From NCBI GenBank assembly GCA_047495785.1, contig JBLDXI010000014.1, positions 620,001 to 684,000 of the forward strand: a DNA stretch of 64,000 nucleotides, given 5' to 3'. Source of the DNA: Lepidodermella squamata (lineage: Eukaryota > Animalia > Gastrotricha). This document shows positions 1 to 64,000 of this stretch, in pieces; within the stretch, counting starts at the first letter, position 1; each line of letters starts with the position of its first letter. The notes beneath the pieces are model-generated. The model made no database searches. It was not told where the DNA came from and was given only the letters and a program-made list of their open reading frames with translations. A program made the position numbers and the translations under genes.

Positions 1-496
1 TGCTGTTGTTGCTGAGATTGGGTATTTACAGGCATGGGCGGTACCGGTAGCTGGGGCCGCAAAGTTTGGCGCTTTGCTTCGACGATTTCCGGCGTCACAG
101 CATCGATTATACTCAGAGGAGGCACGATGGGGGTGTAAGGAGTTTGCTGATCTGCCGACAGCGCTGCGCCGTTCGACAATTCCGCCTTAAAAACATCCAT
201 TTTATATTTACACGCTTCAACTCAAATCAAATTACTTCTGCATGAATTTCTGCTTCGACATACTGCACACCGCGTTGTATTAGCGATAACAGTGCTCCCG
301 ACGGCACCTGACTCCATACGATATTGGAATGCGCGATATTTGATTCGGTTCCAAAAGAAAATGCGGAATGAGTGAACCCTTGTAAACAAATTTTTTCAGT
401 CATTAAAACTCCAACAATTTTCATTTCGTCTCTTTTACCCGATTCAAGAAGATACCGCCATATTAAATAATTGATTTCATCTGTACTGAAGCTCAT
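1..496 (-). CDS. TBL1X: TBL1X/TBL1XR1/ebi-like LisH (WD40) corepressor subunit, 5' exons only; runs off the window start
   Basis: [20 protein letters not shown]|[12 protein letters not shown]...[20 protein letters not shown]|...[12 protein letters not shown] matches the TBL1 LisH N-terminus; two short GT-AG introns (~380-438, ~187-234). Confidence 0.9.
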
Positions 497-3400
497 CCGT
501 TCGGATCACTATGAAATTATGAGATAAATGACAAGGCGGTTACGCCGGTCACCTCATTTTCACAATTTTGAAATCTAGAAAACAGATAAATTGCAGCAAA
601 TAAAGGGACATTACTGTAGTCAGCCCATCGAGAACACCTCGTAAACAGACGGAAGATAATTATTGAATAAGAGATTACACTGGCGTATTACTTCAAACGC
701 ACCGCTTACTGTGCTTGTTGCACTTGGTAGCGTATATAGAGCCTTCCTTTATTTATTGTGTTGCACTCTCACACGCATTCGTTATGTTTCTTCTTCAACT
801 AAGTATACGAGCTACATAAGGCTCGTAAGGCACAGTGCACTGAGACGACGCGCATGTATTAATATGTTTGAGGTATAGTCTCTACGCGCACACTACATGA
901 GAGACTATACACACATAATTCACAGTACACCATAGGAGACTTCTATCAAGAAGGAATACTCAAATCCATCAATTGATTTTCCCTCTTCGGGAGAGAGATC
1001 GAACGCTAGCGTGAGGTATGATTAGAGCTAATGCCTGATGTAAATTCATTCTCAACTTTTCGGACGTGAGGGTTAACAAAATCAAATAAATAGAAAATTT
1101 CAAAGGAAATTGTCATCAGAAAACGCCAGGTTTTCTTGCCATCATTACTCTTAAAAAGATAATTTGACGTTATGCAAGTGAGATTGCAGGCGATTCCGCC
1201 AAAGTAGAAATAGAGAAAGAGCGTGGGATTCCTAGTATATAAGCTGAGAACAGAAAAGCAACGATTTCGAACGCTAATGGTGATTCACAACTACCCATGT
1301 ATAGTGATTTATGGTGCCCGAAATTCCTAAAGATCAAACATAGATATCTGGATGTTGAGACTCCAGCATATAGTCCAGTCTCAAGACGCGACGAGTTTCA
1401 TCATGTTGCGCAGATGATTGCTTCTCCAGCAGATTTCACTGAGCGCTCAATTAATTTTTGGGAGCAACGACTGCTGCGAACGTAACAAGCAGTCATGAAT
1501 TATGCGGTCCAACTTAGGCAGTAAATTATCAATGATTTGCTAACTACGAACTACGACTGAAAAATAAAATTCAAATTGTCGGCGAAAAATGAGCTTTCGC
1601 CATAAGTGCGAATCATAATCTACATGCTTCAAGAGAATATACCTAAGAAAAGACGCACGGCACAATGCCTGCTCAAAGACTGAAAATTCATGCGATTCTT
1701 GATGAAAAATGAGGAGAAGTTGTCTCAGCAACTGATTGCCTTTGATGTTAGATAACTGCGGCTGTACATCCGAAAAACGCGCAGATGCAATTGTACTAAG
1801 GTCTAATGAAAGCCCAACACACCGTCAAGTTTCATCAAGTCACGGGTAAAAAAAACCTCGTAGATGCGGGGAAATATATCAAAGGCCGATAAGTCGCGCT
1901 GTTGAATAATGAAATAATTTTATTATCGGGTCAGGGGACACGGCACAGGCAAACCAGAAACATGAAGAAATCAGCAATTCGTTTGATAAAACTTTGGAGA
2001 CATCTGATGAGCCCTCAAGCACGTCGTTTGGCCAATTTTTCCAGATCGAGCACGTAAAAAACCACATGTCACATGTTGAGTCTCGACTACATAGGCAATG
2101 CATATCAATATTAGAATAATCCAGTCTAGCTTATCGCTTCTACTTGCAATGGCAATTGCTCATCTTAGACAGCCCAAGCGCAATGTCTATAAGAAGTTGG
2201 GATAACATACGGGAAGAATTAAAATACTTAAAATGCTTAAATGACTAATCTGTAAACGATAGTCACTCTAAATCAGGAAGCAGGAAATAGACAATGGCAG
2301 GCTCCTTTCAGTTGATAGCAAATGACAAATGACAAATTACCAATAATAGGAAATGGAAAAAAATTGATTGAAAGAAAAAAGCGACTATTCGTTGGGTCAT
2401 TCTGAATCTTGGTGCCTCGCATCTATATTACGATTTCATAATTGTTTATAGGCCCGACGCAGGACATATTAGATGTCATACAACAGGAGAAAGACAAAAC
2501 GTTGGTCCAACGTTGTAAGGAAGCCCGAGGGCGATTCATTTCTCGCAACTCTCGTGTCAACACGCAAATTCATCAAAAGCCAAAAGTCAAAACTAGGGAG
2601 AAACTAGGTCAAACGCCAACATGGAAGTTACAGCAAGCAATGAGGAGTAACACACGGGGGCACAAGGTTATCACATCATGACCATCAACCATCAACTTTG
2701 CGGGATGAAAATGGCCGCAGATGCAGAAGGGCGGAGAGTTTTGCGGCTGAAAAATGCGATGCGAAAAAATTGAAAAAATTAATAAACCTCGCAATTTGTT
2801 CGTGACCGTTTAGACTAACAAAATTATCGAACATATTCAAAACATAGTTTATTAAGAATTTCAAAAAATATTTTTTATCGTCTAAGACGCGTCGTTGCGC
2901 TTTCCATGTCAAGTCTCTCTCAGTTCGGGGGACCGAAAACCGCGGCGCCCGGCTTTTGACTTGAGATTGTTGACTGATGTGGTGCGACTGTCGATTTCGA
3001 GCTGTTGACACGGATACGCCCAGAGACACCGCTTAAGGGCGTAGACGTGGGTGGCCATACTCCTCTAACGGTCGGAATGCTCAGAGGAAACAACATCAAA
3101 TTATAAATTATTTTGTCGTCAGCCTCGTTATAAGCGTTCAGCAGAAGGGCTGTGCAGCCAGTACATGCTTGTCGGACCAACCACTACGCTGACCTTATGG
3201 TCATGTCGTTGAGTCGTTCGCGGCGCCTGCCACCTATCCTACCTACCCTTCCCCTACCCCTACGATCATGAATTTGCTATTTCTCTTCGCCTGGACGCCG
3301 GAAAAACTCAAACTGTCGCCATAAGGCGAGCTAACGCTCTAAGATAGGTTTGGTCTGGTGTCTGGTATACCAACTACTTTCACTTTTCACATTAGAAACC

Positions 3401-3913
3401 ATATGATGTCCCTATCCCTGGTACTTCATTTATTGCTGACTGTTTCTCCAGGACCTAGGCATTTGTACCCAGGTGACTTTTTCACTCAGCCTAAAAACGC
3501 CAAACGCCGTCTAAGCAAGATCGCTACCAAAATAATAGTTTCGATGATTTAAAAGATGATTTACAAGACACAAGAGACGAATGATTGCTTCTGATTAAAA
3601 ATGGTGAATAGCTCCTCGGCAAAGGTTGAAATGTAGACTATAGATTTGGCCACCATTATTATACCCTTGATGTTGAGATTGTTATCTCTATGAAAACTGT
3701 TGCTCTGTCTATGTAAAGGCCACGGCGATTGCTGATATGGATATATGTTTTGATTACTGCTCCATGAAAAGCGCGAATGAGAAAAACTGCTGCTCGTGAT
3801 TCAACCATAATCTTTCAGAAACTTGACTGCCTCTTTGTTACAATTTAATATTTTATAGACGGCTTTGACCATAGAAATTTCATTTAATGGTTCGACGGAT
3901 TCTAGGTCATCAA

Positions 3914-4669
3914 ATGGAAAGTCCAGGTACAACCGAAGAAGTCGCTAAAGCTGACCCGCGCGTTCTGCAAATAGGAATATCTGGCAGAACAGGAAATAAG
4001 AAAGGGCCGTTTCTTGTCATTGTTTACCAATCCCGCCAAAAGTCTAAAGATAAAGAATCCAAAAGTCATTCATCTGTTTTTCGATGTCGGCATATTCCTG
4101 TGGTTGTGATCGATGATGCCCAAAACGCAGACTTCAAACGAAAATGGCTAGAGAGAACGATAAATAGGCTTGAAAATCACCCTCGTCACTCCATTCTGAT
4201 TAATCAAATTCCTAAATCTCAACTTCAACGCCTTCTTCTGCACGTGCTTGATGTAGAATTATCCGATAAAACAGCCAGTAATCTACAGGTAGAAGTTCAA
4301 GATTACTCAATTCTGCCTCTTAATTGGTTTCTCTCAGTTTCATCTAGATACAACGTCAACCGATTCGCCTTCAGGCTTACCAAAATTCTCAGCAAATGGA
4401 GCGGAAATTACAGAAGAGGAGGGTGTTGATTATAACAAGTTAGACGACGACGAACTGGGTAATTTTATAGAAATTATACCTAAAATTGAGTCATTCATAT
4501 GTTTTTTTTAACTAAAGCGGCGCGAAAAGCTCGAATGGATTTGCTATTTCAGAAAAATCGCGTGACGCCGGATTCGCCAAGTTTCGTCTACGATCTCCGC
4601 ATGGATTTTGATGCAGAAGGTGCTGCCAAGGAAAAGGTGTCTATATGGGACGACGAGGATGACAGCTGA
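3914..4669 (+). CDS. CEP19: Centrosomal/ciliary protein CEP19-like (3 exons: ~3914-4288, 4349-4457, 4518-4669)
   Basis: Spliced product contains PFLVIVY...RCRHIPV...LENHPRH...SQLQRLL and C-terminal DYNKLDDDEL|AARKARMDLLFQKNRVTPDSPSFVYDLRMDF...WDDEDDS, matching CEP19 motifs (NNPRH; LNKLDD.EL..RK..MD.LF.KN....D.P.FVYD). Confidence 0.8.
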
Positions 4670-5464
4670 ATCTCTTCTTTTGAAAGCGAACACTGTGCTA
4701 TTGGAAATCTTGCTTCGAATGAAGATGTTATCTGGAAAACTAATGCAGCATTCAGATTACGCTCAAGGAGTCGCCTGTGAATAGTCAAGCGTTATTTTCG
4801 GACCTTGCATCAGCTATAATGGATGATTAGCAGTCGGTTTTCAGCTCTCACTGAAACTTGAGAATGATTAATTTTACATGCGTAACGAAGCGAATTCGTT
4901 TGAAGTGATTGCCCATTACAAGTCTTGTTTTATTGACTTGTCGAATCTTCTCGGTTCAGTTTCTATATGTCAAGCTCGGCGAAACGATAAATAAATTAAA
5001 TATTCCGTGCAAATCGATTGAGCTTTTTCTGTATTTTCCATGCTTTTGCGGAGTGTGAGCTGATACCGATAACGTTCGAATGCAATGTTTGCTAGGCTGT
5101 CTGGCAGAAATAGACGAGTCAAACGTGTCGCCGCCAATCAATGCGATATCGAGTGAGTGAGACGTAATAAAAAATTACTGAGGATATTTGCGTGCGCTAC
5201 TATTAAGGTGTAATTATGATGCTGTGTGGGGACTTCCGTTATTTATCTTTTGCATGCCGAATGGCACCGGTCACGCTTGCCGGGCTAGTTGCCTTGGAGC
5301 GATCGAACTATTTATTCACAAGAAATAAAATTAAATTTGCATGACCCAGCAGGTCTCGATCAGGTTTCTGCAGGGCTTTTCGCCAGCTTTAATCATTTCA
5401 GGACATGTTATAATATCTTCCGAATAGAAGGCGGTATAAAGCACTGTTTCTTGCGTGGGTTGGT

Positions 5465-7649
5465 ATGCTAGCACAGAACCGAGTCGCAAGTCCCAGAAGG
5501 TTAGTTTTGTTTGTTACTTATAATTTTATCGACTCATTAATACTTGTTGAGCCAAAATTAATCTTATGATCTGTAAATTTCGAGAGAGCGCCGAACGCTG
5601 TGTAGCTACTCCAACCAATGGCGTATCGTTACTTCACTTTCCCTTCGAATAATTATTTACAAATTTACCCAGTAAAGAGACGGGTTCGTTTTCAGCTAGA
5701 CAGGTAAATTTGACATGAAACCGGCAATAAACAAACTTTAATTTCGGACTTCGAGGACTAAAATTGCATGCCTTTTACTATCAAGTACTTAGTCATTGTC
5801 GTAAGTTAGCTGAACATTTCTGCATGAGCTTTGACTAGGCTGTAAAACTGTTCGGATATTCCAATTTTACTGAAATGGTTATAAATTAGAGGATTTTAGT
5901 GGATGGCGGTTGCTTCATTTATTTACATCCATTTAGCCATTGAAATTTTCATCGATTACTCAGAAATATGGAAAATGATCTGTCTATTTTTTTTATCTTT
6001 GTAGAAACCCCGGCTACGTGGATGCCGATGAGCAATCTCTATCAGGTGAGTCAGTTGCTTTTGTTCAGCTTGCCATTTATCACTCGAATAACGAGTGGGC
6101 AGATTTAAGTTGACAATTTATCTATTTATCTGTTATTCGACCTATCATTAACATGCAGTCTGTGGCTTCATAGAAGACACGCAACTTTTCAATTAAAGCG
6201 TATTATTCATGTATGAATGGCTTGTTCTGCTTCTTAGATACGGACGACGCCATCAATGACGAGTTCTCTTTGCCATATTATAACATCAAAGATGAGTCCG
6301 TAACGAGTATTCACCTCGGCGATGGCCGTGGCCACTTGAACAGCTCAGTCAAACAGTTTTCATTCGATCCAATTCTCATCTGCGATTTCGTTGACGAAGA
6401 TATGTCAACCACAGTTATGGAGCAAGTATTTCGATCGCGACTCTTGTCGAATACTGGTAGCGGTTTCGGCAAGATGAAAGCGCGAAAAGTAATTTGCTTT
6501 CCATTCAAAGTCAGTCTTTTAATTCACTATATTATTTTTATCCACCCCCTGCAGGCAAGTATTTCTGCTCCTAATACTGACATGCGAAAAAGCGACTCTC
6601 GTGCGCCCTCATTTCACGAAATTTTAGCGACCAACGCCAACATTTTGTTGGATCAAGACGGCAACAATGGTTACGATTTTATTCACGTTATGGCGAAGCC
6701 GAGTAGCAAAGAGCACGATACACTTATGGTTGAGCTGAAAGCTGAGATTCAAGAGTCGCACCGTTTATCTATTCCTGTCGTCGATGATGAAGATGACGTC
6801 GAATTGACGGAATCGGGCCGTATTGCTGACAAAGAGGGAGTGCCAATTACAGAAGTCGATCCAGCTACTACCGCTGGTCGCAACTCGTCTCTTGTCAACT
6901 TTCGTGCCGACAGCCCGGCTAGAAAAGACAACACAGGTGCTAATAATAACAACAAAAATTCAGGCAGGCAGTCGATTTCACCTTCACCCGGTCAGTCTGC
7001 TGCCGTGAGCAATAACAATAGGAACAACAACAATAATAACAATAACAACAACTACCGGGCCAATCGAGCGCCATCGTTTAGTGCAAATAACACAGCAAGA
7101 GCGCGGCCGATGTCATCGGCTGCGCCTACAATTACGAAGGAAAGGCGGCAAGACCACAAGTCGATAGAACGCCTCAAATCGGTCGATCATTCAGTATTTG
7201 ACGCGTTGCTGCCAGAAAGCAAAGATATGGCTGAGCAAAGGCGTGAGCTTTACCAACGCTACGGCTTTCATCAAGACTGGCGCCACGGGCCTGCGCTCCC
7301 CGAGTCTAATCCTATGGAGCCTGTCGTTAGGCTAGCCCGTGAGTCAACCACCGTCGCTCTTCTAGCGGCGCGAATGTTCGGCAATGGCAGTGATGTCAAT
7401 GATGCGGATGGCGCGAAGGGCCGGCCGAGGACTGTTGCCGGTCGTTTTTATTCAGCTCGTTCGCAAAATTCAGCTTCCACACTACGGCCCGGCTCGTCCG
7501 CATCCGCATCATTGACGAATAGATCGCGTTCAATAACACCAAACCAGCAAGATTTGCGTAAAAAACCCCGGCCCACCACCGCGCAATCGCCCAAGCCCTA
7601 TGTTGCGTTTCGAGGCTCCAGTAATCTCCCGAAAATAAAAGCTACATAA
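5465..7649 (+). CDS. Uncharacterised low-complexity (Asn/Ser/Arg-rich) protein; exons ~5465-5499, 6005-6045, 6238-6488, 6555-7649
   Basis: Long ORF 6213-7649; phase-compatible GT-AG exons give MLAQNRVASPRR-NPGYVDADEQSLS-DTDDAINDEF...; poly-Asn tract ~7011-7052; no recognisable domain. Confidence 0.6.
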
Positions 7650-8042
7650 TTGTACTTTTTACACTTTGATGTCCGTTCTGATAAAAGTCGTGATGGGTGA
7701 TGGATCACTTTAAGAAATTTTGGCGTTAATTTATAGTCGTCTGAAGCAAAAATTATTATCGTGACATCTCGCGTTATCTTTATTAATGTTTTGCGTTTCT
7801 CTCGCATTCCCCGGTGTTCGAATTTTGCGCAACTGATAATTTGTAGCGTGATGTACATTTATTTTTCGTTTTTTTCTCATTTCGATTCGACGCAAATTTT
7901 ATCCAATTACGAGGAAAATGATGATGTTCAATAAAAATTCTTTCACGAAAATTGCATGCTATTTTTTGTTCAAGTCCGAGTACTACTTACAATTTTCACC
8001 ATCAAGCTCAGTATTATATTAAGAATTCTGCCATTTTTAGTT

Positions 8043-8903
8043 ATGGGAGTGTTGCTGATATTTTTAGCCCTTATCTTTATTCATGTCCCATCATCCGCAG
8101 CTCAACGAGTCTTGGTCGCCAATGCAAGTGCGACAATATACTTGACTTCACAAAATTTCGGCCAATCAATCAGTATTGGCACAGTGAATCTTCAACAATA
8201 CCAGGATCCAGGAGCTTCCGATCCCCTTTATGTGTTGATTATCGGCAATCTGCAAAACCTCTTCCCCTGTTGCATGCATGGCATGCATATTCACGAAATG
8301 AGTGCCACGAAAAATTGCTCAGAAATCGGCGCTCATTACAATCCTATGCATTCGAGACATGGAGCTTTGGACGGAGATTTAGCAACGCGTCACGTTGGAG
8401 ATCTTGGAAACATTTACAGTGGTAAATATTTCGGCTTCGGTGCATTCGGATCAATTATTCATCCTGTTTCGTCTACAGATTCGTCAGGGCTGTCTGTTTT
8501 CCAAATAAAGGACACCATAATACAAATAGGGTGAGTTGCGCTATTGAATAAATTTTCGGTACGCTAAAACAATAAATCTAGCACCGGCGATCCTATGCTT
8601 GACGTCATCGGCAAATCGTTAGCGATTCATTTGAAAGGTGATGACCTAGGTATGCGACAAGATTCAGGAAGTATGATTAACGGCAACTCGGGTGACGTGA
8701 TCGCATGTGGCAACATATTGGAAAACGTTCAATTGGTATGTAATAAAATCTCGCACTTACAGCCTCGTAATAATGTTTTGCACTTAAAGCGGCCAGCGGT
8801 AGCAGCAGCAAACAGTGGATTGTGCCTAGCAGCTATCGGAACATCAGCAATCTTTTCGGCTGGCTTGAGCTATTTTGTATTGATCAATAGTCGCATTGGC
8901 TAA
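8043..8903 (+). CDS. Secreted, probably membrane/GPI-anchored Cu/Zn superoxide dismutase-like protein (4 exons)
   Basis: Signal peptide MGVLLIFLALIFIHVPSSAA; HGMHIHE, GAHYNP, RHVGDLGN, AIHLKGDDLG, IACGNI; hydrophobic C-terminal tail. Confidence 0.88.
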
Positions 8904-9539
8904 ACGTAAGGCGATATGGTCTATAACTAAGTGAGCGGTGTTTCGCGGTGCAATAAGTATTATCTTCACTGACTTCAAAGCAATACCTGTCCTTTCAATT
9001 TTCCACTGCTATTAATTAAATCATAACGACTGGTCTACCTGAATTACGGCAAATGAAGCTCCATTTCTCATTCATATTTTTTTCCAGCATGTAAATGTGC
9101 GAACCTTCTAACCTAGCTGTACTTTTTGTCAAAAAATTTTGTTTTTATCATTCATGCTGTGATATTTGAGTATTATTTGTACAGATATGCGTGCAAAGTC
9201 ATTATTATATTTTTCTTAATCAGTTTAATGGGAGACCCTCTACTGCCTTAACAATTATTTTTAGCATCTCCATGAATTTATTATTTGGAATTTTATCATC
9301 GCGATTGCTATTGCAACAAACGTCAATGAATAAAAATAAAGATTGAAAACTTTTAGCGATGATTGAGAAATTTACTAATACGACGGTATTGTTCTACTTC
9401 AAGTTGTGATGCTCATGGCGTACCAGCCTCCATAAAGACTACAGTAGTGAAAAAAACTGTAAGTGAGCGGTTGAAGCAGAAATTTTGGCATGATGGTCTC
9501 GTCGCTTTAATGACACTGTTAGTACTGTAATCTGTAACC

Positions 9540-10799
9540 ATGGGGGTATTTGGTCGTTACGCTCTTGCATCAGAGTTTTTATTCTTTTTGATCGGTCGCG
9601 TTACCCCTCCTCCTTATCAGGAGCCAGTCGCCGGCCCGCAGCCTCTACCCGAATATGTCATCTCTCATACTGCAACAGCTGAAATGTACATGGCGGGGTC
9701 AACAGATAGCGAGCGAGGCAGGTATATTGGCACTATAAAATTCGATCAGTTGGTTTCGTTCGAAAACGGTGACAATGTATTGAGATTTGCCGGTATATCG
9801 GGAACTCTGAATTCCTTGCTGCCAGCCGGTAACAGAGGCTTCCATATTCACAACCAGACGGCGAATGGTGCCTGCACTAGCCTCGGAGACCATTTTAACC
9901 CTCTTGGTTCAGACCACGGAGCTCCGTACACAGCAACACGCCACGTCGGGGACTTGGGCAATATTGAATCGCCCAGCAGCGGAACAGTAAGGCTGGGCAT
10001 TATTGATCAGGTCATACAAGTCGGCACTGGCGATCAAAAATACGATATTGTCGGTAAGTCGGTAGCGATTCATGCTCAAGCCGATGACCTAGGACAAGGC
10101 GGTAATAGCGACAGCTTGGTCAATGGAAATTCTGGGAGAATTATGGCTTGTGGGAACATAATTCTTCAAACCAGATTGGTTTCAACGGCGATAGCTAAAA
10201 TCTATTCAGCCACTTCATCCAATCAATTACTAGGCACTGTAGCTTTACGCCAGTATCAAAACGTCACGAATGGAAAACCAGCTTTCACTGTTATAGTAGG
10301 AGACCTAGATGGGGTTCCAGGAGGCCAGCATGGATTTCATATCTACGAAGGCGTATCTCCGGCGCCCTCAGATTGCGGTAGTCGCTTAGGAAAGCATTAC
10401 AATCCTCTTTCGTCACGTCATGGACCTCAGAAAGGCGCTTCTTTAGATGCGCGACACTTAGGAGACTTGGGTAATATCATGGCAGACTCAAAAGGACAAG
10501 TTTCAATCGACGTTCTTGACCAGTATGTTCAGATAGGGTAAGTCGCACGTCCTGTTTACAACAGATTAGTTTTATTCATTTCACGTTGCAGAACCTCTGA
10601 TAAGATCTACGACGTTTTAGGGCGTTCTATTGGAATCACTGCTTCTAGAGATGATTTTGGACAGGGCGGCACTGGATCAAGCTCGGTTGATGGAAACTCC
10701 GGTAGTGTCATTGCATGCGGCAATATTGAGATCGCACCGATGCCACGCGTTGCGGTGGCACCACAAGCAATAGTTGGAAATGTTGGACGTTGCACTTGA
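9540..10799 (+). CDS. Secreted two-domain Cu/Zn SOD-like protein (intron ~10538-10590)
   Basis: Signal peptide; domain 1 RGFHIH/GDHFNP/RHVGDLGN/AIHAQADDLG/MACGNI; domain 2 HGFHIY/GKHYNP/RHLGDLGN/ITASRDDFG/IACGNI, ending ...NVGRCT*. Confidence 0.88.
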
Positions 10800-11263
10800 A
10801 AAATTTCCAGTAATGCATGGAAAACTCATTTGAATTTACTTCTTAGAAATACAAATAATAAATTAACCGTTGTAGTGGGCGCAACAGTTTTCTTCTATTT
10901 CATTTCGAACAGACCCGAGAACAGAAATAAGTGAATAATGCTGGACAGAAACTATGATGACCTTTTTCATGAGGGTTTCAAATATTTGCAAAATTTGACA
11001 TTCAGCATTTTCTATGACTTGCAGCAGTTTCAACTTTCTCCTTCATCTTTCGATAATGCTCCACCCTGAACCTTGGGATATTGTTATTTTAGCTACCTGA
11101 TACCCACAGGTATCAATAAATTATTACTCACGTATTCCCAGGCTGTTGTTATCGGAACAATCACTGCTTTGTAAAATCCATAACAGAAATTGATATCGGC
11201 TCTGCAGATCGGCGTTCAACTCCAACTAACCGCTCGTAACGCAAAATACGCGCAATTGTGATA

Positions 11264-11693
11264 CCGTCAACTGGGGTGACTACCCAGTGGGGTCACCTCG
11301 ACGTACCAAAATGGGGTGACTGAGCGTACCACAAATCAAAGATGATAAGGTAAATACCTCGCAAGTGGGGTACCGTTGCATAGCCTGGAGTAAATGCAGT
11401 CTGAAAATGGCATACGATTTCAATTATGATCAGATGGCTTCAGTTGGTCAGTCACCAAAGTTTTAATAAAAGAAAATTCGAAACTTTCCCAAAACTTCAC
11501 CTGCTATAAATGTCCTTAGATGGGTTACATTGATGTGCATTGTACACATCCAGGTAGGCCTTTCCTTGGGCTATGCAACGGTACCCCACATGCGGGGTAT
11601 TTACCTTACCATCTTTGATTTTTGGTACGCCAAAGTCACCCCATTTTGGTACGTCGAGGTGACCCCACTGCCCAAAGTCACCCCAGTTGACCG
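11264..11693. mobile_element. 430-bp MITE with ~120-bp imperfect TIRs and TA target duplication (Tc1/mariner-pogo type)
   Basis: TA|CCGTCAACTGGGGTGAC...GTCACCCCAGTTGACCG|TA; 11264-~11385 is the near reverse complement of ~11570-11693; TIRs contain repeated GGGGTGAC/GGGGTCAC motifs. Confidence 0.9.
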
Positions 11694-11931
11694 TATCTAC
11701 TGGTTATGCTTGATATTCCGAATGTTGAGGTTCAAAGAAAGAATTGGAAATGGTAAAACCATGGCAGATGTTTTCGAGAATTTCAGTGCTATAACCCCGA
11801 ACTTCGCATACCAAACGAGCAATTCAGGGGATTCATTTTCATTCACAGTTTTACATGGAGCATTGCGGTAAAAAAGACGGATATGGCTGTAAAACGAAAG
11901 ATTTTATTGAGTGAAAAATTGGAATCAAAGA

Positions 11932-12974
11932 TCATCGCCGATGATGCCTGTCGTTATGATTTCGGTCTCTATCACGATCTCGATCTCTCCGATCGGGATG
12001 CCGATATTCTCGAGACTTTTCAGGCTCGATACTGCGACGCTTCGCACTGACAGCAACATCGCCGTCATCGTCATAATCGACTCGAGAGCTTGCACCACCC
12101 CGTCTAACATCACCATCATCGTCAAATTCGACCCTTTCCTGTTTGACATCAACTGGTCTCCTCGGCTCGTCCGAAAAGTTTCGAGAAGGCCGCCGGATAT
12201 CGCCATCCTCATCAAATTCCGCTCTTTCCTGGAATAATAACGCCATTAAAACTGAGAAATCGAAGTGGATATTATACTTACCTCTTTTATCGCAGGTTCT
12301 CGATAAGGCCTATCCTGGCGATCTGAATGCTTAAAGTTCGGTCTATCACCATAGGGTCGCTTAAAATCCCCGCCTTTCTTTGAAGAAAACGACTTGCTAG
12401 CCTCGCGTTTTGCGGCCTCCTCTTCCAACTGCCGCAAATCAATGTCAGGCCCACAACCTCGTTCGTAAATCAACCTGGTTAGCTCATCGGTTTCGTCCTT
12501 CTCCTTCGGCGGGCGGTAGTTGGAAACGTGATCGACGCGAATTGTCCGGCCGACAAGCTTGATACCGTTGAAATTATCAACCGCCAACACTGTAGATCGC
12601 TGATCTTCGTAACAAATAAACGCGAAACCGCGAGATTTTCCTGTTTTCGGGTCGCGAACCATATTCATGTTGACGACTTCGCCATATCTGATGAATATCA
12701 AATGCCTCATAAAATAAATATTGATAAATGCGATTTTAAACTCACTGAGAAAATACTGAGATGACATCTCCTTCAGTCAAGTCGAAGTTCAAGCCTCCAA
12801 CAAATATCCAAGCGCTGTCTTTATAGACATCATGCCAGGATTTCCGCTCGCCAGCTATACCAAGCTGCAGCTCTTTCTCGTTCATCTTCTTCATATTTCG
12901 GATTTGCCTGCCATAATTTTGGTAAGAATGACCATAACCACGGTTAATAAAGGTACTCACGTTAACGGATTCAT
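11932..12974 (-). CDS. RBMX2: RBMX2/Ist3 (Snu17) RRM splicing factor of the RES complex (4 exons)
   Basis: MNPLT|QIRNMKKMNEKELQLG...SWHDVYKDSAWIFVGGLNFDLTEGDVISVFSQ|YGEVVNMNMVRDPKTGKSRGFAFICYEDQRSTVLAVDNFNGIKLVGRTIRVDHV; RD-rich tail. Confidence 0.95.
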
Positions 12975-13548
12975 CGTTTGTTTTCCTTATCGATCAACAA
13001 TATATAAAAAAACTAGAGGAAAAGAAGATATTTTCATTACGTTTTTATTGCGATTTGTTGTCATTTTTTTCATGAATTCAGTGTAACAACGCTCGGAACA
13101 ATACGCAATTTGCAGACACGCATATTGGTCGAGCAGCTGATTTCGATTCAGCACACAGGTATAAATTTAATCAGGGCATTTACAGCAGTCATCTGTCCAC
13201 ACACGGGTACCAGAAATATAGGCGCATATAGAATTTTGCTTCGCGTCATTTTCAATGGCATATGTATCAGTAACCAGGCGAAAGTAAAAAGATTTGATTT
13301 GCCTTCCACTAAAGAATCGCCGGGATTAGAGATACATCACCACGCAGAATACTGGCACACCCAAAACAATGAAAATCACACGTTGTGCGGAGAAAGTAGT
13401 CATATTCAAGTAAAAACAAACAAAAAAACAAGGGAGCACATTTCCTTTACTTGATTGATTAATATACTTCGGCTTTGAATTTAGCTGTCGCAGGCAATTA
13501 CAAATAACAATACCACAGGGACAAGAGATGTGACTATAATTTTGCTAA

Positions 13549-14541
13549 CTACGCCACTTGCATATTTGTGTCAAGCCGCGATCGAGCGAAATCGACAAAC
13601 TCATCGATTACAACTGGCCAAGCACCTATAGATAGAAATGGTGGCTATAAAAATGGTGAGAATTAAGCAAGTCGAATTTACCGTCAGAGTCATAGTTGGT
13701 AAAATCGAGGTTTACTGATTCGACGAAATCGAGGAACAGGTTCCACGTGTCTCGAGAAATCGCTTTGCGTTGCGCAACTTTTTGTAAGAATTCGAACCAT
13801 AGCTCCAAATGGGGGTAACGAGACGCGCCGAATAGAATTTGCCAGTAAGCGACAGCCGATTCGAGATCTGAATAATAATTTCATAAAAATATAGAAACAA
13901 AATCTCTGCAAACGACAAACCCAAATTTTTCTGTTCTGGAGGTGTGCCGTAGCTGAAAGTCCATGTGTAAAGTTTTCGAAAGTTCTCGGCGAAATTCAAT
14001 TCGTTTTCCGCCGCTTTTAGCCGCTTTTTCAATTCATCGATAGAGTCAGCCCTGAAAATTAGCGGAATTTAACGAGGAGTCAAACGGAGGCAATTCTAAC
14101 AGACCCTAAATCTGAAAGCCCTTTGTAAAATTCGTCCTTTGTGAAGATGCATTGCTTTTTCGCTTGGCACTTCCATGCAAAAATAAGAACTTCACGGCTA
14201 ACGGGGTCCAAGCCGAGTTCGTTGAGAAGGCCCTCGATAGCTTTTTGTTGAATCTTATCTGCCTCTTTTTCGCGACCATCAAGCGCTTGCAGCCGATTGA
14301 ATATTGCTTCGACTTTTTTCAAGTCGATAGAACTCTGACGGTAGTTGCTCGCATTACCACTGCGGCTTGAGCCTGAACTGCTTGAAATGTACCGTTCGGG
14401 GTACTCGAAAAAATTATCGAGAGCAATCTGCAGCTTCCAGTCGTTAGCCGTTAAACAGTTAATAGATGTCTTTTCATCGGCTTGCGTAAGGCTGATGAAC
14501 TTGGTAACTTTTTCCCGTTGTGTCGAGCTTAGTTTCTGCAT
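13549..14541 (-). CDS. DCUN1D1: DCN1-like cullin neddylation E3 (DCUN1D1/2), UBA-like + PONY domains, 4 exons
   Basis: MQKLSSTQREKVTKFISLTQADEKTSINCLTANDWKL; ISRDTWNLFLDF...NYDSD|GAWPVVIDEFVDF. Confidence 0.92.
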
Positions 14542-17500
14542 CAGTTCAGTCAATTTTTCAACTTCTGCACAACTCTGCCTAAATGAATCAAACAAGCCCA
14601 TAAGTAGGAAAGTTGGTAAATAAAAGATCTAGAATTGAAGTCAGGTCATTGATAAGCAGCAATTGTCAAACAGCAGGCGCGTGTTGCCTTCAGCAATCAG
14701 CACGCGATCGTGCTCGAGGATGACCTTTGATCCTCAGCTACTATTCGTTCGCTATTGTTTCTATTTTTGTCAAAAATATGCCTAAAAAGGAACAAAAGAC
14801 ACGTAAATGCAACGAAGACGCCAACACATTTTACTAGGGTAGTGATGGTTCCCAGGTATAATGTGGTTAGTGACGAACTTTGCTCGCATGGATAAGAGAT
14901 AATAACACGATGACTTCATTGTTTCATCATTACGGCTATTTTAATGTTCGACAAAGTACTTCAAACAGATACGCGCCTTTCTTCGGCGACCTGTGAGAAC
15001 ACTGGCGACGACAACAAATCGATTAATAATCCTAATATATATATATTTCTTCAATATATAGAGAATTGAATTGTTCAAATAACTAGCAGACAAAAACACA
15101 AACAGACAGAGAAAAGAAACATACAGTGACACGTCGCGTAACTTGATAGCATATGGAGAATGAATGCAGAGAGCGAAAGAAAGTAGCATCATATCGTCGA
15201 GAAGTGTAGTCTGTTCATTCCGATCGCACATGAGAACGCAGCAATCCTCTCAAGGAATAATGATTGCGGACAAAATATCGCTATCAAAGAGTGGAAACGT
15301 AAATACTTATTTACAATATCTTAACGCAAAGCTTGTTATCATTTATTACTTCATCCATGGAAAGTCAGCCTAAAAATAAACCGATTCTCTGCCGAAGATC
15401 TATTTCTTGAGTTTTCGATAGTTATATAAAAGAATAGCTCAAACCGTCCTCCTCTTCCTCTCGTTTTGTACAAGGTTCCGAACAGACGTAAAAGGCCATT
15501 AGTTTTGATAATATTAATCATTTCTCCAGTCAGCTTACGATCTCAAGTAAAATTTGCATACATTCACGTTGAAGTCGCTTCGATTTCATCATGTCATATA
15601 AGAAAAATAAGAAATGATCAACTAAGAAAAGTTTCAGCGTCATTCTCACAATCATCATCGACATGCAGTGTTCAAGTAACGTTGATCAACCGTCAAATAT
15701 GCGCATTCCTAAATCCGTTTATTAGAACATGAACTAATAATCAACAAATTCAGTCTCTTGGCGAAAGAAGAGCAATCAACGAGTGGACTGCTGTCGTTCT
15801 GATGATTTTTTTTACACTTCCAAGAAGCAAGAAGAAGAAGCAAGATAATTTTATTTCGGATTAACAGAGAGCAGGCACATCTTTTCTCTGGGCACAAGCA
15901 GTTGCGATGAATCACTGCTACCGCCATTGGTCGCACAGAGTGAAACAACCTACTATAATAACCTTTTTTTACGAATTTCCATCCACGGCTATCAGAGGAA
16001 ATATTTTTAACCACACAACTTTTACAACACGTTAGCAGAATTTCAATAGCGCGTACCAAGTAGAGTAGTACTTCAAACAAATATAATCGGCGGCGACAAC
16101 CGAATCAAGTTGTGCAATTATATGATCCTTTCGACTGTTGCAAAAGTGATTGAGCGTGCTGATGAACTAATAATAATTAAGGTAGTTATAAAGATTATTA
16201 TTATTATTATTAATCACTAGCATTTGAAGACACTAATTTTTGTTATTCCATTTGTTACTTACGATGATGATGATGCCACCACGTCTCCACGTGATGATGA
16301 TAAAAAAACAATCGTTCGCAAGTTTCATCATTACTTTCATCATTCATCTGATCAGAAAGCCCAATTGAACAGCCGAGGAACACATAATTAATGCACAATA
16401 CAAACTAGGATGTACTAAAACCGTGTTTATGTATGTAGCTTTGTATATGAGATGCATATGTAGTGTAGTACTTTTAGCAAAATTTCAATGCCTGTTCATA
16501 GCGCAGAGAGAGAGATAGAGATAGATGGTACTTCTTTCGCATCGTTTCTACTTCAGTCATATACAAGGTAAAATCGCCGCCAGCGAATGCTCACTGTCGC
16601 TCAAACCCAGTAGATTTAGTCGTCAAGCCGATGAATAACCGAGAGAGAAATTGTGCTTAGCGACGCAAGTAACAGAGATCTAGAAGCTACAACTTGACAT
16701 AACAAGCAACGTATAAGACACGATGATGAAGAAGAAGTTTGGTATTATTGTACGTAACAATTCGAAGTAGAGGGTAAAATTTCACAGATCAACGACGAGA
16801 TGATGCGTGAAAACAAGGTTTTAAGGCATTGCAAATGCAAAACACGGAGCACCGAGACGAGACAAGACTGCCGCGACAGTTCGCCTTCTTCATCAATTCG
16901 ACACGGATTGTCCGTGTTTGGTTTGCACAAAATAACAAAAGTAACATTATCTGTGCGAAAGCTCAGCGCGGAACTGTGCCAGCAGCCCGCCTCACATGCC
17001 TCGTCACTCCCTTCTTCTCTACTTCAGCCTATGCCTTGCCTTGCACGCAGCAGTGCACCTGTGAAAACCGACGTACAAGAATCTCTAATCATTCGACCGA
17101 CTGTCCACCCAACCATAAACAGAGAGAAATGGAAAGAATATGCCATCGATTATTGAAGTCATAACATAGCCGCATGGATTTTTAATAGGTAGTAAATAGG
17201 CGCAAATAATACCTTGTTTGATAAGGTTATTAAGGTGACGCATTGCTATCATCATCGTTAACAGAATATATGAGAGAGAGAGAGAGGAAATAAAATTGCG
17301 CACGTTAACAGCTCACACTGTTGATTTCTGGCTAAATTTATAATTGGCAAATTATTAGCCATAAGTGGATAACTGATTCGATTATGATTAGCTTTAAAAC
17401 GAAGATGGCGAACTTGTTGCCGACAAAGTTATAAATTTGCCAAGCAACCAATATTCAAAGGAGGAATGAAATGCGTTTCACAATTTTACTTCAAGAAACA

Positions 17501-17807
17501 TTATTAAAACGCAAGAAGTCACCAAATCTTCTGATAATGAATAATAATTAATACGAGTAAACGACGGTGATACAGTTTAGAACCCGGTAGTCGTCAATTC
17601 AGCATTTCAGCTCATTTTTTTCCTTCTTTCATTCATTCAATAGCAGGCGTGAAAGACAACTTGAGGGTTCACAATTATTAATCATTGTTTCCGAAATAGA
17701 AGATAGGGGTATAGCGATACTAGAGCACAAAACAAAAACATATCATTCAAGAGTGCGAGCAATGACAACGTGCGCATTTAACTATACTAAACTAAGAATA
17801 TGTGTCT

Positions 17808-20579
<2,772 letters not shown>

Positions 20580-21805
20580 AGGGAAGACGGCAACGAGAAA
20601 CTAGCACAGTGTGTAATGATATATCACAGCTAGACTGTCTAGATAAAAAGAAGCATGCACATTATAAACATGGCGAATATCAAAATGGAGCCACGATCAA
20701 GAATCATAATTAACCAAGACCTGCTTGGAAATATACATTTATCAGTCAGAAACATTCATCGACGATTCATCGAAGCAGCACCTATGTGCTTCACGCTGCA
20801 TAGTCCAGCAATGAGCGACGAACAGATATTAAAACCCAACTGCGAGTTGACTAGTAACTAGTAGTTGAATATAATATTTCACAAAATAGTGCATATTAAT
20901 TTGCAAGAGATAGCTAAATAAGCGGCTGCTAGCTGGTGGTAACAAGTACAGAGATACAGGCACCAAGATCCAAGATGAGAAACAAGGTAATTAGAGGAAA
21001 ATCAAAAACAGAAAAATGAGAGAGTGATTCAAATCTCGTTTCAATTTCCATTTAAAATTGTCTGACGATGATATGGCGCCGTTGTGCACCGAACGGGGTC
21101 ATCTTGCCGACGAGATCCAGCCGGCGTTGACGATTTTGACACCGACAGAGAGAACACAGAAACACCAAGTCGACTTAAAAATTGTGAAGGTCGGAATTTT
21201 TAATAATATCAAATATCGCACCTTTTATGTTAACAATTTATTTTTGTTCAGCGCGATAAATGATTTGAAAATTATTTTATATTGGCGGATAAAAATCGTT
21301 TGCCGCTGATCACCCATCCTTGTATCTCTTTCGTGATTTTTGGTGTCCGGTTACTGACTTAGTCCTAGACAGGACACATTCCGGTGTGGTGCATCACGTG
21401 AGGCCTGGCATATGCTGCCTATTTTCTTACGTCTGCCGAACTATTTTGCGTATCATCTGTTGTCTGTTGTCCGCCTCCTCTTGTAGTATCTAGTTCAGTA
21501 CGTGATACGTGATGAATCGAGGACGGAGAATCATGTGTTTCAATGTCCAGTTATTAATTTCTGAACTTTGCACTTGGAAATATCTTATCCTTCAGGTTTA
21601 ACCCTGGTCACCATGTCGGAGAAATGAGAAAGCTCATCAACTCATATCTTCCATTCTTTCTTTGAAACATCACTCACAATTCGTCAGTACATCTGCCTTT
21701 ATTCAAGACTTGTCAGATACTTACTCATCTGATGAGAGTAGCTGATTTAGGTTATCAATAATCAGTGCCCATGTTAAATTATTTGTTAAATTATTTAGGT
21801 TCAGT

Positions 21806-24800
21806 ATGAAGTATTTCATACTCTGGTTTTCATTGTTCACCTGGAATCTTAAAGCTGTCGATGGAATCGAGTTCTCTTTCGAGGAGTAAGCTTATTTACG
21901 AGAATTATTTATTAATTTAAAATTATTTTGAATTAATGAAAACGTCATAGAGACGAGACAATTTGTCATACTAAGATTAACGTTTTATGAACATTTTGAT
22001 GGAAGCGAAAGGAAACGTGTTTTAGTTGCGAAAGCTATGGTTATTCACATATTGGCGACTTGCATACTTATGCCATGAGTTGCGACGGATTTATTGCAAC
22101 CATCTTTTTTCGATTTGAATCAAGTTTCACATTGAGGATAATATTGATATAAAGAATAGCACTGATACGAGGTTATCGTGAAAAGGGGCGAGTCAATGGC
22201 ACTTTATCTCGCTGCTATGATGAAAATGTTTACGTCATTAAACTATTCTGCTTTTTTTTCAAGTTTCGGTGTACTATCGGATGGAGTGAGGAAAAGGCTA
22301 GCATATTCATGGGAGACCGACATGGAATTTAGCCTGGCAAAGGAGGTAATCTGATCCGATCTGCCATTGATTGTTTTTCTATTTTCCTATATTTTTCAAG
22401 ACGGTGATATCAGAAGTTGAACGTCGGTTAGCTGCCGGTGAACTTAGATCGGTGGGAAATACAAAAGCTCCAGATCTTGCAAAGAAGATCGCAGACTCTC
22501 TTAGCAAGCTGCTTGCAAGAAGAAGCCGAACTGTCGAAAGTGTAGTATCCTATGTTGAAGAAAAATCTGCTTCATTCAAGTTTGATCCAGCAATTACCAT
22601 GAGCGACGTAACTGTTACCCAAATGAAGGATGACTTCCCTGTATCTCGGAATGAAAAGTTCGGAGATGACGTGGATACAAATAATTTCGCAGTTCATATT
22701 CCTGTTGATATATATGAGGGCGGGCTTGACATTCTGAACGATATGAAATGGAGCGAGCAAATGATTTCAGTTTTCAACTCCAGCGCTCGCGTTGACGCTA
22801 GCGTGAATTGGCAATATTTTGCGTCTCGTGCTGGCTGGATGGTTCAATGGCCGGCCAAACAGTGTCAGAGAAATCCTGATCTTTACGATGCGCGAATGGA
22901 ACCTTGGTACTTGCAAGGACTGTCTGCACCCAAGCATATGCTCATCCTTATAGACACGTTAGTTTCCCTAAGAATGTCTATTTATTATTTCATTAATGAT
23001 TGCTTGTTACAGGAGCGGTAGCACGAATGGAATGATTATGCGTTTGATCAAAGTGGCGGCCACGTCTCTCGTAAACAGTTTAGCAGACTGGGATCGCGTG
23101 TCTGTAGTCAGCTTTTCTGAAACACACGATTGGGCTTCGTGTGCCAAGCGCTTTTTACCTGCCACTCCGTTGAACAAGCAACTGTTATCTGAAGCGATTA
23201 ATAGACTTGGTTCCAAAGGCCAAGCACAGATTGAGCCAGTCCTCCGCTTTGCTTTGAACCAGTTTAGCGACTTGGAAAATTCATCGAGTGCTAATTACGA
23301 TGGATACAAAACTTGCAACAAGATGGTTGTCATTTTGACCGATGGCGATGAAACCTTTGATCCCAATAACTTCATCGAAAGCTACCTTAACCAGTCTGTT
23401 CGCATATTTGTTTACGGCATTGGCACAACAATTACTGGTACCGAGGCGCTGGAAGAGTTGGCTAGGAGAACCAATGGTGAATATGCTGAAATAGCTCAAA
23501 TGAATGCGATACGACACACCGTGCAGGTTAGTTATGCGAGATTCAACCTTAAAGTCTGTGTTAACTTGATTATGGGACAACAAGAATATCCACAAAAGGC
23601 TTTGTACATTGAACAATACCGACGAGGAGAGTCATCCCGTCCTTGTCGCAATGGTACCTGAATCTAAGCCAGGCGCTGATAGTATTAGATACTTTAGTGA
23701 CCCTGATTTGGCAATTGAGGTAGCGTAGACGCATGCCCCGTTATTTTCTCTTTTGTAAGCTGAGCATGAAATTTCATTGACTTGGGAATTGGCATGACAA
23801 CTGCATGTAATAACTTGTTTTTTTTCTGGTGATTTAACTGAACGCAGCGGCTGTTCCATTTGCAACATATATCAATGACGAATGCAACTGTGAATGTCGT
23901 TAATTCTCCTTATATTAGAAAGGTACTATCTCAGCAGCACTTTCATCTATTTTGTCTTGTTTTGCAGTGTTTGCTTACCCAAGACCCATTAACAACTTAC
24001 CCAGTGTGGCGTGATCGTTGAACAATCATAGCATCCCTACTGTAAGTGTGACGTTTTCCTGATCAATTATCGATTTGGGTCTTATTGTTGTCTCTACACT
24101 TTTCAAGGGATATTTGCCGTCGCTAGCCATAGCGAAACCGGCTTTCAACCAATCGACTGCCGAGGATAATGTAAATTATAATCATAACAAGGTTCGCGCT
24201 ATTAAGTGGGATTTTTTAGAACCCTCCCAAAATTATCGGTGTTGCTGGAGCGGATATTCGGTACCCTGAGCTAGTCCATGTGCTCAATCCTGTTTTGGTG
24301 AGTTCTGATACGAAGAGACTTCATTCGTAATTCATCGGTTCCATTTAGTACGACCCTGCCGGATACGCTTTGATTGTTGCTCATAATGGCTATGTTATGA
24401 TGCACTCGAGGCATCTGCCCCGAAATGTTGGTCCGTTGGACAACGAAGATCCAGCCATCCACGCGTTCACCGAAGTACCAATTCACATTGCGGACAGCGA
24501 ACATTCCGCTGTCCCGTTGTTGTACACGGATTGGGTGGAAGACAGCCAGCCTGTGACACGCGAACGGAAAACTAGTAGTTTGCTGTATTATGGCAACAAA
24601 GACTACGCAAGTGAGGAAAAACGTTGGTTAGCCTACACTCCGGTAGCGAATAGTTCTCTCGGCATTGTTGTTTCAATTCGCGAAAACGGAATGGAAGCGC
24701 TTGAACCGACCCCGAAACTACCGATCGATTTCCGCCTGCGTGAAGCAGTTTCAGGCGAAGTGCCGTTTTTCGTCGATTTACGGCGTATTTGCGGAGCGGC

Positions 24801-26730
24801 CAGTAGCATTGTTGCCGATCGTATAGCCAAGGTGCTAGAAGGCACTGTTCGGCAATCGACGTCTGCAGCCAATATCACTGCCACAACTGGAACGACTCAA
24901 CCACCTACAGTCAATCTCGACCGAAATGAAATCGATAACGAAGACATCGAGCGTTTCGGTTTCGAGCCCCAGCGGGAGCCGGAGATACAAACCACGACAA
25001 TGCCGCCGACCACGACATTACCGCCCCCGAACTACAATGTTTTGTACCACCAGGCGGCTATCACCTTCCTGCAATACGCCGTGAACGATCAGAAATTCAC
25101 TAGTCGTTACTTGTGCGACGATTCAGCGGTTCGCTACGCCGCATTTGACATGATTCTACTCCGCCAGTTGCTTGGAGCGCTGACTACGCTGCAAATGAAT
25201 CCGAATGACAATTCAACGATGGAAAAACCGAAAATCGCACCGAATTTTCACATCAATGACGATAATGACATCCCGCTTGATGATCTGTTTGTCGGTGAAG
25301 CAGTCGCATGGGTTGTTGTTTTCCCTAGCGGAGTTCACTACTCGAGGCCATCAAAGTAAATCATTTGTGACATTGATAGGTTTGGTTATGTATGTATTGC
25401 TTCTTTTTTTAGCGGCCTTGAAAAAGCTTGCATCACCGACCCGCTGAAGTTGTCAGTCTATCAGCACGCGGCCTATCAACGTGACAGGGTGTTTGCCCAA
25501 CCAGCACCTTGTCCTGAGTACTCCGTTGTCGCCAGATCGATTCACATCCGATCCTTGTCTCTTGCTACAGTTTTAGTCATTTACAACTCGTCGAGCTTGT
25601 TGCCTGAAAATTGTACGAATTGCATGCTTTTTGACGATGGCGGTTTCCTCCTGGCAGCAAGTGAGTTTAATGCGAAGGATTACGATGAATTTTTGACCAT
25701 TTATTTGATTCAAGGTAACACAACTGTGGCGAAACAAGTTGGAACGGCGCTTGAGTTGTTGGATTTTAGCCTCTACAGCCTTTTGGTGAGAGAATCTAAC
25801 GTCTACACGGTTCACAGCAGCCGAATGCTTGTTCGTCCCTGCCCGCCAAATTCGAACAGCTCGACCTACACCATTATCCCCGAGGTTATACCGCAACAGT
25901 CGGCTGGATTCAGCCACTTACTCAGGGTACGTTTTACCTGCTAGCATTTAATTTAGTGATTCACTCCTGTTCTCTTACCTAGTCGTCGATCATAAACAAT
26001 CTGATGAGCGTTTCGTGGTGGGCGACCTTATTTTCGAGTATAGGCCGCGTTATTGCCGACAGCACCGCTCAAGCTATGAATACGCTGAATCCAACAGCGG
26101 ATTCGATGGGAATGGCCACACCGACTGTGGAAGGATCCGGCGACGGCGCAACCACACTGCCACCGACTCACCACCACGCCACCGATACGGGCAAAGTGAA
26201 GTGCTCACGAGAAAGCTTGTCCGACGACTACGGCCTGCCACGCAAGGGCAAAATCTGTGCCATCCGCCACCCGACTCTCATCCCGGGCCCGTCGTTCTAC
26301 ATCTCGCAACTGCGCCCGTTTGCTTGCGGCCATCATTGCACGCGGACGGCTGCTTGGGCTCCGGTACGCGGCACCAATTTGCTGTTTGTAGTCGCTGACC
26401 CGCCTTGCGGTGGCTGCGAGAACAAGTCTCCGACGGAAAGCTCGTTCGGGTTTCTGTACGAGACGGACTCGTCATTCGACACTTGCCACCTGGCTTCATC
26501 GCCCAGAGGCTTCTCGACGCTGTTTTCGACGCACCAGTATTTCGAGCAACCGGAACAGATCAACTGGAAATGCACACCGTTGAATTTCGTGAGTCATTTA
26601 TCAATTATTTGTTATCAATTAGTTTATACGTTATTTTTTATAGCCGCCACCGTCATCGGCAGTGTCACTGCGCACGAGTACAGGCCTTGCTACAATTGCT
26701 CTTCTTATCGCTTTGTTGCCTCGCTGGTAA
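21806..26730 (+). CDS. CACNA2D: Voltage-gated Ca channel alpha-2/delta subunit-like (VWA_N + VWA + Cache), signal peptide and probable GPI signal
   Basis: Signal peptide MKYFILWFSLFTWNLKAVDG; AVHIPVDIYE, WQYFAS, DLYDARMEPWY, MIDAS LIDT|SGS, ILTDG, RIFVYGIG, LFDDGGFLL, GTNLLFVV; last exon gives ...PSSAVSLRTSTGLATIALLIALLPRW*. Confidence 0.88.
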
Positions 26731-27198
26731 CAGCCAAATGACTCTATTTTAATTCCTCTGTCGAAGTTTTTTCTGTGTACAAAGAACTGAATTACCTGAT
26801 ATTGCGTCATTGCCTGTTGACCTGATGAAATTTGGACCAAAGTGATCTACTTATTTATATATTCTTGTTTTGAGCTGTACTGAATTATTATAACGACGTG
26901 CTTGCGTGTTATTTCATCATCATGATCGCTCTTAAACCGCTGAGACTCTTTACATCGCAACTCATGACCAACTTGAAACAATGGTGCTACTCCTGTTTTA
27001 TTGCTGCTTTGCACTATATTGCTCGTTATTTGTCTCTTCCTACTATGCATTTAATATTCAACTATCTAGTGAGAAGTTATTCGCTAAATTTCATGAAAGT
27101 AAAAATTCCACTAAAAGCTGACGTGCTACCATGTATTGTATTGTATTGTTCAATTTCGCGTTACCAGTAGGTTATAAGAAGATTATTTTTGAAACGGC

Positions 27199-30100
27199 AT
27201 GGAACGACGGTCAACGGCGAAACTTGACGAGATTCGCGCTATTGAGAAAGAGGTGCAAGCAGAATGGGCTAAACAGCGTGTTTTTGAGGTAGACCCACCC
27301 GCTGACTTCAAGGTGGACGAGAAGGCACTGACCACGCCTAGGGATGACAAGTTCTTCGCCACCTTCCCGTACCCTTACATGAATGGCCGTCTCCACTTGG
27401 GTCACACATTCACATTGTCAAAAGTTGAGGTTAGCAGCGTTTTTTGATGTGTGATTCTCCATTTTTAAATTCAAAATTACGAACAGTTTGCCGCGAGTTA
27501 TGAGCGTCTGAAGGGCCGTAATTGCCTTTTCCCATTGGCTTTCCACTGCACTGGTATGCCGATTAAGGCTTGCGCTGACAAGCTGCGCCGTGAGGCTGAA
27601 TTGTTCGGCAACCCGCCGGTTTTTCCGAAATACGAACTCCCGTCTGAATCAGACCCGCCGGAAACGCCCCTAGATCATTCCCACGGAGGAACTTCTATCG
27701 AGCAGGCAGTCGCAGCCCGCGGCAAGTCGAAAAAGTCGAAAGCCGCCGCGAAAACCGGCCCTGGTAAATACCAGTGGCAAATTATGGCTGGCCTTGGCTT
27801 GACCGATGACGAAATTGCTAAATTTATGGACCCACAATATTGGCTCACATATTTTCCGCCCTATTGCCAGCAAGACGTCACTGAAGTTGGCTTCAAGGTG
27901 GATTGGAGACGCAGCTTTGTCACCACCGATTTCAACCCGTACTATGATTCGTTTGTCCGCTGGCAGTTCTTGAAACTGCGCGAGTTGGGGATGATCAAGT
28001 TCGGCAAGCGTTACACAATTTTCTCGCCACTTGACAAGCAACCCTGCATGGATCATGATCGATCTGAAGGCGAGAATGCCGGTCCTCAGGAGTACACTCT
28101 GATTAAACTGAAGGTTGTTGCGCCTTATCGCGAAAAAGTTGCGCCTCTTGTCGGAAAGGACGGCAAGCGACAGGTTTTCCTCGTTGCTGCTACCTTGAGA
28201 CCCGAGACCATGTACGGCCAAACCAATTGCTGGCTAGGTCCAGATCTGGACTATGTTGCTATTGAAATGGCGGATGGAAGTGTTTTCATCTGCTGCGAAC
28301 GCGCAGCTCGCAACATGGCTTACCAGAACTTGACGTCTGAATTCGGTAAATACACGGTAATTGCCCGCTTTAAAGGCTCAGATGTGCTGGGATCGGCTCT
28401 TGAAGCGCCCCTTGCCACTTACCCGGTCGTTTACGCCCTGCCAATGTTCTCGGTCCGAGCTGATAAAGGAACTGGCGTTGTTACCAGCGTGCCATCCGAC
28501 GCCCCTGATGACTACGCGGCTCTACGCGATGTGCAGGAAAAGAAACCACTGCGTGAGAAGTACAATCTGACCGACGACATGGTTCTGCCGTTCAAGCCTG
28601 TACCGATTATTGACGTCCCCGGCATCGGGAAACTGTCCGCCGTCGATACCTGCGAGCGTTTGAAAGTCAGCTCGCAAAATGATAAGCAGAAGCTGGCCGA
28701 AGCGAAGGATTACGTCTACCTTAAGGGTTTCTATGAAGGAATCATGGCGATTGGGCCTTATTCCGGAAAGAAGGTTTCTGATGTCAAAAAGACTATTCAG
28801 GGCGAGATGGTCGCCGCCGGTCAAGCCGTGCTCTACCAAGAGCCCGAGAAGTTGATCGTCTCACGCAGCGGGGACGAATGCGTTGTTGCTCTTTGCGACC
28901 AGTGGTATTTGGACTACGGAAATGAGGAGTGGAAGTCGGTCACCCGTAAGGCCTTGGACCGCCTGGAAACATTTTGCGAGGAGACTCGTAACATGTACAA
29001 GGCGACCTTCGACTGGCTTCACGAGACGGCTTGCTCGCGTTCATATGGTCTCGGAACTCGCTTGCCGTGGGATCCTCAATATTTGATTGAAAGTTTGTCG
29101 GATTCAACCATTTACATGGCGTACTACACCGTAGCCCACCTGCTGCAGGGCGACGTCAACGGCCACGCGGTTGGCCCGCTTGGCATTCGTTCTGAGCAAC
29201 TTAAACCTGAAGTTTGGGACTACATCTTCTGTCTGGCTGATAAGCCACCGGCTGATTGCGGTGTTCAGCAGAACACTCTTGACCAGCTGCGCCGCCAATT
29301 TTTGTACTGGTACCCTGTTGACCTGCGCGTCTCTGGCAAAGATCTTGTGCCTAACCACCTCACTTTCTACTTGTACAATCACGTCGCCATTTGGGGTAAG
29401 ACCCCGAAGGGCGCTCCGGAGCCTTCGAGCCGTTTCTTGCCGGCTGCGGTTCGCGCAAACGGCCACGTTTTGCTCAACTCGGAGAAGATGTCGAAATCAA
29501 CCGGCAATTTCCTGACTCTCAGCGATGCCGTCGCCAAATTCTCGGCTGACGGCACCCGTCTTGCCCTTGCCGATGCCGGTGATTCGACTGATGACGCGAA
29601 TTTTGTTGAAAAAACCGCTGATGCCGGTCTGCTGCGTCTCTACACTTGGGTTGAGTGGGTTCGCGAAATCGTCGCCAAACGCAATGAACTGCGCTCTGGT
29701 CCGTTGAACTTTGCTGATAAGGTCTTTGACGCCGAAATCGGTCGTCTTGTCCGTGCCACCCAGGGCGCCTTCGAGAAGAGCATGTTCCGCGATGCCGTCA
29801 AGTTTGGCATCTACGAATTTCAGGTTTGATTTTTCTTGCTATATGAACAAGTAAAAAGTGGGCTATGGCAAAATTGAGTGCGCGAGAACATCTTAAAATT
29901 TAATATTTTTAAGGTGGAATTTTTGACATTGGTACTTTTGCTGTTGAAATGTGCAGCCTGATGACATCGAGCTTAATTTTTATTTCCTTTGGCTCCTCGT
30001 TTATTAATATTGAAAGCCGCATTAAAATCTGGCGAATTAAACAATATCGCACTCCACTTTTCACTTTTTAAAACGGTCCTATAATATCCAAGTTGAGCTT

Positions 30101-31164
30101 GTATTTAATCGATATATTTTTAGGCTGCTCGCGATTCTTACAAAGAATTGGCCCAGGCTGATCTGCATCGCGATGTCATCATGAAGTACATAGAAGTTCA
30201 AACTATCGTCATGTCGCCGATCTGCCCTCACATCTCGGAATTCACGTGGAAATTGATTGGTAAGCAGGGCTCCGTTCTGACTGAACATTGGCCTGTCACC
30301 GCCGAACCGGACGCAAATTTGATCCGAGCCAATCGCTATATCTGGGAAACACTGCCGGAATTCCGTGCCCGCCTCCGCGCGGTGATGAACAAGCTGACCG
30401 CCGGCAAAGTTGCGCCGATTGTCGGCAAGATCCAGGTAGCGCGTGGCTACCCGGCTTGGCAGATCACCATTCTTCAGAAGCTGTCCGAAATGTGGAAGGC
30501 CGGCAACGGATCTCTGCCCGAAAATCGCCAACTTGCGGCGCAACTTCTTACTGTCCCCGAACTGAAGAAGGTATCGGGTAAAGTAATGGGATTTGTCCAG
30601 GGAGTTAGGGAACGCATTGAAGCCGACGGCGCCGAGGCGGCTCTGCGTGATTCTTTCGATATTGATGAAGCGTGGTTGTGGAATGAAATCACCGCCTATG
30701 TCCGCTCGACTCTGGAACTCGAGAATGTTTCAACCGAGTTGGTTGGCGAGGAGGTTCCCGGTGCCAGGCCAGGCCGGCCCCTGATAAATTATTCCACCCC
30801 GGCATTTGTCGACGTGAAATTGGTCAACACCGAGCCTTGCAGTGGGTTCTTCGAGTTCAGTGTCCCGATTATTGACGGAGACACGGCCGATGGTATTCTC
30901 GGCAGAATCCGCCGGAGCATTGAACGAACCCTGCCAGCAGCGACAAAGTTGTTCGTGTACGCCGACCCAGCCGTCGGTCCTCGCACCATGCCACCAGTTC
31001 CGGCCGATGCCATTGTCGAGGTGGATGCGTCGGCGCTGTTTTCAATTGAGACGAAGCCTGAAGAGAAGGTGACAGTTACATTCGGCAATAATGGCACCAA
31101 ACGCACGATTGATACTGCCAAGCAGATCATTTACGTGACGAAGCCGGTCAGCAATGGAAAGTAG
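27199..31164 (+). CDS. LARS1: Cytoplasmic leucyl-tRNA synthetase (exons 27199-27429, 27487-29823, ~30124-31164)
   Basis: [15 protein letters not shown] (HIGH), TLRPET editing domain, [16 protein letters not shown]. Confidence 0.97.
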
Positions 31165-31600
31165 CAATAGTGTTCAGCTTTCAGTAAAACTGTTGTGATG
31201 AGTTTTTGCGTCAAAGTATTTTGTGGAATAAATCAGTGACAAGTGTCTCTGTATAAAACGATGACGAGTATAAATTAAAATAAAATAAAATTTTATGGGC
31301 AATTATACCGAGTTTTTTTAACCGTTCTGCATAACCCTGACAGCAGCATTCAGCGCGTTGACCTCGATAGGTAGACACATTGGGTTGAAAGCAATGCCGT
31401 CATTCTGCCACACTTCTACACATGTGACATATGTCATATATGGACGCAATTTTCCCTCGCTTCATATTTGTTTTATTGAGCCTGCTGTGCGAAGAATCGC
31501 TTCTACACTCTTATAAATAATTTGCACATTTGCACGCAGCATAAGGTTTTCCAGATGTAGGTGAATAATAGCAACCATCGTTTTAGTTTTCAGTTGTAAA

Positions 31601-33001
31601 ATGGGAGTTCAATCAGTTGGTATCGTTCTCAAAGAAAAACCACTCTTCTACGCTGGTGAAATCGTCAACGGTGCTTGTGAAGTGGTAACTAGCGAAGAAG
31701 TGCCGCTTGCAAGTCTAACTGTAGCTCTGTTGGGATACACCCGGGTGCACTGGACAGAAACTCACTCACACAGCAGTGGCGAAACGACCGAAACCACGAC
31801 TGTAGTTTTCGAAGATTCAAAGGAGCTGCTTAGATTGACGCAAGAAGTGACCCTTCCTGGAGGTAAAATCTGCCAATTTTGGAAGTTGTTATTCGATAAC
31901 CTATCTATAAATGCCTTTGATATAGGAATTTTGGCGAAAGGCCATTCCTCGATTCCTTTTTCATTCCAGTTGCCGCTCAAGTAATACTAGCGCATTGAAT
32001 TTCACGAAAATTTATAATTTGTTGAAGTTTGATAACGTCATTTGAAGGCCCGCATGGCTACGTTCGTTATTGGATTGAAGTTTCACTTCCTCCCGCTGTT
32101 TTCTCCATTAAAATTGCCGGTATTCCTGTAAAGGTGCTGCAAATAATCGACACAAATATTCCTCAGTATCAGGTAAGAAATACTAAAAATTATTTGCAAC
32201 AAGTTACACTGCATGAAACTAGTTTTCTGTGGCTGGATCAGACACGAAAACGATATGCTGCGGCCTATGTGCACAAGGACCATTGTTAATCGAGGCTAAA
32301 ATGGACCACGCGGCTTATTGCCCAAGTATATCGATGAGCTCTTTGGAATGATTTTTCTATTCTCTCCTCTATTGTGTTCTAGATGATGAGCTCTTCTTGA
32401 CGGTTCAATTCACAAATAACGCGGGACGGGAGGTTACACCCTACGTCAAACTGGTCCAAGAATTACTCATGAGAGAACACGAAAGTAAGTTTGAAAGATC
32501 AAGTTTTAAACCTCTGTTCAGCTTTTAAAAATTGTTTCAGGTTGCGAGCACAGAGCGAAACGAGATTTCGCAATGCAACCAGCAGATCACAAATTAGCCG
32601 CTGATTTCTTCAAACCTTTGGCTAATAGCTCAGCTAGTTGGCAGGATGTCGCCTTCAAAGTACCCGAAGTTATTCCATCAATAAACTCGTCATTAGTGAA
32701 TGTCAACTATCACGTCGAAGTCGGATTCATAATTCCTCGAGCCTTTGATCTCAAAGTTTATTTACCAGTCGTGATCGGAACGATACCGCGCCGAGGGGTC
32801 GTGACTTCCCAGCCCGGGTCACATTCTCGAAACGCGCCGTGGACTGGCAAGGGTAGCCACAGCGTCAAGGGGCGACCTCCATCAGCCTCCACGTTCGAAA
32901 CGCTGCCTCCTCACTACAGCAGCGTTGCGCAAGAACCTATCATCGCGATGCCTCAGTGCTTTAAAAGTCTAGTAGCAGAAGCTGAGCCTATTCTGCAATA
33001 A
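31601..33001 (+). CDS. Alpha-arrestin (ARRDC/TXNIP-like), multi-exon
   Basis: FYAGEIVNG, VHWTE, IPFSFQLP, SFEGPHGYVRYWI, C-terminal LPVVIGTIP and PPxY (LPPHY). Confidence 0.88.
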
Positions 33002-33685
33002 ACACTGTGTTCTTGATGTTCCTTGACCTAGTTAAAATCCGAACACGTGATCATTTATACTGGTTAAAGAGGAATTTATTGTTCTCTTGGCTATACATGT
33101 ACCTAATTGTTGAATAATCTGTGCGATTTTTCTACTGGTGAATAAAATGGTCCACTATGAATTGAGAGCAAATGATTTAAGAGTAAAGATATAATTCAAG
33201 AGCGCAACTGGAATTTTTATTCAGTTGAATCGCTTTAATGATACGCATCACCAAATTCTCACCCCGGCACTGCGCAATATTATTTCGATAGCCATTCGTG
33301 GCGAGGATCATCACGTGAGTTTTGCGTTCGTCATTAGGTTTTGCACGTACCTAATTGCGAAGCTGCAAGCGCAGTCAAACCGCAGCCGAATAAACCCGAA
33401 AAATGAACTTGCACCGTGAAGTTTTTGCTAATTCTTGAATATCAAACAGGTGTTTGTAATTTTAATGGTTGTCGTAAATCGTAAATATCTGTTTGCCATT
33501 GATCGACCATTTTTAAACAAGCCTCCCATGGGGCCATATATACGCCTCCCAAGTCGTTGTTCTTTCAGGTATATATCCTTGCTCTTATATCTTTTTGCTC
33601 TTATTTCGCTTGCTATATGCACGCGCAATCAATATCGAAGCCATAATCGACTAATATCACGGTAGTGCAAGTCAAGACTTAAATC

Positions 33686-34894
33686 ATGAAAATGGCTAGC
33701 AGTAGCAATGAGATCAAAGTTGAGGCAGATCCTTACTTATGGCCAATCAACGGTGGATTGCAGCCTCGCGAAACTGCTCTTGTTGTCATCGATATGCAGC
33801 AAGACTTCTGTGGCAAAGGTGGCTACGTGGATATGATGGGCTATGATGTCGAAGCCTTGCGAAAACCGATTGAACCTATTCAAAAAATTCTTACAGCTGT
33901 GCGAGCTATACCAGAATTTTTGATAATTCACACGCGTGAAGGCCATCGAACTGATTTATCCGACTGCCCCGAAAATAAACTGCTGAGAAGTAAGGCGATT
34001 GGTGCTGGCATTGGCGACCGCGGTCCTGCGGGGCGAATTCTGGTGCGAGGCGAGCGAGGTTGGGACATAATTGATGAATTGCGACCCCTCGACAACGAAA
34101 TCATTGTGGACAAGCCGGGAAAGGGCGCATTCTACTCAACAGACTTGGAGCTCATTTTAAGAACCCGAGGAATAAAGAGCTTGATCATCTGCGGCGTTAC
34201 GACAGATGTCTGTGTTCACACGACTATGCGGGATGCAAATGATCGTGGGTTCGAATGCTTACTGCTCGAGGACTGCTGTGGCGCCACTGATTTTGGAAAT
34301 CACCTGGCTGCAGTAAAAATGGTGAAAATGTCAGGGTGAGTACGTAATGAAGTGTTTATTTGTTGAAGTATCTCACTTTGGTTGGAAAAGCTTGAAACCC
34401 AATGTTTTATTGTTTTCAGAGGGATTTTTGGGTCCGTTTCGAATTCAGGGTCCTTACTGAAAGCTTTACATCGGCTAAGCTCCTCGCCTGGGCTCATTCC
34501 GAACTCGAATACTAGCGCTGTGAAGCTAGCCGTCAACGGGACACTGATGCGTGGATTGGAACTGAATCAAAACCTTCTGAACGTCGGAGCTCGGTTTCTC
34601 TTCGAAGCTAAAACTGAGCCATGTTATCGGCTTTACTCCATCAATGACGTCCACCCTGCTGCAGTCAGAGTTAGTAACGGCGGGTCTGCAATGGCTGTCG
34701 AGGTGTGGGAGGTTCCATCTGAAGGCTTGGCTGTTATCTTGCTGAAAGAGCCACCAGGCCTCAGTATCGGGAAAATGAAGCTGGCTGACGGAACTGAAGT
34801 CCTTGGTGTACTTGGCGAGCCTGTTCTGTGCGAAAACATGCTTGAGATAACCAAGTTCGAAGGTTGGCGCAATTACATCGCCTCGAAAAAGTAA
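33686..34894 (+). CDS. biuH: Biuret hydrolase (BiuH-type isochorismatase/cysteine hydrolase) fused to an allophanate-hydrolase C-terminal (GGCT-like) domain; intron 34336-34419
   Basis: [78 protein letters not shown]; the spliced frame continues into [14 protein letters not shown]...[11 protein letters not shown]...VEVWEVP...EPPGLSIGK...GWRNY. Confidence 0.9.
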
Positions 34895-35199
34895 CAGCAG
34901 AAACTAAATCGACATCATAGGAACTTTTGCCCCATGCGCCCCATGATCGATGTGTTTGAAATATAACTGAAAAACTGAAAAACCTTGACATACCACGTTG
35001 CGTAGTAGCCATCAGCATCATGCCTCTCAGTGCTTTATAAGTCTATTTTGTAATAAGCATTGTCAAACAAACTGATATATTATTGCGTTTTTCTGCGAAA
35101 TGTAAAAGTGTATATTTCAGCTTCAAAAGTACGTTTCAAGCGATGAAGTTCCCTCATCCATTCGAAAATGGAAACGTAGTCGCGTTAAAACGCCATACA

Positions 35200-36518
35200 T
35201 TACGCACCATATAAAACGAGAAGTTCAACTAGTTCGTCGAAGCCCATAGCTCTTGCGATCATAACAGGCGTTGAATTTTCGTTGATTTTCAGCTTGGGGT
35301 AAGCGCGTTTCGTTTTGACGTTGACATCAGCTCCATAGTCGAGAAGAATTTTCGCTATTTCCATCCTGTTGTGACAACATGCGATCGCCAGCGGGGAGAA
35401 GCCGTCTGTATCAACGCTGTTCACGGCTGCCCCAAGGCGTATCACCCGACGTGTCAGATCAGCATCGCCTGATGCAGCGCACTTCATTAACGGCGTGGAA
35501 TTATCCGAGGGATCTCGCTGATTCACGTCGGCCCCGTTATCCAGCAAGATGCGAATAATTTCGGGGTAATTTATACTCTTCCTCCTCAGAGCATTCCCTG
35601 CTGGTTTCCCAAGCTCCAAGCTTCCTCCTCCTTTCTCGCTAAGGATAGGAAGAGGAAGGTTACGAAATGCTGCCATGAGTCTGAAATGATCATCAACATC
35701 AATAATCAAGATGATGGATTTTCAAAGAGAGATTCGTAAGCAAAAAGCAAAAATTATTTCACTTACGGGGATAGTCCACGGCTATCGTGAATATCTACCG
35801 GTGCCCCAGCTGCAATCAGGAGGTTGACGACATCTGTGAACCCTCGCTGAGCTGCTCGAAGTAACAAGGTTGTTCCGTCGGACATTTTGAAGTTAACTTC
35901 AGCGTCGTAATCAATCAGAAGTCGCGTTATGGAAACAAAGCCGAAATTGACGGCCGAAAATATAGCTGGAGACCCGTCAACATCGGCCATGTTAACATCC
36001 GCGCCTCGCATAAGCAGCAGTTTACACATTTCAAGATGGCCATTCGAGACGGCGTAGAATAACGCGGACCAGCCGCAGCGATTCTCCGCGTTCAAGTCAG
36101 CGCCTCGATCTAGCAATAATGCGACGGTAACAGTGTGACCAGCCGCCGCTGATCTCATCAAAGCAGTCCATTTATCAGCATCCCGCTGGTTAACATCAGC
36201 GCCGCTGTCGATGAGTTGACTCACGATCTCGCTGTGCCCGTTTTCAGCTGCTTTTATCAGGGGTGTGTAACCGTCGTATGAGGGCGAATTAACGCAGGCG
36301 TGGTTCTGAAGCAGTAGTTTAACCATCTCACTATCGCCGTTGTTCGATGCCCACATTAAGCTAGACCAGCCGTCACAATCGCAATAGTTGACGTCGGCAT
36401 TTTGGGAGAGATAATGTTGGACCTTTCGCGTGTCACTCAATTTCACCGCTGTTATCAAACCCACATTCAAAGGATCCGGCTCGATTTCCTCTGCCGATGT
36501 GGAATTGTACTCCGCCAT
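35200..36518 (-). CDS. Ankyrin-repeat protein (2 exons)
   Basis: ~10 consecutive G.TPL..AA..GH.EIV.LL...GADVN repeats. Confidence 0.9.
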
Positions 36519-38016
36519 TGTATTCAGATTTTTCACGTTTATGGAAAGCGGAAAAATGAATCAAAAATTGTCTTGAAGCTACACCGCAGTCATACAAGCA
36601 TATGTTTTTCACCGACAGGATTGAGTAATTTCGTAGTTTTTATTCTTATTCATTGAGAGAATTACCCATGTTTCATCTTGAATCGTCAACGTATTTTGCT
36701 GTTATAACAATTTGAGCACGTTAAAAGCGCTCTTGTTTCCCGCGACACAGGACAGGGATCGTTTGGTCACGCCTATATGAATAATAATAATGAATAGTAA
36801 TTTTGAGCCACGGCTTTTGTGTAACAAGCTGAAGTCAGCTTAAGAAAAAACAAAGCTGAAAGTTATATAATAGGGTGCGAACGACATGTCGTATAATCTT
36901 TGTTACAGGACTTGCGACGGTAAAGTACAACGGTTATATAAACTTGGCGTGTTCCTCAGCTTTCATTTCTCGGCGGAACTTTTTGAAAGCTACGTCATTA
37001 ACGAGCATCAAATTAGCTTCAGGATTATTTCCACCTTCTACAACTGAAGCTGAGGCCTAAAAACCAGTTTAAAATTTGTTTAAATCAATATGAAAGAATT
37101 ATCCAAAATACTATTAGGATCTCGGCATTTTTACGCTTTTCGATACGACGACTCCATTTTCTTTTTGCTATTTTGCTTTTTGGGTTGTGCACTTGTTTAC
37201 GTGATACGATGTACGATAATGGAGCTCATTTACCTCATTTTTATATATAACTGTGCAAGTGGCGCATTGCAAGATTGATAACCATTGGTATACAGGTATA
37301 AATTCCGCGATGATTGACTGCATAATTCACCGCCTACCTCATCTCGGTTCGCATCTGTTAACAATGCGAAAAACTCATTCCTAAAATAACCCACTTTTAT
37401 ATACAGCACAATGAGGTTTCGGTACTTGAACATATAATGTAAATGGCGATGATTACGATAAAGAAATACTACGACCACCTACTATCCTATGGCAAAGTGA
37501 TTGTGTTTGGAGCTTTCATTTTATATGGCGTGATATAGGCTGACCGGCGATATACGTATATAAAATAATGGAATATGCGTATATTTAGCGTTATTTATAA
37601 ATGGCGGAAAGAAATAACGCACCGCCTTGCGCCGGGTGTCGGTACATCATGCGGCTGGCTATTTTGGCTTTTCGCCTTCTGCGCGCTCTCTCAGAGAGCA
37701 AACGAATTTTTTAGACATTTTTCCTGCGTTTGCTCTTAGCAAGCATTGAAGGTATAGAAGTATACATAAGCGTGCATCGTTTTTTATGATATACAATAAT
37801 ATACATACGATTATTTTACATATTATATTATTCAACTCATAGTTTCAATGTGCCATATTATATAAAACAAATACGGCATACAGCATAAGTGTCGCAGTGA
37901 AAGTTGCCAAAAAAACTCGACCAAAACTTGGAGTTGGGCCCATTTTTTCTGTGTCCCAAATTACACTCTTTCTGGAAAATTTGTAGACATTTTTACCTCA
38001 ATCTTTGCGATGTGAC

Positions 38017-39364
38017 ATGGTCCTACAATCGCTTAGCATTTGCATCGGCGAGGAGAAATGTTTCTACCCTGGCGAGTTAGTGGCTGGCCATTGCCAACTA
38101 ATTGTCGACAGCGAAGAGCCAATGGAACTGACGAGCGTGATTGTCAAAATTCACGGCGTTGCCAAGGTTTCATGGTCGGAAACCTTCACTACGACAGATA
38201 GCAGCGGGACCCATGGCCAGGTTCACACAGTTTGGTACATAGATAGTCTGACACTCCTTTCAAAGAAACAAGAGATTCACATTCAAAATGGTAAGTGGGC
38301 TCACTCGTTTCTCATTTTTCATTTTTAAATAGATTGAAATTTTAGGGCGCCTGGAACCAGGGAAGCACAACCTTCCATTCGCATTTCACCTGAAACCAAA
38401 GTTGGCGAAATTTCATTTTTACAAATTCTGAAGCTAATTTGCTGTTTTTCCTAGTATTTCGCCATCATTCGATGGGACTTACGGCAACATAAGATATTGG
38501 TTGGAGGTGATAACGAAACCCAGCAGTCTAAATACAAAGATTACCATGCCTTTCAAAGTTCTCCAACCTATTGACCTCACAATGCCCGCGCATTCGGTAA
38601 ATTAAATCGGCGATATTCTCATAATATTGTTTTCAATCTTCGATTACTTGCATTCTACAGCTCCCTGTGAATGGTGCAGAATCCCGCTCTTTGTGTTGCT
38701 GCTTCCACAACGAAGGAGTTCTTTCAATAAAAGCTCGAACTGATCGCACGGCATATTGCTCAGGTATGTTTTTGACCATCTATGTCGGTTCGATATCGAT
38801 CCTTTCTTTTGCTTTTTAGGCGATTTTATTACGCTGTCTGGTACGTTTGACAACGGCTCGAAGCGGAAGGCTAAAATTTCCGCCAAGTTGGTTCAAAAGC
38901 AAACAATAATTACGCGAGGTGGTCGGAGTAAAGTCCACACAACAAGTTGGCCATTGAACCCTGTTGACACCGATCAGCCATCGTCTTATAACCCGGTTGT
39001 TAGCAAACGAAGCGCGATGTCCTGGGAAAATGAACGCTTTATCCTGCCAGATGTCCCGGTGTCATCGAGCTGCTCGGTTATCACCGTTAGTTACCACATA
39101 GAGATTGGTTTGACAGTTCAAAACATGGCGATGATGTTCGTAAAACTGCCGATAATTGTCGGAATTTTGCCGACGCGGAAGTATCGCCTATCGTTATCTC
39201 CGTCTTCATCGCAGCAGAGTGCGGTTGATTCTTCAATGCTATCGACAATAGTTGCGCGTCAACACTCGATTTCTTCGTCATCAACTACTTCATTTTTCTC
39301 GGATTTACCTCCGAGTTACCACGAAACTATGTCTGCTTTATCAGCGCTTGCATCGCCCGCGTGA
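38017..39364 (+). CDS. Alpha-arrestin (ARRDC-like), paralog of the 31601-33001 gene
   Basis: FYPGELVAG, VSWSE, LPFAFHL, SFDGTYGNIRYWL, LPIIVGILP, LPPSY (PPxY); similar exon layout to the first arrestin. Confidence 0.88.
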
Positions 39365-39490
39365 GTCTCCGAATACCCGTTAATTTTATACGAAACGACC
39401 AATTATTCACTTTTCAAACACGCTTTTATATTGTTTTTGCGCCAAAAATAAATCAGTTTTGATTCGATAGAGTATTATAAAACTGGATTT

Positions 39491-40494
39491 TTATGAAAAA
39501 GCTACGGTGCAATCGAAAAATGATGCTATGAAGGCTCTTAGAAGTGACATAATCACGCCAGTTTGACTCGTGCCTCTTTTGGCTGTTACAAGCTCGCCCG
39601 TGGAAATAGAGATAGCTGGAGATGAGTCTGAGGTTTTTTGGTGTTGCATCAAAGTTGGCATAATTTCGTAATGTCCCCGTTCAGCCGCAACCATTAACGC
39701 ATTCCGGCCTTCGCCAATATCGTCAGCAGCTTTCATCGTCTTGTAAGTTGCGTCCGCACCGTAAGACAACAGCAGTTGAACCATTTCTAGGATGCATAAG
39801 AGATGAGGCTGGGAATAAAAATTAAAGTTATGTTGTTTTCACCTTTTTGACCGTTGTAAGCTGCTTCGATGAGAGGTGTCAGGTTATCGGAAGCATTCAC
39901 GTGGTTGACCATGGCACCGGCATCAAGCAATAGCTTAGCAACATCACAATGGCCGTTCGAAGCAGCAAAAATCAGAGGAACCGCTCCCCATTTGTCTCGC
40001 TGATTAACTAAAGCGCCGCTTCTTAGTAACATCCTAACAATCTCAGTATGGCCACCAGCACTTGCGTAAAACAGAGCTGACCAGCCGTCGTTATTTCTCA
40101 CGGCAATTAAATTAGGATAATTGTTGAGGACGACGCCCGTGGAATGTTGAACGAAAACTCGAACTACTTCGTGATATCCATTTTCAGACGCTGCGTGAAG
40201 GGCCGTGCATCCGTCGACATCAGTCGTACAAAAATCAGCCCCTCTGCCTAACAGCAATAAAACCGTGTCCAACTGGCCAAATCTTGCGGCTTCTATTAAG
40301 GCAGTAGTTCTTGTATACGCCGCTTGTTCATTGACGTTACTGCCTTGGTCAATTAGGCTTTGAACTAGCGTTAAATTTCCGATTTTCGCCGCGGCAATGA
40401 GTGGCGTCGAGCCAAAGGTCAAATCGTCGTCGACTCCTGAATCTGCGTCATTGCTTTGCACGACTACGTGATAGTGACCGACATCTCGGCGCAT
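39491..40494 (-). CDS. Ankyrin-repeat protein (2 exons)
   Basis: ~7 ankyrin repeats (TPLIAAA, TALIEAARFG, TALHAASENG, SALFYASAGGH, ...). Confidence 0.88.
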
Positions 40495-40897
40495 GTTATC
40501 AATGTACTAGAAAAATTGAAGTTTATAAATTTCCGAAATTTCTCTAGAAAAAAATCGCAGACCTGATGATTAAACTTCCGCTTTCCACATTTTTTACAGC
40601 GCGCATGCCACAGCATGGCGTGACTTATTGGAAGAAACAATCAATTCAAATCATCTAAAAAATAATTGAGAAGCGGAAATAGGAAAAAGCTTTGCGTATA
40701 TTGCCCCAAAAAAATCGATTGGACGAGACAAAAGTAAACGTGAAAAAAACACGGGAAGCATATATCTTTTAAAGAACAAATGATTTTAAAGAACGCTGCT
40801 AAAAAATATATTCAATAGTTGATGTAAATGAACAAGGGAAAACTGAGATTGCACGGAAAACTTGACTAGTGGCAATGAAAAATTGGAATAATCATGT

Positions 40898-42115
40898 TTA
40901 ATCTTGACTGTCCACGTCATCTTTCGTCGCGATTGAGTACGCCGTATCGCCATCCTCGCTTACTGCCTCAAAATCAGCGCCGGCTTCAATGAGGATCTTG
41001 GCCTGATCGATCAGCGCCCGTTTCGCTGCGATCATCAACACAGTATAACCAGCTCCATAACCAAAAGCTCGCGTCGTAGACTTTGAATTAATCTGTGCTC
41101 CAGCACTGATTAAGGTTTTCATTGATTCCATAGAACCGCTGTTTGCAAGTAGGTAGAACAAAGCTGTCCAGCCGTAGTCGTCTACAGCTTCGATATCAGC
41201 GGCGCCTTCGATGAGGTATTGAATAGTAATTGGACCAGCAGTCGCCGCTGCCCAATGCAACGCCGTCCTACCCAAATTATCACGCATCGTGACATCAGCA
41301 CCTCGCTCCAGTAGCATTTTCACAACCTCGCTGTGGTCATTGCCCGATGCCCAAAACAGCGCTGTTTCGCCAAGTTGATTAGCAGCGTTAATATCGGCAC
41401 CAAATTCGAATAAAAATCGTGAAATTTCAAGATGGCCGCGTCGGCACGCTTTCATCAGCGGCGTCCAGCCGGCAAGGTCACGTTGGTTAACATCGGCGCC
41501 CAATTTAGTCAAAACCTGAAGGGCGTCAAAATTACCGATGCGGGCGCATCGACCCGAGGCAGATTCCCCGTTGCAATCTGTTGCCTCAATATTAGCGCCT
41601 GATTTAACCAGATATGTTGCTACTTCGCCGCTGCCACCGTTTACGCTCCAGTGAAGAGGGGTTGCGCGATTGACGTCGACAGCTTGAATATCTGCTCCTT
41701 TTCGCGCCAGTATTTCAACAATTTCAAGTTGGGAATTCCAGCCGGCTTGCATTAATGCCGTCATGCCAAATTTATTCCGGGAATCGATTTTAGCTCCGAT
41801 TTCTGATTGACGACAAGCAAAAATTGTTATGCAATTAGTTTATGAAAAAAATGATATGGCTAATTTATTACCTAGAAGAAATAGTACCATATCCTCGTGT
41901 CCTCGCCCGGCAGCCAAAATGAGAGGAGTCTGCTCAGTGCTGCTGTCGCAGGTGCATATTGCGTTGACATCGGCGCCTTTGGCAATAATCAGCCTGGCAG
42001 CGTCTAAATGGCCACTCCAAACCGCCTGGGCCAAGTAGCGTGACAATTCGTCGATGGGTGCAACGAAAACGTCATCGCCATCATCGTCATCGCATAGCAA
42101 CTGGTCATCGTCCAT
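40898..42115 (-). CDS. Ankyrin-repeat protein (2 exons)
   Basis: ~10 ankyrin repeats (TPLILAAGRGH, TPLHWSV, TPLMKACRRGH, TALHWAA, ...). Confidence 0.88.
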
Positions 42116-42956
42116 TTAGCAATTCTTCAAGTGCTTCTTGTTTTCACAGGCATTTCTCTGCGTCCTTGAAACTGTGTGCTAATAATATTTATAGCAAAAT
42201 TTGTGTTTTGATTTGAGTTATATTACCTTTTCACATGCAGGTAAACATGAAGTAGTGATAATTTGCGATATTTTGGCTATTGAGCCGGAGACGAGCTTCT
42301 ATTTATCAGAGCGCGGCGGAAATATAACTATCGATGTTGTTTTTGCTGATTTATTTCGGCAAATTGCTGACAACACACAGATTCTGCGCGTCTTTCATGT
42401 GATATATAAGGATTCCTGAATAAAAATACTACAGTCGTAAATCAGGCAGAGTTCTTTGAATTAAAACCGCAGTAGTAATGGAATTCAAGCACTAGCGCGA
42501 TCGACGTCAGTAATTTATTACTAGTAACAAAAGTAAAGTACTGGCGTACTTTTTACGCTCGTTATGCTGTTAGGCGCGCTCGATCGATTTGTTTTTATTT
42601 TTACGCGCCAGCTCTCGAGGTGCCACGAGGCACACAGGTGGGTGATGTGTCTTTTTTTACCCAGCATCATAGCTTGCAAAATTTGACAATACCATCTCCG
42701 TTATATTGTCACTATATTCGCAGCTGGCGTAATCGGCTAAGCGCCTGTAGGCCTTTTGTGGATGTGCACTAAAAAAGCGGCCCCATCGCCTATTCTTTCA
42801 TATCCGGCGAAATAATGCAATACTATAATAAAAAATTTAATTTAATATGAAAATAGTCTAAATCGATTTTATTAGAATATCTTTAATGTCATTTTCGTGT
42901 GTTCGAGTCAGTTGGAGACTGACCGAATTACATAAGTAAAAATAGGATCAAAAATA

Positions 42957-43487
42957 TCATCTGTGTTCTAGCTCGTTCATTAGCTTCGATCTCACTTCCA
43001 TGAGAATTTTACCGAGCCGATTTTGGCCGCGCCATTCAGTTTGATCGGTCGCCCGGGGATCTGTCGTGCCAAGGCCGATACCCCAAATCAAGTCATTCGG
43101 CGCCGCTTCCACCAAATAATATTTGCTTGTTTTCAGCAGCTTCACTTTTAAATCCTCATTTTGACGAAATTTAGCTTCGACTGCTGCCGTCATCGCTTCG
43201 TAGCTGGCATCGTTCCACACCGCTACATCGAAGTTCCGAACTTTCCCACCGTAAGCCTTTTGTTTACCAGGCTCCTTTGTGGCTAAAATGTTGGCCATCA
43301 TTTCTTGGTCATTGAATATTTCTGCTTTCCGATATTGAAAGTAATGCTCGCCGCAGTTGAATTTCAAACCATTGATTTCGTAATTTGAAGGATGAAAATT
43401 GCTCATGAAGCTTTTTGTGCTGTAAAATAGCATGCACTCAAAGCTTTCACCGTTCGCTCGTCGACAATTGATGATATTTTCAGGCAT
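42957..43487 (-). CDS. NADAR-family (YbiA/COG3236) hydrolase, single coding exon
   Basis: FMSNFHPS, EHYFQYRKAEIFND, KAYGGKVRNFD..W, KFRQN, LVEAAPNDLIWGIG, WRGQNRLGKILMEVR. Confidence 0.9.
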   Translation of the reverse strand: MPENIINCRRANGESFECMLFYSTKSFMSNFHPSNYEINGLKFNCGEHYFQYRKAEIFNDQEMMANILATKEPGKQKAYGGKVRNFDVAVWNDASYEAMTAAVEAKFRQNEDLKVKLLKTSKYYLVEAAPNDLIWGIGLGTTDPRATDQTEWRGQNRLGKILMEVRSKLMNELEHR

Positions 43488-44216
43488 TCTCTAAATGATA
43501 ATAAGAAACAATATTACCTAATGGCAAGTTCTAATCAGTTTTGAGATTATATACTTGAGCATTTGGTATTGCATCAAGTATGATTCATCGCTTTATGAAT
43601 CACACCGCAACCAGCTGAGTCAGTGATTCGTGTCTCAAATAAAGGTTCAAAATAATAGGGTCAAGCTACTTTTACATAGTTTTTCGCGATCATGCAGAGG
43701 GGTGAGATTTTTTTCATTCGACACGCGGTGACTTCTTTTACCCGAAAAATCGACTACCCGGAGAATTACCCGGCATGAGTTGTTTCTCAGAACAAAGTGC
43801 GTTTCAAGCGCAGGAGATAAAAAATTAGTTGTGAAGTCAGGTTTCGTTCCATTCCACAGCATTATTCAGATCCCCAGTGGGCTCTTTTAGAGGTCGGAGA
43901 GGTAGCTCAGCAATGCGCACGGAAAAAAATAGAACTGTCGGGGAAAAATTGAGACAGTTACCTAGCTATCTAAGAAAAAGTACTGCAAGGCTACGTACAA
44001 ATATCCATTTTAGCGCACACACCAAATACGAACCACTCCGAAAATAATACTCCTAGATTTTAGAGTAAACATCTTTTTTAATAAAAATTAGCAATAATTT
44101 ATTTCTAATTCAGCCACAGTCATTTACAATCGTTAGAATATTTTTGAGTATAAAACCCATTACAATGACGTTCAAAACGTACACTATAGCTAAAACTTTG
44201 GTGACAGTTTCCGGGT

Positions 44217-46877
<2,661 letters not shown>

Positions 46878-47025
46878 ATTTTTTGACAGTGTACAACGGT
46901 GAAACCTATTTGTACCTTCTATAAGATAGGCTAGGAAAGATAGGCGGCTTGACAGTGGCTTCACAAGGCTCGATTTTATGCAGTTGGGGTGTCGTTCTTG
47001 CCCGCCGGCCACCAACTGCACAGCT

Positions 47026-47038
47026 GTCGCTAAGCAAC
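47026..47038. promoter_or_regulatory. Putative RFX X-box ~150 bp upstream of ANKRD42 in the divergent ANKRD42/CFAP300 intergenic region
   Basis: GTCGCTAAGCAAC (reverse complement GTTGCTTAGCGAC) fits the GTNRCY-N0-3-RGYAAC consensus and lies between two cilia-associated genes. Confidence 0.5.
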
Positions 47039-47357
47039 TAATCACTCAATTTTGAACAGTAATAAAAATTGTTTTAAAAATATTGCAAAAATAGCTAGAA
47101 AAAAATTATTATCAAATTTTATTTTATTGTGTTACTACAGACGCTTCCACGTTGTGCAACCCTTAAGGCTCGGATGCCGAACGCATCTAATCTATCGCCG
47201 CTGATTATTTATGAGCCTAGCGCCCATTTCTCGACCGCATGCCTGAGTTTGAGGTTGAGGATGACGAAATTGAGGCACAGCGGCTTGCTGTTCTGCGAGT
47301 TTTATAACATATATTTGAATTGAAGAAGTACTGGGGCTTTCTAAGGGCTATTGGGAC

Positions 47358-47512
47358 CAGTGTCGAAGATGGCGGGGGACGGGGGGGGGACTGTCCCTGA
47401 CCACAGGGGGGACCCTTATGTTTTTTCCCTGGCCCCTGCGGAAACTTGAGCGATATAAGGGGGGACCCTTACCTATATCCCCCTTTCGGCAAAATTTCCA
47501 TCTTCTACACTG
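47358..47512. mobile_element. 155-bp hAT-type MITE with 15-bp TIRs and 8-bp TSD
   Basis: ATTGGGAC|CAGTGTCGAAGATGG...CCATCTTCTACACTG|ATTGGGAC; perfect 8-bp TSD at 47350-47357 and 47513-47520. Confidence 0.9.
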
Positions 47513-47960
47513 ATTGGGACTCTCTGGCTAGACTCTGCTGAATGAGCTGCAATAAAATTTAACATTGGAGCTGCGAGTAAGGTAGAAGAGGAATGTTGAC
47601 TTGATGATTCAATTTTCTTCTAAATTGTTGGCGTACGCATAATTTTTAAATCACATGAGACTCGAGAAGGTTCGATGACTAGCCTTTCGTACAAAGGAAA
47701 AGCCGAGTTCAGAACAAAGTACTTTGGTGCGTAGCATTTTGTCCTTCTATTTTAGATAATTCGAAATAGCATTGGCAATTTAATATCACTTCTTGTCGCT
47801 TAGAAGTGGCCTTTTCTTGAATTCCAGAAATTACGTCGATCAATTACTTGCATGCACATACTTACTCAGCGTAAAATATCGTGACCGTATTCGGAAATAC
47901 TTTTTCTCACAATGTTTATACCACTCATGTTTAGAGTCTAGTTACCTAATATTTGAATTA

Positions 47961-49058
47961 ATGGAAGGATCAAAGCCATCTAATGAGAAGCCTTTCTCAT
48001 TCAACTTTCTGGCCAAGAGATCTTTCCAGTGCGAGAATCAACCGGATATCAAAACTCTATTCATGAAATGGTAGTATATTTATTTGATCAAGTATTTATA
48101 TGTATTGCTTAATTGTCGCCTAGGTCATTCAAAGGTCGCTGGCATTTCCAAGCGTTCAACTTTGACCAACCGTATCAAGTCTATAACAAAGACACATTTT
48201 TCCACGTATTTTCGCTTCTACTAACGCATTGGTCAGCATTTATTGTTTCTGATTTGCACAGGATTTCCTTCATAACCGGGAAGTCGCAGCGTATCTAAAG
48301 TTGCTGACTAAAGATGGCTCATTCACTCCGTTGCAAGGTATTTGGGTACATTTCGATAGTAAACATGCGCTACTTTGGCTCTTGAAGTTGACCAGATTTC
48401 AAAAGTTGAAGCCGACCAACTCAACGCAACAGTGTTATCATTGGAATTTTTCGACCGATTATACAACAACTCTGTTGTCCGAAAATCTGGTCACATTTGT
48501 CAATGTCTAAGTGAACCTTTCGAAGGGATAGAAGTTGCCGACGAGCTGCGGAAAATGCTTCTCATTGACGACTCAGACTATTACAGCTTGTTTGACGAAA
48601 ATGATCGCAAGGAACTGCTATTTCGTATTTTTATGCATCTTTGCATTGGCGGTGAGTTGTGCCAGCCCGAAGAAGAAGTTCAACCTTATTTGGACACAGC
48701 AAAATCAATTTATAAAGAATGCGTGAGGTAAACTGCGACCAAATAATTCCAAACATGTAGTAACATATGTCCGTCCATACTATTTAGCGTGGCACGAGAT
48801 CCTTCAAGCAACCAGATAAAAGTTATTTCGGACGTTTTCCAGCTCAAAGCATATGTAGGTTGCATTTTCTCCAATTTAACTCTGTTACGTTGGTGTGTAT
48901 CCTATTACCTACTTCAGGATGGGAATGGCAACATGATTTATCCATGCGAAGATGACCACGTTCAGAACTTTGCTTATGCCTGTGTTGACCCGATCAAGCG
49001 TCATGTTATTGTAATGTACCATCGCTTTGGCATTGGGGAGCTTCCGAAGCCGGCATAA
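47961..49058 (+). CDS. CFAP300: CFAP300 (C11orf70), axonemal dynein assembly factor, multi-exon
   Basis: KW|SFKGRWHFQAFNFDQPYQVYNKD; LSLEFFDRLY...SGHI.QCL; ADELRKMLL.DDS; LFRIFMHLCIGGELCQPEE; FAYACVDPIKRHVIVMYH. Confidence 0.92.
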
Positions 49059-49410
49059 ACTGACAAACTATCTGTGATATTCAGCCAAGCTGCAAACCAA
49101 CAAGTTGTGATATTATCATCATTTATTCCGTTCTTCTTCCTCTCACTTGCAATTGATACTCGAAGTATTACCACGAACAATCGTCAAAATAAAAAACGTG
49201 CTTAAATTATGGTGTATAATTATCATGATAAGTAACAAATATTTGGGCATACATGAATAGGAGCATAAAACGGTAAATTTGCTTTAACAACGAATTTCGT
49301 TATTTACATCATTATTATGTTACAGCTGGAGAATCTTGACATTCAAAAAAAATTGTCATTCCGTCAGCACAAGTGATGTATTAATTTTGATACGACGATT
49401 GCTTTTTTCA

Positions 49411-51500
49411 TCATACGTCAGTCTGTACACAAGCAGTGCCCATCAATAGCCGTCCGCCGCCAGGGATCCTCACAATGTCCTCGGCCCGTATTGTAGATCG
49501 CGATCGGCGCTTGTTATTGCTATTGCTGGCGAAGTTACTGATGAATGATCCGTTCTTGCCGACTGGCTCTTTCTCGCCGCGGTTAAGCCGAGTTGCCGCG
49601 ATATTTCCACCGAAGGCGGTGGCAAGCGAGGCGGATAGGGTATCCGGAGTGAAAGCGACGTTTATCGGTCCAACCGTTTGAAGAGGTGCCGATATTCTGC
49701 GGGAAGCTTCCGCGGAGGCTTGCTGCCGCGCCGCGCCGAAAATCGACGGAAAAGGCGATGAGTGATAGTCGATAGAGACTGAGGCCGTTCTCCGCTTCGG
49801 ACCGAACCCGCGGTCTTGGTGCGTTTGTTCCTTGAAAAGTTTCAACGCGTAATGCCACGCGAGTTGACGCGATTCGATGGAAACAGACTCCCCGTATGAG
49901 TTGACATTGGTAACAGATAGCAATTTTCGTTCTTTTAAAAGAGCCATCATCCATTCGGCCTTATCCTCCTTCGATCTCGCCCTGAATGTTATGGATCGCA
50001 CGATTTCCGGCACGTGGTCGGCAAAGACGTCGATTCGCCAGGCGTTACGCAAAACAGCTGTACCCGTACCATTTGAGGAAGCGCTCCCGTTCTGGCCGTT
50101 CACGGGCCCATCGATAAGCGGCACGATTCGACTGTTATCGAGATCTATCCGGCCTTTGAATACCAGCATACGAAGTGCAGTCTGTTAATAAAACATTAGG
50201 ACACAATTATCACTAATTATTTGTTTACTATTACTCGTTTGCAATATATTAGCTGGTGATCGAAAACGAAGCAATCTCGTTCAGCTGCTCGGCCATTTGG
50301 CTTAACTTCATGTAGCGCGCCGGAGAAAATGAACCTTGTACTCCTCTCCAACAAATTCGGACCCTGTAATTAACACAGACGAGTTGCAGCTAGTGAAAAA
50401 CAAGAAAATTGAGCTAATCACCTCCCATCGGTCGACAGCCAGCTGCCAGAGAGCGAGCCGCTCGAGAGATTCTTGTTGACGACGGCGTTCGTTGATAATA
50501 GTAGCTACTCGTTGCATCAAAGTAGCAGCCGCTGCCGTCTAATAAAATTAGCATAATAAATTGGGTCAAGAGCAGCGATATGGGCGAGCAAACAAACCTC
50601 GGCTCGATGCGGGTGGTCTTCGGGCGTGGCTTTCAGCAGTTCGCCGAGAAGCAGCTGATATTGGCATATTCGCTGGACCGGAGCGATGAGGAAACTTTGG
50701 AAGGGGACGGGCATAAGATTCTTTTGAACACGACAATCCTACAAAAATAAACCGAATTCAATTTCGATTTGCAACATTTTTAAGGAGCTCACTTCGAAAA
50801 ATTCACGATGAATATCGCTGGTGTTAGTAAGGCTGATGAACTCCAGCTCAGACAGCGGTTCACTGATGCAGTAACCAGAGTAAATATCGAGGCCAAGGCT
50901 TGAATTTGTATTTGAAAGATAAAACAGCTCGCCAGTCGTTGAAATGTTGCCGCCGAACATTTGAAGAAAAACATGCGGAACTGGCGCCGTGTAACAATCG
51001 CCACTTGGCGGCAAACGCGTTGTGGCTTCGAGTTTCGCGAGGAAAGCTGCGCTGAACTCGGTGACGCGCTCCAGTTGTTCGAAAACGCGCGACGTCCACG
51101 ATTTATCGAAGAGGTCTGGACGACGCTCGCAGGGCCTTACGTACGTCGATAGAGCCGTGTTAAGGTTGGAGGCGAAATTTCGTTCCGATCGAATAATCTC
51201 TTTGATGACGTTGACGCGTGTCGACCTGACTTTGGGTGACACTTCAGCGTCATCAGCGGGCGAATGGCTTGACAACATTTGACGGCTACTCGAGCCGCTG
51301 GACGAGGTCGAACCACCGTCGGATGCGGCGAGGTGGTTGCTGTTATCGTCGGACAGATTCGAGGTGCTCATGCGTGGGCGTGAGTGGCGATACGGTGTCT
51401 GTTGTTGCTGGTAATTATCGGCCGGGTTGCAACTGGCCTTATTGGCAATAACCGTAAAATTCGGACGATGGCTGATGTTACGATGATTGTTCAGTTGTTT
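49411..51500 (-). CDS. DH-PH RhoGEF (ARHGEF4/ARHGEF9/SPATA13-like); 5' end uncertain
   Basis: RVNVIKEIIRSERNF; FLIAPVQRICQYQLLLGELLKAT; INERRRQQESLERLALWQ...WEG; PH domain FVFDHQL, KGRIDLD, NAWRI, EDKAEWM; frame stays open upstream of ATG 51371 to a splice acceptor near 51500. Confidence 0.8.
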
Positions 51501-52511
51501 CTAGACGTAAAGAAAACAGCAACAACAATAAATAAAAAATAACAAAAATCTGCCCCTATAGGCATAAATCGCTAGCTAATAACCGATAGATCAGATATCG
51601 CCTGTCCGAATGTGAAACGTAATACAGCAGCCCACAACCGGCTATAAAACCGACCGGGCAGTTGGTGATTACTAAATATGCGAATCGCTACGTTGCATAA
51701 TGTTATATCGAAAAACTGGATGATTTTATTATAGTTGGTAGTCGCTTATATCTGCTGTCGACAAAACTACTACAAACAAGCGCGCTTCTGCATATCATCT
51801 CGCTCTTGGGCATTTAGTAGCCGCTTGCGCACACGATCAGCATTTTTACGATATTATGTTATCATACGGTGGTGCCTTAGCGGTGTGGCCTATCACTTAT
51901 TGGGATATAGGAAACGCATACATATTAACATATTTTTCAAGCGGGCCCTATGTTTAAATCGCGCTGCGATCAATCGACATGACCGGCGAGCGTGCCGTTT
52001 TAGCCGTTTTTGTCTTTTCCCGACAAAAACCAGAATACACAAATAAGAAATGAAAAACGTTGATAGCGTCAAACAATGAAAGATAAAAATTAACATTACA
52101 TCGCCACAACATAATACCATGTTGGATAATGCGACAAACACGCACACGAAATGCATATATATATATCGGCTTGATTTTTGACGCTGGTATACAATTTCAT
52201 AATTGCATTATTAGCGCGAGAAAAACCGAACTCCCAACAACAAGCGCGAATTATTTGCGTATTATTATTTTATATATACGCAACGAGAATTTTCCGAATA
52301 CAAGGCGAAGACAATGAGTTGATGCGCGTAGCGAATGAAAATAATAACAACGTGTTTGAACATCAGTTGTTGGTGTTACTCTATACTTATTGGATTTTTT
52401 TTGCGTCCATGTGGCGGGGGTTAATGTAATATTTTTGAGCGCCGAACGAACCGAGGCGCATTTATATTTGCTGTTACTGAAATAATATTAGTAGTAAGGA
52501 TGGGAACTTTG

Positions 52512-52677
52512 GATCAGTAATAGCAGTACGGCGATTTTTACTATAGCCGTTTGGTATAAATATACGCAATTTGCGATCAGTAATGGCAGTACGGCGATTT
52601 TTACTATACCCGTTTGGTATAAATATACGCAATTTGGGGATGAGTAATAGCAGTACGGCGATTTGTACTATAGCCGC
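52512..52677 (+). repeat. ~63-bp subterminal tandem repeat (about 2.6 copies) in the Maverick terminal region
   Basis: Unit GATCAGTAATAGCAGTACGGCGATTTTTACTATAGCCGTTTGGTATAAATATACGCAATTTG starts at 52512, 52575 and 52639. Confidence 0.9.
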
Positions 52678-52942
52678 TTCTTGTCAATATACCTTCGTTT
52701 TAACCCACTGCTATGATTTCACCTAACTAAAATAAACAAATCTTCGTTTTTTCACCTGTTATGAGCTAAACTAATCATTTTTACACTGCTTCTTTAGTGC
52801 AGCTGCAATAGAGCCCTTTTTCATTCACACAAACACTTTTTATTAGTCTTAACGTTTCAAGCAATGAATTTATAGCTGGGATAAGTCTTATCAGTTTTTC
52901 TATTCATTTGTTCAGAGATTTGTAGCGGCTTGATTGGAGGGG

Positions 52943-53446
52943 TTAACGTCCAGATGAACCGAATCCGTTATCGCCACGGGTCGAATTTGCTGCTAGAGCG
53001 TTTTTCAATGGCCCCGTTACCGTTACTGCAGATTCTAAGCGACCATATTTTAAACACACCAACTGGGTAATACGGTCGCCTATTTTAATCTTGTAAGGTG
53101 TTTTGCTGTTGTTTGCAAGGCAGACTACGATTTTTCCGGTGTAGTCGGCGTCTTTAATTCATGAAAAATACAGATATTCATTAGTAATTTTCATTATTAT
53201 TTGCTTCTTACCTATTACTCCAGCGACCGTATCGATTCCATGGTTGATGCTCATTCCTGATCGACTGAATAGTTGTCCATAATATCCTCGTGGTAAACAG
53301 ATTTTAATATCAGTTTGAATCAGTCCCCTGGTTCCAGGTTGCAGTGTCGTCTCTTCTGCTGAATAGATGTCCCAACCCACAGAGCCTTTAGTATGCTTTG
53401 TCGGTTCTTTAGCTTTGTTACTTGTTAGCTCTACCTTCAGCTTCAT
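52943..53446 (-). CDS. dut: Trimeric dUTPase (element-borne), intron 53152-53211
   Basis: All five motifs after splicing: GSVGWDIYS, FSRSG, GVI|DADYTG, GDRITQLV, RGDNGFGSSG. Confidence 0.92.
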
Positions 53447-53880
53447 ATTTTATAATTTATATTGTTACTGAGGTTCGATTTTTATGTGAGCGGCTACCTC
53501 CTTTCAGGCATATTGTTTTTGTAATTCAATCTTCCTTAAAAATGCATTAGGGCCTTTAGCTCTGTTGACCCCTCAGTGCTGGCTTTAATGCTTTTCATCA
53601 AAGATTCTTGGTATTGTATACATCCTCCTTAATTGCTGTCGGTAATTCAATAAGAAAACATCATGTCAATAAATCTTATACATCCTCCCTAATTAAACAA
53701 TGCGATTTTTTACTTATCAAAATAAAAAGCAATTAGGATTTTTTACCCTTTACGGTGTAATTACCTTAAACAATTCAAACAAAACATCTCCCTGTTTTTT
53801 CCTTTTATGGAAATATCACTCAGACTATTTAAGAGAGATGCTTCAAGAATACACTTAGCATATTTCTTGAAGCAAGCTGG

Positions 53881-54645
53881 ATGCATCCTAAAGTCTACCA
53901 TTTCGGCATAGTCGGCAACATTGGGGCGTAAGTCTCATATACTCCACCGAATAGAATTCTATTTAAAGTCTCTTGTTTTAGCGGGAAATCAACCTTAATC
54001 GAGGGTCTCACTAATCTACCTTCACTCAACCGTAAACTTCAGGGATATACCGCGTGGCCAATTTGCGAGCCTGTTCATCGTTGGGAGTCCTTTACTGATG
54101 ACGATAAAACTAACATTTTGAAAGATTACTATCAGATGAAAAATGCGTTCAACTTTCAAATTGTAGCCACGAGTGATATGTGCGGCCTTTATTCAGCCCC
54201 TAACCACAAACCTGAAATCTACGGGGCGCATACTATCGTTCTGCATGATCGAACGCCCTTCTGTTCTAAAAACGTCTTTATCCCATGTGCGTATGCATCC
54301 AAGCGCATAAATTCTATCGAATATCACGCTCTCATGAATTTGTATGATAATTTCGAGCCGAATTTTGTAAAAACTGAAGCTATTATTTACTTGCGCTCCT
54401 CTCCCCAAATAGCTTGTCAAAGAGCCGTAGCTAGAGCTCGGGGTTCTGAAATGCTATTATCACTGGATTATTTACGCCTCGTACATGAGTTTCATGAAAA
54501 AATGTGTACTGTTGAGACTACAAACAAATCCCTACCATGTCCCGTGCTTGTTATCGACACTGATAATTTGAATGCCTCTGAGGTTCTAAAGCAAGCTTCT
54601 CAGTATGTTGCCTCTCTTATCACGCCTGTAATCTCTCAGACTTGA
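53881..54645 (+). CDS. Deoxynucleoside kinase (dNK/TK2 family), intron 53928-53981 inside the P-loop
   Basis: VGNIGA|GKST, EPVHRW, NILKDYY, HDRTPF, IYLRSSPQIACQRAVARARGSE (lid), LDYLRLVHEFHE. Confidence 0.9.
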
Positions 54646-54655
54646 ATCCTCATTG

Positions 54656-55018
54656 ATGGATCCAACAAGACTTGTGCTCTCGAACAGCCAGATTTTAGAC
54701 GCTGAATCTTTGCAATGTCCAATTTGTTTATCTATCCTACTTAATCCTATTCAAACGCGCCCCTGTGGCCATTTATTTTGTACTAAATGTGTTCTCGCTA
54801 TTTTTCAAAATTCAGCTCGAACAGTATGTTGCTGTCCACTTTGCCGCGAATCATTAACAGGGAAAGATTTCGTTAAACCCCCTGTAATTTTATCGAACAT
54901 TATCTCGAATTTGATTTACAAATGCCAATATTCTGATAAAGGCTGTCCCATTACTCTAACTTATGACCTCATTTTTGGGCATGAAAAGTTATGCCAATAT
55001 AAAGAACCCATCCCTTAA
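54656..55018 (+). CDS. Small C3HC4 RING + TRAF/SIAH-type zinc finger protein (putative E3 ligase)
   Basis: CPICLSILLNPIQTRPCGHLFCTKC...CPLCR; YKCQYSDKGC...HEKLC. Confidence 0.88.
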   Translation: MDPTRLVLSNSQILDAESLQCPICLSILLNPIQTRPCGHLFCTKCVLAIFQNSARTVCCCPLCRESLTGKDFVKPPVILSNIISNLIYKCQYSDKGCPITLTYDLIFGHEKLCQYKEPIP

Positions 55019-55060
55019 AGTTTTACATTCTTATTTCATTAGATTTAATTTTCAATAATC

Positions 55061-55580
55061 ATGGCTGAGGCGATAGTAGAATCTGCTAACCAGACAGTCA
55101 ATCATCACATGTCTAGTAACTTGGTCATTCAACAGCATCCTCAGGATTCTAATCTCATCTACATAATGACTGATCGCAAAGATAAGAACGATAAGCCTAA
55201 AAAACTCGCCTTTAGACAAGACGAATTTCTTAGCCAGTTCGTTCCTTATTTTCGACCGCCGAATGATGCTTGGGTTGCTCAGGACACATCTCGTGAGAGT
55301 TCACAACACAGGCTTTAAATTTTCGATGCATGAATGCAAAATTGAAGTCTGTGTCTTTGTGCCATCATTTTCACCGATTCTTATAGATATACGCAGGTTT
55401 TATCTGGATGCTAAAGGTATTTACTTCAAATTTACAGTAATAGCAATCTTTTTATGATTTAACTTTTTAGGAAATAAACAACCCTCAAGACAAGGAGTCT
55501 CTCTTGATGCAGCTCAGTTTCAAGACCTTGCAACTGGGGTGTTAACTGTTGCAGCGATGATTGAAACAGCCAATGAATAA
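55061..55580 (+). CDS. PC4/Sub1-like ssDNA-binding protein, left copy; frameshifted at 55284-55300 (probably an artefact); intron 55417-55470
   Basis: LIDIRRFYLDAK|GNKQPSRQGVSLDAAQFQDL matches the PC4 core (IDIRE.W.D..G..KP.RKGISL...QW..L). Confidence 0.8.
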
Positions 55581-55697
55581 GCTAACACAAAACTTGACTA
55601 AAATGACTTACTGAATATTTATTTCAATCTATCCTTGTAATAAAGTTTTACCTCTTCCCAAATTCGATCAATTTTAAATTTTTAATCTTAGATTGTT

Positions 55698-58390
55698 ATG
55701 GATAACTATAGTTTACAATACTCATTTATTCGAAGTAATCGCCTGATTCATTCTACAAAATTCAAAATGTTTTCTGTGGAGTACTTCATTCAGCCCGTAA
55801 CATCCGACTTTGCCTCAACCTACATCAACAGATATGGCCAATCTTCTAGTTCGCTTGGGCCGATGATTCAATTGTCTGGTGGCGCTGATGAACCTCGACT
55901 GGATAATATTCGATCATTTGTGCAGAACGTACCAGCCGACCAGGTGGCTAATATTGATTTGGAGACCCGCTTCAATATTCTGGCCAACTTCCTGTTCGAT
56001 ATTGTTGTAAATATCCATCGTGATTTACCTGTGAATTCCTTCTGCCGGCTAACACTGTACCACCCCGACTTGAAGATGCCTCTTAGCCTACCCTTCATGA
56101 AACGCGATCGGTTGCTGGAAATTTCAATTTTGATCAACTGAGAAAAATATTACAGAGTAATGAAGAACTCTCATTTGCTGGTCGGTGGACAATTCGTCTC
56201 TGTGTCATTGATAACCCCAATGCAGATCTAGGTCAAATTGTTGGTGGTTCTCGGGCAGAGCGGGCTATAAACGAAACTTTGGACAAATTTTTTCTTCGCT
56301 CCAAATCGATCGTTAGAATCGGAGCGCGCAAGAATGAAACGAACAATCTTTGCATGGGCAGAGCTCTCATCACTGGAGTGGCTTTGGCTCACATGAAGGC
56401 GAATCCTACGGATCCATCTCTTCAAGCAACCTTCAAATCGATACGTAGTACGCGAACCAATCGTCAATTTCGCGAAGCCACGGCGCTATATCAGAAAGCG
56501 GGCTTACCTCTCAACCTTCCAGCCTACAATCTAGATGATCATTACTCAGCCCTGTGTTCGGCTATCGATCCTGAACATAATACTTACAGATTCGTAGTAT
56601 ACTCGTACGAATCACAGGATGTTATTAGGGAAATCCCAGAATTTGATCATCGCGTAAGCCTTGGGTTGCTTCCTGTTGTTCTACTGGTTTATCGCAACGA
56701 CGTCTCTCAGCCCAACAGTCATCATTTTCATGTCATTGCGAATCTCAACTTTATGAAGGCCACTCTTAGCAATGCACAACGAATATGCCCCACTTGCTTT
56801 CAGACGAAAACGAGTACGGCTGTGCACAGATGCAAGTTGGCATGCTCTTCCTGCCGTAATTTTTACATGAAAAACCTGAATTTCACTTCTTTTATCATTA
56901 ATATTATTTTAGGTGTATCAGGGAGCATTTGCCGTGTGATTTCCAACACAGACCAACAAAACTACACGCGGTGTCCGCAATGTCGTGCAGGTCTGATGTT
57001 TTTAACCTTTTCATTATTATTCAGCTCTTTTTATGTTTTTAGTTTTGTATAGCGAACGTTGTAAGCAAAACCACAAATGTGCTAAAAAGAATCCATGCTT
57101 TAAATGCGGGAGGAAATTTGTACATTTTCTCAAGCATGAGGCTATGTGTCCCGGGCGGCGCTGTCACATTTGTCAGGAGCCTTTGAAAGCCAGCGACGAA
57201 GAAAATGGCACACACTTCTGCTTCATGACTCCCTTGGTATACTCATTTTTTTCAGTCCAGCTTTTTTCAAAATACTGTGGTTGGTGTATTTTTAGCCCTT
57301 GAAACCGGCGAATAAACTGGAACGTTATCGTAACCTAGTTTTTTGGGACACTGAGACATTTTCGCCATCACTTGCTGATAACAACAATGAGTTCCAAGTA
57401 TGCCTTATCGTTGCAAAGGTCGTATGCATACCTCACTGCATCGAAGCGAGGATTCAGCGATGCCATTCTAGTTGTGGACTTCATATTTTTTATGGAAGTC
57501 GTCCTCTGGAGGATTTCGTAAACTGGGTGCTTCTACCTATGAATTACCAGTCGATTTATTTGGCTCACAACTCAGCCAATTTCGATTCCTTATTATTACT
57601 GAAAGAAATTCAAACACGATGTTCTAAAGTGAAGATTCTTCAAAGGCAGGGATCTCTACTATGCATTGATTTCAAACAACAAAAAATCAGATTTTTGGAT
57701 TCATATCTCTTTTTTCAATGCAGATTAAGGTAGGTTACCTAAGAAACACTAAGAAACTACATTGCTTACAGGTATTTGTTCAACAACAGGGATTTACCAG
57801 CAACAATGGGAATCCCAGACAAGAAAACCTTCTTTCCTTACGTCTTATGCACTAAAGAAAAGTAAGTACATCATCAACTTCTTGAGCTATTGTGATTGAA
57901 TTCGCTGTAATCCTTCGAGTTTCAATCTCGAATTCCCACAGCTGCCTAATATGATCTACTATGAGCCTGACAAAATGTCTCCTTCTGAAAGAGCAGAATT
58001 TCTAACTTTCTACAACGAAAACAAACTGAAACGGTTCAGTGTTCGCCACACGTTACTGCAATACTGCATACAGGATTGTCTAGTTTTGGAAAAGGCGTCA
58101 ATCAAATTTCGGGCGCTAATGCTGGAGTTGTGTTCTACTGATGCCTTTAAAGAATGCATCACACTAGCTTCTCTCACAAGCACATGCTTCCGCAAGCTGT
58201 TTCTTACGAAGGATACATTACCTGTCATCCCGACCGCTGGCTACTGTGGCAAGGATTCACACAGCAGGCTCTCGATAGCTTTTCTTCAATTTCTGATGGA
58301 GTCTGACCCTGAAACTTATGGTTCAATGAAACACGCTCAGAACTCACGTCAAGAAGTTCGAATATCTATACCTGGCCACCGTTATCCTTA
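55698..58390 (+). CDS. Protein-primed DNA polymerase B, 5' part (left copy); 1-bp frameshift near 56128-56131; truncated at the fold-back junction
   Basis: Introns 56856-56912, 56991-57042, 57237-57295, 57730-57789, 57862-57919; Cys-rich zinc-finger region; ExoI FWDTET, ExoII AHNSANFD, FLDS, FFPY, ExoIII YCIQDC. Confidence 0.85.
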
Positions 58391-61300
58391 CAAATTTGAG
58401 CAATCTTTTCCAAATTTTGGTCGCCTGAAGTTGAGTGTGATTCGGCAATCATAGCCATTAAACGAAAAGCTTCGACCCGCCCTAAAAAGTAGGCATGATG
58501 TTTTAATCCCGCGAAGATTAAATAGGGAAAACCTCCAGTTACCTCCAAAGAAAAACGAACGGCTCTCCATTACATTAGCTATTGTGAGATTATCATAAAT
58601 CTCCTGTGCTCTCGGGTGTTGTTTGAAACTAGCTCTAATTTCATGCTCCCAAAAGCTTTGAAGAATGTAACCATTCGAGCGAAACAACTCTTCACGTTCC
58701 AAGGTTTGCTTGTAAACTACGCCGTTTGGTTGTCCAGATAGAAAATTTAGTTGTGAGGCCTCAAAGCATTGCAAGCAGCCATGGACAGCACAACCATGAA
58801 CCTCGACAATCAGATCGGGTTCACTCGGAATTTTATCACGACGTGCAACAAAACCGTCGACGCGATAAGGATAACGGTGGCCAGGTATAGATATTCGAAC
58901 TTCTTGACGTGAGTTCTGAGCGTGTTTCATTGAACCATAAGTTTCAGGGTCAGACTCCATCAGAAATTGAAGAAAAGCTATCGAGAGCCTGCTGTGTGAA
59001 TCCTTGCCACAGTAGCCAGCGGTCGGGATGACAGGTAATGTATCCTTCGTAAGAAACAGCTTGCGGAAGCATGTGCTTGTGAGAGAAGCTAGTGTGATGC
59101 ATTCTTTAAAGGCATCAGTAGAACACAACTCCAGCATTAGCGCCCGAAATTTGATTGACGCCTTTTCCAAAACTAGACAATCCTGTATGCAGTATTGCAG
59201 TAACGTGTGGCGAACACTGAACCGTTTCAGTTTGTTTTCGTTGTAGAAAGTTAGAAATTCTGCTCTTTCAGAAGGAGACATTTTGTCAGGCTCATAGTAG
59301 ATCATATTAGGCAGCTGTGGGAATTCGAGATTGAAACTCGAAGGATTACAGCGAATTCAATCACAATAGCTCAAGAAGTTGATGATGTACTTACTTTTCT
59401 TTAGTGCATAAGACGTAAGGAAAGAAGGTTTTCTTGTCTGGGATTCCCATTGTTGCTGGTAAATCCCTGTTGTTGAACAAATACCTGTAAGCAATGTAGT
59501 TTCTTAGTGTTTCTTAGGTAACCTACCTTAATCTGCATTGAAAAAAGAGATATGAATCCAAAAATCTGATTTTTTGTTGTTTGAAATCAATGCATAGTAG
59601 AGATCCCTGCCTTTGAAGAATCTTCACTTTAGAACATCGTGTTTGAATTTCTTTCAGTAATAATAAGGAATCGAAATTGGCTGAGTTGTGAGCCAAATAA
59701 ATCGACTGGTAATTCATAGGTAGAAGCACCCAGTTTACGAAATCCTCCAGAGGACGACTTCCATAAAAAATATGAAGTCCACAACTAGAATGGCATCGCT
59801 GAATCCTCGCTTCGATGCAGTGAGGTATGCATACGACCTTTGCAACGATAAGGCATACTTGGAACTCATTGTTGTTATCAGCAAGTGATGGCGAAAATGT
59901 CTCAGTGTCCCAAAAAACTAGGTTACGATAACGTTCCAGTTTATTCGCCGGTTTCAAGGGCTAAAAATACACCAACCACAGTATTTTGAAAAAAGCTGGA
60001 CTGAAAAAAATGAGTATACCAAGGGAGTCATGAAGCAGAAGTGTGTGCCATTTTCTTCGTCGCTGGCTTTCAAAGGCTCCTGACAAATGTGACAGCGCCG
60101 CCCGGGACACATAGCCTCATGCTTGAGAAAATGTACAAATTTCCTCCCGCATTTAAAGCATGGATTCTTTTTAGCACATTTGTGGTTTTGCTTACAACGT
60201 TCGCTATACAAAACTAAAAACATAAAAAGAGCTGAATAATAATGAAAAGGTTAAAAACATCAGACCTGCACGACATTGCGGACACCGCGTGTAGTTTTGT
60301 TGGTCTGTGTTGGAAATCACACGGCAAATGCTCCCTGATACACCTAAAATAATATTAATGATAAAAGAAGTGAAATTCAGGTTTTTCATGTAAAAATTAC
60401 GGCAGGAAGAGCATGCCAACTTGCATCTGTGCACAGCCGTACTCGTTTTCGTCTGAAAGCAAGTGGGGCATATTCGTTGTGCATTGCTAAGAGTGGCCTT
60501 CATAAAGTTGAGATTCGCAATGACATGAAAATGATGACTGTTGGGCTGAGAGACGTCGTTGCGATAAACCAGTAGAACAACAGGAAGCAACCCAAGGCTT
60601 ACGCGATGATCAAATTCTGGGATTTCCCTAATAACATCCTGTGATTCGTACGAGTATACTACGAATCTGTAAGTATTATGTTCAGGATCGATAGCCGAAC
60701 ACAGGGCTGAGTAATGATCATCTAGATTGTAGGCTGGAAGGTTGAGAGGTAAGCCCGCTTTCTGATATAGCGCCGTGGCTTCGCGAAATTGACGATTGGT
60801 TCGCGTACTACGTATCGATTTGAAGGTTGCTTGAAGAGATGGATCCGTAGGATTCGCCTTCATGTGAGCCAAAGCCACTCCAGTGATGAGAGCTCTGCCC
60901 ATGCAAAGATTGTTCGTTTCATTCTTGCGCGCTCCGATTCTAACGATCGATTTGGAGCGAAGAAAAAATTTGTCCAAAGTTTCGTTTATAGCCCGCTCTG
61001 CCCGAGAACCACCAACAATTTGACCTAGATCTGCATTGGGGTTATCAATGACACAGAGACGAATTGTCCACCGACCAGCAAATGAGAGTTCTTCATTACT
61101 CTGTAATATTTTTCTCAGTTGATCAAAAATTGAAATTTCCAGCAACCGATCGCGTTTCATGAAGGGTAGGCTAAGAGGCATCTTCAAGTCGGGGTGGTAC
61201 AGTGTTAGCCGGCAGAAGGAATTCACAGGTAAATCACGATGGATATTTACAACAATATCGAACAGGAAGTTGGCCAGAATATTGAAGCGGGTCTCCAAAT

Positions 61301-61559
61301 CAATATTAGCCACCTGGTCGGCTGGTACGTTCTGCACAAATGATCGAATATTATCCAGTCGAGGTTCATCAGCGCCACCAGACAATTGAATCATCGGCCC
61401 AAGCGAACTAGAAGATTGGCCATATCTGTTGATGTAGGTTGAGGCAAAGTCGGATGTTACGGGCTGAATGAAGTACTCCACAGAAAACATTTTGAATTTT
61501 GTAGAATGAATCAGGCGATTACTTCGAATAAATGAGTATTGTAAACTATAGTTATCCAT
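58391..61559 (-). CDS. Protein-primed DNA polymerase B (right copy, frame intact), with inserted VSR/PD-(D/E)xK-like nuclease segment; cut off just after the GGR motif
   Basis: Same exons as the left copy plus YRVDGF...IVEVHGCAVHGC...SFWEHE and FFG|GRVEAF (intron 58482-58542); polymerase motifs A (DxxSLYP), B and C are absent. Confidence 0.87.
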
Positions 61560-61676
61560 AACAATCTAAGATTAAAAATTTAAAATTGATCGAATTTGGG
61601 AAGAGGTAAAACTTTATTACAAGGATAGATTGAAATAAATATTCAGTAAGTCATTTTAGTCAAGTTTTGTGTTAGC

Positions 61677-62198
61677 TTATTCATTGGCTGTTTCAATCAT
61701 CGCTGCAACAGTTAACACCCCAGTTGCAAGGTCTTGAAACTGAGCTGCATCAAGAGAGACTCCTTGTCTTGAGGGTTGTTTATTTCCTAAAAAGTTAAAT
61801 CATAAAAAGATTGCTATTACTGTAAATTTGAAGTAAATACCTTTAGCATCCAGATAAAACCTGCGTATATCTATAAGAATCGGTGAAAATGATGGCACAA
61901 AGACACAGACTTCAATTTTGCATTCATGCATCGAAAATTTAAAGCCTGTGTTGTGAGATAGCAGGGCAAGTTGAGCCTGAGCAACCCAAGCATCATTCGG
62001 CGGTCGAAAATAAGGAACGAACTGGCTAAGAAATTCGTCTTGTCTAAAGGCGAGTTTTTTAGGCTTATCGTTCTTATCTTTGCGATCAGTCATTATGTAG
62101 ATGAGATTAGAATCCTGAGGATGCTGTTGAATGACCAAGTTACTAGACATGTGATGATTGACTGTCTGGTTAGCAGATTCTACTATCGCCTCAGCCAT
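61677..62198 (-). CDS. PC4/Sub1-like ssDNA-binding protein (right copy, intact)
   Basis: Uninterrupted ORF 62198-~61842 plus spliced last exon GNKQPSRQGVSLDAAQFQDL...ANE*. Confidence 0.85.
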
Positions 62199-62240
62199 GA
62201 TTATTGAAAATTAAATCTAATGAAATAAGAATGTAAAACT

Positions 62241-62603
62241 TTAAGGGATGGGTTCTTTATATTGGCATAACTTTTCATGCCCAAAAATGAGGTCATAAGT
62301 TAGAGTAATGGGACAGCCTTTATCAGAATATTGGCATTTGTAAATCAAATTCGAGATAATGTTCGATAAAATTACAGGGGGTTTAACGAAATCTTTCCCT
62401 GTTAATGATTCGCGGCAAAGTGGACAGCAACATACTGTTCGAGCTGAATTTTGAAAAATAGCGAGAACACATTTAGTACAAAATAAATGGCCACAGGGGC
62501 GCGTTTGAATAGGATTAAGTAGGATAGATAAACAAATTGGACATTGCAAAGATTCAGCGTCTAAAATCTGGCTGTTCGAGAGCACAAGTCTTGTTGGATC
62601 CAT
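62241..62603 (-). CDS. RING + TRAF-type zinc finger protein (mirror copy)
   Basis: Translation identical to 54656-55018. Confidence 0.88.
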   Translation of the reverse strand: MDPTRLVLSNSQILDAESLQCPICLSILLNPIQTRPCGHLFCTKCVLAIFQNSARTVCCCPLCRESLTGKDFVKPPVILSNIISNLIYKCQYSDKGCPITLTYDLIFGHEKLCQYKEPIP

Positions 62604-62613
62604 CAATGAGGAT

Positions 62614-63378
62614 TCAAGTCTGAGAGATTACAGGCGTGATAAGAGAGGCAACATACTGAGAAGCTTGCTTTAGAACCTCAGAGGCATTCAAATTATCAGT
62701 GTCGATAACAAGCACGGGACATGGTAGGGATTTGTTTGTAGTCTCAACAGTACACATTTTTTCATGAAACTCATGTACGAGGCGTAAATAATCCAGTGAT
62801 AATAGCATTTCAGAACCCCGAGCTCTAGCTACGGCTCTTTGACAAGCTATTTGGGGAGAGGAGCGCAAGTAAATAATAGCTTCAGTTTTTACAAAATTCG
62901 GCTCGAAATTATCATACAAATTCATGAGAGCGTGATATTCGATAGAATTTATGCGCTTGGATGCATACGCACATGGGATAAAGACGTTTTTAGAACAGAA
63001 GGGCGTTCGATCATGCAGAACGATAGTATGCGCCCCGTAGATTTCAGGTTTGTGGTTAGGGGCTGAATAAAGGCCGCACATATCACTCGTGGCTACAATT
63101 TGAAAGTTGAACGCATTTTTCATCTGATAGTAATCTTTCAAAATGTTAGTTTTATCGTCATCAGTAAAGGACTCCCAACGATGAACAGGCTCGCAAATTG
63201 GCCACGCGGTATATCCCTGAAGTTTACGGTTGAGTGAAGGTAGATTAGTGAGACCCTCGATTAAGGTTGATTTCCCGCTAAAACAAGAGACTTTAAATAG
63301 AATTCTATTCGGTGGAGTATATGAGACTTACGCCCCAATGTTGCCGACTATGCCGAAATGGTAGACTTTAGGATGCAT
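62614..63378 (-). CDS. Deoxynucleoside kinase (mirror copy)
   Basis: Reverse complement of 53881-54645; identical translation. Confidence 0.88.
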
Positions 63379-63812
63379 CCAGCTTGCTTCAAGAAATATG
63401 CTAAGTGTATTCTTGAAGCATCTCTCTTAAATAGTCTGAGTGATATTTCCATAAAAGGAAAAAACAGGGAGATGTTTTGTTTGAATTGTTTAAGGTAATT
63501 ACACCGTAAAGGGTAAAAAATCCTAATTGCTTTTTATTTTGATAAGTAAAAAATCGCATTGTTTAATTAGGGAGGATGTATAAGATTTATTGACATGATG
63601 TTTTCTTATTGAATTACCGACAGCAATTAAGGAGGATGTATACAATACCAAGAATCTTTGATGAAAAGCATTAAAGCCAGCACTGAGGGGTCAACAGAGC
63701 TAAAGGCCCTAATGCATTTTTAAGGAAGATTGAATTACAAAAACAATATGCCTGAAAGGAGGTAGCCGCTCACATAAAAATCGAACCTCAGTAACAATAT
63801 AAATTATAAAAT

Positions 63813-64000
63813 ATGAAGCTGAAGGTAGAGCTAACAAGTAACAAAGCTAAAGAACCGACAAAGCATACTAAAGGCTCTGTGGGTTGGGACATCTATTCAG
63901 CAGAAGAGACGACACTGCAACCTGGAACCAGGGGACTGATTCAAACTGATATTAAAATCTGTTTACCACGAGGATATTATGGACAACTATTCAGTCGATC
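63813..64000 (+). CDS. dut: dUTPase (mirror copy, partial at the window end)
   Basis: MKLKVELTSNKAKEPTKHTKGSVGWDIYS..., reverse complement of 53259-53446. Confidence 0.88.
   Translation, partial: MKLKVELTSNKAKEPTKHTKGSVGWDIYSAEETTLQPGTRGLIQTDIKICLPRGYYGQLFSR

Follow-up and report, generated by a model that had tools for sequence, protein, structure and literature searches.

Biuret hydrolase (BiuH; EC 3.5.1.84), known from Rhizobium leguminosarum (PDB 6AZO and 6AZQ; NCBIfam NF050097), has an isochorismatase-like fold and an Asp-Lys-Cys catalytic triad, and shares both with the triuret hydrolase TrtA (PDB 6XIX and 6XJE). The two enzymes are distinguished by a small set of residues, among them Tyr, Tyr, Asp and Thr in BiuH against Phe, Asn, Glu and Tyr in TrtA (PMC7948467). 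In BiuH a Gln extends into the active site of the adjacent subunit, and the Q215A replacement in the Rhizobium enzyme removes more than 90% of activity (PMC7948467). Bacterial triuret and cyanuric acid clusters also encode TrtB, an AtzH-like carboxybiuret decarboxylase (PMC7948467, PMC12625717).

The second domain that concerns us here, AH_C (PF21986), forms the C-terminal part of AtzF and DUR1,2 (PDB 4GYR and 4ISS) and is assigned a GGCT-like fold through its Pfam clan. Its role within allophanate hydrolase is disputed, being regarded as either catalytic or scaffolding. The domain also occurs alone, as in PDB 5C5Z, a protein of 137 aa deposited as a 'glutamyl-tRNA amidotransferase', and our search of the literature on the allophanate hydrolase C-domain and c4763 returned no reported function for such stand-alone proteins. 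To our knowledge, animals do not degrade biuret or related urea condensates, and publications on biuret hydrolase in combination with horizontal transfer or eukaryotes yielded no report of the gene described below.

The window, by which we mean the whole stretch of 64,000 nucleotides from Lepidodermella squamata that was analysed, contains a gene in which a BiuH-type hydrolase is fused to an AH_C domain. The model given by the initial annotation (33686–34894, forward strand) is correct, comprising two coding exons that encode 374 aa. Assembled contigs from two sequencing runs were compared with it: X2, a run of 2015 from a separate study that is probably RNA (its type is our guess), and X1, a probable DNA run. 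The features are as follows.

33522..33566, forward strand: 5' untranslated exon, its start approximate (X2 depth begins with bin 33522–33582 and is zero upstream)
33567..33638, forward strand: intron of the 5' untranslated region, 72 bp, GT..AG (joint from 33566 to 33639 in one X2 contig)
33686, forward strand: start codon ATG, with an in-frame TAA two codons upstream
33686..34335, forward strand: coding exon 1, residues 1–216 and two bases of codon 217; BiuH-type isochorismatase-like cysteine hydrolase with triad D36/K143/C176
34331..34333, forward strand: Ser216 codon, at the position of BiuH Gln215 (by residue comparison with bacterial BiuH and the paralogue)
34336..34419, forward strand: spliceosomal intron, 84 bp, GT..AG, phase 2 within a Gly codon (X2 contig)
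34420..34894, forward strand: exon 2, containing the BiuH tail, linker and AH_C domain
34420..34471, forward strand: last base of codon 217 and the BiuH C-terminal tail, residues 218–234 (by alignment)
34472..34516, forward strand: Ser/Pro/Asn-rich linker of 15 residues (235–249), the fastest-evolving part of the gene
34517..34891, forward strand: AH_C domain of the stand-alone, 5C5Z-like type, residues 250–374, with motif AVNGTLMRG
34892..34894, forward strand: stop codon TAA

Removal of the coding intron, predicted from the sequence, is borne out by an X2 contig that lacks exactly the 84 intron bases, with 70 bases on its shorter side; a 429-base X1 contig reads straight through the same intron. 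The 5' untranslated exon is defined by a single X2 contig of low depth, with 27 bases on the shorter side. The intron had been taken as the join between the two domains, and in this respect the earlier reading does not stand: alignment to a bacterial BiuH tail continues beyond the splice site, so that the intron lies 18 codons before the end of BiuH homology and not at the domain seam.

All database searches were made with the exons separately, the joined coding sequence serving for translation, numbering and dN/dS. Exon 1 matches Pfam Isochorismatase (PF00857) at 4.8e-42 over residues 30–214, and NF050097 at 345.5 bits over profile positions 1–203 of 221. The equivalog cut-off of that family is 370 bits and the six-frame scores are 350 and 354, the last profile positions being encoded by exon 2; RutB reaches just 117 bits. 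Compared with solved structures, the score is 325 bits for BiuH (6AZO) and 199 for TrtA (6XIX), in agreement with the original description of the N-terminal part as BiuH-like. The proposed triad is Asp36, Lys143 and Cys176; these residues, with F41 and K146, are present in both animal copies of the gene (the second is described below) and in all 61 BiuH sequences compared. Residues of BiuH rather than TrtA type had also been claimed, and Y47, Y53, D174 and T201 confirm this; among TrtA-like neighbours the corresponding residues are F, N and E in 22 of 22 and Y in all 18 that could be aligned. The animal protein falls within the BiuH clade, which is split from the TrtA-like clade with an SH-aLRT of 99, and it resembles known BiuH over the full length, including the second-shell residues specific to BiuH and the C-terminal tail. 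It is unlike known BiuH in being encoded by an animal, split by an intron and fused to AH_C.

The window copy (copy A) departs from BiuH at three positions conserved in 98–100% of sequences, with Q216S, S148A and A151S. Gln at the equivalent of position 215 is found in 60 of 60 aligned bacterial BiuH and in the animal paralogue, and Ser at 148, behind the catalytic Cys, in 60 of 61 and again in the paralogue. Copy A thereby shares the TrtA-type Ala at 148 and retains BiuH residues at four of the five discriminating positions, against five of five in the paralogue. Since loss of this Gln is so damaging in the Rhizobium enzyme, the window copy may be weak on biuret or shifted in substrate.

Exon 2 matches AH_C (PF21986) at 1.8e-38 and 131.7 bits. 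Among the best representative matches, most are proteins of about 130–270 aa in which AH_C is the sole domain found. The animal domain scores 133 bits with 5C5Z, and has in common with the stand-alone proteins the motifs AVNGTLMRG, YRLxSIxDxHP, EPPGLxIGK and GWRxY; against the AtzF-type C-domains it scores 57 and 43 bits. The absence of the His of the allophanate hydrolase VVGAHL motif, recorded in the initial annotation, is confirmed by alignment to 4GYR and 4IST, which places a Leu of AVNGTLMRG at that position. A clade of the stand-alone type branches from the AtzF C-domains with an SH-aLRT of 95, and 41 of 43 near-invariant positions (those conserved at 97% or more among 80 bacterial members) are kept in both animal copies, the changes being M298A in both and R300G in the paralogue alone. 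Judged by sequence, we assign the AH_C part, for the first time, to the stand-alone bacterial subfamily represented by 5C5Z, from which it differs in being the C-terminal domain of a BiuH where the bacterial members are separate proteins. A true allophanate hydrolase was considered and rejected: the amidase domain and the motif His are both absent, and the match to TIGR02713 is limited to profile positions 433–563.

The same contig carries a paralogue (copy B) at a distance of 246 kb, with an intron of 106 bp at the identical site and flanked by DEG/ENaC-like channel, lectin-like, CAP-like and ankyrin-repeat genes, named from the translations of open reading frames. The two proteins are 89% identical. 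With dS at 0.40 and dN/dS at 0.136, both domains have been under purifying selection since the duplication; these ratios describe the divergence between the copies with the two lineages pooled. By part, dN/dS is 0.157 for BiuH, 0.075 for AH_C and 0.23 for residues 217–250. Copy B keeps Q216, S148 and A151 but carries G23D in the BiuH part, besides R300G at an AH_C position that is Arg in 97% of bacterial members. Because the paralogues differ at a residue proposed to set specificity for biuret versus triuret, they represent a natural experiment.

In bacteria, genes for stand-alone AH_C proteins keep company with the same hydrolases. A BiuH-type gene lies within 5 kb at 31 of 80 AH_C loci and a TrtA-like gene at 37 of 80, and AH_C-adjacent biuH genes occur inside triuret/biuret clusters, with orders such as biuH-cupin-AH_C and Bmp/permeases-AH_C-biuH-ABC-trtA. 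AH_C is found, too, next to AtzG/AtzE-like amidases, next to an AtzF amidase that is split, and in fusions with carbamate kinase; every one of these partner enzymes produces or consumes N-carboxy or carbamate compounds. Of five cyanobacteria with an AH_C of the stand-alone type, four lack AtzF but have urease. In an Alcanivorax-type cluster an AtzH-like gene, which was taken for TrtB, occupies a place comparable to that of AH_C, and by analogy this suggests that AH_C may, like TrtB, handle N-carboxy products, although their folds (NTF2-like in TrtB, GGCT-like in AH_C) are unrelated. One candidate for a bacterial fusion in the same order as the animal gene (P0299) is doubtful, since beyond GATD its sequence no longer follows the BiuH consensus and seems to be frameshifted; even so, it displays the gene order biuH followed by AH_C.

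Among algae and bacteria, the two domains are found fused with either one coming first. The search for fusions in other eukaryotes that had been suggested did find BiuH-like proteins, isochorismatase and AH_C fusions, or both, in Chromera, streptophyte and green algae and Aureococcus. Chromera velia A0A0G4IE83 has the same two domains in the same order as the animal gene; Chlorokybus and EukProt SM000137S00473, which we take to be Spirogloea, have the same two domains. In most algal and protist fusions the domains come in the opposite order or a further isochorismatase domain is present, and the fusions branch apart from the animal gene.

The initial annotation proposed a horizontally acquired gene lying between host genes, and both propositions are well supported. 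LeuRS, arrestin, ankyrin and NADAR genes occupy the same 716,652-bp contig, with animal genes within 700 bp on both sides, and the flanking cytoplasmic LeuRS is 61–63% identical to annelid, barnacle and vertebrate proteins. High identity to bacterial proteins could also arise from a chimeric assembly or from contamination by bacterial DNA, a reading that is almost certainly wrong and that we reject: besides these flanks, the gene has two GT..AG introns that are spliced out in contigs of another study, its paralogue, which shares the intron position, lies in an animal neighbourhood elsewhere, and its GC content of 49% is near that of host exons. The best 120 matches to the BiuH part are all single-domain proteins of 225–245 aa at 67–74% identity, mostly 70–74%, and those with names are all bacterial. 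For AH_C the best identity reaches 75%, in Verrucomicrobiales. No animal sequence is among the matches listed for BiuH, AH_C or the fusion (the best 120–150), and a scan of JGI metagenomes for closer relatives returned none above 72% identity. Vertical inheritance of an ancient eukaryotic gene, with loss from nearly all animals, would account for the algal and protist proteins, yet it is highly improbable, given that both animal domains resemble bacterial proteins more closely than they do any eukaryote protein found (the algal and protist fusions are 52–66% and 47–58% identical) and that eukaryote sequences are interspersed among bacterial ones in the BiuH and AH_C trees. The AU test rejects a clade uniting the animal BiuH domains with 11 others from eukaryotes (p-AU 0.014), for a grouping chosen post hoc from the tree and with algal polyphyly adding to the rejection. 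On a scaffold from a relative carrying the neighbouring LeuRS (74% identical), no such gene is present in the 10 kb downstream. Synteny extends upstream of LeuRS and stops immediately downstream of it, and the ORC4 orthologue is found on the same contig, 44 kb away on the other side. This arrangement indicates neither insertion nor loss. Taken with the splicing, duplication and purifying selection, these observations make it probable that this is a nuclear bilaterian gene, horizontally acquired from bacteria, that encodes a biuret hydrolase with an AH_C domain for handling its product.

How the two domains came together, and what they now do, admits other readings. Adjacent stand-alone AH_C and biuH genes in bacteria make the operon-derived fusion of the initial annotation plausible; it is not proven, as in the BiuH tree the two animal sequences branch, without resolution, close to the base of the clade. 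We infer that the most economical source would be a biuret/triuret gene cluster of the Verrucomicrobiota type, two genes of which, whether still in the donor or in the animal, would have been joined when the stop codon and the spacer between them were lost; after transfer the gene would have gained spliceosomal introns and been duplicated. Two separate transfers, with BiuH coming from a proteobacterium-like donor and AH_C from a Verrucomicrobiota-like one, followed by fusion inside the animal genome, are unlikely. They would fit the fact that the highest BiuH identities (70–74%) belong to single-domain proteins, of which the few named are of Alcanivorax, Xanthobacter and Methylobacterium type, and that AH_C is absent from the contexts that were read for three of the best matches and lies near only one of the 80 metagenome loci closest in BiuH (about 73% identical). 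The animal AH_C, in turn, groups with Verrucomicrobiota in its tree (SH-aLRT 82–83), and the BiuH encoded near those AH_C genes shares only about 65% identity with the animal one. Against this, the AU test does not reject a grouping that unites the animal BiuH and the BiuH partners of the closest AH_C genes (p-AU 0.316), an adjacent or fused gene pair already exists in bacteria, and the head-to-tail landing of two independent captures is less economical. It is also conceivable, if somewhat doubtful, that biuret activity has been lost, at least from copy A, which would then act on another ureide or carbamoyl amide, or serve as a partner of copy B, with each paralogue keeping one canonical domain. 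The substitutions Q216S, S148A and A151S in copy A and G23D and R300G in copy B favour such a division, and mixed oligomers could complement each other, since the BiuH Gln reaches the active site of the neighbouring subunit (PMC7948467). The counts of derived changes are nevertheless similar in copies A and B (9 and 7 in BiuH, 5 and 5 in AH_C), both domains have been constrained across the divergence of the copies, with lineages not separated, and neither copy has lost any residue of the triad or any other residue that contacts the substrate.

Under the preferred reading of a captured biuret hydrolase, the BiuH part would act by way of a thioester intermediate, splitting biuret into allophanate and ammonia, and the AH_C domain would receive the unstable N-carboxylated product. 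It would most probably speed the conversion of allophanate to urea and CO2, or the decarboxylation of a related N-carboxy compound. More tentatively, we suggest that stand-alone AH_C is the missing decarboxylase of N-carboxylated ureides (allophanate, carboxybiuret or N-carboxycarbamate) in many bacterial biuret/triuret clusters, where it might replace the TrtB or AtzF step and feed urease; the animal may then have captured BiuH and AH_C as a self-contained enzyme yielding urea, CO2 and ammonia from biuret, and its paralogues may be dividing the two activities. If so, animals would have their first known enzyme for the degradation of biuret. The fusion and the bacterial neighbourhoods together give the AH_C domain a concrete, testable function, and a bacterial BiuH gene that has been maintained and duplicated would add metabolic capacity to an animal through gene transfer.

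Nitrogen salvage or detoxification, the role envisaged by the initial annotation, is hypothetical. The genome was searched for AtzF, as had been advised, and no AtzF-type amidase was found; urease gave no match, nor did AtzD in a search run without a positive control, and TrtA was not found. With none of these enzymes found, no complete pathway is visible in the genome, and neither is an obvious source of biuret. The best match to 'allophanate hydrolase' resembles, in its translated open reading frame, a mitochondrial amidase of the GatA/QRSL1 type. The other AH_C matches are three tandem genes that appear to be of GGACT type, according to their translations and their weak scores within the AH_C/GGACT clan, and are unrelated to the fusion gene. 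As a separate observation, the genome appears to hold many similar candidates for transfer.

The 64-kb window encodes a protein in which a biuret hydrolase (BiuH) is joined to AH_C, the Pfam domain of the allophanate hydrolase C-terminus, and our comparisons support the view that this animal holds a horizontally acquired BiuH fused to AH_C. The initial annotation described one gene at 33686-34894 with two frames joined across an 84-bp intron; translation, the GT..AG boundaries and a spliced read contig confirm that observation. The features of this gene, whose predicted product has 374 residues, and of a second copy on the same contig (C14) are as follows.

33686, forward strand: start codon ATG, with an in-frame TAA two codons upstream
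33686-34335, forward strand: coding exon 1, matching Pfam Isochorismatase and the NCBIfam biuret amidohydrolase model
34336-34419, forward strand: canonical intron of 84 bp, with GT start and AG end
34420-34894, forward strand: exon 2, matching Pfam AH_C
34892-34894, forward strand: stop codon TAA, ending the exon 2 frame
About G000:C14:407954-409139 in the animal's genome (locus L005, 930-2154), reverse strand: second BiuH-AH_C copy, 246 kb from the window and on the opposite strand

Family and homology searches were carried out with each exon on its own, the joined protein being used for numbering and dN/dS. Exon 1 matched Isochorismatase at 4.8e-42 and scored 345.5 bits against the NCBIfam biuret amidohydrolase equivalog (cut-off 370), the final part of that profile being encoded by exon 2; the RutB model gave just 117 bits. 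Exon 2 matched AH_C at 1.8e-38 and aligned to the allophanate hydrolase models over their final 130 positions only. It opens with the final 17 BiuH residues, alignable to bacterial BiuH tails, followed by a 15-residue Ser/Pro/Asn linker and then by AH_C, complete from its first residues. Since the intron site falls within BiuH homology and the seam lies further into exon 2, the intron does not mark the point of fusion and was gained later.

The predicted splice was evident in read data. Depth in a probable DNA run (X1) spans the entire stretch, and one 429-base X1 contig reads across the intron, retaining its bases, while a contig from X2, a 2015 run of another study that is recorded as RNA by guess only, joins 34335 to 34420 and omits exactly the 84 bases (GT..AG; shorter side 70 bases). 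A second X2 contig joins 33566 to 33639; the 72 bases it omits, bounded by GT..AG, indicate an intron in the 5' UTR. X2 depth is absent upstream of about 33522; intron-less contigs and the lack of intergenic depth fit an RNA source. The X2 contigs carry a one-codon insertion (GTA) in the linker at window position 34519 and about 4-8% other differences, from which we take the sample to be of a distinct strain or a closely related animal in which the gene is likewise spliced, and they are independent support for the gene.

The gene sits among host genes, as originally described, and the host was confirmed as a bilaterian. The assembly comprises 121 Mb in 151 contigs, of which the window's contig is 716,652 bp; upstream lie a cytoplasmic leucyl-tRNA synthetase (LeuRS), 61-63% identical to annelid, barnacle and vertebrate proteins, and an arrestin-domain gene, and downstream lie ankyrin-repeat genes, a second arrestin and a NADAR gene. 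The last is an intron-less ORF of 176 residues (42957-43487, reverse strand; PF08719, 4e-47) amid the ankyrin-repeat genes. Arrestin-domain and ankyrin-repeat genes (31601-33001 and 38005-39364, forward; 35200-36536 and 39491-42115, reverse) occur in the same order either side of BiuH-AH_C, which suggests that an arrestin/ankyrin unit was duplicated locally in tandem. On L110, a 38,930-bp ENA metagenome scaffold from a related animal with a LeuRS 74% identical, gene order is common with window 18683-31146 up to LeuRS (alpha2delta-like, then LeuRS), with different genes directly after it and no BiuH or AH_C within 10 kb downstream of LeuRS. The ORC4 orthologue in the window's genome is at C14:575660-577039, 44 kb off on the other side, and the comparison is uninformative as to gain or loss of the gene.

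The two copies have exons about 90% identical and proteins 89% identical. The second has its intron at the same site, although it is 106 bp long and unalignable, and its neighbours, named from ORF translations rather than family scans, are DEG/ENaC-like channel, lectin-like, CAP-like and ankyrin-repeat genes. Because fusion and intron site are shared, both are older than the duplication. Nei-Gojobori estimates for the pair were dS 0.40, dN 0.055 and dN/dS 0.136; by part, dN/dS reached 0.23 in the linker region, against 0.157 in BiuH and 0.075 in AH_C, and the low values in the two domains imply that selection has retained both.

Among solved structures, the BiuH half scored 325 bits to Rhizobium BiuH (6AZO and relatives), 277 to Herbaspirillum BiuH and 199 to triuret hydrolase (TrtA). 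Positions named in PMC7948467 were compared in an alignment of 61 bacterial BiuH and 22 TrtA-like neighbours. Both animal copies possess the triad D36/K143/C176, with F41 and K146, and have the BiuH states Y47, Y53, D174 and T201 (F, N, E and Y in the TrtA-like set), in agreement with the BiuH-type assignment first proposed. The AH_C half scored 133 bits to 5C5Z, a 137-residue stand-alone protein, against 57 and 43 bits to allophanate hydrolases (AtzF), and the His of the AtzF motif VVGAHL, previously noted as lacking, aligns to Leu; an AtzF-type identity is thereby ruled out. The best AH_C matches among 1.84 billion representatives were mostly of about 130-270 residues with AH_C the sole domain found, and both animal copies retain 41 of the 43 positions conserved at >=97% in 80 bacterial members.

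Those 80 loci (57-75% identity; chiefly Verrucomicrobiota, Cyanobacteriota and Rokubacteria/Methylomirabilota) came from scanning an AH_C alignment against 185,579 species genomes, and up to 5 kb of flank was examined at each. At 31 of 80 there was a BiuH-type gene, often immediately adjoining, with 63-68% identity and a score of about 290 bits; a TrtA-like paralogue was present at 37, and parts of a Bmp-type ABC transporter, a known component of triuret clusters, at 17 to 22. Gene order is biuH, Cupin_7, AH_C on a Chthoniobacteraceae contig; biuH, ABC ATPase, trtA-like, unknown, Cupin_7, AH_C on a Verrucomicrobiales contig; and Bmp, two permeases, AH_C, biuH, ABC ATPase, trtA-like in Altericista. 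Triuret/biuret clusters of Cyanobacteriota and Verrucomicrobiota house stand-alone AH_C (loci L027-L106; e.g. L035 4992-8754, L042 66-1667), with Bmp ABC transporter, biuH, trtA-like and often Cupin_7 genes and no AtzF amidase nearby. Stand-alone-type AH_C also occurs beside AtzG-like and AtzE-like amidase genes, and the subfamily is fused to carbamate kinase, to Cupin_7 and, in both orders, to isochorismatase domains. In Waterburya (G003:C2:2561262-2563270, the genome of L066), an AtzF-type amidase (519 bits, above cut-off) directly adjoins a separate AH_C of this subfamily, a predicted split allophanate hydrolase. Of five cyanobacteria that carry AH_C of this type, four are missing AtzF above cut-off and all have urease. 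The Alcanivorax-type cluster has an AtzH-like gene in a comparable place after the TrtA-like gene, taken to be TrtB, the carboxybiuret decarboxylase (PMC7948467, PMC12625717). Our literature search found no publication giving stand-alone AH_C a function or noting its biuH link. The P0124 cluster (22 members, 458 aa) is a bacterial fusion of amino-acid kinase, named carbamate kinase by one source, and AH_C, which would fit a carbamate-related role. A metagenome candidate for a bacterial BiuH+AH_C fusion (P0299; L107 7001-8083) leaves the BiuH consensus after GATD and is probably two adjacent genes joined by frameshift error.

Horizontal acquisition, as initially proposed, is supported. Each of the best 120 BiuH matches consists of this one domain, is 225-245 aa long and shares 67-74% identity (mostly 70-74%) with the animal half; every named one is bacterial. 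The same fusion was sought in other eukaryotes, and the domains were found in Chromera, Chlorokybus, green algae, Aureococcus and one EukProt record, which we take to be Spirogloea, at just 52-66% (BiuH) and 47-58% (AH_C) identity to the animal domains. Several algal proteins (P0290-P0298, P0302, P0310; green algae, Aureococcus) of about 460-530 aa have two isochorismatase domains, of which, in most placed, one falls in the BiuH clade and the other in the TrtA-like clade; these look like triuret and biuret hydrolases combined in one chain.

The BiuH tree places the two animal copies within the BiuH clade, which is divided from TrtA-like proteins with an SH-aLRT of 99; they form a separate lineage close to its base, where placement is weak, and away from the eukaryote groups. 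A clade of the animal and all 11 eukaryote BiuH domains was rejected (AU test, p 0.014), a result to which algal polyphyly contributes, the tested groups having been chosen after tree inspection. On the AH_C tree the pair belongs to the stand-alone clade (SH-aLRT of 95 for its split from the AtzF C-domains) and joins three Verrucomicrobiota sequences with biuH in their loci at a support of just 82-83. It is possible that BiuH and AH_C were captured separately, given that among the 80 metagenome loci nearest by BiuH only one has any AH_C nearby, of AtzF type; against this, grouping the animal BiuH with the BiuH proteins encoded near AH_C in those Verrucomicrobiota was not rejected (p 0.316). 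Tree, AU and neighbourhood results together make a single capture from a bacterial biuret cluster the simplest reading. The operon-derived fusion first suggested is plausible, favoured by biuH beside AH_C in bacteria and weakened by the basal BiuH placement and the single AH_C among nearest BiuH loci.

BiuH converts biuret to allophanate and ammonia through a Cys thioester, and allophanate, like carboxybiuret, is an unstable N-carboxy compound (PMC7948467). The animal protein has the BiuH catalytic apparatus and a stand-alone-type AH_C intact, with selection on both. Its BiuH half would split biuret to allophanate and ammonia. Since the partners of AH_C (BiuH, TrtA, AtzE, AtzF amidase, carbamate kinase) have N-COO- products or substrates, and since it is found in urease-positive, AtzF-negative genomes, we infer that AH_C most likely accelerates decarboxylation of N-carboxy products, e.g. 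allophanate to urea and CO2. A decarboxylation role has been proposed for the AtzF C-domain, which agrees. A search of the animal genome, including the check for AtzF, saw no urease, AtzD, TrtA or AtzF. In net terms, each biuret would yield one ammonia together with urea, amounting to detoxification or partial nitrogen salvage; possible biuret sources are oxidised purines and triuret-storing freshwater protists (PMC7948467). What is new is that an animal has a BiuH, with an activity predicted from sequence, and that this BiuH is fused to AH_C, whose association with BiuH in bacteria was previously undescribed.

The window's copy has Ser at Q216, where 60 of 60 aligned BiuH have Gln, and Ala at S148, where 60 of 61 have Ser. 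In BiuH, Gln215 is supplied by the adjacent subunit and treated as the determinant of biuret versus triuret use, and Q215A loses >90% of activity (PMC7948467). The second copy has Q and S at these positions, but G23D, plus R300G in AH_C. Each copy is altered at otherwise conserved sites, in different domains, which hints, speculatively, that the two divide their functions or form mixed oligomers.
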